This document shows positions 1 to 64,000 of a stretch of DNA of 64,000 nt, in pieces; the first letter of the stretch is position 1; each line of letters starts with the position of its first letter. Made by a program: the position numbers and the translations under genes. The notes beneath the pieces were generated by a model. That model worked only from the letters and a program-made list of their open reading frames with translations. It did not search any database and was not told the origin of the DNA. Location: positions 1,116,001 to 1,180,000 of the forward strand of contig NC_134031.1 of the NCBI RefSeq assembly GCF_964204645.1, read 5' to 3'. This DNA is from Tubulanus polymorphus (lineage: Eukaryota > Animalia > Nemertea).

Positions 1-667
1 ACATAAAGTTTACCGATTCCAGTGAAATCATTGACAATACTTTTTGACCTAAAACTGACCTACCCAAACTAGAACAATTTCCCATTAAAAAAAATATGCA
101 TCATTTATCTTTTGATTTTGATCTAAACTATTTCCAATGTTGTGATGTGTTTTCTACTGATCTCGCGACAGGTGCTCAAAATCCCAACGAAGGTAACATT
201 TCCAATGATTATCCGATGCATTATCATTCGTATATCATACATTCCCAAAATCATTGTCGAATTCAGAAATTACGAAAAAAGAAGCCGAATTTCTTCACGG
301 TTGAGACAAATAACCCGATTCTAAACGGTGGCTTCGTCAATTCAATCTCAAATTCGTTAAATTGCTCGTAATTTTTTTTTTTCTCGAACAATTCGATAAT
401 CGTTATTTTTTTGAAAGTAATGAATTCGACAAAAAATGCGGGTCAATCTTTTTCTCAGTTTTCTTCGCATTTTAACCTCTGGTAGAAACACATAGATTTA
501 TACAGTTAAACAACTAGATTTCAGTTCGATCGATATTCATTATATCATCAAAGAATTAACTGATTTTGCGGTGTCACACAATAAATTCTATTTCAATCAT
601 CACTTTTATTGATAATTTCCTACAATATGATATAATTAATCATTTTAATTGAATGTGCGTGTCGTGA

Positions 668-711
<44 letters not shown>

Positions 712-1868
712 GATTAACATTGCGTATTGTTATTATCATTCTTACTACACAAAAAGCACTTTTTATCAAATGCAGTAGATTTGGTAGATTTTTTTTAGAT
801 CTACTTATCTATTGTTTCGGAAGGTATTTTACCAGAGTGTTGAGTAGCGCTTGGAAGAGGATTTGCCCTGATCGTAATCCCGTCTCGCCGAGTAATAGAA
901 CTAGTTTTATAGACAGGGGATGAACGTAGGCTTTTGCGGAAGATTTTTTAATCAAGTTGCTTATTTCGGTAAATGGAAATAACTGCCTGAATTTAATAAT
1001 GTCAGTTCTTGCGCGAGTAATAAACGCTGCTTGTCTATTAAACCAGGCTCTATATTGGTTTTTGTCTCGTAATACTGTATATAAAACCCGTATTCAATTA
1101 ACCTACATATAACGAATACATTGTGGCCTTGTTCTGTCCTAATACCTGGATGTGGTTGGTTGGTTGGTTGGTTTGAAGAGCTTCCATGTAATCCCGCTAT
1201 CAGAGTCTTGGAAGATGAGATCATGCTCGACGGCTTTACTGAATGTATTTAATTGGATGCTCTATATCATTCCATCGCGGCTGATGAGGTTTTTTTACCC
1301 CCCAAAAAAAATGTGCTGACATGAATTTTCACGATCTATGGCCTTGTATTGTCTACCATAACATGTTGTTGTGCATCAATTGGCCCTGATTATTCCCCCA
1401 AGGTCCAGTGCTCAAAAGTTGATTAAGGTTAGGTTGGTTACAGTTTTTACAGTCACTATGTCAGTTATCCGCTGCTTAACTTTAACCGACCTTAGAGCAA
1501 CTGACCCCAGATCGTTAATGCCTATCACCAGTCGAAGTCTCGTGCTGTGAAACCCTTGTATTGAATGTTCACCTCCTAACCTCAACCATCTGAATGAACT
1601 GGATTCAACTGTGTCTTACAGTGTACTGATATTATTTTTAGCACATTTTAATCTTAAATCTTACTTAATAATAACACGTTTGCTGTGGATTTCTTGCTAA
1701 ATCATTTATAACATCTCTCTTCAACTCTTAAATTGACCTTGGTTTCAGGTCCATTTTTGCATTTAAGTCTTAACTCTGGAACCCATGCACTATGGGCTCG
1801 GTATTGTAGTCTTTGTTTCCTCAGTAATCAATGCAAAGTTAATCGACTAAGATGATTCTCCATTACAG

Positions 1869-1995
1869 ATAGCAACTTAAACTCAAACAGTACAGATTAC
1901 AATTTACAACGTAACAACACTGGCCAAGAGAGTTTTAATGGTCCGAAACCTATGCTGCCTTACAGCTCAATGTTCATCTTCAGTCCTACAAACCC
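1869..1995 (+). CDS. cac: Cav2 exon: end of II-III loop
   Basis: cag|ATAGC...AACCC|gtgag; [42 protein letters not shown]. The 5' boundary is less certain than the 3'. Confidence 0.85.
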
Positions 1996-4900
1996 GTGAG
2001 TATTAGAAATGCGCACGCACACAAATCTGTTGATACATTTGTTTCTGATATATGTATATGTTTTATTCAATTGAAGAAATAAAAACCCACTATAACGAAG
2101 TAAAGCTAAAAGACAATCGATGTTTCTACTCATGCTTCAAGTCGTTTTGAAACTTTTTTGAACTGACTCTAAGCATTTGATTTGAAATGTCAAAATCCTC
2201 TATTTGTTTTTGATTCACGATTGTAGGTCTTCTATTTCTCAATTTCTACGTGGATAAACTGATGATTTATGTTTCATTCTTTCAGAGTTCGTCGTTTTTG
2301 TCATTTTGTCGTGAATCTACGTTACTTTGACTTGTTCATCATGATCGTCATTTGTGCAAGCAGCGTTGCCCTGGCAGCTGAGGATCCGGTGTTTGAGGCA
2401 TCACCTCGTAATCAAATATTGATATATTTTGATTACGTGTTCACAGGTGTTTTCACTGTGGAGATGATCTTGAAGGTATTCATGCTGTTACTGATGAAAG
2501 TTTGACTAGAATATCAACACATTTGGGTTAAATCTGAACCTTGCTATAACAAACTCTGATATAAGAATCATCAGTCTTTACAATGCTAGATTTTCATCTC
2601 AAATAAGACAATCTTAGTAATTTCATACTGGATATGACTAACTATCACTCAAACTATCGGATTTCAACAAACAGATTTCCTGGTGCCCTGAAGTCCGTTG
2701 TAAGGAGGTTTCTCTGTATTGATTTTAGGCCTTAGCTATTAAAAATTTAAAGATCATTTTTTGATTGAGGTCACCACAGTGCAACAGGGCCCAGGGTCTG
2801 ATCTGGAACCTGGGAACAGTGATATACATCAACGGGACAGCGTCAACTGTCAGACAGACATCTGAGGAGTTTTAACATAAACCGGAAATTAAAAGATCTA
2901 TTTAATGGTTTCTGAATCAAACGACTGTTAAACAGTTACTGAATGATAAAGCTATGAGAATATTGAATCGCTATTTTTGACGTTTTTTCCCCTATTCTCA
3001 TCGTTCAGGTGATCGATCTTGGAATCGTTTTCCATCCCGGATCTTACTGCCGAGATGGATGGAACATCCTGGATGCTCTTGTCGTGATTTGTGCGTTGGT
3101 CGCATTTGCTTTCAGGTATGTTTTAAAATAATGGGAAAATAGTGGTCTATGTCTTGGGAAAAAATCCTGGTTTCACAAGATTGGCTTCTTTTAGATGTCG
3201 GATAAGTTTAACTATCACTTGCGAAATTTTCTGAGATCCTTAAGCTCTAATTCGAATATACAGTTTATGTTTACACATGTGATTAAGTTTGTAAATGCTG
3301 GTGTTATTTTAGTGCTATGGAAGCAGCTAACAGGTAGTTTCTTTATGAAACTGTGCATTCAATAATCAAGATGCATTTATAATGTATTATACTGACAACT
3401 TCTATATCCGCGCATGTTGAATTGATGACTATTGCTGCATATATAACTGATTTCAAATAGAATGAACTAAACATGCTTATAAGGGTTTAGTCTGAATGCC
3501 AGATAAGCTGATCTTACCGGTCACCCCTAGAACAGTATAAATACCAGCTGATCTTACCGGTTACCCCTAGAACAGTATAAATACCAGCTGATCTTACTGG
3601 TTACCCCTAGAACAGTGTGAATACCAGCTGACCTTACTGGTTACCCCTAGAACAGTATAAATACCAGCTGATCTTACTGGTTACCCCTAGAACAGTATAA
3701 ATACCTGCTGACCTTACTGGTTACCCCTAGAACAGTATAAATACTAGCTGATCTTACGGGTTACCCCTAGAACAGTGTGAATACCAGCTGATCTTACTGG
3801 TTACCCCTAGAACAGTATAAATACCAGCTGATCTTACTGGTTACCCCTAGAACAGTATAAATACCAGCTGATCTTACCGGTTACCCCTAGAACAGTATAA
3901 ATACCAGCTGATCTTACCGGTTACCCCTAGAACAGTATAAATACCAGCTGATTTTACCGGTTACCCCTAGAACAGTATAAATACCAGCTGATCTTACAAT
4001 CTTTAAAACAGTATTTCGAACACGCGTAACGTTGTATCGATTTTCTTGAATTCTATTTCGTGCTCTGTTAAACCTAGAAGAAGCAGGTAATGAATATCAT
4101 TTTCTTTAGATATTAATAGTTTTTCCTGTGTCGTTTGTTATTTTACCGTCCGTAAAAGGCAGAAGATTCTCCCCAACACTCTGAATAAACTGCTGTGTAT
4201 TTCTGGGACTGTAAAATAGCAAATTATTTCTTTATTCCTTTAGTCTAAGGATAATATTTTTGATTTTCAATATTGTAATATCCAAGGTTCAAAGCAGCGT
4301 AAGATGTGTTTTTTTAGTTTTATCAATTTTTTCCAGCTGTTTTATTCGTGGATTCTTTATGGTTTTTTATTTCGGTGTAAAAGAGAATATTTCACCTTCC
4401 ATTCAGCATTGACTCGAGGTTTTACTGGAACCGTTATTCACAGCAGGCCGTTCCTGGGGGAAAATTGAGAATGTGAAAATTGAAAAGGGCACCAAACAAG
4501 TTGAAAGATCTGTTTTTGAGAAAAAGTTGGTTCAGATATGTCATTTCAGTGTGGATAACAATTTGTGAAAAACTCTGTCCATGCTGTAACAATAATATAG
4601 AAGATCCTGCACTCAGAGAAGAAAAATGAGTCTGAAAATGTTGCCTTTAGTTCACGATTTATTTTCAATGTTTTGACTTTATCCTAATAGTCATCTTCAG
4701 GAATACAGATAGGAGAAGGTAGCTTAGTATTTCTAAAGATGAATATAAGGATAATTGTCAAAACATCAAAAATAAATCATTAGCTAAAGGAAACCTGTTC
4801 AGACTTTCTTTTTCTTGTCCAGGTGCAAGATTTTATATATTCAGTAGGATTTTTGATTATAAAAAAAAATTCAAATTCTATCATTTTGAAAATAAGTAAC

Positions 4901-7900
4901 GGGGCATGTAAACCTATCACGTTGATTGACAGGTGGTTCAGCCCCGCCTCTTATTGGATTGGACGAATCAAGGTGGATTATTTTCTTTTTTCGGTGGTAA
5001 CCATCATATAACCTGAAACTTTCCTTCGCTTGATTTTTTAAATCTACGTTTTAAGCTTTTTCAACAACGATATTTGTGCATCTTGTTATTATTTCCTTTT
5101 CCATATAGCTATAAATCAGATGGGTAAGTTTGTCCAATGTCATCGTGCCATTGTGTTCGACCAGTTCACAGCAGTCTTTAGCTTATCCCAGACTAATCCT
5201 GAATGAACTAAAGATGTGATGATAATTCAGTAATTTGATCATCATTTAGAACAAGAGATTCATTAGTATAGTGCAGAAGGATAAGGCACTGCTTTGAATA
5301 ATGCTCAGTTACAACTCCACACTCACTCACACACACACATGAGGTCTCACACTAACATTCGATTCATTGATCCTTCCCTTCTATACACATCATATTACAT
5401 TCAATTCATCCTGATGATATTGAAGAAGATGAGAGTTTGATTTAGCGCAAAAAGAGGATAGAAAATTGATAGAATTCACTAGATGTATTTGTAAAGAACA
5501 CTTGAATGAATAATGTTTCACTAAGATGGGCTGTTGTAAATTGAAAAGAAAACTTGTGTTTAGTCGTTTAGAATTGTGCCATTGTCTCTGCGGTGAAATA
5601 CTATTCATTTTGTTTTTAGATGTTCTTAAATCTTTCAGTAAAAATTCAGTATTTAGATGAATGAACAATGACTTTGAAGATAGCGTTCTCGTAATTAAGC
5701 TACACCTACACTACCCACTGTTGGGTAGTTTTAAATCCTTTTAACTTCTAGTACTACAGAGATCCTGACCCAAATCACCCTACAAGCAATACGCCTAAGG
5801 GCAGTTAAAAAAAAACAACTTTTCACTACCTTCATTCAAAATGACTGCTAACCTTAACCCTAGCTCGTTGCCAACCCTAGCACTAGCTCACCCATCACCC
5901 ATAACCCTGTTCCTAACCCTAGGTGGCATTTCTGGGACTTGAACCCGAGACCTCCTACACGCTGGGCCAGCATGCCAACCATTAGACCACCAAGTCATGG
6001 TGATTGGAAGAGTTTGGTGGTTTGCCTTGAATGAGATGAGTGACCAGTCAATGGTGATCAGTCAGGTGTGGTTTTGACTGATCGTCAAAGGTTCTATTCA
6101 CTAACAATACCTCTGATTACAAGAAATGACCCATTGCCAGCAATTTCTATTCTAACAAAGGCAATTATCCACTAGTTAAGCAAACTCATCTTTTAGAAAA
6201 ACTAAAACATAAAAAGATACAAAATCATATTATAACCTCAAAACAATAATTTTGCTAGATTTCGCAAACAATCCTTCAAGAACGACTATTTTGCCAATTC
6301 AATCGACCATATTTTGTACAGATGATAGCATGACACTGTTTGAAAATTAGTTTTGGTGAACAGAAGTTTGGCTACTGGGGGCTTTGGTCCTGAGCAAAAT
6401 TTAGTTGAATGTAATCCTTACAGTGCAGAAGAATGGTGTTGATAATGCATCCATGTATGATTTTACTTACTGATAAACAATCTTTGTCTCCAAATAAGTA
6501 AAGGGTATAGATCAAGCTAGTCTCGGGATCAGTTGCGACGAGTACTCGATGCATGTAGACTTAGCTTAGAATGGTACCGGTATAGGAAGCATGTTTACCG
6601 GAATCTGACTGTGAATTCTGAGCAGGAGAAAATGTTTGTCAGTTTCTGCATGTGTTTCAAAACAGAAAAAAGTGGGGAAAATGCTGGTTTTGATGTGAGG
6701 AGAATTTTTAATGATTTGTAACTAAATGTGATTCATACATTAAGATCTTGTACTTAACCCAGTTAAACATTTATATCAAACATCGGTCAAATACAATCTA
6801 TTTTTCAAAACTTATTCCAAAATTAAGAATAACAGTCATTCAACTATTCAACTGGTCAAATATTTCAGGTATTTATGATTGAATCAGTTTTGATGAACTA
6901 CTGTTTAAGAGACTGATCAATTCCCAACCTAGAACTGGATCCTGTATTAACACAATTTTTTATCTTGCAGTTCTAGTTTGCACGCTGTATTTTCTGTGTT
7001 CACGTATTGATAGATTCCGTATTTTCTTTTATTATTTCAGTGGCAGCACTTCAAACAACGGAGCCACCAAGAATTTAAACATGATCAAATCATTGAGGGT
7101 ACTGAGAGTGCTTCGACCGCTGAAAACTATCAATCGCGTGCCAAAACTCAAGGTCAGAATCTACTTTTCAATTTATATCTTCAATTACGTTATAAACATG
7201 TATGTTTTGAGATGATTTTTTTTATTCAAAGAGATTTTTGTCATAGTTTTAACTAATCAGTAAAAGTTTACTCATCACATCATTTCGATGAAGGTAAGAA
7301 ACCAGTTCCTTGATTCTTGGTTAAGTTTGACTCTAAAGAGTTAAAGGGTTAATGAAGCCCCTCATCAATGTATACTGTACGATACTGAAATCAGTTCAGT
7401 TTCAATGTTTTAAACTCTCTTTGAGTTGAACATTAATCGGGAAGTTTGGAACTGGATGTTTCTACAGTAGTATCTATTTACCCCGGAGTGGATTGCCTCG
7501 GATTATAATGTACCCCGCTTGACAATGTATTCAAAAATGTCCTTCCTCCGATTCTATCCCCGCTCCAACTGCCCGGAATTTACTTATTAACTCACAGAGA
7601 ATTTATTTGTCCCGCGAAATCCGAGGCAAACTGTAACTCGCTGTTCGACGAATTCGATCATTTTTCCAACAGAAAAAAAAGAAGTTGAAAGCTCTTTTTT
7701 TTTTTACAGCTTCACGTCGATGGCTCGGTATTGACTGATACGTTGAATGTTTGTTTGAATTTCAGGCAGTTTTCGATTGCGTAGTGAATTCCGTAAAACG
7801 AGTCACGTCGATACTCGTTGTCTATTCTCTGTTCCAATTAATTTTCGCGGTTGTCGCCGTTCAGCTTTTCAACGGCAAATTTTTCTACTGTACAGATATG

Positions 7901-10900
7901 TCCAAAACGACCGCAGAGGAATGTCAGTAAGTCATGCTGCGGTGATAACTGATGGAGCATGACTAGAAATAAAACTCTCCTCCGTCCGGACCACATGTAG
8001 TCATCCAACGATGTATATATATATATATATTTTATATGTATAATTCGATGTAAAGCTCGGTTCTCGCTATAGATTTGTGTTGATGAATCGCTTACTGTTT
8101 TCGCCGCTCTGAAAAATTTAACTTAACGATTTGAATTCTCAAATTTAACTCGTACCTGTAGTAACTGTTCAGCCACAATTTGTATCGCATCTTAAGGAAA
8201 TATTAGATTTTTAAACTTTAAACTAACGCCTGTTTAGGTCCCGATGAATCTAACTTACAGCAGTATATAATTGGTATGTAACGCTAAAACAAGTCCAATA
8301 ATTTGAATTTTGCAATTTTGATTTATTGATAAGATCGTTTAGTAACATATTCTGACTTGTTAATTGCATTGAACTCTAAGACTCGATCACTTTCTGAATC
8401 ATCATTTCCAGTAACTGCCTAAAAATAAATCAACCTGAAAAAATCAGCAGAGAAAAAACATCTTCACTAGACCTGAACAATAGGGTTGTAAGATAAATGC
8501 ACAATTGCAGTAATTAAAATCATTGCATATAAACCAATAAATTTGTTGTTAGTGAGTTGATGAATCTATATTGAGAATACAGCTGTGATCCTCTAATTCT
8601 AGAATCTATAGTGAGAATACAGCTGTGATCCTCTAATTCTAGAATCTCAGTTGATTTATTATTTTTATTCCCGTTAGTTCCTGTAGTAGAATACATGTAT
8701 TCGATGATTATCATTACGAACCACTGATTGTTTCCTGTTATTAGTTTTAAAATACATCGATGTCATTGATTATTAGGTGGTAAAAAGCTTCTTCGACTGC
8801 AATCGGATACAAACATTCATGAAACGCATATTAGAACTAATAAAATGCAGTGGTATTTATAATTCGTTTCAGTATCCGAGCTGTTAAAATAGACTTTTTT
8901 TTCTGTTTTTATTATTTTTACCGAGTGTTCAGATTTGCATGTCATCTGCCTACTAATTATAACTAGCAACTGGTACAAACGTAATCATTTACAGATTAAA
9001 TTGTTACTCATTCCGGGAAAAGGTGCAACTCTGCTACAATCCAATGGGGTCCAGACAATCCTGCCTCAATGTTGACGAACCCATTAAACGATTCTTGATT
9101 GACCTATGAAAATGAATTGCACAATTTGCTACAGAATCGGGCATTTGATTTACATGCGTATGTTATGTATCTATGTACATGCATATTTTATGTATTTGTG
9201 TACATGCATTTGTTATGTATTTGTGTACATGCATATGTTATGTATATTTGCATATGCATAAGCTCTTCCTCAGAAGAATGTCTTTGTGCCTAATTTTCCA
9301 CCAAAAAAATATTTTGAGCCTCAGAACGATCTGGTCACTGTCCTCATCTGTTTTAAGATGCAGCTGTAATTGCTGTGAGTGTCGTCTGTGTGTGATTACG
9401 ATTGTAAAAGTTGATGATGTTTTTGCCTGGTGGAGGTTGATACACTTTGCTTTCAGGTTGTCTCCTGCGACCTACGACGCCTGCCCGCGTGTCCGCGTGC
9501 GTCTCATACTGTGCACTGATAACTGTCTTTATGTTAAAACAACAACAAAAAATTACTTTTCATGTCCTGGCCGTATCTGCGGACAACCTTCTCGATCGAG
9601 AGATCAAATAGCGCGAGATTAGAGCGATATTTCTCTTATACAATTTTGTTGTTTCTTGTCTAATTTCAGGCTGTATTTCAATGCCTTATCAATTCAGTAA
9701 AGAATGTACTGAACATCATGGTAGTTTACATGCTGTTCCAGTTTATTTTTGCTGTTATCGCGGTCCAGTTGTTCGAAGGCAAATTCTTTTATTGTACTGA
9801 CCAATCAAAAGACACCGAAGAACAGTGTCAGTAAGTGTGGTTACTATGGTGACAGATTTCGCAAGATTTTCGGCTCATGAAAAAAGCTTCGATTAATTTT
9901 TTTTTTTTTTTCTTTAATGTTCGACATTGAAAATTTTTACCGATTATCCTCTCGTTTTCGCAATGTGATTCTTCACACAACTAGTTAAAAATGTGGCTTT
10001 GAATTTCTTTGTGCAGTCCGTCGCTTGCTCAACCCTTTCAAATTTCTATCGTATCATTATTACTTCGTGATTTTTAAAGAATATTGATTTTTGTCTGAAA
10101 CGAAAATACGTGAAAATCTACCCACTAAATCCACAGTTCTCTAAACTCTATACAGTTAATTAACTCTCCTATCATCACTGCTTTAAACACAGTCTAATTC
10201 TTACAGTTTGTTCACCGACAATTTTTATCAGCTTCTTCAAATGATATCGTACACCCCAGTAATATAGAATCCATGCACACTAAGAATAAACAGAGTCCAG
10301 GATGTTTACCTCGGTACTTGTGCTAGTATTTATTTACCCTTTTAACAACATCTTTATAGTCTTCTAGAAGTCTCTTTGTTCTAGATTATAAATGTGTCTT
10401 GTATTGCTGATAACTATTAGGATATAGTCGAAATGTTTAGTAAACTACAGCTCAAGGAATCATTCCGCTCCCTTTCTTAATGTGTTGGATTTTATATCAT
10501 CATTACAAAACGGACTCGCAGATTCTTCAAATTATCTTTAGAAGAACTATGTATGCTCTACATAACACCCTCGACTTCATGTATTTCAAATAATTGAGGA
10601 TGAATTATCCCCTTATTTTGGCGATAACTGCATCTCTTACACTACGAGGACTTGTTCATTATTTCTGTACCTCTGTTTCTAAGCGATGCAGGTCATCCTC
10701 CTCCTTAAGATATTCATAATTCATTCATTCATGTTTGGAACGCACAGCCACATTTCCATCAAAACAACTCGGCCTTCGTACAGTCTGTGAACATTGTACC
10801 AGTGACAAAACGATCTCGGCTTAGTTAAGTTTGTATGCATGGATATCTAGTTATATATGTGTACGGTCCGTGTTTTAGCTTTATCCCCCCTCACCCATGT

Positions 10901-13900
10901 AGAGTCAATGTTTCGCATGCATTCGGCCAAACAAATATTATTCAACACCGCTTCAAAAAACGCTTTTATTGTAACTTAGATCCATCAAACTTAAAATAAT
11001 GATCGCATAAAATCGCTCTTTCTAATTTTTTCGTTTGTTTGCGACTGTTTTTACGGAGCACGAATTGTTATTTTTAGGGGGCAGTATTTCGTGTATGAAG
11101 ATAATTCCGATACGCCGAAAGTGGAAGATCGCATGTGGAAAAGTCAAGATTTCAACTACGATCACGTTGGTTTAGCTTTGCTTACGTTATTCACTGTAAC
11201 GACAGGAGAAGGTTGGCCACAGTAAGTACATGTGTGACACTGGAGTTATCAAGACTGCGTTTGTCACCGAGCAGATTTCCCCTGGATTATCATGTACGTG
11301 CCCCTGACTCTGCTTGCCATAGAGACAACTGTCTCTGATTATCACGTGCCCCTGACTCTGCTTGCCATAGAGACAACTGTCTCTGATTATCACGTGCCCC
11401 TGACTCTACTTGCCATAGAGACAACTGTCTCTGATTATCACGTACCCCTGACTCTTCTTGCCATAGAGACAACTGTCTCTGATTATCACGTACCCCTGAC
11501 TCTGCTTGCCATAGAGACAACTGTCTCTGATTATCACGTGCCCCTGACTCTGCTTGCCATAGAGACAACTGTCTCTGATTATCATGTACCCCTGACTCTG
11601 CTTGCCGTAGAGACAACTGTCTCTGATTATCACGTGCCCCTGACTCTACTTGCCATAGAGACAACTGTCTCTGATTATTACGTACCCCTGACTCTTCTTG
11701 CCATAGAGACAACTGTCTCTGATTATCACGTACCCCTGACTCTGCTTGCCATAGAGACAACTGTCTCTGATTATCACGTGCCCCTGACTCTGCTTGCCAT
11801 AGAGACAACTGTCTCTGATTATCACGTACCCCTGACTCTGCTTGCCGTAGAGACAACTGTCTCTGATAATCACGTACCCCTGACTCTGCTTGCCATAGAG
11901 ACAACTGTCTCTGATTATCACGTACCCCTGACTCTGCTTGCCATAGAGACAACTGTCTCTGATAATCACGTGCCCCTGACTCTGCTTGCCATAGAGACAA
12001 CTGTCTCTGATTATCACGTAACCCTGACTCTGCTTGCCATAGAGACAACTGTCTCTGATTATCATGTACCCCTGACTCTGCTTGCCGTAGAGACAACTGT
12101 CTCTGATAATCACGTACCCCTGACTCTGCTTGCCATAGAGACAACTGTCTCTGATTATTACGTACCCCTGACTCTGCTTGCCACAGGGCTGAATTGCCTT
12201 GGATTATCACATGCCCTACATGACAAAATGTTAGAAATTGAATGTTAAGAATTCTCCCCCTATCCGTCGTCGCTCTGATTGCTCCAGATTTCACTCGTCT
12301 GGAAGAACATTCGTTAGTCCCAAGCGGAGTCTACTATATCTATGGATATGTCATCATGTGTTTGTATGATTATAGGGTTCTACAGCATTCGATGGATGCC
12401 ACTGAGAAGGATCAAGGACCGTCGCCCGGAGCTGCTATGCAGATGGCTATTTTCTATATCGTGTTTTTCATCGTGTTTCCGTTTTTCTTTGTGAATATAT
12501 TCGTTGCGTTGATCATCATCACATTCCAAGAACAAGGAGAAAATGAACTGATCGATCAGGACTTGGATAAAAATCAGGTTTGAAAGGAAACTTGCTTCTC
12601 GAAATCAAACGGCAGCTTGTCTCGGAATCAGAGTTAGCGCTGACAACTCATCTCAAGCTCACAACCCACGTCTGCCAATTTAACTGATGATCTTATTTTC
12701 TTTTAATCATTTTTCAGAAACAATGTATCGATTTTGCGATAAACGCGCGACCACTTTGTCGATATATGCCTAAAAACAAAGATTCGTTGAAATATCGAAT
12801 CTGGCGTCTGGTTGTATCAGCTCCGTTTGAGTATTTCATCATGACTATGATCGCTCTCAATACACTTATACTTATGATGAAGGTAAGTTTTAACCATTTA
12901 TTTGGTTCTCGAAGAAAAGATTGGATTTCAAATCTAGGGCCAAAAATTCCCGGACCCAGTTCCACGATTATTGGTAAGTTTGAATACAGTTCATTTCTTA
13001 TGTAGCTCTGTTGAACTGGGTCCGGTCTTGTAGTTATGGGTAACAGAAACAATTGAACCTGTTTTCGTGAATGTTCGACTGTAATACGCTACAGAGCCCG
13101 GTTTTATGAAAAAGTTTGAACTTACAACGATCGAGTTTGAAATGTTGAAAAACTGAAGTTACCAATGGCAATTTGACAAAAATAAAATTTAGTTACAATT
13201 TTTCATGAAACTGGATCCTGAACTAGGAACAGTCTATATAGTTCAATAGCTTCAGTACTGATTCTGTATATCACAGGATAGTTTTGTGAAATTAACAAAT
13301 TGTCTCTTTCAGTGCTTATAAAGTGTATATTTGTGTAAAATGACCATCAGTGCAGACGAAACCTGAGTTATAGTGAGCTAGATTATATTCAGGGTTCTTC
13401 AACCACTAATTTAGTTGTTAATTAATATAGCGGTCAAATTTGTATCACATAATTGATGAAATTCATGTCCGATTCGAGTATACAGGGCCTTGTTTCATAG
13501 AGGGTATCAAAGTGACCTGTAGGTGTAAATCCTCAATCTGGCCTTGGTTTCAAAGACTGGGTATCAAAGTTTCCCCTTGGGATAAATCTTCAACCCAGGC
13601 CAGAGAAACCATGGTAATACTGGAGAAATTTCAAAACGTTCCCAGGGATTATTTTACCTTCATATCTGTGAAACTCGGCTCTGGTTGTTACTATTATGTG
13701 GTGCATATTTGTCAAATTCGACAGTTTTAAAATGATTATATAGCGACCATGATCTCATGTTATTGTCATAATTTTGAAGCTAGTTGAACCGAAAGTTTCC
13801 GATCAAAAGTTGTAAGTTCAGAAAGATCATTCTACTGAAGAAAGCTCATGGTCGCTACATGTGATTTGACTTAACATTTTTATAATTTGATGAATTAACG

Positions 13901-16900
13901 ATGATTAAATGATTAATTTCAATGAGTTGATTATGAAATCTGATGACGAGGAGCACGGAATTATTTCAACAGCTTACAAAGCAATTTTACACTTTCCTAA
14001 AAAGAGCAAGTCCATGAACACGCAGATAGGTAGTACACAGAATGTTAACACAATTTTATCAGAAAAAATTATGAGCTTTTGCTACTATTGCATATAATAG
14101 CCTTATTTCTTCATGAACTATACTCATTTATTGATGAAGCTCGTGATTTCTAACCTATAAAGTACTACCAGCCTTCATGTTTATCAATTTGACACCAGGT
14201 GAACACAGCTCGCCTACAACTACTCAAAAACAGCAAAACATCGCAATACATTCAGTCAATCTTCTGAATTCTGCTGTTTGCTTGTAAGCTGTTGATCTAT
14301 TATTCCATCACTGCCTTAAATCAACCCTGTACACGATAGATTCGTCCTCATTAATTGTTGGGTAGTTTAAAGTTTAAAGCCCCCCGGCACCTGGAGCTTC
14401 TGGTTTACCCCTCTCACTAAGTGATATGCGTCCTGCCTTCTCTGATGAAACCGTGTGTCTGTATTTCAATAGCAAACGTCTGTATACGACTACCACCAGT
14501 TCTTACAATTTCATCGGCGATGAAAAAATCGGCAAATTTTGCTGTTAAATTATGGCCAAAATTAAACGAATCATTCAGAAAACTTTTTAAAGTTGATTGA
14601 ATGCTATATTGGGTAGTCGTGCGATCAGCGATGCACAATCTTTCTGGGAAACATTGTTCATCGCTCGAGGCTATTGTGAATGTGAGTGCTTTTTTGCCTT
14701 TTAATGTCGTAATGCCTTGGAGTTTACGTATATGTATTCAGTATATTATGTATGTATTGTTTGTTAAATCAATGATGTAAATTTGATGATATACATCTCC
14801 AAATGATGTATGTTTGATGATATACATCCCAAAATGATGTATTTTTGATGATACACATCCCAAAATGATGTATGTTTGATGATATACATCCCAAAATGAT
14901 GTATGTTTGATGATATGCATCCCAAAGTGATGTATTTTCAATGACTTACATCACAAAATGATGTATGTTTGATTATATGCATCCCAAAGTGATGTATTTT
15001 CAATGACTTACATCACAAAATGATGTATGTTAGATGACTTACATCCCTTACTTTTGAAAAATACATGGACCGTAATCAGAAGCATGTGTAACAGTTATCA
15101 TTTAATTTGCATTTAATTTCTATATGTGATTAAATCTATGAATCTACTTTGGTTTTAAAAACAAAATCTATCTGGCACTTATTTCTTGTCTCCTGCCATA
15201 TTACATCAGTGAAATACTGGTTGCATAGCTGTGTGGTTGGGAATAGTTGAATATTTGAAATGAAACTAATTCAAATATGAAGAACTCGAGATTGTAACTA
15301 CCTGGTCCCTGAAGCATTTTATTTCGATATTATCGACGGAGACAAGAAATTCTTCTTATGCATGAAACTATGTGTTATTTAGTTTTCAAAGTGAAACAAA
15401 TTTTGACCAATTCAATTACTGCGTTGAGATCTAGAATCAGTTTCTATAAAAATGCTGTGGGTATCACGTGTACTTTAAGCATTTGTAAAATTCACTTGAA
15501 TTGGTGTATGTATCTATTATGTTGTTTTTGTGTTGAAGTTTGGATTCTGAGTTAAGCGGTTTTAAAGCGAGGATTCGATTAGATAAGACAGTAAGGTCTA
15601 TATATAACGATTCATAATCCAAACTCGTAGATTTTTAAACCTTTGTCTTGTCCTGTTATTTTAAGTGTCTTTTTATTTGGTGGCGGCCAATATAAACATT
15701 GTTGGAAAGTGATTGATATTTCTATTAATGTCTGTTCTTATATCGATATATTTTACATGTATATATTCAATGTGTATATTTCATCACATCTCATTAACGG
15801 TATCGTCATCTCAGTACATGTTGACAAAGAACTGCAGTATTCATTGTTTGAAACATATAAAACTAATCCTAGACATTTGTTTAAAGCATATATATATATA
15901 TATATATCTGCTACAATCAACAGAGCTGAAGAGCTTGCCAGGTTTTTCTGCGCATATGTGCTTCAGGGCATGCACCGGGCCCTTGGGCAGGCACCAGGCT
16001 CTTGGGCATACTTCTTGATACTACTAGTATCTGAATTGTCGTCAAATGCAGTCAATAGTTCTCATTTAAAGTCATCATGTACTTGAGGAGTTGTGTACTA
16101 TCATAATCATTGACTCATCGTCTCAAGATCGTTGACATTTTCTCTCAATTTCCTAACAACATTTCATCATTTAACCGGATAGAAGCAGCTCTTGTAAAAT
16201 TCAGGAAGTTTTCTTCGAATTTTAATCACTCATTTTTAAGATTAATGTGAGTTTTATGTGAATTTCAAACTTACTGATCAGTGAAAAATCTCCTTTTTGT
16301 CTTTCTTTGCAAACCTTCCAAAGATTTCAAGAAAGTCCCCTTATTCTATTTCAGTGCTATGAAAATATGTTGCAATTTTAATGGGTTGAATTCACCTACA
16401 TATGATACTATACTTGCCTATATTTTAGTTACTCAGGGTAAAAATGTTTCAATTTCTTTCTACCACGATGTTAAGGACCACGGACCAAAGATTGATATCT
16501 AAGTAGCTCTAGTGAACAATCAGGGATGGGGGCGACCTTTACTTGTATCCCAATTCCACCCTCTTCTAAATCAAATCTCGAGCCATGAATTTCTGACGAT
16601 CAGTACGTTTGAAATTGTATATTCATGTATGATTGTGGTGGAGGGATTGTTACGTATTTACTGGTGATGGTTAAATGTTTTTATAAATGAGGTACAGTGC
16701 GAGTGGTGAGTGTTAGCGATGAGTGGATGCCCAGTACCGGTAGTGATAGGATATTTTGGCCCCACCTGTCTTCAATGTCCCCACTGTATGCGTTGCTCCC
16801 AACCAGTCAGTAGTCTATTTACCATTTCACGTTATGTAATGATTTTTTGAACTATGTTGTCACTCTATACATGTAAATTACTTGTTATTATTGTCTATTT

Positions 16901-19900
16901 TCAAACCTTTATAGTTCTATGGTTCGAGTATTCAATACAGAGAAGTGCTGAAAAACCTAAACACCGCATTCACCGTACTTTTTACGATTGAGTGTATATT
17001 GAAGCTTATGGCCTTTGGAATTAGGGTAAGCCTGCGTCCGTACGCAAACACGACAACACAAAACAGCGTCTAGAGGGTTAGACCTAGTGTGAACAGAACG
17101 TGGCAGATACTCGTGTAGACGCGCACAACAACTACAACTACAAAATGTTCTTCGTTTTAGAAAATTTGTCGTTTTCACTATTTGTAGTACACAACAACAA
17201 CTCCATCCATCGATGTGGTCCAATTCTCAAAGCATTTTCGTGGAAGAGCTTATAGTCACGCCACATGTAGCCGTGGGTACTGCTGTACATGGTGTCACGC
17301 CATGGTGCAGTGGGTACTGCCGTACATGGTGTCACACCATATTACAGTTGGTACTCTCATTCTGCTTAATGTGGTATGACTCTAAGATTATAAATCTGTT
17401 CTATGCATTGTTCACTATAAGGTCAACCGTTCGGCTCCAACTAACCTTCTATTTTGATTTCTACCTCCCGGGGTGCCTTGAGATTTAGCATGTGGTTTTG
17501 GTGGCTCCTCATGCCCTATTGCTTCTCCGTGGTTTAGGGTTTAGTCGGTTGTTGGTCTCTTTCCTCGGGTGCAGGGTTTTCTATATTTAGCACCACTAAC
17601 TATGTTATTATCAGTGTTTATTCGGTTATTTTTTTACAAATCAAATGAACTGACAGCTTCTGATTCTGTAGTCGGAAGTTTTCAGTTACGATGGCCGCGT
17701 GAATGATTAGAAATGATGAACTATTGTACATTTTGCTGATCTCTGAAACTTTCATAATGCCTGGAGTTTGTTTCACCATCGATTCTGTACACAGTTTATA
17801 TATAGATAACTTCTGGTCTTAAGTCACAACTGTGCAACTGGAGCCTTCAGTCTAAAATCGTGGTTCTGATACAGGCTCCAGGTTCAAAGTTTCCTTACAT
17901 GATAATGATTTATGCAGTAATTCTAAAACTGCTACCACTACTGCTGCTGCTGCTACCACTGCTGCTGCTGCATCTGCGAGAGTTCATCAATTTCAGTTCA
18001 TGCGGTCATCGTTTCAATCTCGCACAGATAAACGGTTAAAGCATCTTTATCATTATTTTTCTTTTCTTTCCGTCACATGCTTCAGCACCATCAAGACCCC
18101 GCTACTAAGGACCATGCAAAATTTGAACGATACACTTTGGCCTTAGCGTATTTGAATATTGCATTCACGATTATGTTTACGATCGAATGCACCCTGAAGC
18201 TCATTGCGTTTGGACTACGGGTATGACCAGACTATCGAAGCAACAATTTACAGATATATAAATATTCATATATTTATATATATTTTTTTATGCCTTCAAT
18301 TCGACGACAGTTTTGAAATGATCGACGCGGTTTCAAAGTTGGCGAGCGGCCATTTCAAAAATTAGTCTCGTAGAAGGCATGAATTTGATGAAGCATACTA
18401 GATCACGTGTGACAATTGAAAGTTGTCTGTTATTGAAATCTTGCGTTTCAACATTCTGTTTGTCTCGTCGTCTCAATATCTCGGCTTTTTGATCTGAAGA
18501 ACGTGTGACATTTTACTGAATCGCTGCTGGACACAATTTATACACAATTCACTGATGATGAATTATCAGCATACCTTTTGATATTATTGTACTGTGAAAA
18601 GTGCTTTTGAAATGGCAGTGATACAGTCAAACTTGCACAAGTCATCATGAGATAAGTCGTCCTGAATAACTGAACTCATCTTAGTTTGAGTCCTAAGCCC
18701 CACCCCTTCCAATTCAATTTACTACTAAGTGTAATCAGTACGATGATCGTCCCAACTTCCACGACTTAAGCAGCGAGTTTGACTTAATTACTGGAAAAGT
18801 ACTGTGTCATATCTTATTGAATGCGTTTTCACATCATTTCATCGATATTAGAATGTTCTTCGCTGTCCACTAATTCCTACGTAATACCCGCCGCGACAAT
18901 TCTTCAATTTGAATGATGTTCTGAGTTCTTGGTCAAATTGCCGTCGTATACAGAAATTCTTACAATCTACTGCATGCTCAATGAGGAGTGTGATATCATA
19001 TAATAATCAAAACTATCTCCCGGAAATATCACTGTTAGCAATATCATTACACTCTTCTCTACTTCGTCTTTGTGAATGTTCTCTCTTTCTCTCTTCCAAT
19101 TCATTCAGTTCCATTTCTCGGCATGTAGTATATGCTCTTCCTGCGAAGATGGCCGCCTCGTTACTTCTCCCTATTACATCATCGTGATTAATATCTGGTT
19201 TTGATTGTGATGTCATATACAGAGGCAGCCTTCGTTTCTAGAAGGGTTTATAGTTTGTATTATGTATATATTACTAACTGCTATGAAAACCTTCAGACTT
19301 TGAAATAATGGAATGGAATTGTTAATTCTGCTAAGCTTTGGATAATGAAAGGAAATTCGATTGATTACTAGTTTCCTCAGCATGTGTCTCTTACATAGCC
19401 AGTAAAAAAACTCATAAGGAATATATCATAACCTGCTTTAGTATATGGCTGTCTGATTTTTGCATGTTTTAATTCTGGATTCTTGCTGTGGTCCATCGAA
19501 AAGTTCTAGTGGAAATCATTGTGGGCTCCATGAATATCTAAATCCCGCACGGACACAATTTCCACCGGGAACATAACTCTATCTGCATGCTAAGCCTTCT
19601 ACTACTAATATCGTATTATTTTCCTGTTAGGAATCCATTTCAAAATGGTTCAGGGTTATATCAGATTGAAATAAACACATTTTGAGCTCAAAAATATGCA
19701 TTATTCATCAGGCATTCAAATTAGAAAATAAAAACAAATGAAATATTTTTTTCTTTATTATATATTTATGCCTTCTGTTCCATTCTAATGTGTATATTGA
19801 TATGTTTGCGCAAACTTTGATTCATTTCCAACTGTTTGTTCTATATTTACTGGTGAAGGGTATTTCATATATCATACATATATCTTTCTTATTGTAGTTA

Positions 19901-22900
19901 TTACAAAGGTCTTTAACCATTTTTTCTGACCTTTGCCTTTTTTGACCACAATAATATCCCAACGTTCAAGGTCGATTTGTAATCCATAAACTGACAAACA
20001 AACAGAATGTTGTCCACTGATGTCCAACGTAATAGATTTGTCCATACCTTAACAAAAAAAACGTATGGAAAAGCAGCTTTTGGACGCCCATGTAAGCTTG
20101 TACATTGCATGTGTGATTAAAGTATACAATTTCATCAATAAACATGAAAAGCAACCCTTCAGTCCACATTTCGGTAAAAGTGATGGAACTAATAATAGCT
20201 TTCTACCATTTTGAAATGATCCTTCTCCGAGCACGCTTTTAAATGTGAAGTTGTTATTAAAACACGTTTGAATAACGGCATCGATCTGATCTTTTCGGTC
20301 ATAACATTTCCAATTGTTTGACTCAAAAGATCTCTATTAAACATAACTAAAAAGAATTCTAAAATCTCTTACGAAATTCTCTAAATAAATTCAGTATATC
20401 TTGAGTGAAAGGTGCATGTTCTAAGAGGCAAATAAGTATTTCCCGGGCATTTTCTTGATAAATAAAGAATCACTTGTAAAATGCTTGGTGATGTGTTGTA
20501 AGAGATTGGTATTTAGTATTGTTTGTAAAGAGTTTTATTATTATCTTCCATGTTTTATGTATTTCCTCCTCTATCTCCTCAACCTTCCCTGTCTGTTTTT
20601 GAAAATCACATCGTAATGTGCTGAACAATAATAGTACAATTTGCAAATTGAATGGCTTAGCAAAAATAAGTTAACGTCATAATAAAAGATGATAATTTCG
20701 ATGAATATGTAGAATTGTGAATCAAGCTTTTTCTGAAGTAATTGATGCTTATTCAAAGTTAAAACGAATCAAAAGCATGTGAACTACTGGATGTTTACCC
20801 ATCATGAACATTCAGACATCAAGAACCTTCAATGATAATGATATATTTTGTCATTATGTGGGAAAATCCAAAAATTCAAATCTGACGCAGTTCCTAACTT
20901 TATCTGGTATTTATAGATGACAATTCCTGTTAGATGCAAAGTCATTTGGTAGCAAAGTCATTTTCTATGAAAGAAATTTACGGGCTAATAATATCTTCGT
21001 CATGTTAGATATATGACCTTGCATCTATCCTTCCTTCTATTGGGTTCAATCCTGGATAAAAAAGTTGTTTTTTTTTCGAATAAGGTCTTTTCGATATTCT
21101 TTTTGTCTAAATGTTTGTGATGTGTCGACTACCAGTGTAAAAGCATGAAATTGATTACTGAGTAAATTTGCCGCTAATAATCGTCGATTCTGATCGGTGT
21201 CGTTCGGTGTACGTCGTAACTCACAGATGTTTTGTTCGTTTTTTTTCTTCTAGAACTATTTCAGAGATCCGTGGAACATCTTCGATTTCATCACGGTTAT
21301 CGGCAGTATAACGGATGTACTCGTCACCGAACTTCAGGTTAGTCAAAATATGCAGATACGGCTGCTTTACTACTCGACAAATTATTGTGTGTTCCGTTGA
21401 CAAAAAAGCGATCACCAATCGTGACAATTTATTTGTAACGAATGCTTTCTATTTCAGGTGGGATATCTAATAAATGATTTAAAATTATTCGTAGTAATGA
21501 TTAAATATGACTAAAATCTGAATATCAGAAAGTTGTTTCTACTAGAAAAATATTTGGAATTTTAAAAAAAAAACCAATAAGTAAAATAACGTTTTGGAAT
21601 AATTTCATAGAAATAAGTATAATTAATATTTTATTGATCATATTTTTAAAATTTTTACTTTTTTATACATCCTTTTATAAAATGCTTTTGATTATTATTA
21701 GACTTTTTCTCTCATCTTTTGAGAAATAATCATTATTTGATTATTTGGAATATTTTTGGGGCTCGAGGTTTAAAATTCAGTAATTTTTCAGATTCGCGAT
21801 TTTTGCCATTTGCCATGGCTATACTGCTGTTATGGCTTCATATTTGATACAAATTTCACTCATCACCGCTTGATAATATCTACATATATATATTTATATA
21901 TTTACATCAGGGTATCATCTTATTATGCAATAGTTTAAAATCGGAAAAAAAGTTCTGTCAATCTCAAAATGAATTTTTAGCTTAGAACTGAACATGATTT
22001 TTTCTAGCTTTTGAAATTGTTTACCTTTTATTCTATTTTCTATCTACAGACAAACAATTTAGTATGACTGCTGTTTATTTAATTCATCCTTCACGATTCA
22101 TAGAGAAAAATAACAGTAAACTCCTTCCATGTTTTAGTTGAAGTTCAAATGAACATTCCATTGCAATAAAGATTGAATTGAATTGACCAGCTTGATTGAT
22201 TGGCACAAAGTGGGCGGAGTCTACGTAAAATAGCTTCCACAGAAAGCGATTAAACAATTATAACAATTAGAATATTTCAATAAGATAAATTAGTCAACCA
22301 CGAACCACTTAAATTAAGTAGTTTAATAAAATCTGTGACTAATACTTTTCAAGTACCCAGTTCCACAGTTATGAGTTAATATTTGATTCAGAGTTGGCTC
22401 ATTGAAAGTGATCCAATTACGGTTAACTCAGTAACTGGAACTGGATGCAATATAATTGACTACAGAAATCACTATCACTTAGAATATGCATGCATTAGGC
22501 GAATGATAACACTTTAAAAAACAGTCGAGCTTCCTTAGCTGTATCCAATCAGTGTGTATCTTTAAATCATGAGTCGAAGGAGAAACTTTTCTGGAAACTT
22601 TTGGTGTTTTTATACTGAAGTGTGTGACGGGTGTGAGAGCGTGGAGTTATACAGCTGTTTGATCTAAATATACTATAACAAAAAGACTAATTTTATTTGT
22701 TGATGAATTTGTAACATGTGTTCATACAATGTATTATTATTATTATTATTATTATAATGCGTACTATTTGAATAAGAAACAACTAATACCAGCTTCGATG
22801 TTGTAATAAGCACCTTGATTTCAGTGAATACCTCAGACTGATCATCGAATACTTATTATTTCCGAACTGATTTTTGAAAATTCCCGTGAAATTGTCTTTT

Positions 22901-24975
22901 CGCACTACAACACTCAGCATGGCACCGAAAAATATAATCATAGCAAACATGAAATAAATTATTATATAGTTTCACATTAGAAAAGTATCAGGATTTGACG
23001 ATTAATATTTAGATAATAGTTACGAACACCATTGAAATCTGTATGTCTATCTATAGCATGCATTACTACAAATTCCTGCATGGTTTTTTTCCAAAATAAA
23101 AGCCCAAAACTCATTCGATAAACAGAACATTTTTCAAACCCATTAAACTTTACAGTTGGGCCTGAAAATTATTAACGAACTAAAAACATTTTGTGTCTGT
23201 GTATACAAAAAAGTTGATGAAATTTTTTTTTCGAATAAAGAACAACTATTTAAATCATTCATAATTGGCTAAATGGGTTTGACTTGTAACAGTGTTATAT
23301 ATAATCGGCTCTTCTAAAAGATATCTAGTCATATCTGTTCCTAGCTTAAACAATCTATAACCAATCAGCTAAGCGTATATCGTGGTTGTTAGAGGTAGTT
23401 ATAACTACTTTATAAACATTTTATAAATTCTGTCCGAAATGATTTTTGTAGCGCTAAAAACAATATGAATGCAGTGTGGTGTTTGTCATACGCACCCCAC
23501 AAACCTTCGTACTCGCTTCACCTACTCGCACTAGATTTACTGTTAAAATGTGTTTCAATATTTAAACCATGAAATCATCACCGATCATTTAAAACCCTTT
23601 CAGTGCTCACTCCCAATTCATACTGTAAAGTGCTGGATATAATGTGAAAGTTTTGGAAAATTCCAACCCAGTGTGTTGTATAACATATATACCACTGAAG
23701 TGCGTCTACTCCCCAGTGCGGTGTATCATTATTTACTATTATCTACAATGTTTGACACATCTTTCACTAGAGATTTTAACATATTGATAATTACATGGAT
23801 ACATCGCACCACGGGGTACATGCATTGTAAGATGGATGGATTATACACCGCATTGCGAGGTACATGCACTGAAAGGGTTGTACATACAGTATTTGAGTAA
23901 GTAATTTGATCCTCTATTGAATATTATCAAGACTTCATTACTGTTTTTCTCGAATTATCTGATAATTTTTCTAATGATTGAATGATATTACTGGGTATAA
24001 ATAGTGAAACACGTGTAAACTGACTGGTCACATGCCCTGTGCAGCAACATAAGAAAAAACATTCCCATATTGAATAACCAAGGAATCGCCACCTATTTTG
24101 TGTACTAGCAGAACTAGAATCAAAACCTAATGTGGTCTCAATTGGGATAGGTTTCATGTTGCTGGACGGACTAGGAAGATGGGAAACCTTTCTGGGTTGG
24201 CTGACTAGTTCTAATCTAAATGTTGCTTTGTCAATGTGCTATGCTTTCTCCTTTGATTAGTTATCGTTTCTATAAGCATGCATCTTAGCATGATTTACAA
24301 AAGAGAAAATACTACTGCTTCAAACAGCTACCAGGGACTAACGCCTATCATTGAAACGATCGTACAACTAGAGCAGAGTCAACCTTGTAGCTGTCGGGCA
24401 AAGTTTTGGTTGTAGAGAATAGCTCTATTTCAGTTTTTATCATTACGAAGGTAAAAAAGTAAAAAAAATACTTCACTCCGGCGGAGATGACAAAAAATAT
24501 AACGAAATAAACCAGTTTTGTTATGAAGTATACACTTCAACTGTCCAGGCGAATGCGTGTAAATCTCGTAATTGATGTGGTTGCTATGTAGCAATTCCTC
24601 GGTGACAGAAATTTCTGTTTGATTTTTCGGCATTACATTAATGTAGAATGGATTTTGATGAGCTCTTCATAATTATCGCTGCACGCTCTGGTGGAGGGGC
24701 TTATGGCCTTGCACAAAATGTATATACATTGTCATCTATATCTGTATCTATATACATACATAACATTATATTCTATTTGTATATCATGTACTAAAACTGG
24801 GTGACTCAATCGCTGTTTGCATGTTTCTGTTTAGTTATAACTTCAGACATCTTTAGAAAGAAATTGAAGTAATCAAGAAATTCTTCTCTGCTTTCTATTT
24901 GATGTGTATTTAGAATAAAATGATACGTGGCTGTTCTATTACAAATCTTGCCCCTCCTCTTTCTCTCTCTCTCTG

Positions 24976-25017
<42 letters not shown>

Positions 25018-28000
25018 TTACTACAGAGTTTACAAATTCACCTGGCATTATGACCTCTCTTTCTTTCTTTCTACTCTTTCAAAGTCTTCTTTTCAAATGA
25101 ACTAGAAACATATATAAAATACGAATTAAACATAATTCAGTAGATGAAATGAAACAATGTATTGAGATCACCCTACGAGTTACTGTTAAATCAAGAAACG
25201 GCCGTGAAGAATTGAAATTTTAAAACTGCATTTCTAAATTCCTTGCTGAGGTAAATAATGATCACTCCAGAATAGATGTACCCATCAACCTCTAAAAGTA
25301 CGGGCTTAGATTTGCAGTCACTCGAGTTTTTTTATCATTAGATGATAATGGAATTTTTTTTTTTTCAATTGTGTGAATATATAAAATGGTGGCGGGTGCT
25401 ATTATAAGCATGTATCAGTGTTGTCTGCCCCTACCCACAATCCCCTGTTTTAGATATAGGAAAACTTGCTTTCATTCGGAAAATTTGTCAGTTATTTTAA
25501 ATGTTTGAACTGACCTGGTTCCGCGCCGGTGTCCAGCTACAAGGACAGTTGGTTATAACCGGTGTATATTAATGATATGAATCAGTTGTATATATTTGAT
25601 AAACACTGTGAAGGGTTTGAGTGATTTTTGTTTTTTTTAATGAGGAGTTTTTCTACGGAGTGTGATCGAGGCCTGTGCGTGAGTGAGCGTGTGCGTGGAT
25701 TCATATTATCTTCTATAACGCTGTATTTTGAACGTCACATTCTCGATGATATTTTCATCAACGGGCTGCAGTTTTCATCATGTACACGTTTCATTTTTAT
25801 TTGAATATTAACGAGCAAATTTATTGATTTGATTAGTGAGTGATTGATTGTATTTAATTTGATTTTTTCTTCCAATCAGGTTCTTGCTTTGAGGCATCAA
25901 ATTGGCATTATTCCGGTATCAATTACATAATATCATCATATATATATATATATACATATCCATAATATATATATACAATAGACCAGGCGGCCATTTTCCT
26001 GTAAATCTAGCTTTCAGGTTTTTAGAGGTTCAATCCTACTTTGTTGTCCGTTTTATAAGAATTTGCATGCAACTCGATCCCGAAAGATATTTAAGTTATT
26101 TTTCGATGCTTTGATGTTATTTCCCCGATTCAAGAGAAAGCGAGCTACCTCTGGCAGGTGACCTGTGTATATATGTATATATATAGGTCCTGTATTGCAC
26201 TAATAGATACCCCCAGTTAGTGAAAAAGATTTAATAAAATGGAATGTTTGGTTGGAATGTTAATAATGACTAAATGGCCAACGTTATATCGAGAAAAGAA
26301 TCACGATTACAAATTCAAAACAATTTGTTCTGTGGTGATGGAGACAAATTTCTCTTTGATTTTTAGGTATTTCAGTAACTCCTCTGATTATTCTGCTATT
26401 TTGCTACATTTTTGGTAAATTTTTTTTGCCACGATTTAAAGCCATCATCTCATTATAGAAAAAAAAACCTTGCATAAGATTCTATCGCTGAAAATATTAG
26501 TTTTATCTGATCCCGACGAAACCATCTGGTTTTTCAGTACAGCGTCATTTCTGCATTAGTATCTCGAAGTTGTTTTCAGCACCCATCAGCTTTTCATCAT
26601 TCATACCACCTTTAAGATAATTACTATATTTATATATATATCGCCTTGATAAGATCAAAAAATGGAAATTAAGTAAATGGGGAAGAATCGGTTTTGTCCG
26701 TTATGTCGGACTTTAGTTGGAAATGGTTAGAGAAGAGGGCGCTATGGCTGATATCTTGACTAACTAGTAGAATACGTACTTAGTCTAGAGTGAAATCGGA
26801 GATACACATTTTTAGATGTTGGTGGTTGAAAATTTAGAGTATTTACGACGAGTAAACAATTTCGTTTCTCTTTTTACATAAATGAAGTCTTCTTTTCAGC
26901 AACACAATGACGCGATATCCATCGAAATTTACTCCCTAATTCGATTCAGTCTGATTTCAGTTTTTTTTTCGAATTCTTTTGTATTAACGACATGCACTGG
27001 TTTTTTATCAATATTCATTATTTTCATTTCATCCTTTCCACTCCATATATTTTCAATATCGAATTTGCCTCTCCACACACTGTGCAATAGTTCTTACAGC
27101 CGGGCTCTCTATCATTCTATCATTTAGAATACGAAATAATTAATCGTCAAACAGAATTTCAAACTGAGAAATGAAATTATTTATTTAAAAAGAAAAAAAA
27201 TCCCATTTCTGATAATTCAAATTTTCCAAAAAAAAAAGAAGAAATTAATTAAATTACCAATCGCCTTAGTTTAAGTGTACCTTTGATTAACAAAGCTGGT
27301 CTAGCAGAAATAATGACCCCTGACATGTTTCCATTTGTTAGCAGTCAAACTTTATCTCCCTGGGATTCTTGCGATTGTTCCGAGCGGCACGGTTGATTAA
27401 ACTGCTACGACAAGGTTACACTATACGAATACTGCTGTGGACATTCATACAGTCACTGAGGGTAAGGAAAAAAAATGATGGCGCTATCTCTTATATCAGG
27501 GGGACAGATTGATATAATGATTGTTTCACTGTTACATACCGTACATGTTTGTGGTTGTTTTTCAGGCCTTACCATATGTATGTTTACTGATAGTTATGCT
27601 GTTCTTCATCTATGCCATTATCGGGATGCAAGTAAGTAACAATGGACGGAACCTGAATTTAAATCCAGAGTTTTACAAAAACGTTTAACCCTTTCAGTGC
27701 GTCTACACCGCAGTGCGGTGTATAAATCAGTGATGGATTTTGCTAGTACACCGCACTGCGGTGTATTGATGTAATTAGTAATTTGTAATTACCTCTATTG
27801 AAAAATGGCAGAAAGTCTCAAACATAGTGAAATACTAGTAACTAACGATACACCGCACTGCGGTGTAGACGCACTATAGTGGTATTCCCATTGTTCAACA
27901 CACTAGGGTGGAATTTTTTAGAATTTTCAAATTTTCTCCAGCACTATAGGGTATTAATTAGTCAGCACTGAAAGGGTTAAGCCTAAAACGGTTAAGTTTG

Positions 28001-31000
28001 AATTGTTGTCCTCATTGAAAAAAAAAAAAAAGTAACCAATGGCAATTACACCAAAAATTTGAGTTTAACTTTTTTGTGAAATTGAGTCCTGATGCTAAGA
28101 ACCTTTAGTGTGAGCGTATCTCAGAGTGGTTTGGTAAAGCTATGATCGCTGTGGATACAACTACTTCCAGCATTGATGAAACTCATGTCACTAGTCATTC
28201 GAATGAATCTATTTTCTGTTGCAGGTTTTTGGAAATATCAAACTTGATTCGTCGACGGATATAAATCGTCATAACAACTTCCAAACGTTCATGCAAGCAT
28301 TGTTGCTGTTATTCCGTTGCGCTACTGGTGAGGCGTGGCAGTTGATCATGTTGTCATGTTTACCGAACGCTCAGTGTGATCCTAAAGCCGGTGACAGTAA
28401 CACCTGTGGAGATGACGTCGCATATTTCTATTTCTGTTCATTCATTTTCTTCTGTTCGTTCTTGGTAAGATTAACGCTCAGTTGTCAATCTTCAGTCTGT
28501 AACTCCGCCCTCTCGGACAATTGATGACCCATCTAAATGCTCACAGAATTGTCAACACTTCGCTAGGGTGCGATTTCATGATTCAATTAAATCAGTCTCC
28601 GGGTTAAAGTAAAAACAGGCCTCAGGCATTTCAGTTTGAAAATGAATTACAGCTTTTTACCAGACCCACTCAGATATACATGTAATGAGCATGCAATGTG
28701 GAAACTTAAAGTGTCCAGAATTGAACGATTGATATTCATTTATGATGATATTGACACTATAACGCACCCCAAGCAAGCAGTGCATTTACCCATCATGTTG
28801 ATTGTCTGAGTAGGGTGCAGGGTACAGACAGCTCTTTGATAAATTAACACATGAAATGATATTATTTGTTCTAATTCACAGATTCATCATCGTACTATAA
28901 TATACTGTTTTACATGTTTTCAGATGTTGAACTTGTTCGTAGCTGTTATCATGGATAACTTCGATTATCTGACACGTGATTCATCGATTCTTGGACCACA
29001 TCATCTCGATGAATATACACGAGTTTGGGCGGAGTATGATCCAGCTGCCTCGTAAGAATCTCTCAATATTAACCATTGATGATACGCTATGTCCATTTTT
29101 TAATGATAATATGGAGAATCCCAGACTAATCTAGCGATAAAGATGAAAACTTAATTTATTGATTCAACATTTTGATTATAACCTAATAGTCAGTATTCCT
29201 GAAGATGACTATTAAGTAATTAGGAAACGTTCAATCAAAAATCATTAGCTTGAAAGAGACCTTATCTTTCTCGTTAAAGTATGGGATTATCTATATATAT
29301 CTCAATACTCTCTCTTTATCTTGGCTTTAAACTGTTCTTGATCATGTGTTTGTTTTCTCAATTATCATCAGGGGCCGCATTCATTACAATAATATGTATG
29401 AAATGCTGCGTAATATGGAACCACCTGTTGGATTTGGTAAAAAGTGTCCGTACAGACTAGCTTATAGGGTAAGTTACGAATTGAGGTACTTCATTGAGGT
29501 ATCAGGAAAGCGATAGGACAAGGAAACGTTTGGAAATGCGGTCGAATATATCTCGCCGCCCTCTGGCAGTTTTTATATTCATTACATAAAACGACTGCCA
29601 TTTTTTTTTTTTTGTAGAAACTGATACGAATGAATATGCCCGTAGCAGAGGATAATACTGTACATTTTACAACCACTTTGTTTGCCTTAATCCGAGAGTC
29701 ATTACAGATCAAAATGGGACCAGGTAAGCGAGCGTCTGAAAGCATCCTTCTGACAATTGTTCAAACAGAACTTAGGATTCGGATTGATGATTATACCGTA
29801 TACATCACAAAATGAGAATATTTTCGCATGCTTCTTTTTATTCCTCATCGTTTTGAATCTGAATGTTTCGAAGAAAACTTCATTAACATTTAACGAATCA
29901 TGTCGTTTTTAGTTGGTTTTTTCTATATGAACGATTGTCGCGCACAGATATTTTAATTTTGTTTAAAATAATTCGTAGCAGACGAAGCAAAGGGAACATT
30001 TAATCATGAACTTGAAGTATGAAGTTTGCGTTAGTTTATGCGGTTATGTCTATAGAGTCTTTACGATATCATTGAAAATCTGACCATTAAACACCGGTCA
30101 GCCATTTGGGTGGTAACTTCGTCGCCCACAAATACAGTAGACCTTGCTTGCCTTAGATCTCGCAGGACTGATGAATATTCTTGTGAGGCAGCAAGTGAAT
30201 TCCAGGGCAGTTGGAGCGAGGATGGAATTGGAGTGAGAAAATTAGGTATATATTGTCAGGCAGGGTACGCGAGATAATCAGGTCATTCACCCTGGCCGAG
30301 TGTCCAATGACAGACGTGAGATAATCAGGTCATTCACCCTGGCCGAGTGGTCCAATGACAGACGTGAGATAATCAGGTCATTCACCCTGGCCGAGTGGTC
30401 CAATGACAGACGTGAGATAATCAGGTCATTCACCCTGGCCGAGTGGTCCAATGACAGATCTTATCGCTAAGACCTATACATACAACTACATAACTGTATT
30501 TTATAGCGTTTTGAAAATCTTATTGAATGTGAAAATTCTACGATGTACCATAAATGTGTCTATGCATGTTTTGATTCAATAGTTAACCCAGCGGTTCCCG
30601 TTGAGAAGACCCGTAAGTATTATACCTGCAAGCTATGTATGCTGTTCACTCGTTTGAGAATAACAAATATACATATTTATATATAGCCAACGAAGTCATC
30701 TCTACTGTTGTTTAACTGTTTGAATATTGTGTTTGATGCATAAGCTGAACTGATTTACAGCACTATGTTCATTTCATTCCGATTGGAAAGATCTTTCTAA
30801 TTTGCACACGATATGATGCCTTATATTTCCACCGAAGATACCATACATAAACTCTGGATCCAGTTCCTCAGTTGCAAATTAGAGTTATCTCTGAGATGAA
30901 ATGGATTTATTTCCCAATGATTATTTAAACCAGAGTCAAACTTTTAACTTGGGACTGTGGAGCTGGCTGCTGATGTCCTAATTTACTTTAATGATGCCCC

Positions 31001-34000
31001 TCATGGCCTACCGTATTGCATAGAAGTAAACAGTAGAAGATGGAGTTGGTGATTTATTTTATGAATACCACTATAAACACTGGTCAACTATAGCTCGATG
31101 CCAAAATCATTATCATAATATATACTACATTTTCATATTTACATTTATATTATCTGCCTTCATTTTCTTACAAAATATAATCTTGAATTTGTTTATCTAT
31201 TTTGCTATTTTTAACGATGAATACTACATTGTATTTAGTCCTATGGCGTCATATTTATCGGGTTTCAAGTTCAACTTTTCTAACCCTCAAACAAAAGACT
31301 TGTACTTTATCGTCAAAGATACTTCACAGGATAGGTTACATGCAGTTATGATGAGAAAGATTTTTTGTTTTCAAAGTATTAAGAAAACTAAAGCTATGAA
31401 TTGAGACCGAGCATGGAATTAGTTAGCATATATGTATAGATATATAGTAATATGTTGCTTAGAACATCCAATAATTAGTTTTAGATAAATTTGAACTAAG
31501 CGGACATAGATACATACTGTTATTGTTTTATGTGTTGAAGCTTGAGTCATCATTTAGGAATAGATCGTACAACGTTTAGTATTTAGGCAAAAATGTTATG
31601 ATAGAAAAAAAAAACAGCAGGTTATATACATATTTCATGTGCTGAATGATAGATAATATGCTTATAAATGCTCTAGGTGCATGTTTGAATGATAGTAGCT
31701 TAAAGCATGATAAATGCTTGAAACCGATATGATATTATTTTGCTTTGATCTTTACTTCAAATTTCAGCTTTCAGCATCAACCTCGATTCATTTTGGAGAC
31801 TCGATCCGTTCTTTGATTGTAGCTTAATACGGATTGATAATGAATTCATATTTGTTTTATTTCCAGTTGAAGAAATGGATCGTAAAGATGATGAATTCCG
31901 AGAGACCATACGTCGAATGTGGCCGATTCAAGCGAAGAAAATGCTGCATTTATTGATGCCGATTGATGACAGGAAGAATCGTATGATTGATAAAGATCCA
32001 GGTCGGTTTCATCAACAGAATCAATTACTTCATCCCGCGCCTTTTTTGAGAACGTCGGTTCTGCATCGGTTAGAGATGAGTTATGAACAAACCCGTACCC
32101 ATTTCCCTTTGCTACACCAGGGCTGGATCCAGACCGTAGCGCCTGACCATCGTGCTATTAGTTTGTATTAAAGGCAAGACATTAGGCTGAACCCTGACTG
32201 AAGAGTAGGTACCGGGCTGGAACTACAGTCGAGTAGCTGTCTGGTCCCTTTCTGTCCACAGTCATTGTGCCATTCGTTAGAACATATACCACAGAAAGTT
32301 GCTATAAAACTGTATCAGCTCAGAGGATTGCAGAATGAATAAAGAATATTTTGTCTCGGCTGGAAAAGTAGCCCTTTCTGTTGGTTCTATGGTCAGAAGT
32401 CGCCCCTGGATCCACCTCTGTACAGATACCAGTTCTAAAACTTAAGTAGAATGATTATCAAATAGACATCAAAATCATTGTACAATAAACAGAAAACAGA
32501 TTTATTTGAATAATATCACTGAGTGATTTTATTTACTGTATCCTATTATCAGTCATGACGGCCATATCATCGGGTAGAAGTTTCCTATCACAACCAAAAC
32601 AAGGTTTGTTTCATCATTAATTGACAAGAAAAAAACAATCTTTTCTTACAAATTTCTCTTAATTCTTCTTTCCAATTTGCCGTGTCATATCATATTTGTG
32701 TATATCGATATTTATTTCAACTTCAAGATTCCTAGATTTTCATGTTAAAAACATATTCGTTATCAGTATTAGATATTTAATCAAATACGATTTTCTATTC
32801 CAATATTCCTCGGCATGTATTTTTCATGTAATCTATATGTGCTATGTTACAATACTGTGATACATAGGTGTAGATTATTGAATTAAAGAAATACCATTTT
32901 CAGACATTTTCATAACTATGATATTTGTTGATAGCTCGTGGGAAGCCATGTTCTTTTTACCTCTGTCTCGTCACCATTCAGGAATTTATTTGCACCTTTA
33001 TCTCGTTGGTATTTTTACTACATGTTTTTACCACAGAAATAATCTCAAGAGCCGAGTTGCACAGTCGTGACTTAAGACCAAAAGAGGTCATACATCTGGA
33101 TGCTGGTCTTTAGTTGTTAGACTCATTGGAGAATCATGATGGTCTATGAATGGTCTTGAATCTAAGGCGTGACTGTGCAAGTTGGCCGTGACGCGACTTC
33201 AGATCCAAGCAGATCCATATTATCACAAAAATGCAGAAAATGCATATATAATTCTTTTTCTTTTATGATTCAGGATCCAGTTCCACACAAATTAATTGAT
33301 TTTCGATCAGTTAACTCTGAATCACATCTCGCAACTGTGGAACCGGGTCCGCGCAGAATCTGCTTCTGACGGTGATGACAACGTAATACATGATTTTCAC
33401 TCTGCGTTTACGTTTTATTTTCAGACACGCCGAATCACCGGTTAACTGTCGGTAAAATCTATGCAGGGCTTCTAATTGCTGAGAACTGGAGAGCGTATAA
33501 AGCAAGCCAGTCAAAAATAAATCATAAAGCTGTAAGTATGAAATGAAGGGTATGAATCGATGGTGTAGCGTATAAACATACACGTGTTATAGTAATTGAA
33601 TTGTATCTGATATGATGAACATGTTTGATGATTGTAGACTAGTGTTTGGTGAATCTAGTGAAATACCGTAAAACACCCCCTCCCCCCCCCCCTCCCCCTC
33701 TTTAAACCACCCTTCCAAATGCTTTGTCGACCCCTATGCTTTAAGTACTGAATGGTGTTATTGAGAGAATATGGGCACACGTTAGGTAACACAGAGGACT
33801 ACTGTAAGCTCAAATGGAACTTTAAGTTGTTCTATGAATGTGGTCCCAGTTCCACAGTTGAGAAGCTTATACCCGTAGTTCAGGAAGTTGGTAAAGTTAC
33901 CCATCGAATAAATCAAGGATGTTTGTCCCTTTTCAATTGTGCTCGTGCAGAAGACATTATCGACTTTCTCTTTCACTTGCCATGTTTAGAAGTCTCGGCC

Positions 34001-37000
34001 ATTTCTTCCATCTTGTGTGATGGCAGAAATCTTCTACTTATATTCCATCTTCCGGAAGAGAACGATCGAAAGTGGCCCTGGTTGTCACCTTGTCTACGCG
34101 CGTTAACTTTAACCAATGTTTGAACGATCAAGGAGTTTGAACTGTGTAAAACCATGGATGTATAATCTAGTTTATGTGTCCATGTTAGAACCATACTCTG
34201 CGGGAACGTGGCCTGTTTTTTAAAGTGGATATCGCACGATTCCAGAATCTGTGAATATTACATGTGTAATATATATATATACGGATGGATGTTTGATCGG
34301 AATGAACTCTGTTACCGCCGTATAGTAGCACTCTGTGAATTAAAACAACCAATCACCACGCACTCCTCTGATTGATGATGAAATAAACACCGACCAGGTC
34401 CAGGAAGAACATCTCTAAACGCATGCTATCGATATTTCAATGAATTGAAATGAAATTCTTTCCAAAGCGACATTTTATTAAAAAATCTAATATCGGTATA
34501 TATCATACCAACAAATAGTCATTTGAAAAACTGGAATTGTGTTTGTTGATAAAATGTCGTGCTTAGAGTTGTTGGTGCAATCAGTTCAAATGTCTTCATA
34601 GCACGGTACGATTTAACTTGATTTCAAACATTAAGAACTTCATTTAACACCGAAAAGAGTTGAACATTCACTGCCCAGTTCCGCAGTTTTCAGTTCAGAT
34701 TAGACTCTATGGTAACCTGATTGAAGATGCACTCTGATTTAACCTTAGAGCCAAATAACTGTGGAGCTGTCTCCAGAAATCTTAATGAATTCATTGAATC
34801 ATGCACCAACAAGTGAGAATTTCTGATGGACAGGTTTTTTTTTTCGTGTATTGCACATGACAGATGCACAACAGAGATATGAGTTTTTAATGTCATTGTT
34901 ATTTTCAGATAAAGATTCTAGGCTTAGATGAAGAGGTAAAATAACAATACAAATCAATGTGCCATGATATATAACACCTTCTATATATATATATACATAT
35001 ATACATTCTTAATCCTTAACTCATCGTTGCTTCTGTTCTTAGAAATAGATCATATTCATATTATATTTCTCTGTGTTCTATTCAAGAACTTAAACTAAAG
35101 ATAGTTATTTCCACAACTGAAATGTGTTGTCCCCGTGAAGAACCGCTAAATGACTTACACCGTATTTTCCAAATCTGGTCATCACTGACGTCTGTCTGAT
35201 AAAGTGGCCTCGATAGATCATTGAAATGCCTTATGCATGTGTTTTTTAACCTAACCTGTTATTTATTATTAACAAGCGTTGTGTTTATAATTTTCGATTA
35301 GATTTATTCATTTCAGTCCCAATTCAGTTAATTTCAAGTATTTCAGCTTGCTGATATTAAAAAACAATCTAAAGAAGTATACTGTTTAGTTAATAATTCC
35401 TGCTTCCATTGAGGCCCTGTTTAAAGCACCACCATCAGACTTTCCCGGGTTTCCATGTGGACTATTATAATCCTTATGGTGGTTGCTTGTATAGAGGTTT
35501 TGTACATTAGTTTGCTTGCCAGCCATACATAACAACAACAGATCGAATCGGGGGAGTTACAAACCTCGCGGGTCCATCATGTACGTAAATCACTTATTGT
35601 GTTTGCTAACCAATATGGCGGCGGTCTTATCAAAAAAGCACCTGGCTACAAGACCTCTCTATACTGGGATATTTCAAACTTTCTGTTTACGTGGCCTGAT
35701 TCTGATGGACATTCTAAGAAACTCCTCCTCCACAGTTATTTTCCATTTTCAGCAAGCAGATTTTTTTTTCATTTTTCGAGATCCTGATTCTGTTTTAACG
35801 ATAGATGTGAATGCATAAACGCGCACTAATTTATCAATATATCTCGATGTTGTTTACACTCGTAAAATGCAGCAATTAAACTGCTATCTCCAACCATACT
35901 GATTCTCATTGATGCCTTATATGTTGATTTGGTGACCGGATAAAAAATTGCTTTTATGTTCGTGTTTAAAGATAATTTGCGTAAATCGGACGGATAAAAC
36001 TAATTCGATTTTGATTGATTAGACTTCGACTGTACTTTCACTAATAAATTTCTTTGTATTTTTTTAACAGGATCCTAAGCGTGAGGAGGTTGGTCATCGT
36101 GCCTGTTCCATTTATTATTTCTCTTCAATGTTCCGTGTTGGTTGAGCGGAAGTAATCTGACTGTGGCCATATCAAAATTATTACTATCGAAATATCGCTA
36201 ATGGGGTATACAGAAAAAAATCCCATGATAGAAAGAGAAGAAAGTCTGAACTTCTACTTTAGTTAATGATTTATATTTAGTCATCTTCAGGAATAATTAA
36301 GTTGAAATAGAATTTTCAGGCACTTTTTTTCTTTCAATGTGTGAGATTTTCCTGTATTATCATTATACAATATTGACGCACTATTTCATCAATGGTTTTA
36401 GTCAGGTTACTTTATACTGTTTGAATTGTGTGAATCAATGTCGGTGAATTTTTACCACCAATCTATCAGCCCTTCCCTGCCCTAAATGCTGAAATAATCT
36501 TCAACCCAAAACCTGCAGAACCTTCTCAAGACCAAAACTACAATACATGATATATGACTGTAAACAGTAAACTGATTTACATTTCACTATGGATTGATCT
36601 TGATTTGAGAAAAAGTTCAGAGTCAAACTGCGCAACCCTTCTCTTAATCCTTCTATGCGATGACATTCATTGATTTTTATCATCCAATTGCCAAAACTCA
36701 AATGAACGAGAACAATCTTCACTAAATATGAATGTTTGTTTCAGTGTAATGTATATATCTAGCTCTCGGCCAATGGCATGCTCTGTATCACTCATATAAC
36801 CCACTGTTGTAACGTGCTATGTGATTGGTTTGATTTGAAAGTTGTAATATATATCGTTTGATGTTTGAATTTGGGTTCAATGAATGAAACCTCATTCGTG
36901 TCTTTATCTAAATATTGAGCTGAGTGATGTGAGGATAGTTTTATCTTCCAAAAGACAATTACGTGTATTCTGTTTAGAAAAAGCCACAATAAAATCTAAT

Positions 37001-40000
37001 AGTCCAGGGGTCTTACAAGAAGACAAGACCTTCAAAATTCCCACAAGTGCCCACAATTCCGGTAAGAAAATCTGAAAAGCACCCTTTCTGTAAAACATAG
37101 GCACAATTTTGCCCAAATATTCCGCTAATATGCTGCTGAAATGGCGATTTACCCTTGAAAACTTAGTAAACCCCCAAAATATGCCATTACCAGTAACATG
37201 TTATTTACTGTGGGTTTTTCCTGTTAAGGGAACGATGTTGTCTCAATTCAGAGGTTGACAACCGGAAACAAAAACGTAGCGTCAACATTTCTATCTCGTG
37301 GGAAATTTCTTTGTCCGTCTCTGTATTTTATAATCTGTGTTTGTATCTCATGTGTGTGTGTGTCACTGAATCATCGAAACAAATCCGTGAATTTCAGAAC
37401 AATGATTCGAATGATAAACGAAAGCTGCCCGATCGCAGTAAAGGAGAGGTAAAATTAGAGACAATAAACATTGGTATCATCAGTGACAGAGGTGACGGTA
37501 ATGGCATCCTGCGAGTCGTAATCTGAGAAATCATCGCCAAGTCATTTAACTGTATTTCAATCCTCCAAATCTTCGATTATTTTGAAAGCAACTTCATCTG
37601 AATTTTCTTATAAACTCATTTTAGAGCCAGTTATGAACCACACTTGTCCATCTAGTTACGGATTTTCCCAAATAAATAAAAACTTACAACACAGTGTTTG
37701 AAAATAACCCCAATGACTTCAAACCCATGGATAAAACTAAAACCTTTAGTCCAAATCCATTGATTGTTTACGTAATTAACAATGTATGAAGTCTATTCAT
37801 TTTGTGACTACAATATCATTGTCCAGTGGGAGATAGTTGAATAGATCAGGAAACTCCTGGGGCCAGTTGCTCAAAAGTTGGTTAAAAATAACCGGCGGAT
37901 AAATTTCGATAGTTACAATGAACTTTTAATTTTCACTACGTTTACTATCCACTGGTTAACTTTAACAAACCTTTGCGTCCCTGGTTTAATATCACCACAT
38001 TCTGCTTGATGTCGATTTCTCAGAGCTGACCAGTTGTCAGATGCATGTTAGCATGTCCGATCAATAAAATAGAACGCATCATAACATCGTATATGAAACT
38101 GCTGCGTAGACATACCTCGTAATGCAAATAGAACCTTTATCATTATCTCTGAAACTAATCAGATTTTTCAATCCTGAATTTAGCCCCCGAATAATGTTGC
38201 ATGAAGGAAACTAATGATAGAATGTCGAGCTCCTGAAAGAATAGGGTCAGAACGATTGTATCTGGGCCCTAGTCTACTGAACTGATTGACCCAGTATTGT
38301 CGTAGCTATGGTTCTATGACCTAGTTATTGTTTTATGACGTAGCTATGGTTCTATGACCTTATGACAGGTCTATGACCTAGTTATGGTTATATGACCTTG
38401 TCACAGGTATATGACCTAGTTATGGTTATATGACCTAGTTACAGTTCTATAGCTAAGTTCTCGTTAAAAGACCTCACAAAAACCTTAAGTCTATGTGACT
38501 TCATGAATTTGTGACCAAAATGAGCACAGTCTGGGTTAATCTTGAATGTAGACTCAGGGCTTAAAAGGAGCTTTGTGAAAAGACTATGTTAATGAACCCT
38601 CTCAATAGTATTAGCTGCGCGCCCTGTCAGTGAGCTGATTTTATCCACATATATTACGCATTATCATTAATCGTACTAATGTAAAACCTTTTTAAAAAAA
38701 AATCTTTTTGAAAGTTTATCTCGCATTTAGATGATGATATTATATTTAGAATAGAGCATGTTCAGGATTGGTGGGGCGCAACCGGGGCTCGGTAGTTTTT
38801 CCAGAAAAGTAATTAATAGATGTTTCTATCCGATGAGTTTGTATATGTGAGGACGGTATTTCGGAGCCCTGTTCAATATTTGGGATAAAGAGGTTGAATG
38901 AACACGGCTTCGAAATCAGTAATAAACCATTGTGACTTTGTTATAGTCATTTCGACATTCGTTGTTTAATGCTATTTTGATATGTTGATTTTTCAGCGTC
39001 CGCCATCTTTATTCCGGCGTCTGATGGGTGTGATGCGTACACCGACGACGCGTTCGAGTCAGAGTCTAGATTCGGAGCCGTCTGACGACCGCGATGAGCA
39101 CGGGTAAGAATCCACCAATCACCGCGCTATATACACTTTAGTTACAAAACAATTTTCTTCCGGATATTCTCGATTCTCACGAATACAAAACATCACTGAA
39201 CTTAAACAAGCTGAGCTCCTAACCCTACACTAGGAATAAGAAGAGTCCAAAATGCTTCCTCGAGCTAATGATTCATTCAATAATTTGACTTTTAAGTCAT
39301 CTTCAGGAATACTTATCATCACAAGGAAATGAATTTAAATTGAAAACTTTTGGATATTGAGTTAGATTTTTAAACATTAAGATATGACAAATTCTAGAGA
39401 TAACTCACATCAGTTTTCGATCTTTTGTGAGTTTTTTCTAAGATTGTGTATTTTCAATATTTCACATTTCACTTGATTAGGATTATATAGGGTTACACAG
39501 ATGAACTTATTTCAATCACACTGATCTTAAACAAACATCTCTTAGAGAATTCTAAAAGTTAACAGTAGCCCTACAACTACAAAACTATTACAATTTTTCC
39601 TTCTCTTCACTCATACATGTGTTGTAAATGTAGTAACCATTTTCTACACCATGAAATTTTCAACTTCATTTTACAATCTGATGTAGTAAGCTTCAAAATC
39701 AACATCATTTCACGGTTTTATCAGTTCTTTTCAATTTTATCAATTCCTTTCACATCAGCACAAATTTTCTGCTATTTTGCACCATTTTCACTACAAACTA
39801 TCGCAGATATTTACAATAAAGATGTTAAGATTTTTCTTTGTAAACATGCAGGGGGTCGTATCTGAAGGTACTGTAAAAATGATATTCTGTTAATGCAGCA
39901 TCAATGATATTTAGAAAATATGGAGACACTGAATTAACAGATTATTGTTTTTACAGTACCTACAACTTTGATATGAACCCCTGTGTTTAAATGTGCACAA

Positions 40001-43000
40001 AATGAGCCATTGAAAGATGGTTACATGCACACATGCTGATTGTGGCCAGACTCCGAACCCAGTTCCAAAGTTGTGAATCAAGATTTGACTTAACTAATTT
40101 TAACTCACACAACTGGATGGAACTGGATCCCGAGCTCAGAGTTAACTCTCTAACTCACAAACAGGAACCTGATGATTTTCTGCTTGGATCAAACCTATTT
40201 TGGATCAGAGCCAAAATCATTATCTTCCGACCACAATTTAGCGATTTGATGTTTTCACAATCAATGCCACAAAACAATTTCCATTGAATCCCAGATAAAG
40301 ACATTGATAGATCCTGCAGTGTGTCTTGAGTTTATTCATGTCCAATTTGGAATCTCCTCAAACTTAGCTGCAATCACACGAGCGACTTCAACTCATATCT
40401 ACTGTTCACACCGGTGCCATATAGGTCCATGCCTGTTTGACATGGACTAAATTTGGCCCTACCACAAACATCAGACCAGGCCCGTGCCAAATTTAATTAT
40501 GGGTCAAATTATTCAATGTGTATGTTGACTGGCTCAGGAAGTGACTCACCTCACTTGCAACATCATGGTTTTGATAGTATTTCAGTGAAGAGTGAGTGAT
40601 TTACATCTGAACATGCTCTCTGATTAGGCACGGGCCAAATTTTCTCCGTGTAATCGCAACACATGACTAAATGGTTCACTCTGTTTCTTGATGTACCAAG
40701 TCTTTGAGATTTGCTCTGATTCCAAGTTAGATATTAGAATTATTCATGACGAAACTTGTTTTGTGGCATATATTATATTATATTATATATACTTATTGAT
40801 GTATATTATCACTGGCTTTGTAACCACCACCAATGGGAACCACTGATCAATGTGTGTCTTCGCATGGAAGTTCCAAAGTAAATCTGACGATTTATTTTCA
40901 TTTTTTCGGTATCGGGAAATAGATTTTTTACCACTGATTTTCATGTTGTGTTGCTTGGGTGTGAAATGACTCAAGATCGCACCACTAGAGGGAGTGTGTG
41001 TATCTATGTGTATTTGTTTTACACAATATTTTGGTTGTTTCTTTTTTTAAGAACTCGATGTTGTGCTTAAATCGCACTGGTTTATCGTCCCGATAGAAGG
41101 AAATTGCTGAAAGGAGCTGTAATCATCCACACCTGCTTAGCACCAAAAACCACAATCAATGACTTCAGTTTAAATTTTCCCCCGCTATTAAAACAATGTG
41201 CAAACCGTTTTAAAACAGATCTCAATGTTACGATTCACACCTCAAAAGATGTTGTCATTTTCTATTTGCCTTTGAAATGAAACATATGCATCAACATTTA
41301 CTGTATTTCAAAACACCAACAGCAACACATGAATTTGTGATTGGAAACAATTTTACCAAAAACATGATGGAGATAGTTTGGCATTGAGTTATGCGCCCAT
41401 ATCCTAAACTTATTGTTCTATTAACATATAAGGTTCCTTTATATCTCAATAATAGACCCTGTCGTCCTGACAGTCTTCTTGGTGGCAGCTGTCATATAGA
41501 TTCATTGGTATTCAAGCTATTCCATGGACCCTTCATGACCACTAGACTTTCCCATTGTTATTCCAGGGAGCAATTCCCACCTTCTCTCAGTCTCTGTAAT
41601 TCGCGGGATACTCGATCCTGTATCATACCTGGGTTACATATACTTAAACAAACACAAACAGCAAACATCCATCAAAATTCTTAAGGCAGGCATAGGTCAA
41701 CACATGACACGATCAATCGGTTGCCAATGCACCGGTGTGTAGGTTGGCTGCGACTGGGAGGGACAGTCGCGTCGCTTCGCAGAAATTAGGACATGTGCTA
41801 ATTTTTACAGGCAGGCAGTCGCAAGAGTGAGTAGGTCAATGGGTATTTGCGACGCTATCGTGGCTAGCACAGAATCAAGGCACTAACAACCACGATGTCG
41901 ACCTATGCCTACCTTTAGATAAACTCTTAAAACTGACACGCCACAAATAAAGCTCCAGGATTGGTCGGTAGATCTAGTCGGTTTTATCGAAAAAAGATGA
42001 AGAAAATTGTTAGATTTTTGTCGAAGTCAACACACATATTGATCAAGGTCGAACCGGTGTGTCGTTTGGTTGGTTACACTTAACCGGTGATAGTTTACAT
42101 TACAGCGAACCTAAACCTCATTGGCAACGATCTTTCAGCTTCCTCAGACGGACGAGTAGCAAACGAAAACAACGAAATGAACCTCACGGTGAAAGTCTCA
42201 GCGCTCAGGTATGTATTATCAATCATCTCATATCAATGTCAACGATATATCGAAATATATGTGCTGTAAGATCTTCTTTTCTAGCAAGAGCGTAAGGGTG
42301 GGTGGGTGGCTAGGCCTAAACTGGGAAAATCAAAACGTCATCGAACTTTGAAATTGTGTTAGCTATAATAGTTAGTATATGTATATATACGTATATGCAG
42401 AAGGCAGCCGAGCAGGCTTTGGTATTACAGAAACTGATAGGAGTTTGGGGTGGTAGGAATCGTCAAGTGAAGGTATCGTTCACTGATCTGTAGCTGAACA
42501 GATTCTAAATATTAAGCGAAACACAGTATCTAACTGTAGATAGTCAGTCAATTATAGAAGTAATAGATACAATAATGCAATAAAAGACAAGGCGAAAGAG
42601 GCGGATGTTTTGGAATCAAGAAGCTTTGGCTCCATTTCTAAGAACCTGGTGCCAGTTTCATAGTCATGGCTATGATATAAGACCAGTCTAAGATCACTTT
42701 GGTTCTATGAAAAGCCAATCTTACAACTTAAGACCAGTTTTCACACACGTAGTAGTCGTGCTCCCTCTGAGTATGTAGTTCACATCGAAGTTCCTAGAAA
42801 ACAAACATTTAAGTTCATTGGAAAGATACATGTGCAGGAATATGTTGTAACTTGAGACTGATGATATCGTGTATTGTCTCTACGTATAGTTATTTGGTTT
42901 AATTTGGAAGCGCATTGATCAGGTATGCTAGAAAAACCGTCTAGATAAATCAATAGTTATTCATCTACCTAGCGCCGGAGCTTCCCCTCGGTTGAATTAC

Positions 43001-46000
43001 TCCATCACATATTCTTGAAATCTGGACGGTTCGTACATTGGTTGATAATGTTTCAGTTTCTAAGTTGAATGTGGTGGCACCTTTTCATCATTTCGGACTA
43101 AAATTCTGCCTTTAACAGCAATCACACGTAGACAATTTTGCTCAGGTCAAACTGGTCCAGACCAGAGAAAGGAGTCAAATTTGGCCCATGCCTAATTAAT
43201 GAGTGCGTTCACACATATATCACTCACATGTTACTAAAATGCTATTTAAACAATGGTGTTGCAAGTGAGGTAAGTCACTTCCAGAACCAGTTTAGCACTC
43301 TGAATAATTTGGGATGAGCCTGGTCTGCAGTTTGGCCAAACTTTGCCCTTCTCAAACACGCATGGACCCATTTGGCGCCAGTTTGAATGGTTGGCCCTGG
43401 TCAAGAACGCTTGGATGACCCATTTGGCACCAGTGTGATTGTGGCATTTGTGTAAAAAAAAGTATGCTATCGCATTGAACTTACGATCAAGTGATTGAAA
43501 CTGATAGAACCAGAGCTGTTTCCAGATCATCTCGGATAGCTTCGATATCCATCCAACCGCTTGTGATTTTTAGAAGAACCGATATTTCGTTTGTATTTTA
43601 TTTTCATTAGATGCCAATTTTCCCTTTCGTTCCACCTCAGTTTGTTCGTATTATACTCATAGAGAATTCCTATCCATATTATACATTTATATCTAAGGAT
43701 ATTGGGACTGATCCCTGCGTTTTTTCGTTACCATTATTTTCATGAATTTTTTTTTCAATTTCACATTTTTCTATACTTGAAATTTCCGAAATGTAGAAGG
43801 GTTGTATATATATATGAGAGTGTTGATTTCGGGTGGTAGCCCCCCTGACCTCATCAATACTTTATTTCCACTTGTATTTATTTATATATTATGTAGTTCT
43901 ATTAGTTGAGTTATTATTTTTAACCCTGATAATGAATCCTTTCGTTTTAAGTTAAGTTTTGTGAAGGTGAAATAGAATTGCTTTTAAGCAGACCTCATAG
44001 TGCATGCACATTTCATTTTCTTTTCTCACAACTTATGTTCGTCCTGACCTTCGTTTGAGTCATGCATGTTTCAGCAGGGCTAAAACTACTGTAGTTTTTA
44101 TCGCAATGAAAATATTAGAATTGATTTCAAGCCTTACATATTCTACATAGGCAAAAATTAGCAAGACCTCAAATCACGAAAGCCTTTAGTTTAGTATTAT
44201 AATACGGGTTATTAATGTAGAAACAATCTTCTCAATTTTATTAATATACAATTGACTTAGATGCATTTGGTAGGGCATGTCATCAGCATCCCCTTTGCCA
44301 CCACATTTCTTGACCTCTATCATTCTTCTAGTATCTTCCAATGGGAAGAAAGTTTCACAATGAATTCTGGAAACTAAATTGAACGTCATGAAACTGCATG
44401 AAACTTATATTTCTTATTCTCGATTATTCTTCAAACTTCAATCATTCGACACGAAAACTCTTTTAATTTCACTGACACTGTTCTTCTATACTTAAACGAT
44501 ATTTGAAATGTTGCATGTTAAGTCTATGGTTGTTTGGTCCTTTTTGAACTTGCATTTTTCATCACCTTTTGCTCAGTTTTTGTAACGGAAATATCATCCA
44601 TTTAATGACATACGAGCCACAGGGATTTTAGTCTCCTTATAGATCGTAGTTTAGTTTCTTTTCAATTTCATTATCATCCCCTGATATTAGTTATTAACAT
44701 AGAAATGAAGAAAAATATGATAAAATGTGTAAAAAGGTTTTCAAAGATCTTTGACCGGTTTTAATCCTTATAAATCCTTATTTTTTCCTTATCAAACTTC
44801 ATCTTAATTCGTACAATTTTAAATACAAATTGAACTTTTTCTTGAGTTTTTTTTTTTTTGTCAAGTTCAGAAGTAAATCTGATTTGAATTTGATATAATT
44901 GAATGTTGTTATATATTGTTATAATTCTTGTGTGAACAGGCTCGTGAGTCACAACCAGCACCACCACCAGCGGGGGCGGTGTCTACATCAGAGCCTTCTG
45001 CGTTCTCCAATCCGGCCTACATTCCGGATGATGAACCTGAGGTATTTCATTTGTTTTCTCTATTCGAAGCCAGATTTGCCGCAGCTAAAAATCCGGGTGC
45101 TGGACCTCCTCCCTCCTCGAATTAAACTACTCTAACTACTATCTTTCCGTATTCACCTCGTTTTATACCACACGGATATCGGGATCTAAACAATAAAACC
45201 ATCCTAATACATATCATTATTGCCAACATCTTTTTACGGGGCCTTTTTGCGCTTGAAAACATCCACAAAACATCTACAAATGCCTCGCATGAAATCCAAA
45301 ATGTTCGTTTTCATAACAGTCAAACTCATCGCATTACAGAATTCATCTTAAAAGAATCCCAATTTGTAATTCAATTAAGTGAATGTAAAACGTTATTTGT
45401 TAACGTAATGATCATCTCACCTACAATGTATAAAACGAGTTTGACTGTACTCAGTGTTGAGGCTGTACTCAGTGTTGAGGCTGTACTCAGTGTTGAGGCT
45501 GTACTCAGTGTTGAGGCTGTACTCAGTGTTGAGGCTGTACTGTGTTGAGGCTGTACTCAGTGTTGAGGCGCCCGCTGGTGACTTATGGATGTTTTTTTGT
45601 AGCTGTAACTGTTGGTTCAAAGTGAAATCTTAACGGCCGTGGTGAAAAACTTTGTTGTAGAAATCAACAACAACATCTTTAATTTAAGAGGTTTACAGTA
45701 ATTTTGGAATCTGTTCTGTTGAACCTTTTCTTTTTACTTTTTGTGTTCGCTTTGCTTAATCTTCGTTTATGATATTATAAATCGATATAAAGATTAGATG
45801 CATCTTTGTCTGATGCTGGTAATCTGACGATAATCTCCGGATGGGTGGGATCGAAATCAACAAAGTTCTCGAGTTGTTTTCATATTTTATTGTTTCTCAC
45901 AATCTTGAGCTTTAGTTTTTATATTCATTGCTATTTCGTTATATTTTTTTGTGTTGTTCTAAATTCTAAAAGGTTTATTCGAAGTGTTTTTTATACCCCA

Positions 46001-49000
46001 GTGGCTGAAAATATCTATAAGACCAAATTATTGATGGCCCAAATGTTGTGCTCGGGGAGAAAATTGAAGTTTGTTTAATTTCAACTGTACAATCAGATTC
46101 GAAATAAATAACTAGACCTAGGACGGAAGTCGGTCCAATTTTTACAAACGGTCTTCAACAAAAGATGTGAAGAATAGGTACAGCAGCGGCAGTGGAGTGT
46201 TAGAGAGTTTAAAAATCAGAGATTTCTTATAAATACAAGCGCTTCATCTCTCCAATTCAGCTACTACTTCTTTTCTGTATATTCAGATGAAAGATAGAAG
46301 CGCCATCTACTGAGTTTTTTACTCGTAACTGTTTTCTCAAACTTATTATCCACCTTGCCTTATCGCTTTTATAGTTTGGTGAAGGATATTAGTGTGTCCT
46401 CGATGTGTATCTGGGTTAATTAAATCTGTGTATTTTGTGAGGAAAATGTCGATTTCATTCGTCAGGGATTTGTTTTTTAAAATCTTGTATGACACTATTC
46501 TGATAAATACTAAGTAATAAGTGTGACTTTACATCAAAGATAGCTACATGAATTGATAATAAGCTACGATTTAAAATGTTACTTTTTGAACTTGTATTTT
46601 TTGTTTTGTTTTACTTGTCGTGTTGAACAGGACTTCTGAGACGCTGAAACAATTTCATACTACCACATTTAAGCCCTTTTCCCCTGGGATGAGGAAGTTA
46701 TACATCACAAGTAGTTAGTTTTTCCACAAATCTAAACCCTGGTGATATTCAAGTATGAGAATCGTTCTATTATTAGCACTGATTCTACGTGCTCTTAAGA
46801 GATTTGAAGACGAACAGTAATTTGTTGGCTAACTGATTTTATAAGCAGTATAAGCTTTCGCTATTAGAGCATAGCAGCTTCATGAGGTCAATCAGTCGGT
46901 GGAGAAACAACAGTATTTATAGGGAGATTGTTATTTCTGCATTGACTCTACTGATTTACCTGATCAGCCACTACGCACCAGCAGCAGTAGCTTATACTGC
47001 TAGTAAAATCAGTAAGCCTTCGAAGTATCAGTCTTCATGTTTTTTATGTGCCTCTATAAAGCCTGATTTCAGAAGTTCTGTTTCTGTGAGTGTTTATATA
47101 TTATTATATATATATATATAAGAGTGAAGGGATGAAGAAGTGGAATAAGAAAGATGATGAGAGTTTAGAAGGAAAGATAGTTAAATATATTGATGATGGA
47201 TGTGAGAAAGAGCAGTTGAAGTGGAAATAGTTGCACAGGCATTATTCATACAGTCTGGAACTAACTACAGCGGAACCTCGTTACAACGAACTCCAGGGGC
47301 CGGTTACATGACCAGTCTAAGACCAACCTAGTTCTATAGCCAATCTAACAACTTAAGACCAGTCTGACCACTTTTGGACTTAAGTCAAGACTGCATCAGG
47401 GGCCAGTATCACAGTAGTGACTTAAGTCCAAAATTGGTTTTAAATCTTAAGATTGGTCTTAAGTTGTTAGATTGGCTATAGAACTGAGTTGGTCTTAGAC
47501 TGGTCTTAAGTCTAAGTCACGACTGTGCAACTGGCCCTCGATCGATATATCGAGGCTCGTTATAACAAGGTTCCTCTGAAACCTGACTAAAATGATATCA
47601 ATAGTTTGAATGAATTTTCTCTCAATGATAAAATGTCTGTGCAGTTATAATCGGTCCTGTTTCCCCTGAATACATAACCTATAGCTTCTTGTGAGGTAAT
47701 GATGTCATTTTGCTACCCAACATTCCAGGGTATCGAAATGAAAGAAAGGCCAGACAGGCCCCCTGGTGATGACCAAGTGAGTAACCATTGTTTATTGCTT
47801 GTGGGAATGTGTGATTTTGTCAACAGTTCTTTTTTGTAAATCTATACCTTGTTATCGTGTGAGTTCGGCCAGACCATTTCAGCTTTTAACTGTGCACACA
47901 CAGTCAGTCATCAGGCTTGAATCTACTAAGAACGCGTGATACTTGATTTAACCCTGTGGTGCGATGATCTCCTTACCCTAAAATACCGACCAGCGAGGCT
48001 TACTGTCGTTACATACGGTCAAACTCCGATAGGGCGTCATGGCTGGAACCATTCGTACGTTGATAATTCATCCAAGTGACGAATTACACTAAGTTAATTG
48101 TGTTAGAAATACAAATTGTTACTCGAACAGGGTGGCGCCACTGATCTGGAAAACATGGAAACTCTTGGAATTTGGATGCATTATTGATTGAAGTGTTTCT
48201 ATATCAAGTCGTGATTCAAAAAAGATGAATAAGTTTTAACATTTTGAACAAAGAAATTCCTCGTATCTATTCAGGGAATTTTCTGTTATAACATGGAAAA
48301 ATCAGGGAAAACCCGGGGGGCTTTGTCGGTGGAAACTGGCGCCACCTGGCAAAAGTAGTCGACCTCAGAAATGACGACTTATCGGATAACGACTTAATCG
48401 AGTTTGATTGTGTTAACGAAAAACAGCTCTTTTAAATCTTACCTCGGGTTAAATTAGTTGCAAGGAGTCATTCATTAAATACATACACAGATCAATGAGG
48501 AGACTTCCACTCTTTCATATGTACAAAATGCTTATAATGGCAGTAAATCAGTTAAATCATGTGTGTGTAGTTTATGAACGACCCTTCGAGTCAAACTCCA
48601 CAGATTCACAAACCTACATCAGAGACTGTGTTAGAATTCATTACTCAAGATTCCTGGCTAGAATCGTCATCTCTCTCTCTCTCTCGTTTACAGGGTATAT
48701 TTGATGAATGCTACTCTCTCTATCTCTCTCTCTCTATATTGGTGTTTTCCAACTCCTCCTCCTGGCTGTTATCTATTCTTTCTATTCGAATGTTTCTATT
48801 CATACTTCTACCTCTTTCATTGATTAAATGGATATTTTAAAGTGTCATCCTCCCTGTTACCCTGTTGTACCCCTCAGACTAATCACCGACAACCCGACGT
48901 GTACCTCGGTGGTATCGTATTGTACAAACGTTGAAAACTATGTGAGAATTTATAGTCTTAGTATGATATGAATTTTAGCTTTGTCTCGTGACGTAATCCA

Positions 49001-52000
49001 GTCATAACGTCTGAATGCACACACATTTATACAATCGCGCTCAAGAACGCATGTCTTACATTGTGCATGATCTTTAATAATAGATCTCTAAAAGAATAAT
49101 TTGTCAGAAAACACGCATCATAATATTCCGTTGTAATCATAGCGAGAATAGCTGTACCTCCTTTTAAACCACACAAATCGACACACATAGAATTTCACTT
49201 CATTTATGAGATGTTTTTTACGTGTATCGTGAATGAGCACTTGCAACAGATGCACTTTTCTTCCTTCGCTTGAAACTGCTAGGTCTTTTTAACTGTTACA
49301 ACTCTGTATGAATGAATGCATTAATATCTACTTGGCAAATGAATATATCACTGACAATTTATAATCGACACTGATATAGAATTATACGATATAATATATT
49401 TGGTAGCTATGTTGAATGGTGTTAGTTTTCTTACTTTGATTGGTGATGGGTGTTTTATGAAAGGTATGATTCAGTGTATGTTGGTTTGCGTCGTAATCTC
49501 TCATCAGTCCAGAAATTTGTTTCCAATATTAACCAATAGACCTATCAATCAGATGTATATGTTTGTTTATATCAGGTGACCAGCTCTAGACCAATCACAA
49601 ATAGGGTAGTTAAACGTGGTAACTCTAGTGTTGACCTGATATAAAACGCGGTAACCATAGGGTTAGCCTGCCTATTTGTTTACATCAGGTGACCAGTTCT
49701 AGACCAATCAAAAATAGGGTTGTAAAACATGCCAACCCTAGTATTGGCCTGTTGTAAAACATGGTAACCCTAGTATTGGCCTGCAGTAAAACATGCTTAC
49801 CCTAGTGTTGGCCTGATGTAAAACATGGTAACCATAGGGTTAGCCTGCCTATTTGTTTACATCAGGTGACCAGTTCTAGACCAATCAAAAATAGGGTTGT
49901 AAAACATGCTAACCCTAGTGTTGGCCTGCTGTAAAACATGCTAACCCTAGTGTTGGCCTGCTGTAAAACATGGTAACCCTAGTGTTGGCCTGCTGTAAAA
50001 CATGGTAACCCTAGTGTTGGCCTGCTGTAAAACATGGTAACCCTAGTGTTGGCCTGCTGTAAAACATGGTAACCCTAGTGTTGGCCTGCTGTAAAACATG
50101 CTAACCCTAGTATTGGCCTGATGTAAAACATGGTAACCATAGGGTTAGCCTGCCTATTTGTTTACATCAGGTGACCAGTTCTAGACCAATCATATGCTAG
50201 GATAGAATGTGGTGTAGTTGATTGGATCAAGAAAATACTACTAGAGTTTGTCAACTGTATTATAATACTACACTACTAATAAATAGAATAGAGCTTACTA
50301 TGATAAGGGACTTGAGTATTTAATATAAGAATAAGTAAAAGTTTCATTTGTACAAATGAATAAGAAAAAACCAGAAAATAAAGGAAACTATATTCTAAAT
50401 CGTAATGAATCTTTTAATTGGAATCTGGATTGTTTCATCAGTGATTGAGTGATGTTATTTAGAGAGAGGAGACAGAATTTTTGTACTGATGAGATTTGTT
50501 TCTTGTGAGACTGATGTATGTTGATGTGTGACTGATCTTACACGTAGTCATTCCTACTATTCATGCATGACATTATTATACATATATATTATAGCTGACT
50601 AGTATGCATTTCCAAACAGCAACATTGCACCCTATAGAATGAGTGTCTGATCAGATCAGTTCAATAGACTATTCCTAACAGTGAAATTACAAACTGATCT
50701 ATGTGGTTATAGCTGAATGAATGATTGAAGCGAGTTTATACGTTTGATATAAAGTGTTTTCACAGAAAACGGGTCATTTTATTTCGAAAAATTAACGTTT
50801 CAGCTCAATTTCTGATTCATTATGAATGTATTTGATGCATGGTATCGCGATTGTTCAGAAGTTTGAAATTCTCATTCGATGCGATCTTTTTCAGATTTCC
50901 TCCCGACGAACGTTTATCATCCTCGAAAAACTGATATTAAAAAAAACGTATGCAAATTTATTTTGTAGGATTTTTCTTCTGGTTTGAAGCCGGAGCACGC
51001 GAGCGGATTGCCGTCGTATCACGATGTAGTACCCGTTACCCCGACTACCCCGCGATCCCCGACTTCCCCAACGTACAACCAACGAGCACGCTCGCCGTCT
51101 CCTCGACGAGCCGATATTGGTTTTTCCGCCGCAGTAACAAATATTTGTGATCAAGCGCATGAAATAGCGGACCGCGATCGAATCCGAGATAGTTACCGTA
51201 GAAAGAAAGGTAGACACCAGTGTAGCCGTCGTTTTATCAATACAACTAATAGAGATGAGATCAGTCGAACTGTATTTACACAATTACTCAATAAACCTAC
51301 TCTAAATCTGATGCATTCTTGATTCTTCTCGAACAGAACCTAGTTTAAGTTGTGTATAAACCATGCATACCTGAAAATACTGAGATTCTGGATTAGTTCC
51401 ACACTTCTGGGGCTGTAGTTGCTCAAAAGTTGGTTTAAGATATCCGGGTCCAGTTCCACAGTTCTGTGTTAAGATTTGACTCATTAAAAATGAACTAACT
51501 TTTACTGCGAGTTCCCCTAACTCACGACTGTGGAACTGGGTCCTGGTTGATAGATACCATAGAAACGATGAATTGTTAATTGTCACTATGTCAAACTATC
51601 CACTGGTTAACTCTAACCAACTTTTGAGCAACTGAAGCCGATGGGTACTAAATACAGCCAAGCATTTTGAATATAGAGTTAACTCATTTGTTCATTTGTA
51701 TTTCCAGTTCGATTTACTAAATGTAAGTCGTCAACAAAATGATAATCCTGACTGTTATTCTAACTCTATCTCAGTTAAACTCGAACGAGGAGTAGGGCTC
51801 GGTTTATAGACATCTACAGCTTCGCTTGTGAATATTGTGTAAAATTTGACTGACTCGTCTTTTAGTCCTATTGATTTAGTTGTTGTAATTTGTGTGCAAT
51901 TGATGTTAGTCGTAGTTGAAATGATTGAAATATAATTTGGAATTCTTCGGTAATACCGTTAATATTCCTGCAGTTCTAGCTAGTTACTTGTCAAACCTGT

Positions 52001-55000
52001 ATACCTACCCTTAACCCTGTTGCGTCGAAAATGCTAAAAACCGTTGGTTACTGTCCGCTGTATAATATGAGTATGGCTTAGCTTAAGTAAATGCATGAAC
52101 TTATGTATTCATCACCTTATAAATATCTTCCAGCCCTCCCCCCTGATGGATCTTACGTTATATACCCCAGTACCCTATGGAGAAAATATCAGTTAATACA
52201 TGAAATGCATGATGCTGAGGATCCAGTTCTACTGTTAGACTCTACAATTATAATCAGTTCATTTAGCAACATCTTCGCTCGGCGCCACTGTGGAACTGGA
52301 TCCTGTGCTTTCAAACCCTTATCCTTTGCTTTAGCGCTTTAAGTTGATTATTAACTACTAATTTGACGAAATTATTTTAGTTTTCAGTTAACATATTCAA
52401 GTGTTGCTTGTTTTTGATCTTGCTTTTAGTTCAAATAGAACACACTGTGCCAGCCCTTCCTATTAATCACCCCCTTGTCTTGTAAAATACACGTATTGTT
52501 CTGTCCAATGTTTACCCAAGTTCTTTAAAAAGACTCCGGATCTTTTTAAGCTGCATGATATGTATGAGCTACAGGAAGGTAGCCTCAGCCATCTCTTGTG
52601 CTTATATGAAATACTAAGCTTATACCATAGATACAATATGTCTACATGGCTTATACCTTGGAGTAACCTAGTTTGACTACTTCAAGCTTATACCTAACCT
52701 CTTGTATGTTAACGCTCTACCTTCCTATAAATCTGGGCTTTGCTAAAACCTTCCAACTCAAATTCTTTCAGTTCTTTGAGAGTAAAACTGGCATTACTGG
52801 GACCATTACTGGGAAAGTATATCTATTCCGTATGAAAATAGGTTGAATAAAGCCCGGGTTTACAAGTGTGTTTTGGATGAATTGTAAAATTTAAATCCAT
52901 TGATGTTTAGAATTTTCAGTAGTTCATTCACTTGCAGTTGTAAGTCATTGACAGATACGCCTTGAATTACACTGTTTCTCTGACTATCAACAGCAGGGCT
53001 CAGTTTCACAAAAAAGTTAAACTCAAATTTTTGGTGTAAATGCCATTGGTTACTTCATGTTTTCAATGAGGACAACAATTCAAACTTAACCGTTTTAGGC
53101 TTAAACTTGTTCGTGAAACTGGGCCCTGCAAGGTTATCTAATTGCACATTTAATTTATTCATTATTTTGTGTTAAACAACATTAGTTTGTAGTAAGGTTT
53201 GTTTTAGTAGTAGGTGAATGTATTTTGGGTTGTAACGGTAAGCTGCTTAAAACACACCAATGTGTTGCTACAAAGTCCTCTCTTATTAATGAAATTGCAA
53301 AAAGACATTTTAGTTAAATATGACTTTTTGTTACCCCACAATCCAACGATGTAGCAATCACATGTATCACATATACAGCTCCGACCTTACACTTATAGAA
53401 ATCCCGGTTTTTTCCATGCAACCTTTTTATTTATTTCTTTTATTAAAACGCAATTTTTGCAGAGAAAGAACGAAGACATGCAGGCAGTGGTGTAAACAGA
53501 AGGTTATATAACCAGCAAAATTTCTCTCATTTCTCAAATAAAAAGTCTATATTCAAGAAAATGAACATCTAGCAAATGAAAAACCTGTTGATGAGAAATT
53601 TATTGGAAAATCAGATTTCAAAATGAATATTTCTTACGGTTTTTCTTTTGTGATCATCTATGGTAATTTAATGAATGGGAATCTATTATACATTTCAATA
53701 TCTTCTTCTTCATTATCATCAAATCTTGGTTAAAGCTCTTCGGGGAACGGTTGTAATGAAATTCTACTCTGTATATTATAAATTGACGACTGCCATTTTC
53801 GACAATATTTCAAGGAATGATCATTTCTGCATGATGTCTTCAATGCACAAAGCAAAAATAGTCTTCATCGAATCTTTAGTTTTTAAAGACCAAAAATCTA
53901 ATATATCCACGTAGAGTAAAACGATATTAAGGTCCATCAGAGATGAAGTAGACTTTAATAGTAGTGGTCCATAAGCTATCCTAAACTCCTCTGAACCAAC
54001 CAATGTAGTTGTAGTCGAAAATTGTCCTGCATTATCTTAGAAAACAACCTAAACATTATAGCATCTGTAGACAGTGTAGCTGTCCGTAGCCTCTGACTTA
54101 TAAATCCTTTACCACAACTGCATAAACAATGTTACTTGAACCCCTAATGCTTTTTGGTGTCCTATACACAAAACTCATTAATGCTAACTATCTGTTATCC
54201 CAAACTTGAGTCTTGGACAACAAAAATATTAACAATATGGACACAGTTTTGGCAAAAAAGATTATTTTGAACCACCCAACTCAGACATTATTCTCAACTC
54301 AAACATCAGACATGAGCGGAGTCTAGTTTACACCTAGCTATGAATTCGTCTTTATTTCATTTGGTAAAAGTTCACCATATTTTGCTTAGAAATATTGATT
54401 TTCGTTCAGTGTTTGAGGTGTACTGAAATTGGTGCTGGTTTTTTTTATTGTATAAAGAATGTTAATCTCAGAATTAATTCCCTCGTCAAATACAGAATTT
54501 CTTGTGAAATCTGTATCACGATGGGTAGTTATTTCTGATTTGTGCCTTATTGTGGTGGATGCATTTATTTATTTTCCGTAGGGTAGAAGCATTCTACCTG
54601 AAATATCGATATAAAAGACTTATGTTGTTAAATCTTCAATATTGTGGTTTGTTATATACACTTCATAGGCGGCAACTTGTCTTGATTGTATCATTAAAAG
54701 AAACCTACAAGATCAATATTCGAACAACTGTTATTGTTCCTTTTTCTTACATTCATGGTGAGTGGAATCTTTCCACCCATCTTTAGAGTTTATTTGAAGA
54801 TAGGTGGATGGATTCCACCCAAAAAGTAAGATAAAAACAAGAAAAGTTTGTTTGAATTGATAGTGTGGGTTACTCTTAATGATATTCATTAAACATTATC
54901 TGAGTTGATTGATTTCTACTTTCTACTCGTGAATGTTCATCGTAGTAAAAATATCTGCTGTTTATTTTCAGGTCATGAAGATAACTTAAATATTCCTGGG

Positions 55001-55912
55001 TCCCCGAGATTATCACGCGGTCGCAGTCGTAGTCGCAATCGACCGCCATTACAGCAACAACGTCAAGTGATTGGCTCTCCGAACCCGAGTCCGGCGGTCA
55101 GTCGCAGCGGAAGTCGCGAACCGTTATACCGAGCTACATCTCTCGAGACGCGTTCCAGAAGTCCGTCACCGTGTGCCTCGCCTACAGACACGCCTATACA
55201 CGAATACTACGGATCGTCGAATCTAACCGATCGGTCTCGTAGTCCGAGTCCGTCGATGTCTCCACCGAAACGTGCGCCTCGACGTCTACCACCCACCCCT
55301 AATAAACCTACAACTTTGAACTTGCCCGTGAAACGGCAGGACGAAAAAATGCCTCACGTAGTGCCATCACCGACGATACCGCAATCGCATAGGAGTCCCG
55401 GGAGTATTAACTTCCCTCGTTTGAATGCATCACCGACCCATCTGCCAAAACTCGCCGTGCCAATTCCACCACGAAAGTGTCGGTCGTCGTCGCCGGGACG
55501 ACCGATGGCGATTAGTCCCACCGAGAAAAACAATCTGAATATCATCAATAATCAGAGCGCGGTTCGTTCGTCACCGTCGCAGTTACGGACGAGTTTACGT
55601 GATTTGAGTCGGCCGAATAGTGAGCGTAACCTTAACGACGGTCTCGACGAGCATCGTTACGCCGGACAAATACTAAACAACGGACAACGTGACACGTCGT
55701 TCGAACGTGATAATCGACTTCAACAAGACAATCGGTTCGAATTCGAGCCGAGGTCGATGGCCGTCGTGCGTCCGTCTGCCGGTGGCCTGCCCTCTTCCAA
55801 TCTGCCCAACGGATTTAAACCGGGTCAAGGGCAAAGAACCGATCGAAGCCGCGGAGGTAGCAGTCGGCCGCCGAGGGTGCATAGCGATTCCGACGAGGAT
55901 GATTGGTGCTAG
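1869..55912 (+). CDS. cac: Voltage-gated calcium channel Cav2 alpha-1 subunit (cacophony/UNC-2/CACNA1A-B-like), multi-exon, 5'-partial (domains III-IV and C-terminus)
   Basis: Spliced exons give [23 protein letters not shown]4 [22 protein letters not shown], pore loops TGEGWP and TGEAWQ, IVS4 [19 protein letters not shown]-like [20 protein letters not shown] and C-terminal DSDEDDWC*. All are Cav2 hallmarks and intron phases are consistent. Confidence 0.97.
2286..2475 (+). CDS. cac: Cav2 exon: IIIS1-IIIS2
   Basis: ttcag|A GTT CGT...TTG AAG|gtatt; [34 protein letters not shown]...VEMILK. Confidence 0.96.
3009..3115 (+). CDS. cac: Cav2 exon: IIIS3
   Basis: ttcag|GTG ATC...TTC AG|gtatg; [35 protein letters not shown]; ends in phase 2. 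Confidence 0.96.
3313..3333 (+). CDS. cac: Candidate 21-nt microexon, IIIS3-S4 linker (AMEAAN)
   Basis: ttattttag|TGCTATGGAAGCAGCTAACAG|gtagtt; phase 2-2, frame-preserving, TGC at -17. Confidence 0.6.
3506..3997. repeat. Minisatellite, 40-bp unit, about 12 copies
   Basis: Unit AGCTGATCTTACYGGTTACCCCTAGAACAGTATAAATACC in tandem. Confidence 0.95.
4078..4086 (+). CDS. cac: Candidate 9-nt microexon, IIIS3-S4 linker
   Basis: tgctctgttaaacctag|AAGAAGCAG|gtaatg; phase 2-2, adds about RRS, TGC at -17. Confidence 0.5.
4606..4829. mobile_element. Degenerate foldback/MITE with about 70-bp imperfect TIRs
   Basis: cctgcac...gtctgaa...cctttag...gatttatttt...tgttttgac mirrored by gtcaaaaca...aaaataaatc...ctaaagg...ttcagac...gtgcaag. 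The core AGTCATCTTCAGGAATA recurs near 29195 (rc), 36280 and 39295. Confidence 0.6.
5109..5123 (+). CDS. cac: Candidate 15-nt microexon, IIIS3-S4 linker (YKSD)
   Basis: atttccttttccatatag|CTATAAATCAGATGG|gtaagt; long pyrimidine tract, consensus donor, phase 2-2. Confidence 0.7.
5924..5996 (-). mobile_element. tRNA-derived SINE head / tRNA-like pseudogene
   Basis: Minus strand has A-box TGGTCTAATGG and B-box GGTTCAAGTCC at tRNA spacing, but the acceptor stem does not pair. Confidence 0.65.
7041..7152 (+). CDS. cac: Cav2 exon: IIIS4 voltage sensor
   Basis: ttcag|T GGC...CTC AAG|gtcaga; [37 protein letters not shown]. Confidence 0.96.
7766..7926 (+). CDS. cac: Cav2 IIIS5 exon, variant A (mutually exclusive)
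   Basis: 161 nt, ttcag|GCA...TGT CA|gtaagt; [53 protein letters not shown]. Confidence 0.93.
9670..9830 (+). CDS. cac: Cav2 IIIS5 exon, variant B (mutually exclusive)
   Basis: 161 nt, ttcag|GCT...TGT CA|gtaagt; [53 protein letters not shown]. Confidence 0.93.
11078..11221 (+). CDS. cac: Cav2 exon: domain III pore loop
   Basis: ttag|G GGG CAG...CCA CA|gtaagt; [47 protein letters not shown]. Confidence 0.96.
11285..12182. repeat. Minisatellite, 48-bp unit, about 18.5 copies
   Basis: Unit CTGACTCTGCTTGCCATAGAGACAACTGTCTCTGATTATCACGTRCCC; explains the long repetitive ORFs on both strands. Confidence 0.97.
12376..12577 (+). CDS. cac: Cav2 exon: IIIS6
   Basis: tatag|G GTT CTA...AAT CAG|gtttga; [15 protein letters not shown]...[32 protein letters not shown]. 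Confidence 0.96.
12718..12882 (+). CDS. cac: Cav2 exon: III-IV linker and IVS1
   Basis: ttcag|AAA CAA...ATG AAG|gtaagt; [55 protein letters not shown]. Confidence 0.96.
14780..15047. repeat. Degenerate minisatellite, about 31-bp unit
   Basis: TTTGATGATATACATCCCAAAATGATGTATG repeated about 8 times. Confidence 0.85.
16915..17025 (+). CDS. cac: Cav2 IVS2 exon, variant A (mutually exclusive)
   Basis: 111 nt, atag|TTC...AGG|gtaagc; [37 protein letters not shown]. Confidence 0.92.
18086..18220 (+). CDS. cac: Cav2 IVS2 exon, variant B (mutually exclusive)
   Basis: 135 nt, ttcag|CAC...CGG|gtatga; [45 protein letters not shown]. Confidence 0.92.
21254..21337 (+). CDS. cac: Cav2 exon: IVS3
   Basis: ctag|AAC...CAG|gttagt; [28 protein letters not shown]. 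Confidence 0.96.
22050..22061 (+). CDS. cac: Candidate 12-nt microexon, IVS3-S4 linker (TNNL)
   Basis: ttctattttctatctacag|ACAAACAATTTA|gtatga; phase 0-0. Confidence 0.55.
23595..23877 (-). mobile_element. piggyBac-like MITE, older degenerate copy
   Basis: TIRs CCCTTTCAGTGC...GCACTGAAAGGG; internal sequence is an inverted, diverged match to 27689-27976. Confidence 0.8.
24958..25014. repeat. (CT)n microsatellite
   Basis: Direct reading. Confidence 0.95.
25880..25915 (+). CDS. cac: Candidate 36-nt cassette exon, IVS3-S4 linker ([12 protein letters not shown])
   Basis: gattttttcttccaatcag|GTT...CCG|gtatca; phase 0-0, open frame, donor only moderate. Confidence 0.4.
27345..27461 (+). CDS. cac: Cav2 exon: IVS4 (NAGNAG acceptor; may start at 27342)
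   Basis: ttgttag|cag|TCA AAC...CTG AGG|gtaagg; [39 protein letters not shown]. Confidence 0.95.
27566..27631 (+). CDS. cac: Cav2 exon: IVS5
   Basis: ttcag|GCC...CAA|gtaagt; [22 protein letters not shown]. Confidence 0.96.
27689..27976 (+). mobile_element. piggyBac-like non-autonomous element (MITE) with TTAA target-site duplication
   Basis: TTAA|CCCTTTCAGTGC...GCACTGAAAGGG|TTAA; internal palindromic TACACCGCA(C/G)TGCGGTGTA motifs. Confidence 0.9.
28225..28464 (+). CDS. cac: Cav2 exon: domain IV pore loop and start of IVS6
   Basis: gcag|GTT...TTG|gtaaga; VFGNIKLD...[19 protein letters not shown]...[14 protein letters not shown]. Confidence 0.96.
28924..29051 (+). CDS. cac: Cav2 exon: end of IVS6 and proximal C-terminus
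   Basis: cag|ATG...GCC TC|gtaaga; [42 protein letters not shown]. Confidence 0.96.
29372..29468 (+). CDS. cac: Cav2 exon: EF-hand (equivalent of vertebrate exon 37)
   Basis: 97 nt, cag|G GGC...AGG|gtaagt; [32 protein letters not shown]. Confidence 0.96.
29618..29723 (+). CDS. cac: Cav2 exon: pre-IQ
   Basis: tgtag|AAA...CCA G|gtaagc; [35 protein letters not shown]. Confidence 0.96.
30271..30458. repeat. Tandem repeat, 48-bp unit, about 4 copies
   Basis: GAGATAATCAGGTCATTCACCCTGGCCGAGTGGTCCAATGACAGACGT. Confidence 0.93.
31867..31980 (+). CDS. cac: Cav2 exon: pre-IQ3 (3' end ambiguous: 31971, 31980 or 32001)
   Basis: ccag|TT GAA...; [34 protein letters not shown]; three phase-1 donor candidates. 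Confidence 0.85.
33425..33531 (+). CDS. cac: Cav2 exon: IQ-like calmodulin-binding domain
   Basis: tcag|AC ACG...GCT|gtaagt; [35 protein letters not shown]. Confidence 0.95.
34909..34935 (+). CDS. cac: Candidate 27-nt cassette exon (IKILGLDEE)
   Basis: ttgttattttcag|ATA...GAG|gtaaaa; phase 0-0. Confidence 0.65.
36071..36088 (+). CDS. cac: Candidate 18-nt microexon (DPKREE)
   Basis: ttgtatttttttaacag|GATCCTAAGCGTGAGGAG|gttggt; CACTAAT branch-point match upstream; phase 0-0. Confidence 0.65.
37398..37448 (+). CDS. cac: Candidate 51-nt cassette exon ([17 protein letters not shown])
   Basis: atttcag|AAC...GAG|gtaaaa; phase 0-0, hydrophilic peptide. Confidence 0.6.
38750..38791 (+). CDS. cac: Candidate 42-nt cassette exon ([14 protein letters not shown])
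   Basis: tatttag|AAT...TCG|gtagtt; GC-rich island in AT-rich intron, phase 0-0. Confidence 0.45.
38997..39103 (+). CDS. cac: Cav2 C-terminal exon
   Basis: tttcag|CGT...CAC GG|gtaaga; [35 protein letters not shown]. Confidence 0.88.
41681..41917. mobile_element. MITE with TIRs; related copy at about 60218-60472
   Basis: AAGGCAGGCATAGGTC...GACCTATGCCTACCTT flanked by TTA; second copy CGTAGGTCGGCC...GGTCGACCTACG. Confidence 0.6.
42106..42208 (+). CDS. cac: Cav2 C-terminal exon (alternative in-phase acceptor at 42094)
   Basis: ttacag|C GAA...CAG|gtatgt; [34 protein letters not shown]; phase 2 start matches the previous exon. Confidence 0.82.
44940..45041 (+). CDS. cac: Cav2 C-terminal exon (may be cassette or alternative terminal)
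   Basis: aacag|GCT...GAG|gtattt; [34 protein letters not shown]; phase 0-0. Confidence 0.75.
45445..45568. repeat. Tandem repeat, 18-bp unit, about 7 copies
   Basis: CTGTACTCAGTGTTGAGG. Confidence 0.93.
47268..47578. mobile_element. pogo/Tigger-like MITE containing two inverted copies of another MITE family
   Basis: Outer TIRs CAGCGGAACCTCGTTACAACGA / TCGTTATAACAAGGTTCCTCTG; the inner copies match the family seen at about 33045-33187 and 42650-42740. Confidence 0.7.
47729..47776 (+). CDS. cac: Candidate 48-nt cassette exon ([16 protein letters not shown])
   Basis: cattccag|GGT...CAA|gtgagt; consensus donor, phase 0-0. Confidence 0.7.
49563..50192. repeat. Composite tandem repeat: 81-bp block alternating with 1, 3 and 7 copies of a 32-bp unit
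   Basis: ATCAGGTGACCAG anchors at 49571, 49684, 49861, 50166; 32-mer GTAAAACATGGTAACCCTAGTGTTGGCCTGCT. Confidence 0.92.
50969..51209 (+). CDS. cac: Cav2 penultimate C-terminal exon
   Basis: ttttgtag|GAT...AAA G|gtagac; [31 protein letters not shown]...[32 protein letters not shown]. Confidence 0.88.
51408..51640. mobile_element. MITE (AGTTGCTCAAAAGTTGG family) interrupted by a nested CCAGTTCCACAG-family MITE
   Basis: Uninterrupted host copies at about 1402-1508, 37859-37983 and 57861-57991; insert at about 51449-51542 matches 58159-58266. Confidence 0.8.
52997..53125. mobile_element. MITE, intact (empty-site) copy of the element hosting the piggyBac-like insertion at 27689
   Basis: GGCTCAGTTTCACAAAAAAGTT...AACTTGTTCGTGAAACTGGGCC; reverse-complement match to 27664-27688 plus 27981-28091; third copy at about 13093-13220. 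Confidence 0.8.
54972..55912 (+). CDS. cac: Cav2 terminal coding exon (S/P/R-rich tail, PxxP motifs, DDWC PDZ ligand)
   Basis: ttttcag|GT CAT GAA...; includes RRLPPTP (compare the RIM-BP SH3 ligand RQLPQTP) and ends [11 protein letters not shown]. Confidence 0.96.
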
Positions 55913-58158
55913 CCAATCAGAATTCATCGTTTATTTTTATCTACGTGTAACTAATTAATACTATTATATGTTTCATGTCGGAATTATCAATTTTTCTACG
56001 CTCAAATTCGACGCGAAACGTCACATCGCCGTTTTCTTCAATCGTCGAATTCACGTTTTTTTTCCGCCTCGATCGACGGTAAACTGTTTAAAACGCAGCC
56101 AGGAATATGAAAGTTGTTTGTTTTTTTTTTGCCCATTTTTAAAAAGCCTGCTTTAATCTCGTACAGGTAACGTGTATAGAAATATGTTGTGTTTATTTTC
56201 TGACTCGTGTCTCATGCTTCGCTGTTTGCACAAAGATCAAAATCTAGTCATTTCAAAGCGTGCGGTCAATTAATAATATAATGCTTACGAAGTATTAAGG
56301 GTTTCTGAATCTCTGAATGAAGAACAATCTCTCGAAGTCTTAGTCATAAGTCTAAATTATCTCGCAAGTTTTTAGTCATGAGACATCAGTCATTGAGTCG
56401 TAAGTCTTAAGTTGGATCTCTTAAACTGGGAAAAAGTTTAAGACCGACTTCTAGGGGACATGACGGCTTGTAGGAACAAAATTCAATGATGAGAATGAAA
56501 GTATTACGAAAAACTGTCTGCATTTTTTGGAAAATAACGATCACCTTGAATGACCTTATTGCGCCTTTTCTGCTCAATTTTGTATGTTGTTGCGTAATGA
56601 TGAATAATGGCTATTATTCATTTTGAATTGATGGTCTCGGCATCCTGTGTTTTTTGAATAATTCCAAACAATGCCTAAGATTAACATCCACTGGGCAGCC
56701 ATGACAATGCAAAACCTATAAGCAATGTAGATTCTCAACTGTACCATCGCTCATCGAACTGAACATAGCTTTACGTAGATATTCTATATTAGTCTGTGGC
56801 CATAAGTAGAGTTTCTTAACCAAATTATTTCATTGAAATGCATCGCATAACTATGATGAATGTAGATAATTGACGTGGTTCCCATGTCCCTGTGCTATGA
56901 TGGTATCTGTTCATTTCAATTTCAGAAAATTGAAAGATGACCCCATGTAATACTTGGGAAAAATTAGAATTCACGTAACTGGGAACCATGACTACATTAT
57001 TAACGGTGATAGATTTGGTTGATTATTGAAGAGAAAAGTTCTTTCCATGATACAACCAATTTTCTAGCAATCTAGCTCTTTTTCTTTGACTGTAGTGTTT
57101 TGCATTGCTCGTGATGATTGTACACTCGGAACAGTTAGTAGTACATAGAATATATATGTACATGTGTATTTCATATCGGACGAGAGAGTCTGTGTCGCTG
57201 ACATGTACACGTTTGTTTCAATGTCCAGTCTTTCTGTAGCCGCCGATGTAAAACGGATGTTTTTTGTCTCAATTGAAAAATTGCGCGCGATCGTCGCCTT
57301 CAAACGATTGATGTCTAAATAATGTAAATATAAAATTAAAAAGCATTTCATGAAATATATAAATATCGTATTAATAATTAATATAAGCTCTCGATTCATT
57401 GTATACGTACGCACATACAGTACAGACGTATCTATGCGCGTACGTGTGGATCCGACATCGGAAAAATTGCAACATAGTTTTTTACTGAATTCGAAAGATT
57501 TAGTGTGTGTGTGTAACGAATCATAAATAATATAATCTTCGTTAATTTGTTAAAAATTATCATCGTCATGATAAAATTATAATGAATAATAAATAATATG
57601 TGTATTTACAGTTATATACCTTACTATACTTTATCGATAACCCATTCCTAATACAGCAGTCATGTTGCAGTTCTTCGATCATTCTCATCTCAACGATACA
57701 ACGATTTCCAGCTTGTCTTCGCTTTGAAATGATTCATCGCAATTCGTGAAATTTCGACCTTAGCAAAATACCGGTAGTGTTTCCTCAGCAGGATCACTTT
57801 TATAGTTGGATAATATAACATTGAACAAATGATAAGTAAGATTCAAATAAGACATCGTACCGGGGCTGGTCGCTCAAAAGTCGGTTAAAGGTAACCAGCG
57901 GATAAATACCATAGTAACAATGAACTATTAATTGTCACTATGTCAACTATCCACTGGTTAACTAACCAACTTTTGAGCAACTGCAGCCCCTGTATGTAAA
58001 ATACAGTGAAACTCTGATAAGTCATCACACTAATTACTGGTTATTTCAGAAAAGAGATAATGCTGGTAATCTTGGTCTCATGGAATAATAGAATGTCAAT
58101 GTTTCTACTTTCTGCCCATCATCATTCACTCAATTCACATTCCAAGTTTACAAATCAG

Positions 58159-58266
58159 GGTCCAGTTCCACAGTTCTGAGTTAAGATTTGACCCTGGGTT
58201 AAAACATTGAAAATGAACTAACTTTAACTCAGAGTTGACTCTAACTCACAACTGTGGAACTGGGTC
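58159..58266. mobile_element. Harbinger-like MITE with CAG target-site duplication
   Basis: CAG|GGTCCAGTTCCACAGTT...AACTGTGGAACTGGGTC|CAG; related copies near 7302, 22357, 30858, 33274, 34675, 40059, 51449, 52220. Confidence 0.75.
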
Positions 58267-61200
58267 CAGAGGTTCAATAATATTGACTGCAATGGAAGTT
58301 GAAACATTGTCATTTGATTGTTCTCATAGTCAGTTTATTCCTTCACTAAACTCTTGTTGCTGTGATATATAGATGTATTAAATCAATTGCAGCTTCTTGT
58401 TGTATGTAAACAAAAATTACATAATAATATTACGTTTATCGCTGTTAATTGATTATGAATTATTTATGTTTTGTTGAACGAACGGTTATATATTTATCTA
58501 GTCTATCATGTGATATTGTTCTTGTTCCCAGGGGTTGTAAATCAGATTTTCTCTAATCTGGAAAATGTTTTTATTACGAATTTCCGTATAAAATTCCATT
58601 TTGTTCATATTTCATTTTTTTAAGTTTTGGAGGGAGTTATATACAGTAGGCCTATACTTACTTGGAAATCACTTAGAATTTAAATTAATTTAGGAAACAC
58701 TTAATGACACTCTGGCAAGTGTGCATCAAATTCCACACCTGCACACACCCCCCCCCCTGCCCCGAATAAAACATACCTGGGGTAAGCAATGCTATGAAAG
58801 ATGAAAGAGATCGATTTAAGGATTTTTCAGATTAGAGAAAAGTCTATGTTTCATTTCCCACTTTCTCTGAAAATTTTATAAAACATTCTATACTCCGTTC
58901 TGCTATAAACGGCTCCATGTTTGGTACGCAGTTTTCGCACGGAATTGTTTTCGGGTATTCAATTCTATTGTTGTTGTTATAAAGGTTGTATATCGATGTT
59001 GTTGAGCGCCACGATGACTCACGCTAATCTTCTACCATTTTAAAATGGTTGACAAATGAATGGTGATAATTCGTTTATTTTTAGGTTTTTAGTCGACCAG
59101 AATAGAAATTAAACATTTTAGAGTTGAATTTGTCTACCTCAACAAAAAAGCACAAGCATTCAATCATCTGATTATTCAGTTGAAATTGCTCTGGTGATAA
59201 AAACTGGTTATTTCTTAGTATTTTACATTGAAAAATGCCAAGTTTAGGGATAAATCTTTCGTTAAAAAGTGTTTTTACTTTGTGCCTAAATTGTACAGAT
59301 TTTTGTTTTTCAGTTGAAATAGTTGTTATATTCATTTAAAGTTTGTGCACATAACATAGTCTCTTATTATTGTTGGAATGGAATTCTATCTAACCAGCTG
59401 GGTCACTGCCATGAGTTCTAGCTAATCTTACTTGTTAAAGGAAAATACCCGTCATAATTTCTATGAAACTGGTACCAAACATGTGCGAGTGCGATATACA
59501 TAATACTTTGTTCGTCTGGATTTAGCTTAGCTTTAGTATTTAGTAAAGCCTGGATCAGTAGGAAGCTCAGGAAATGAATCCGGGTTGATATCATGGATTG
59601 GTAGTACAGTGAATTACAGGATTTATCAAGATTATAATTCATTAGAATGATAACAATATGAATCTTGTCTTCTAATGAGTCTAAACAGTATATTGACGCG
59701 AACGTTTTCAAGATTGAGAATCCCCTCTCATCAGTTGAAATACAATTCCAAGCCAAGTGTCTTATTATTAGAATACATTTTGAATAAATTAATCAAAAAC
59801 AGTTTATACTCGATATAGAAAATGAAATTCATATTGTTTTCGCTTTTGGGATTTTCGATGTCCTGAACATTCGAACACTACTTACAGAATTCCCTCAGTT
59901 TATGATTTTACTAATCAATAGAATCCATAGATTGGTTACTGTATCACTGTATTATCAATCCAGTACTGTTCATGTTCTCAACGATCTGGTTGTGTTTACT
60001 AATGACTGATATTTGTCATCATGTTTGCTGAGGTGGTAATAACGATAAGATGACTGCAGCGCGAGTTATCTCAATAAGGCTCTATTTAGATGTGATCATG
60101 TGATTGTTTTGTTTCGTCGATGATATTTTACGCTTTAATACTCCATGACAAAAGGTTCTGCGCTAATGGCCTCTACAGTCCATGGTTCACTATAAGATGA
60201 ATAGTAAACGCCTTCCTCAAACCGGACGTAGGTCGGCCTTGTGACTGCCTGCGGTACAATTTTCTGCGATGCAAATGCACCCCTGCAACTGCCAACGACG
60301 ACGTTATAATGAGTCGTACATGTTCCATTTTCTGCGTTGCTACGCGACGGTCTCTCCCAGTCACAACTGACAGACTAGTCTCACACTGGTGCTGAAATAG
60401 CAGTCGGCCTACGTGCCCAATTGCGACCAGTTGTAACCTATCGCGTCGCAGGTCGACCTACGCCAGGCTTTATAAACATTTTATCCTGTTGAGTATGCCG
60501 AGTATAAGCATCTCTTTAAAAAGAAAACAAAGTATTATAACCATCCGATCTAATAGTTTATAGTTCACTCAGCGATTGAGGTCGATGTGGTGGTTATTTA
60601 CCTATAATATATAATACATGGTTTAAGCTACTTCTTACTAAATAGATTCTTCATCGTAAAAAAAATTATCTAGCAACTAAATCATACAACATATTATCTT
60701 ATAAATAAAAGCAGACCCGCCTTTAGTATTTGTATTTTTTTAAACGAAGTAGGTATACATTTCGTCTTAGAATGTGAAATATCGACATCGAATTTTGTGA
60801 TTAAAGTTTAATAGTATGGTGAATGTAAATGCATGAAGCGTCCTTTCATTTCCCTATAAATCATTAGTGTAATTCTCGATAACAAATTGTAAATTACTTT
60901 CTCGGAAAATGTGTGTGAAATGTACGAATCAAAAACGTTATATTCCTTTTTCTATACTTTGTGTCAAACAATTCATTCGTTCATCAGACATCGACTGACT
61001 AATGTCAACATGCGAGATATTTGAAACAGTGTAGAAATAATGTGTTGATTAGTTAACTGCATATTAACTAAAAATAGTATCGATACGAGAATATGTCAAC
61101 GGAGAATAAAATGTGGTATTTCAAACATCTAGAAGCCATGAATGATGTGTGTGCCCTTGTTTCAGATTTCTATGCAACTATCGTTAGTGCTATCTATAAT

Positions 61201-61339
61201 AGATCTGCAGAAAGCAGATACCTTTTTCTATTCGCGTAGAGAATTTTCTAATAGTCGCAAAATCGGAAAAAAATAATCTGTGAAAATTGGATAAAAATGA
61301 TGAAGGTTTATTGTACATTTCCGAAATTTTACACCAATA

Positions 61340-61647
61340 ACTCCGCTCGAGTCAGATCTCTTCAGACAAAATTTGTTTGACTTGAGGATGATATCTGAGT
61401 TGGATGATACAATAGACTCCGCTCAAATCGGATGTTTTGACTTGAGAGTGATATCTGAGTTGGATGGTACAGTAGACTCCGCTCAAGTCTGATCTTTTGA
61501 CTTGAGAGTGATATCTGAGTTGGATGATACAGTAGACTCCGCTCAAGTCGGATCTTTTGACTTGAGAGTGATATCTGAGTTGGATGGTACAGTCGACTCC
61601 GCTCAAGTCAGATCTATTGTCTTGAGAGTGATATCTGAGTTGGATGG
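61340..61647. repeat. Tandem repeat, 60-bp unit, about 5 copies
   Basis: CTTGAGAGTGATATCTGAGTTGGATGRTACAGTAGACTCCGCTCAAGTCNGATCTTTTGA; the GAT/GGT variants alternate. Confidence 0.93.
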
Positions 61648-64000
61648 CTCACGTAATTTATAAGCAAGAGTAAAAAGAGAATCTACCTCCCTTTCAGTTG
61701 AAAGTCAATAATTCTTTTTTTTCTCTATGCGAACCTCGTCATTCAACAGGCTTCATTCATTCTTCTGTCTTTGATGATAATCAGTGGCTTAGTAATATAC
61801 CAAACGTATATTCCTCCAAACAATACATATATCTTACATCGCACACTACTTTATTACTCGCCAAGTCGTCAGTTGTCGTATAGCTGCCATATTGATTACG
61901 ATATGATTATTATTATAACGATATATAGAAGATAATGATTATGATCGGTGTGTAAAAATGAATAATGATGTGTATGACTCTTTCATCTTGATATCTCGTA
62001 ATGAACACGTGTAGAAAAACTCGAGATGGAAGACAATTTTAATATTTGTTTCTTTTTCATATAAAGTCTGAATTACTGTGAACTGTGTTAAAAACGATAC
62101 AATTAATGAATATTATGTGGTCATATGAATTCTCGCGCTGCCCAAAACTATCGGAACCCAAGCGATCAGCGATTAGTAGAAGCCGAACAGATGCCCGAGC
62201 TGTCGATGTTTCGTTCCTATGGTTTTGTGGCACTTTATTCCCATCTTCAACATACTGCTGGGTCCAATCATCGTTTAATATCAGCATTTCTATTTTTGCT
62301 TTCAATAAAATGGCAATTTAAAATGATAAATGAAAAAAAAACTTGTGTTTAATGTTTTGTTTTTTGTTAGGATCAACACTGTGTTGATCCTTAGAATGGT
62401 TCCGAGAGTGACTTTCTGTTAGCTCTTCGTGGTACAGATTGCAACGACTGGATACACACAGCTGATATTTTGTCATCAGGAGGGGAAAAGGTGTTGCAAT
62501 TAATATGAAGAGTTGACATCGTTTTAGAGTCCATGCTAATATGATGAACATTTTCAAAGCAATTAAGTAAATAATTTACATTCAAAAAGACATAATGGTT
62601 TTTTGGAAACGTCGGTATTGAGTAAATAAAGGATACATTTCGACCTGGGGGCATGGACCATTCATACATCATTGTCATCATTGCATGCAAGGAGATATTG
62701 ACCCTGGTTGGAGAGGGCTTCCTCACAAGTTACAAAACTCTGCTTTGTGGTCAATGAAGGTGCGAGTCTACCAATCATCACGATATGAACTTCTGATGAT
62801 GAAGCGTCATTAAAGATTATCCAGATCTATAGAATTCTAAAGATCTCCACACTCATATATGACGATATGGACAACTAATGACATGAATATTTATTCATCA
62901 AACAGTTATAAATACATTGCACCAATTTACCAGTGTCATGACATACATATTCACAATTTGTACATATTTTCAAATTATAACCGAACAACAAACTATTGTC
63001 AAAAGAAGCCTCTGGTGCTCCCTGTAAACGTCGAGTGTAGTTAGTATCGTGCTTTAGAGACCTGCAATAACATTGAATTATCAATCAATACTTGAATCGT
63101 CAGTAATTAATAATTACACGAACATCTGCACCGCCTGCAAACTCTTCTGACATGAAAAAAAAACACTATTTCTCATATTCTCAATTGACTGCTGTTTTAA
63201 CGATCGATCATAAGATCATAATCTACATTTTGAACTGTATTGTTAGTTAATGAACTTTTGACAAACTGCAAATATATTGGTACAGTTTTTAAGATGGAGG
63301 AAACATATACATCTCGTGCAGCACACAATATCATAAAGATAGTAATCGTCTCCCTAAGGGGTTCGATAGCTTTTAATCATCTAAAAAGGTTTTAAACGCA
63401 TTTTGCCCATTCAATTTGTGAATTTCTCGGCGGAGAGACGCACAACATAAATCAAGATCGGGTCTGGCAGATGTGGGCCAGACTCGTAAAAAATTGTATA
63501 AATCTTCAATTTGATCGTCATTACTAATTGGACAGGTTCGATTCTCCATGTAAGGTACTTGAAGGGTCACGATCCCCGAAACCCCCTCTGGATCCGCGCC
63601 TGTATCCCAAAACCTATATGATTCATTGAGTTCCCCTTCGCGGTATACCAGCCCTGATCCGGTCGGAATATAGTTCAAAAAATGTACTCGTTTATTTAAA
63701 AAAAAAGAAACAATACAAGGAGACTTTATCACAGATGTCATACATTATTTTTTTCCGAACAAAAAAGATCGAATGTCTATTCATCTTCCCGTCTCACGGC
63801 GCTCAAACGACAATAGTCTGACTGATGAATGTATTTGTCACCCAGTCCCGACCGGTTTAATAGATGGGAAAGCCTCAAAAGCCGCAGTAATAAATAGCTA
63901 TCGGTGTTCTAATGATTTCTTAATTATCTATAAATTATCTATACAATGGATACATTTCGGGCCTCACTCAGGGGCACAAGTTGCTCGAATATTCTGGTTG

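Follow-up and report, generated by a model that had tools for sequence, protein, structure and literature searches.

In most invertebrates a single Cav2 gene serves all fast transmitter release, so that alternative exons are the main route by which this channel is diversified there; vertebrates have three Cav2 genes. Substitution of one tandem exon for another is frequent among Cav genes, and each known event falls on a different exon (PMC9741552). In Drosophila cacophony, likewise a single invertebrate Cav2 gene, the pairs IS4A/IS4B and I-IIA/I-IIB are equal-length tandem exons used singly, and the isoforms that they produce have distinct presynaptic roles (PMC11828482, PMC12370356). The cacophony pairs alter the voltage sensor of domain I and the loop that binds the beta subunit, are proven by RNA and genetics and are conserved across arthropods, whereas the present pair, read from DNA, belongs to the pore module of domain III. 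The Cav2 genes of the molluscs Aplysia, Crassostrea and Octopus offer a lophotrochozoan case of a tandem exon pair, at IVS2, and in Aplysia Cav2 this is the one mutually exclusive pair, with none at IIIS5 (PMC5818475). The vertebrate pairs 8/8a, 21/22 and 31/32 of Cav1.2 and Cav1.3 and e37a/e37b of Cav2 are likewise independent substitutions of different tandem exons; they affect IS6, IIIS2, IVS3 and the C-terminal EF-hand region, and none falls on the IIIS4-S5 linker or S5 (PMC9741552). Parts of the pore module or outer turret are also swapped by exons 12a/12b of invertebrate Cav3 (domain II S5-P turret) and by the NALCN pore exons, which belong to other channel families and domains than the present Cav2 domain III pair; there, turret length and cysteine content or a selectivity-filter residue are altered, and with them the Na/Ca preference (PMC4436565, PMC9741552). 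A sequence-only reading of the present locus had held that the known mutually exclusive pairs lie elsewhere, and the reports on cacophony IS4 and I-II (PMC12370356, PMC11828482), molluscan IVS2 (PMC5818475) and the human and fly Cav genes (PMC9741552) agree with it; in the Cav literature that we searched, no pair is reported over the domain III S4-S5 linker, S5 and turret.

The pair studied here, exons A and B, was found in a 64,000-nucleotide stretch of the genome of the nemertean Tubulanus polymorphus (the window), in a gene whose earlier assignment to the Cav2 type is upheld by several parts of the sequence. The highest scores of both exons are those against human Cav2.2, Cav2.1 and Cav2.3 (75-84 bits), compared with 48-59 bits against Cav1 and 41 or less against Nav and Cav3, and in the exon tree both copies fall within Cav2, separated from the Cav1-like rows with 98/95 support. 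The domain III P-loop reads TGEGWPQ, a Cav2-type filter motif, while a separate Cav1-like gene with the P-loop TFEGWP lies on another contig. An IQ-type motif stands in an open frame at about 33394-33543, and the last coding frame ends in DSDEDDWC at about 55909, an acidic ...WC PDZ ligand (the motif as defined in PMC7456537). Within the window are domain III, domain IV and the C-terminus, and some 6 kb upstream of it there is a domain II-like S5. The window also holds an IVS2-like exon pair (about 16915-17070 and 18032-18223).

Exons A and B stand one after the other, with the exon for domain III S4 upstream and that for the domain III P-loop downstream (Table 1), and the coordinates first read for two 161-nt exons of matching phase with gtaagt donors are exact on the sequence. 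Both start in phase 0 and leave two nucleotides over, and the first base of the downstream exon finishes the CA/G codon left by either copy alike. Exon A is preceded by ...tttcag and followed by gtaagt, and the acceptor and donor letters of exon B are identical; the polypyrimidine tract is weaker before A (0.55) than before B (0.76). The neighbouring splice positions 7152 and 11078 stood as first given, and the downstream end was corrected from 11222 to 11221, its donor GTAAGT beginning at 11222; the upstream exon begins most likely at 7041, or else at a nearby AG. Within the intron between A and B there are small tandem repeats, of 40 nt x2 at 8562-8647 and of 25 nt x4.7 at 9143-9260.

Table 1. 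Exon pair and neighbouring features (window positions).
Feature	Position	Strand	Description
Upstream constitutive exon	7041..7152	+	last part of domain III S4; phase 0 at its 3' border; donor GT at 7153
Exon A	7766..7926	+	161 nt; domain III S4-S5 linker, S5 and first 16 turret residues
Intron between A and B	7927..9669	+	1743 nt
Exon B	9670..9830	+	161 nt; protein segment equivalent to that of exon A
Downstream constitutive exon	11078..11221	+	144 nt; remaining domain III turret and P-loop with the selectivity-filter glutamate (TGEGWP)

The two exons are clearly paralogous and their divergence is deep. They share 72% identity in protein and 65% in DNA, and their local alignment score of 49 compares with 8.9 +/- 1.4 for shuffled sequences, none of 300 shuffles reaching it. 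This similarity ends at the exon borders, the 300-nt flanks scoring as shuffles do. First, second and third codon positions are 74%, 87% and 34% identical, the chance expectation at third positions being 26%; 5 of 16 four-fold degenerate sites match, dN is 0.22-0.26 and dS is saturated. On this evidence the duplication is old, since third codon positions stand at chance identity and the flanking introns can no longer be aligned. Both exons are free of stops and indels, and in simulations of neutral change over at least 0.33 substitutions per site, 38 of the 53 residues were kept in no more than 0.02% of 5000 runs; a history of neutral decay after the duplication is rejected for either copy (P < 2e-4). 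The proposal that neither copy has evolved neutrally since duplication is thus supported by the codon-position identities, the saturated dS and the simulation together, and both copies have been under purifying selection when averaged since the duplication, the test describing that average and not the present state. A silencing of one copy, if recent, would have left no trace yet.

The linker strings first read for A and B agree with the translations of both exons. Of 53 residues, 15 differ between the copies; seven of these fall in the linker, three lie in S5 and the remaining five belong to the outer vestibule. Exon B has two extra negative charges in the vestibule, and a recount of turret net charge after QLF returned the values first proposed, -1 for A and -3 for B. 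Exon A departs from near-invariant Cav2 residues at N12R and N15S (N12 is found in 191 of the 192 other sequences and N15 in 187), R12, S15 and S21 being its unusual residues. Exon B departs at D4Q and V6L, with aspartate at position 4 in 189 of the 192 other collected sequences (nearly all Cav2); its linker carries the Cav1-like Q4 together with L6 and I7, and its S5 and turret are more canonical than those of A. Both turret cysteines are kept in A and in B, and A keeps the hydrophobic S5 pattern. Since the two forms keep the cysteines, are of equal length and share the filter exon, a selectivity switch of the kind seen in Cav3 and NALCN is unlikely here. The link of the pair to omega-conotoxin is likewise weak; the classic determinants presumably lie mostly in the next, constitutive exon.

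Comparison with other animals points to a single ancestral exon at this position. The 161-nt exon bounded as AG/GC.../GT is single in Helobdella, Bugula, one further invertebrate contig and the gastropod Bulinus, the last in contrast to the pair seen here, and in Dimorphilus the IIIS5 exon occurs once, fused to the next exon; in five other genomes the orthologue of the upstream exon directly precedes the exon for S5. Neither the signatures of A (KRVTSI, YSLFQL) nor that of B (AVFQCLI) was found in 376 collected Cav sequences, among which no nemertean was recognised. Exon A was the query of an exhaustive HMMER search, and three word-indexed searches used the A frame, the B frame and a 219-aa transcript fragment; the sequences so gathered include the best 150 matches of the HMMER search and the best 120 of the 219-aa fragment, a scope within which a missing signature is not evidence of absence. 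In the exon tree, built on 53 columns, a sister relation of A and B is not recovered either way, and their branch lengths of 0.53 and 0.41, that of A being the longest, compare with a median of 0.21. The only hint of a lineage-specific duplication is V10, common to both copies (NSVK, against NSLK elsewhere). The pair is probably a real, lineage-restricted tandem-exon pair, and the long branches and the changes at otherwise invariant residues could reflect partly relaxed constraint instead of specialisation.

The explanation that we consider likely is that a single ancestral 161-nt exon, in a single-copy Cav2 gene of presynaptic type, was long ago duplicated in tandem and left two working coding exons, of which each mRNA would take A or B, so that two Cav2 channels would be made. 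Mutually exclusive use is the most likely arrangement. A local frame check places a stop 10 codons into B when A is joined to B and a stop after 6 codons when both are skipped, in line with the earlier statement that including both or neither breaks the frame; such transcripts would yield no channel and would presumably be cleared by nonsense-mediated decay. Steric hindrance could not enforce this exclusivity, as the length of the intervening intron allows it to be spliced. In the interval 7153-11077, inverted repeats are only short, imperfect or A/T runs, which leaves docking-site/selector pairing unsupported, and GCATG motifs occur only at background rate; no regulatory element was found there to explain the choice of exon. 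We would tentatively regard exon B as the probable default and exon A as the regulated form, in view of the stronger 3' splice signal of B and its more canonical S5 and turret.

Other explanations of the pair are to be weighed against two working, alternative exons. An assembly artefact or an uncollapsed haplotype as the source of the second copy seems to us extremely improbable, because DNA identity between the copies is just 65% and their flanks are unrelated. In the contigs of two samples both exons are present, A and B each running on into its own flanking introns, and sequencing depth is even across both, which likewise argues against an artefact and for practical purposes settles this point as the earlier reading had anticipated. 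In the window and the 268-Mb genome there are only two strong copies of the exon, and no third, decayed copy was found in either. It is unlikely, though of more weight than an artefact, that one copy, more likely A, is a recently retired alternative exon, a relic that has not yet decayed. Such a history would fit the absence of RNA support for either exon, the changes of A at N12 (191/192) and N15 (187/192), its longest branch and its poorer polypyrimidine tract, but the frame, length, AG acceptor and GTAAGT donor of A are intact within an intron that has itself diverged as far as random sequence, and its cysteines and hydrophobic S5 pattern are retained; constraint must have acted through most of the time since duplication. 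As to RNA, none of the three sequencing runs on this stretch is recorded as RNA, their contigs cross introns without joints and are taken as DNA, and one possible RNA run of the species gave no contig at the locus, which counts neither for nor against the use of A or B.

Less probable still than a retired copy is that both exons are used but not strictly exclusively, double inclusion or skipping being a regulated unproductive outcome that cuts channel output, with protein diversity secondary. The spliceable 1743-nt intron sets no structural bar to double inclusion and both mis-spliced forms reach an early stop, as this would require; a purely regulatory exon, however, needs no conserved protein, yet both copies are constrained as protein. 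The preferred reading, two protein-coding alternatives, would give channels that differ in the linker coupling voltage sensor III to the gate, in S5 and in the outer vestibule. The earlier reading proposed that the two forms differ in gating, permeation or toxin sensitivity; exchanging A for B would most likely adjust gating and might also affect the outer pore.

The practical weight of the pair is modest at present. It adds an independent case to the rule that four-domain channels repeatedly gain tandem duplications at exons not affected before, and its two linkers, differing at residues that rarely vary, offer a ready-made mutant set for the study of domain III coupling. We give roughly even weight to the broader proposal that a single Cav2 gene may exchange its domain III S4-S5 linker, S5 and outer vestibule to make distinct presynaptic channels, and that this pair, together with the other exon clusters in this gene, would generate combinatorial isoforms that do by splicing what the three Cav2 genes of vertebrates do.

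Exons A and B of this Cav2-type gene each encode a 53-residue peptide comprising the domain III S4–S5 linker, S5 and the start of the extracellular turret, and from frame logic, the constraint on both copies and precedent we infer that the two are used in a mutually exclusive manner. The sequence-only reading had proposed this pair, and its coordinates, peptide strings and charge counts all proved correct when the sequence was re-read. Both exons have the same architecture, starting in phase 0 and leaving two bases (CA) that form a codon with the initial G of the exon that follows, and all splice sites are ordinary GT-AG. The peptides are identical at 38 of 53 residues and the DNA at 65% of positions, a similarity that alignment and shuffles place far above chance and that ends at the exon borders. 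The 15 differences fall in the S4–S5 linker (7), S5 (3) and the start of the turret (5); in this last part B has two negative charges more than A. The exons were searched singly and joined only in a local frame check, in which A followed by B reaches a stop ten codons into B and skipping of both reaches one after six codons, bearing out the claim that inclusion of both or neither breaks the frame.

Positions of exons and neighbouring features in the window
Feature	Position	Length or repeat unit	Description
Upstream exon	to 7152		closes domain III S4 helix
Exon A	7766-7926	161 nt	...aatttcag before, gtaagt after
Exon B	9670-9830	161 nt	...aatttcag before, gtaagt after
Downstream exon	11078-11221		remainder of turret and P-loop TGEGWP
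Heterozygous bubble	6900-7014		deepest run
Heterozygous bubble	9001-9114		deepest run
Small tandem repeat	8562-8647	40 nt x2.2	A–B intron
Small tandem repeat	9143-9260	25 nt x4.7	A–B intron
High-depth segment	10258-10549		intron after exon B; numerous loose ends between 10405 and 10449
Minisatellite	11296-12183	48 nt, 18.5 copies	95% match; intron right after domain III P-loop exon
IVS2-like open frame	16915-17070		similar to the next
IVS2-like open frame	18032-18223		similar to the preceding

Assignment of the host gene to the Cav2 type was upheld by the human matches, which for both exons are best to Cav2.2, Cav2.1 and Cav2.3 (75-84 bits); scores against Cav1 are lower (48-59 bits), as are those against Nav and Cav3. 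Domain IV and an IQ-type motif follow in the window, and the last coding frame closes with DSDEDDWC; an acidic ...WC terminus is described as the scaffold-binding end of Cav2 (PMC7456537). These two are the only strong copies of the exon in the genome search. A separate Cav1-like gene on another contig (VVQCVI..., TFEGWP) has a different exon split, so the 161-nt unit is specific to Cav2. In the IIIS5 region of the Cav1-like locus L005 of the genome under study (G000:C3:9983645-9986749), one exon stops after ...GVQLFK; about 360 nt further downstream, FQGTFQHCTDSSKLTEKEC is encoded by an exon of its own.

The sequence-only reading had doubted that the duplication was an assembly artefact, and that explanation is ruled out: contigs from two samples (one study) cover each copy continuously with its own distinct introns, contig depth is even across A and B, and the copies share only 65% of their DNA positions. 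None of the three runs covering the stretch is on record as RNA and their contigs pass the exon-intron borders without joints; from the one run of the species that may be RNA, no contig falls on the locus. Neither heterozygous bubble lies within A or B, a sample too small to mean anything. In the high-depth segment summed contig depth rises from about 30 to 4,500-42,000, and the segment resembles a mobile-element fragment or an interspersed repeat of high copy number. The minisatellite reads as a 336-codon open frame that could mislead gene callers.

Neutral evolution of one copy, named by the sequence-only reading as a refuting outcome, was weighed against the pattern of divergence. Identity between A and B by codon position is 74%, 87% and 34%, with 26% expected by chance at third positions; four-fold degenerate sites match at 5/16, dN is 0.22-0.26, and synonymous divergence is saturated, so that no estimate is possible. 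Intron flanks (300 nt each side) align no better than shuffled sequence, and with third codon positions also at chance, neutral sequence has lost all resemblance since the duplication. Both exons have nevertheless kept their length without indel, an open frame without stop, the AG and full GTAAGT, both turret cysteines and the S5 hydrophobic pattern. In simulations, a neutral copy with as little as 0.33 substitutions per site retained 38/53 residues in no more than 0.02% of trials; its frame stayed open in 13%. These results reject neutral drift for most of the history of either copy; this conclusion concerns that history rather than the present state of each copy, and one copy may have been retired recently.

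Compared with an alignment of 192 Cav sequences that spans the animals and consists almost entirely of Cav2, B has Q at position 4 (D in 189) and L at position 6 (V in 190), with S5 and turret near canonical; A retains the canonical AVFDCVVNS and has R at position 12 (N in 191), S at position 15 (N in 187) and an unusual S at position 21. Position 4 may align with Nav1.5 N1325; Q at this site is the Cav1 state, carried by Cav1-like fragments and by the Cav1-like gene of this genome. Such complementary divergence would be expected of a pair with divided or specialised roles, but a partial relaxation of constraint would fit it as well. Each copy resembles single-copy orthologues from other phyla (44/53 and 42/53) more than its partner (38/53), and in an exon tree that is otherwise unresolved both have long branches. 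V10, common to A and B where nearly all other sequences have L, at most hints at a duplication within this lineage.

When both exons were sought across invertebrate Cav2 loci, as the sequence-only reading had suggested, the ancestral exon was recovered in five loci, but only once in each. It is a single 161-nt exon with AG/GC.../GT borders between the IIIS4 and P-loop exons, flanked by introns of 106-710 nt, in four genomes (the gastropod Bulinus truncatus, the leech Helobdella robusta, the bryozoan Bugula neritina and one further invertebrate contig), and in the annelid Dimorphilus it is fused to the next exon. The duplicated unit is thus an ancient exon, and its single state elsewhere indicates that the duplication is no general spiralian feature. 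The matches listed in protein searches, among which no nemertean sequence was recognised, included no A-like or B-like sequence. The top match of the exhaustive search (P0001, a Logan fragment of 121 aa) repeats the first half of the IIIS5 exon internally (MLFFVFFQAVFDC...MLFFVFFQAVFDC...), probably a short-read assembly loop and not a biological duplication. The Cav2 locus of Dimorphilus gyrociliatus (L010; GCA_904063045.1) holds two S4-like matches (LRAIRVLRPLKLV...) about 300 nt apart, at 4504-4548 and 4847-4930, possibly a pair of exons for S4 of domain I like that of flies.

Classical tandem-exon substitution is the most likely reading. The frame certainly acts on the outcome: double inclusion or double skipping produces an early stop. 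Splicing of the 1743-nt A–B intron is feasible, so exclusivity is not enforced by steric hindrance; no convincing competing RNA pairing was found at the A/B locus, and GCATG motifs show no enrichment there. The better polypyrimidine tract of B (0.76 versus 0.55 in A) is a weak sign that B may serve as the default exon, with A under regulation. Single changes in the domain III S4–S5 linker of Nav1.5, a homologous sodium channel, are known to shift activation and to make recovery from inactivation faster (PMC5339511), which supports the general idea that this segment tunes gating. A change in ion selectivity between the two forms is unlikely because the filter exon is common to both and they keep the length and the cysteines of the turret, in contrast to Cav3 exon 12a/12b (PMC4436565), and an effect on peptide-toxin binding is speculative.

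Tandem exons recur in this channel family. In Drosophila cac, pairs occur at IS4 and at I-II (PMC11828482, PMC12370356), ten independent events were tallied across the Cav genes of human and fly, each in a different exon (PMC9741552), and one is listed in cca-1 of C. elegans (PMC4165533). Aplysia Cav2 has one mutually exclusive pair, at IVS2, also present in oyster and octopus (PMC5818475), and the two IVS2-like frames in the window match this published molluscan pair. Literature searches yielded no pair at IIIS5. Exons A and B, a candidate pair from one genome, would be a member of this well-known kind at a position without earlier description in the papers searched.

What the first reader, a model, noticed from the sequence alone, without database searches (positions are those of the whole stretch)
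8098..11064. Candidate docking-site/selector RNA pairing that chooses between IIIS5 exons A and B
Seen: both exons are followed by a shared motif, TTTTCGccGCTC-TGAAAAA (8098-8116) and TTTTCG--GCTCATGAAAAA (9867-9885), at different distances from their donors (about 170 and 35 nt). Both are imperfectly complementary to one site, TTTTTACGGAGCACGAA (11048-11064; reverse complement TTCGtGCTCcgtAAAAA), just upstream of the common downstream acceptor. Known: competing downstream docking/selector pairings enforce mutual exclusivity in insect Dscam, Mhc and 14-3-3zeta clusters. Inference: the same mechanism in an ion-channel gene. The duplexes are short and bulged, so chance is not excluded.
Basis: partly seen in the sequence, partly recalled or inferred. 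Interest (0 to 1): 0.85.

Follow-up and report, generated by a model that had tools for sequence, protein, structure and literature searches.

The report
Possible RNA switch in ribbon-worm Cav2
In a ribbon worm's only presynaptic-type calcium channel gene, two either/or exons are each followed by a short look-alike intron motif that can pair with one shared site before the next exon, as in known fly splicing switches; the match beats chance in some tests, but the pairing is weak and untested across species or in RNA.

Summary
The window is the single Cav2 alpha-1 gene of the nemertean Tubulanus polymorphus. Exons A (7766-7926) and B (9670-9830) are old, intact 161-nt tandem copies of the IIIS5/turret exon; including both or neither creates an early stop. 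The motifs (8098-8116, 9867-9884) and the site at -30..-14 of the shared acceptor (11048-11064) are as described: 16- and 14-bp bulged duplexes, -15.2 and -13.7 kcal/mol.

On energy alone this is unremarkable (p 0.03-0.13), and folding models mostly favour local hairpins. A post hoc test, whether the best motif shared by both donor-proximal introns also pairs with the acceptor-proximal 50 nt, gave p 0.004 on real introns and 0.001-0.04 on shuffles. Three other exon clusters in this gene show nothing alike, and the motif is not a dispersed repeat.

Conservation, covariation and exon A use could not be tested: no other nemertean DNA or reads were obtainable. Verdict: a credible, unproven downstream-docking candidate (about 45%) of a known kind. 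The scan noted the exon pair before on this same DNA (s1-510395) and a separate, unchecked long-range duplex at another gene of this genome (s1-487591).

The parts
7041..7152 (+). Upstream constitutive exon (IIIS4 and S4-S5 linker), ends in phase 0
   Evidence: Exact match to RefSeq protein XP_074655928.1 = P0272
7766..7926 (+). Exon A: IIIS5 plus start of the turret loop, 161 nt, ancestral-looking AVFDCVV type; absent from the RefSeq model
   Evidence: Open frame, AG/GT ends, best match Cav2.2 1270-1322; 72% aa identity to B; pS 0.85, dN 0.25 against B
7930..7964 (+). Local hairpin over +4..+38 of exon A's donor
   Evidence: -15.9 kcal/mol, strongest of 50 donor regions of this gene; predicted only
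7933..7962 (+). Donor +7..+36 of intron A, 16/30 identical without gaps to the same positions after B (9837-9866)
   Evidence: 1 of 560 other intron pairs reaches this
8098..8116 (+). Candidate selector A
   Evidence: 16-bp duplex with the dock, -15.2 kcal/mol; its only match within 3 edits in 294 kb, both strands, is selector B
9670..9830 (+). Exon B: IIIS5 plus turret start, 161 nt, derived AVFQCLI/FEG type; used in the RefSeq model
   Evidence: the same type is in 15/15 listed Lineus longissimus isoforms; groups with Lineus at 92/77, below the starred level
9867..9884 (+). Candidate selector B; also folds on itself
   Evidence: 14-bp duplex with the dock, -12.7 to -13.7 kcal/mol; local hairpin -5.5
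11022..11026 (+). Only YTRAY branch-point consensus in the last 70 nt (A at 11025, -53), followed by a T-rich tract
   Evidence: Pattern scan; use as branch point inferred
11048..11064 (+). Candidate docking site at -30..-14 of the shared acceptor; holds a weaker branch candidate (A11053, -25) and a GAG
   Evidence: Best common partner of both motifs in that intron beyond +250; -12.7 against at best -8.4 for 33 other acceptors
11058..11094 (+). Competing local hairpin joining the dock's 3' half to the start of the downstream exon, with the 3' AG in its loop
   Evidence: -9.1 kcal/mol, 4th strongest of 46 acceptors; predicted only
11078..11221 (+). Shared downstream exon (domain III pore loop)
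   Evidence: Exact match to P0272

Best explanation
An ancestral IIIS5 exon was duplicated with the first part of its downstream intron, including one arm of an intronic stem whose other arm lies just before the next acceptor. Each exon is now followed by a selector and the two compete for one downstream dock. Selector A with the dock loops out exon B and brings A's donor near the shared 3' splice site (A isoform). Selector B with the dock blocks that pairing and favours B, probably the default. Dual-inclusion and skip-both products would be removed by nonsense-mediated decay, so the pairing would bias the A/B ratio rather than alone enforce exclusivity. Shown: duplication, age, intact exons, frameshift logic, sequence complementarity and its statistics. 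Inferred: that the helices form, that they affect splicing, that exon A is used, and that NMD acts.
For: Layout equals the right-docker model (PMC6071210). The best motif shared by the two donor-proximal 250 nt pairs with the last 50 nt of the shared intron at -13.5/-12.7; 0.37% of 19,040 real-intron triples reach this, and the same motif gets at best -8.4 on 33 other acceptors. Dinucleotide shuffles: 2/2000, 2/1000, 0/400, 2/400, 4/100 from narrow to wide windows. Nothing comparable at three other duplicated-exon clusters of the gene. Not a dispersed repeat in 294 kb. Synonymous sites of A and B are saturated, so neutral intron homology should be gone, yet +7..+36 keep 16/30 identity. In a shortened intron-only construct selector B holds the dock core at about 0.6.
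Against: Energy-only tests are not significant; exon A's own coding sequence pairs with the dock more strongly (-16.1). After opening local structure the net energy is -3.1 (A) and +1.0 (B) kcal/mol at 37 C, -5.7 and +1.8 at 12 C. Pair probability is about 0 in the full B intron and in constructs that include the downstream exon, and about 0.06 for A without it. Test windows were chosen after seeing the motif, and the scan has read many exon pairs in this genome, so a p near 0.004 is expected somewhere. No conservation or covariation data. No annotated isoform with exon A in Tubulanus or among 15 of 33 Lineus isoforms seen.
Confidence: 0.45

Rival explanations
1. The motifs and their complementarity are coincidence. 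Exon choice is set by splice-site strength, local donor hairpins and splicing proteins, and exclusivity of the mature mRNA comes from NMD of frameshifted products.
For: Motif similarity is matched by 11% of intron pairs and ranks joint 5th among local alignments of the two whole introns. Energies are in the background range. The widest-window p is 0.04. A+B stops at codon 101 inside exon B and skip-both at codon 44, counted from the upstream exon. The motif arms are T/A tracts in an AT-rich genome.
Against: Joint p 0.001-0.005 in four of five window settings and 0.004 on real introns. The best partner falls right at the shared acceptor. NMD was found not to be the main factor for SCN 5a/5b (PMC12772994 abstract).
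Confidence: 0.35
2. The shared motif and the shared +7..+36 segment are real paralogous elements kept by selection as protein-binding splicing enhancers or silencers; the complementarity to the acceptor region is incidental or a relic.
For: Donor-proximal identity 16/30, p about 0.002, despite saturated synonymous sites. Both motifs have self-complementary ends. Shared intronic elements acting with Rbfox2 are shown for SCN 5a/5b (PMC12772994).
Against: It does not explain the match to the dock. TGCATG occurs once in each intron, the gene-wide background rate. I recognise no known protein-binding consensus in the motif (own knowledge).
Confidence: 0.12
3. Exon A is silent or nearly so, B is effectively constitutive, and any pairing is a leftover of the ancestral stem.
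For: The single RefSeq model uses B, and 15/15 listed Lineus isoforms are B type. A has the strongest donor hairpin in the gene and a long end branch.
Against: A keeps length, frame, canonical splice sites and dN far below dS, which needs long-lasting selection on its protein product.
Confidence: 0.08

Closest known systems
Downstream (right) docking-site/selector systems of insect 14-3-3zeta, Mhc, MRP1 and Dscam1 exon 4 and 9 clusters (PMC4691838, PMC6071210)
   Same: Tandem duplicated exons; similar intronic elements after each exon; one complementary site in the last intron; short bulged helices.
   Different: Those rest on cross-species conservation, covariation and compensatory mutants, none of which exists here. 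Here the dock lies within 30 nt of the shared 3' AG, overlapping or just after the likely branch region; I did not find that placement described in the passages I read. Nemertean, not arthropod.
Partial stem-loop duplication model of Ivanov and Pervouchine 2018 (PMC6071210)
   Same: Predicts two selectors plus one docker and residual similarity between consecutive introns, as seen.
   Different: No ancestral stem was found in the single-exon introns of three other lophotrochozoan-like loci (L014, L015, L038), which are too distant to be informative.
Human SCN9A exons 5a/5b intronic RNA structure (PMC12772994, preprint) and ATE1 exons 7a/7b (PMC7797038)
   Same: RNA structure shaping choice between duplicated exons; in SCN9A, in a four-domain voltage-gated channel gene.
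   Different: Different exon and element geometry; validated by minigenes and antisense oligos; SCN9A acts with Rbfox2.
Duplicated alternative exons of Cav channels: Drosophila cacophony, CACNA1A/B/E, CACNA1C/D (PMC9741552, PMC11828482)
   Same: Tandem duplicated exon substitution in a Cav gene; ten independent events are counted in human and fly.
   Different: The IIIS5 exon is single in L014, L015 and L038 and invariant among the listed isoforms of five molluscs and Owenia. My literature searches found no docking/selector system reported for a Cav gene.

Membership tests
Cav2 alpha-1 gene | Best similarity to Cav2.1-2.3 over Cav1, Cav3 and Nav; C-terminal DDWC | tested here: met
Tandem duplicated mutually exclusive exons | Homologous adjacent exons with equal length, phase and intact splice sites | tested here: met
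   161 nt each, phase 0 in and 2 out
Tandem duplicated mutually exclusive exons | Both copies under purifying selection | tested here: met
   pS 0.85 (saturated), dN 0.25
Tandem duplicated mutually exclusive exons | Each exon seen in mRNA, never together | not testable with these tools
Downstream docking/selector system | One site in the last intron complementary to an element after each exon, with overlapping registers | tested here: met
   Shared 8-bp core plus A/U helix
Downstream docking/selector system | Pairing stronger than background | tested here: inconclusive
   p 0.03-0.13 on energy; p 0.001-0.04 jointly with motif similarity; mostly outcompeted in equilibrium folds
Downstream docking/selector system | Elements conserved across related species with compensatory changes | not testable with these tools
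   No other nemertean genomic DNA obtained
Downstream docking/selector system | Disruption changes exon choice and compensation restores it | not testable with these tools
   Needs minigenes
Bidirectional pairing (srp type) | A second, upstream dock pairing with elements before the exons | tested here: not met
   Best shared upstream motifs reach only -2.6 (first 80 nt) and -6.8 (anywhere)
Spliceosome-incompatibility or steric exclusion | Mixed U2/U12 sites, or a very short intervening intron or branch point near A's donor | tested here: not met
   All three introns have U2-type GT-AG ends; the A-B intron is 1743 nt; a distant branch point was not specifically excluded
NMD-assisted exclusivity | Exon length not a multiple of 3; dual inclusion or skipping gives a premature stop | tested here: met
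   actual decay not tested

The most novel reading that the evidence does not exclude
A functional competing docking/selector system in a lophotrochozoan and in a Cav gene (none found in my literature searches), in which the dock sits between branch point and 3' AG and normally closes a hairpin over the shared acceptor. Selector binding would open that hairpin, so the same pairing would both choose the exon and license the acceptor.
Probability: 0.12. Interest if true: 0.7.

Novelty: new member of a known kind. Interest (0 to 1): 0.45.

Why it matters
If real, it would extend the docking/selector mechanism, known from arthropods and vertebrates, to a lophotrochozoan. It would be a clean two-exon test of the idea that duplicating an exon with one stem arm creates the control system. 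It would also give a handle on how an animal with one Cav2 gene switches the IIIS5/turret segment (15 of 53 residues differ; turret start net charge -1 in A, -3 in B). As it stands it is a testable candidate, not a demonstration.

Tried and rejected
As a precaution I sent no DNA of that stretch to any search tool afterwards and used Crassostrea and Lineus proteins as queries. The stored Tubulanus protein P0272, which includes the translation of exons there, was looked up twice by id.

No contig taken for human was fetched.

Gene DNA for Crassostrea, Tubulanus and Lineus Cav2 was not on record. Exon searches and the metagenome scan found no nemertean contig.

Rejected: dispersed repeat as source of the motif; upstream or bidirectional docking; U12 incompatibility; recent gene conversion between A and B. 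The highest-scoring similarity between the two introns (8166-8193 with 10209-10237) is about what chance gives for introns this long by my rough estimate, and was not pursued.

Full report
Identity. The region encodes domain III of a Cav2 alpha-1 subunit: both candidate exons match human Cav2.2, 2.1 and 2.3 best, and the genome holds one such locus. A model of 45 introns was built from that protein and used as background.

The exon pair. A (7766-7926) and B (9670-9830) are both 161 nt, with the same phases and U2-type splice sites, and are 72% identical in protein. Synonymous sites are saturated (pS 0.85; 5 of 16 fourfold sites equal) while dN is 0.25, so the duplication is old and both copies have been under selection. 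Either exon alone keeps the frame; both together stop inside B, and neither stops early in the next exon. RefSeq uses B, and all 15 of 33 Lineus longissimus isoforms I could see carry a B-type exon. B groups with Lineus at 92/77, short of firm support, which hints that the duplication predates their split. Three other lophotrochozoan-like loci have a single exon. Use of A in mRNA is not shown.

The observation. Selector A forms 16 bp with the dock (-15.2 kcal/mol) and selector B 14 bp (-12.7, or -13.7 with two marginal pairs); they share an 8-bp core and an A/U helix, so they would compete. The dock lies at -30..-14 of the shared acceptor. The only YTRAY branch consensus in the last 70 nt is at -53, upstream of the dock; a weaker candidate at -25 is inside it.

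Is it more than chance? Separately, no. About a dozen overlapping 25-nt windows of the B intron have partners in both introns that are as good. With donor-proximal 250 nt and acceptor-proximal 50 nt windows the energy statistic has p 0.13, 0.03 and 0.07 under three real-intron nulls. Motif similarity is reached by 11% of intron pairs. Jointly, yes: taking the best motif shared by two donor-proximal regions and asking how well both copies pair with an acceptor-proximal region, 0.37% of 19,040 real triples reach the observed value, and this motif reaches only -8.4 on 33 other acceptors. Shuffles give 0.001-0.005 in four settings and 0.04 in the widest. The three other duplicated-exon clusters of the gene show no such signal in either direction. 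The motif is not a repeat family. Independently, positions +7..+36 after the two donors are 16/30 identical, p about 0.002, suggesting that part of the intron was duplicated and kept. These tests were designed after seeing the motif, and the finding was picked from many exon pairs in this genome, so the p values overstate the case.

Would the helices form? Equilibrium models mostly say no. Net of opening local structure the energies are -3.1 (A) and +1.0 (B) kcal/mol, little changed at 12 C, and pair probabilities are near zero when the downstream exon is present. One competitor is a hairpin joining the dock's 3' half to the start of the downstream exon with the 3' AG in its loop (-9.1, 4th of 46 acceptors). 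Without that exon, as during transcription, selector B holds the dock core at about 0.6 and selector A at about 0.06 in shortened constructs. Published docking pairs were often predicted from elements and flanks alone (PMC4691838), and predicted strength did not track exon usage in Dscam1 (PMC12962786), so weak predicted folding counts against the model without excluding it.

Mechanism. Most likely (0.45) is a right-docker system arising from duplication of the exon with one stem arm (PMC6071210): selector A with the dock loops out B and brings A's donor to the shared acceptor; selector B with the dock blocks this; NMD clears errors. B as default fits the annotation, B's longer pyrimidine tract, and the hairpin over A's donor, the strongest of 50. 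Rivals are coincidence with ordinary regulation plus NMD (0.35), a retained protein-binding element (0.12) and a near-silent exon A (0.08). An upstream dock, U12 incompatibility and a short intervening intron were tested and not found.

Comparison with what is known. It works like, at best, the downstream docking systems of insect 14-3-3zeta, Mhc, MRP1 and Dscam1 exons 4 and 9. Membership is not established, because the defining evidence, conservation with covariation and compensatory rescue, could not be obtained. RNA structure at duplicated exons of a voltage-gated channel is already reported for SCN9A (PMC12772994), and duplicated exons are common in Cav genes (PMC9741552). My searches found no docking/selector case for a Cav gene or a lophotrochozoan, within a library that lacks most subscription papers.

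Limits. No other nemertean genomic DNA was reachable. Spliced models were searched only exon by exon; the joined search was left out.

Verdict. Observation confirmed, interpretation partly supported: a credible but unproven new instance of a known mechanism. Interest 0.45.

Noticed in passing
window 16915-17025 and 18086-18220: Second duplicated exon pair (IVS1-S2 loop plus IVS2; 111 and 135 nt, both in frame). An apparent equivalent pair is in an unidentified lophotrochozoan-like contig, L014 9137-9271 and 10336-10422. No docking-type signal.
   Followed up: partly
L008:9238-9341 and 9843-9946 (G000:C7, upstream of the window): Duplicated 104-nt IS6 exons, 74% aa identity; no docking-type signal.
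   Followed up: partly
L008:5680-5771 and a copy ending near L008:6077: Two extra domain I S3-S4 exon copies before the annotated one; the acceptor of the second copy was not defined, so its control test used an approximate boundary.
   Followed up: partly
L009:5070-5344 (G000:C7:1111070-1111344): A GT-AG intron with a U12-type donor (GTATCCTT) and branch sequence (CCTTTAAC) in domain II.
   Followed up: no
window 3313-3333 and 5109-5123: Microexons of 21 and 15 nt in the IIIS3-S4 linker are part of the RefSeq model.
   Followed up: no
window about 11290-12190: Tandem array of 40-nt units in the intron after the shared exon; it produces long repetitive ORFs on both strands that are not genes.
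   Followed up: no
window 8011-8045, 8562-8641, 9151-9275: An AT microsatellite, a 40-nt direct duplication and a 25-nt tandem repeat in the A-B intron; the microsatellite lies between A's donor and selector A and may account for part of the spacing difference.
   Followed up: no
window 7784-7801: Exon A's coding sequence pairs with the dock at -16.1 kcal/mol, better than either selector; the equivalent part of exon B gives -7.7. Probably chance, but intron-exon 'balancer' pairings exist in Dscam1.
   Followed up: partly
L037:318-478: A divergent IIIS5-type exon from an unidentified animal in a metagenome shares the FEG and DTE features of exon B and groups with it at 95/88; its intron has no similar motif.
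   Followed up: partly

What the first reader, a model, noticed from the sequence alone, without database searches (positions are those of the whole stretch)
16915..18220. Second mutually exclusive pair: IVS1-S2 loop plus IVS2, differing by 8 residues
Seen: two paralogous phase-0 exons (111 and 135 nt), both ending LNxAFTxxFTIECxLKLxAFGxR. Variant B has a longer His/charge-rich extracellular loop ([16 protein letters not shown]). Both preserve frame, so NMD cannot enforce exclusivity, yet including both would add an extra helix. Active exclusion is therefore implied. The three histidines could confer pH or Zn/Ni sensitivity (inference).
Basis: partly seen in the sequence, partly recalled or inferred. 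Interest (0 to 1): 0.8.

Follow-up and report, generated by a model that had tools for sequence, protein, structure and literature searches.

The report
Alternative IVS2 exon pair in Cav2
A ribbon worm's presynaptic-type calcium channel gene has two side-by-side copies of the exon for one helix of its fourth voltage sensor, most likely used one at a time; the same arrangement is already published for molluscs, so this extends a known design to a new phylum.

Summary
Exon A (16915-17025, 37 aa) and exon B (18086-18220, 45 aa) are homologous phase-0 exons with AG/GT borders. They lie between the IVS1 and IVS3 exons of the single Cav2 gene of Tubulanus polymorphus. Synonymous sites between them are saturated while dN is 0.15-0.25, so the duplication is old and both copies have been kept under selection.

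The arrangement is not new. Dunn et al. 2018 (PMC5818475) report a mutually exclusive exon pair at IVS2 in Aplysia CaV2, with counterparts in Crassostrea and Octopus. Here, 137 of 138 mollusc isoform models carry exactly one form, short or long loop. Tandem pairs also occur in an unidentified animal (L001), in Lingula (three exons) and in arthropods. Exon A fits the canonical short class. Exon B fits a spiralian long-loop class that includes Lineus and flatworms.

Not shown: use of exon B in Tubulanus RNA. No RNA run was available, and the only annotated protein uses exon A. No docking/selector RNA pairing beats shuffled controls. The three histidines are not conserved, so the pH/metal idea has no support.

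The scan had not noted this pair before; it had noted other exon pairs in the same gene.

Verdict: new member of a known kind, of moderate interest.

The parts
12718..12882 (+). Constitutive upstream exon: III-IV linker end and IVS1 (..[32 protein letters not shown]), ending in phase 0
   Evidence: 100% match to residues 1247-1302 of the annotated Tubulanus protein P0360. Donor is AAG|gtaagt.
12883..16914 (+). Intron of 4032 nt upstream of exon A
   Evidence: DNA contigs of runs X1-X3 cover it without joints. No docking-type pairing above chance.
16915..17025 (+). Exon A, 111 nt / 37 aa: canonical short IVS1-S2 loop plus IVS2. This is the form in the annotated protein.
   Evidence: Exact match to residues 1303-1339 of XP_074655928.1. 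Fits the canonical short-class profile best, 76.9 vs 61.7 bits.
17026..18085 (+). Intron of 1060 nt between the two alternative exons. Too long for steric exclusion. Holds a 37-nt tandem repeat (17273-17355) and a CTG-rich tract (17929-17971).
18086..18220 (+). Exon B, 135 nt / 45 aa: long, His- and charge-rich IVS1-S2 loop plus IVS2. Not annotated.
   Evidence: Absent from P0360. Fits the spiralian long-loop class profile best, 68.4 vs 57.9 bits. pS about 1.0 and dN 0.15-0.25 against exon A.
18221..21253 (+). Intron of 3033 nt downstream of exon B
   Evidence: No docking-type pairing above chance.
21254..21337 (+). Constitutive downstream exon: IVS3 ([28 protein letters not shown]), starting in phase 0
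   Evidence: 100% match to residues 1340-1367 of P0360. Pfam Ion_trans profile positions 62-85.

Best explanation
Exons A and B are an old tandem duplicate of the exon that encodes the extracellular IVS1-S2 loop and the S2 helix of the fourth voltage-sensing domain. They sit in the single Cav2 (presynaptic-type) calcium channel gene of the ribbon worm Tubulanus polymorphus. Each mature mRNA most likely takes exactly one of them, which gives two channel versions. One has the canonical short loop (A, the annotated form). The other has an 8-residue longer, charged loop and six mostly conservative S2 substitutions, including Ile to Thr two residues after the conserved S2 Glu (B). Shown here: homology of the two exons, intact splice signals and frame, long-term purifying selection on both copies, conservation of the S2 residues N, F, E and K, and the same tandem arrangement with one-or-the-other usage in annotated isoforms of relatives. 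Inferred: that exon B is spliced in Tubulanus, that the choice is exclusive and cell-type regulated, and that the functional effect is a shift in voltage-sensor IV behaviour or in its extracellular interactions. How exclusion is enforced is unknown. RNA pairing was not detected, so regulation by trans-acting splicing factors (as PTB does for CaV1.2 exons 8/8a) combined with loss of misassembled double- or zero-exon protein is my best guess.
For: Sequence and splice anatomy. Pfam Ion_trans S2 region in both exons. pS about 1.0, third-position identity 35%, dN 0.15-0.25. Only these two copies exist in this gene and genome. Gene and organism identity: exact exon matches to XP_074655928.1 'voltage-dependent calcium channel type A subunit alpha-1-like [Tubulanus polymorphus]'. 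[quoted passage not shown] Mollusc isoform models: 106 long, 31 short, 1 both, 0 neither. The same exon order, short then long, appears in the Pinctada and Ylistrum models that contain both. An independent tandem pair with clean AG/GT phase-0 borders lies 400 nt apart in loci L001-L004. Reciprocal profile fit: A to the canonical short class, B to the long-loop class that holds Lineus, the Lingula 3rd exon, the L001 2nd exon and flatworm forms. That class is supported in the exon tree at 87/81, inner node 95/81.
Against: There is no RNA evidence for exon B or for exclusivity in Tubulanus. All three available runs are DNA, and the only annotated model uses A. Many arthropod gene models, and single Pinctada, Ylistrum and Lingula models, string two or three S2 exons together, so either annotation is unreliable at this site or double inclusion occurs. 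Orthology of A and B to particular mollusc exons is unresolved. B's S2 is closest to mollusc short forms (65-71% identity), the tree backbone is a polytomy, and a Tubulanus-specific A+B clade is not rejected (p-AU 0.23, run on the earlier alignment that was shifted by one residue for the mollusc short forms). No enforcing RNA structure was found.
Confidence: 0.7

Rival explanations
1. Exon B is a relic. It is no longer (or only negligibly) spliced in Tubulanus, which uses exon A constitutively.
For: The only annotated Tubulanus protein has A and not B. No RNA run holds the locus. Lineages appear to differ in their default form: all 15 listed Lineus isoforms use the long-loop type, so loss of one partner is plausible.
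Against: Exon B has an intact 45-codon frame, a strong pyrimidine tract (0.83), an AG acceptor and a GT donor. All S2 key residues are retained. Synonymous sites are saturated against a low dN, which means selection acted on B for most of the time since the duplication. No differences in exon B were seen in the second data set, although about 1.5 would be expected over both exons, so this is weak.
Confidence: 0.15
2. The pair is alternative but not strictly exclusive. In-frame transcripts with both exons (or neither) are made at meaningful levels and act as non-conducting or dominant-negative products, as described for CaV1.2 e21+22 (IIIS2).
For: Double inclusion and double skipping are both in frame with no stop. 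No structural or NMD safeguard was found. At least 17 arthropod models, plus single models from Pinctada, Ylistrum and Lingula, contain tandem S2 exons. There is a vertebrate precedent for double inclusion of an S2 exon pair (PMC5059693, abstract seen).
Against: 137 of 138 mollusc isoform models have exactly one exon. The models with several exons include ab-initio and partial predictions. A domain with two S2 helices cannot form a normal 6-TM repeat (established channel topology).
Confidence: 0.1
3. One reading: the His-rich loop of exon B makes the channel sensitive to extracellular pH or to Zn/Ni.
For: Three His lie within the first 10 residues of an extracellular loop. His residues in extracellular voltage-sensor loops do form metal sites in CaV2.3 and CaV3.2 (own knowledge).
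Against: In related long-loop exons (Lineus, L001, L005, Lingula, flatworms, fragments) only the second-position His recurs, and it is also common in short forms. His-1 and His-10 are unique to Tubulanus. Mollusc long loops vary freely in length (44-59 aa) and sequence. The known metal sites are in domain I, not domain IV.
Confidence: 0.05

Closest known systems
Mutually exclusive IVS2 exon pair of mollusc CaV2 alpha1 (Aplysia; also Crassostrea and Octopus), Dunn et al. 2018, Sci Rep 8:3263 (PMC5818475)
   Same: Same gene family (single invertebrate Cav2). Same position (IVS1-S2 loop plus IVS2, between the IVS1 and IVS3 exons). Two homologous exons, one with a short and one with a longer loop, short exon first. 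Annotated isoforms carry one or the other.
   Different: Different phylum (Nemertea). One-to-one orthology of the exons is unresolved. Mollusc short forms are one residue shorter at the C-terminal end (GFGK) and mollusc long loops are much longer (44-59 aa). Exon B fits another long-loop class (Lineus, Lingula, flatworms) better. Usage in RNA is untested in Tubulanus.
Vertebrate CaV1.2 exons 21/22 (IIIS2), including the e21+22 double-inclusion variant (PMC5059693)
   Same: A homologous, frame-preserving exon pair that encodes an S2 helix of a voltage-sensing domain in a four-domain calcium channel. Double inclusion is in frame, so NMD gives no protection.
   Different: Different channel subfamily (Cav1), different domain (III rather than IV) and an independent duplication. 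In CaV1.2 the double-inclusion product is documented; here nothing is known about it.
Drosophila cacophony IS4A/IS4B and I-IIA/I-IIB mutually exclusive pairs (PMC11828482)
   Same: The single invertebrate Cav2 gene is diversified by mutually exclusive exons, one pair of them in a voltage sensor, with isoform-specific gating and localisation shown in the fly.
   Different: Different sites. That paper states that cac has only two mutually exclusive sites, neither in domain IV. The Drosophila protein seen here has a single IVS2 form, while many other arthropod models show a second IVS2 exon.
Docking-site/selector controlled exon clusters (Dscam, 14-3-3 xi, Mhc type)
   Same: Tandem homologous exons, of which one is expected per mRNA.
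   Different: No intron element pairing with sequences next to both exons was found above shuffled controls, in Tubulanus or in L001.

Membership tests
Protostome Cav2 alternative IVS2 exon pair (as published for molluscs) | The host gene is a Cav2-type alpha1 subunit | tested here: met
   Exons match XP_074655928.1, type A subunit alpha-1-like, of Tubulanus polymorphus. The nearest full-length relatives are Cav2 proteins of Lineus, Owenia, Lingula and molluscs.
Protostome Cav2 alternative IVS2 exon pair (as published for molluscs) | Two tandem homologous exons between the IVS1 exon and the IVS3 exon, each encoding the S1-S2 loop plus S2 | tested here: met
Protostome Cav2 alternative IVS2 exon pair (as published for molluscs) | Both exons are spliceable and interchangeable (AG/GT borders, same phase, frame kept with either) | tested here: met
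Protostome Cav2 alternative IVS2 exon pair (as published for molluscs) | One canonical short-loop exon followed by one longer-loop exon | tested here: met
   37 aa then 45 aa. The same order appears in Pinctada and Ylistrum models and in L001 (39 then 42 aa).
Protostome Cav2 alternative IVS2 exon pair (as published for molluscs) | Mature transcripts contain exactly one of the two | not testable with these tools
   Only DNA runs were found. No spliced joints appear in the read-laying output. The single annotated model uses A.
Protostome Cav2 alternative IVS2 exon pair (as published for molluscs) | Each exon is orthologous to one mollusc counterpart (a single ancestral duplication) | tested here: inconclusive
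   The tree backbone is unresolved. The A+B clade is not rejected, p-AU 0.23. Identities cross-match between forms. Profiles place A in the canonical class and B in a non-mollusc long-loop class.
Exon clusters governed by competing RNA structures (docking site plus selectors) | One intron element is complementary to a sequence next to each alternative exon, better than chance | tested here: not met
   Ungapped stem scan with 100 dinucleotide-preserving shuffles: the observed score was reached by 15-100 of 100 shuffles in both geometries, in Tubulanus and in L001. Intron-exon pairings are at chance or marginal. Gapped or more distant structures were not excluded.
Extracellular histidine metal/proton sites of CaV2.3 and CaV3.2 | Conserved His residues in extracellular voltage-sensor loops that coordinate Zn/Ni/Cu | tested here: not met
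   His-1 and His-10 of exon B are not found in any related long-loop exon. The known sites lie in domain I (own knowledge). Metal binding itself cannot be tested here.

The most novel reading that the evidence does not exclude
The IVS2 exon duplication is not a mollusc peculiarity. It is an ancient splice module, spiralian-wide and possibly protostome-wide, with at least two exon classes: a canonical short-loop class and a long-loop class with an aromatic-x-x-Tyr motif. Lineages then differ in which exon is the default. The Tubulanus annotation uses the short one. Lineus and flatworm models use the long one. Lingula keeps three exons, and arthropods keep a separate pair. Tubulanus exon B would be a live member of the long-loop class that tunes voltage sensor IV of the only presynaptic calcium channel.
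Probability: 0.35. Interest if true: 0.5.

Novelty: new member of a known kind. Interest (0 to 1): 0.33.

Why it matters
Most invertebrates have a single Cav2 gene for fast transmitter release, so alternative exons are their main route to channel diversity. An alternative S2 helix and S1-S2 loop in voltage sensor IV is a compact natural experiment on how that sensor shapes gating. Vertebrates vary the same sensor at the IVS3-S4 linker, which is also where gating-modifier toxins act (own knowledge). The Tubulanus case itself adds only a phylum to a published mollusc observation. The wider pattern seen along the way is not described in the papers I could search, and no functional study of the two forms exists. 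That pattern covers pairs or triplets in nemertean, brachiopod, mollusc, arthropod and an unidentified animal, with lineage-specific defaults. Even so, the finding is incremental and not surprising.

Tried and rejected
1. RNA evidence. The look-up of sequencing runs returned three runs, none on record as RNA. Read laying showed contigs lying over introns with no exon-exon joints, so expression could not be tested. A loose end at 16934 inside exon A in X2/X3 does not fit a splice site. Those contigs carry a common linker-like end (GGTTCGTCCATC, followed by GATC in one case), so I take them for a DNA library. This was not pursued.

2. Word search with exon B alone found nothing. It only sees proteins of 25-79 aa, so the blank is uninformative.

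3. The first exon tree was misaligned for mollusc short forms, which are one residue shorter. It was rebuilt. The AU test used the first alignment, and a second AU test did not finish.

4. Genomic context of the nearest A-like fragments was unusable. P0068 had no DNA held and the P0075 contigs are under 800 bp.

5. Lineus and Owenia gene DNA could not be fetched because the gene ranges are 247 kb and 140 kb. Whether Lineus also holds an A-type exon is therefore unknown, and only 15 of its 33 isoforms were listed.

6. Docking/selector RNA pairing is not better than shuffles. One scan attempt got no answer and another timed out.

7. The inverted repeat 13065-13091 against exon B is at chance level, 25 of 100 shuffles.

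8. Intron 17529-17555 against exon B is marginal (4-5 of 100 shuffles among 18 tests). By duplex energy it ranks only 7th of 349 intron windows.

9. The YGCY cluster upstream of exon B (9 against a background of 1.6 per 200 nt) comes from a CTG microsatellite and is not mirrored in L001 or L005.

10. A possible third exon class (Lingula 2nd exon, L001 1st exon, P0010) is too weak at 44-53% identity. No third exon or remnant lies in the window.

Exons were searched one by one, by reference. Exons were joined only inside a local script to check the reading frame.

Full report
**What is there.** The window's + strand carries the 3' two thirds of a Cav2-type calcium channel alpha1 gene. Mapping the annotated protein XP_074655928.1 ('voltage-dependent calcium channel type A subunit alpha-1-like [Tubulanus polymorphus]', P0360) onto the window places residues ~888-2202 across 1868-55909, with exact exon matches. 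This confirms the organism named in earlier scan notes.

Between the IVS1 exon (12718-12882, ending ..LILMMK) and the IVS3 exon (21254-21337, [12 protein letters not shown]..) lie two homologous exons:
- Exon A, 16915-17025 (37 aa).
- Exon B, 18086-18220 (45 aa).

Both have pyrimidine-rich acceptors, AG/GT borders and phase 0 on both sides. Both hit the S2 part of Pfam Ion_trans. They align at 61% identity over 31 aa (tblastn E = 2.5e-9 within the window). There is no third copy or remnant in the window, and no other close copy in the 268-Mb genome. That includes the arithmetic point that A+B or neither keeps the frame with no stop.

**Age and selection.** Over the 31 alignable codons pS is about 1.0, third-position identity is 35% (near random), and dN is 0.15-0.25. 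The duplication is therefore old, and both copies have been held under purifying selection for most of the time since. The S2 residues that matter for a voltage sensor are identical in both: the Asn of LN, the Phe-Thr-x-x-Phe, the Glu and the Lys. The six S2 differences are conservative except Ile/Thr two residues after the Glu.

**RNA.** The direct test was not possible. The only three runs holding this DNA are not on record as RNA. Their contigs lie over introns and show no exon-exon joints. The single annotated Tubulanus model contains exon A, and IIIS5 exon b, but not exon B. Use of exon B in this species is therefore an inference.

**Already known.** Dunn et al. 2018 (PMC5818475) compared Aplysia CaV2 alpha1 with genome and transcriptome data. 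[quoted passage not shown] This is the same site in the same gene family.

**Comparative evidence gathered here.**
- An exhaustive search with exon B and two region-restricted searches, followed by cluster look-ups, gave isoform sets for many animals.
- In nine mollusc groups, 138 isoform models have a readable IVS1-to-IVS3 segment. Of these, 106 carry a long-loop form (45-59 aa), 31 a short form (36-38 aa), one partial model carries both, and none lacks both.
- The Pinctada and Ylistrum models that contain both show short then long, the order seen in Tubulanus.
- Contigs of an unidentified animal from metagenomes (L001-L004) show IIIS6, IVS1, a 39-aa S2 exon and, 400 nt later, a 42-aa B-like S2 exon, all with AG/GT borders and phase 0.
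- One Lingula model strings three S2 exons together (37+45+43 aa).
- Arthropods from spider to insects have two 37-aa exons. Their 'first' and 'second' types each group across orders in the exon tree.
- Deuterostomes (15 Antedon isoforms, Saccoglossus, Ptychodera, Diadema, vertebrates) show a single 37-aa form.
- All 15 listed isoforms of Lineus longissimus, the other nemertean available, use a 42-aa long-loop form.

**Which exon corresponds to which?** With only ~32 alignable columns the tree backbone is a polytomy. My first tree was also misaligned for the mollusc short forms and was redone. A Tubulanus-specific A+B clade is not rejected (p-AU 0.23, on the earlier alignment). Identities cross-match: B's S2 is closest to mollusc short forms.

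One supported cross-phylum class does emerge (87/81, inner node 95/81). It holds Lineus, the Lingula third exon, the L001 second exon and flatworm Cav2 forms.

A reciprocal profile test that also uses the loop assigns A to the canonical short class (76.9 vs 61.7 bits) and B to this long-loop class (68.4 vs 57.9 bits). B shares an aromatic-x-x-Tyr motif just before L.YLN. I read this as moderate evidence that B belongs to an old spiralian exon class. It is not proof.

**Mechanism of exclusion.**
- Steric hindrance is excluded, because the intervening intron is 1060 nt.
- Splice sites are ordinary GT-AG.
- NMD cannot act, because all combinations are in frame.
- I searched for a docking site pairing with selectors next to both exons, upstream and downstream geometries, in Tubulanus and in L001. 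Nothing exceeded dinucleotide-preserving shuffles.
- The intron/exon-B inverted repeat is at chance level. A marginal intron-2/exon-B pairing is unremarkable by energy rank.
- A CTG-rich tract gives nine YGCY motifs within 200 nt upstream of exon B. It is a microsatellite and is not mirrored in L001 or L005.

The enforcing mechanism is therefore unknown. Trans-acting repressors are the best guess, as PTB acts on CaV1.2 exons 8/8a (PMC3060452, abstract seen). Exclusion may also be imperfect, as with the CaV1.2 e21+22 variant (PMC5059693, abstract seen). The many arthropod models with both exons in tandem remain unexplained. They may be annotation artefacts or real double inclusion.

**Function.** The His/pH/metal idea finds no comparative support. 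Only the second-position His recurs, and it recurs in short forms too. Long loops vary freely in length and sequence among relatives. The most defensible statement is that the pair yields two versions of voltage sensor IV, differing in the extracellular S1-S2 loop and slightly in S2. The consequences for gating or extracellular interactions are untested.

**Verdict.** This is a nemertean member of an exon pair already published for molluscs, so it is a new member of a known kind and of moderate-to-low interest. The broader distribution and the exon classes seen here are a lead worth a comparative study.

Noticed in passing
P0139, P0144, P0146, P0147, P0149, P0151, P0153, P0164, P0169-P0172, P0174, P0225, P0228, P0412, P0428 (arthropod Cav2 proteins): Many arthropod gene models contain two 37-aa IVS2 exons in tandem (74 aa between IVS1 and IVS3). 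Other arthropod models have only the first type (Bombus, Cardiocondyla, Eriocheir, Drosophila) or only the second type (Homarus). This is either widespread mis-annotation or real in-frame double inclusion. I did not find an arthropod IVS2 pair described in the papers searched.
   Followed up: partly
P0489 (Lingula anatina model), segment between IVS1 and IVS3: This model has three tandem S2 exons (37 + 45 + 43 aa). The third belongs to the long-loop class with Lineus and flatworms. The second is very divergent and loosely resembles the first S2 exon of locus L001.
   Followed up: partly
window 7757-7927 and 9664-9831: The annotated Tubulanus protein uses the second IIIS5 exon (96% match at 9664-9831) and not the first (68% at 7757-7927). 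The annotation therefore also omits one member of the other exon pair noted by the scan.
   Followed up: partly
window 17929-17971: A CTG/CTA-rich tract (period 18-21, ~2 copies) lies 115-157 nt upstream of exon B's acceptor and gives nine YGCY motifs against a background of 1.6 per 200 nt. It is not mirrored in L001 or L005 and is probably a microsatellite.
   Followed up: yes
window 11296-12183: A 48-nt tandem repeat with 18.5 copies at 95% identity lies in the intron before the IIIS6 exon. It stays open in one frame for 336 codons but has no coding homology that I looked for.
   Followed up: no
window 14771-15047 and 17273-17355: Further intronic tandem repeats: period 31 with 8.9 copies, and period 37 with 2.2 copies, in the introns flanking exon A.
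   Followed up: no
window 16934 (inside exon A), runs X2 and X3: Contigs of one sample fit the window from 16934 onward but carry 90-165 unlike letters before it. Several contigs of these runs end in a common linker-like sequence. I take this for a DNA library junction or a structural variant, not a splice joint.
   Followed up: no
window 12700-18300, run X1: 33 single-letter differences and one 6-nt insertion (after 13064) separate a second data set from the window. All lie in introns except 12813 (T>C), which is in the IVS1 exon. None lies in exon A or exon B, where about 1.5 would be expected, so this is not significant.
   Followed up: partly
L005:6549-7922: In another unidentified animal the first S2 exon after IVS1 is already of the long-loop type (43 aa, YHPNQKNDEFFEDY..). 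The contig ends 590 nt later, so a partner exon could not be looked for.
   Followed up: partly
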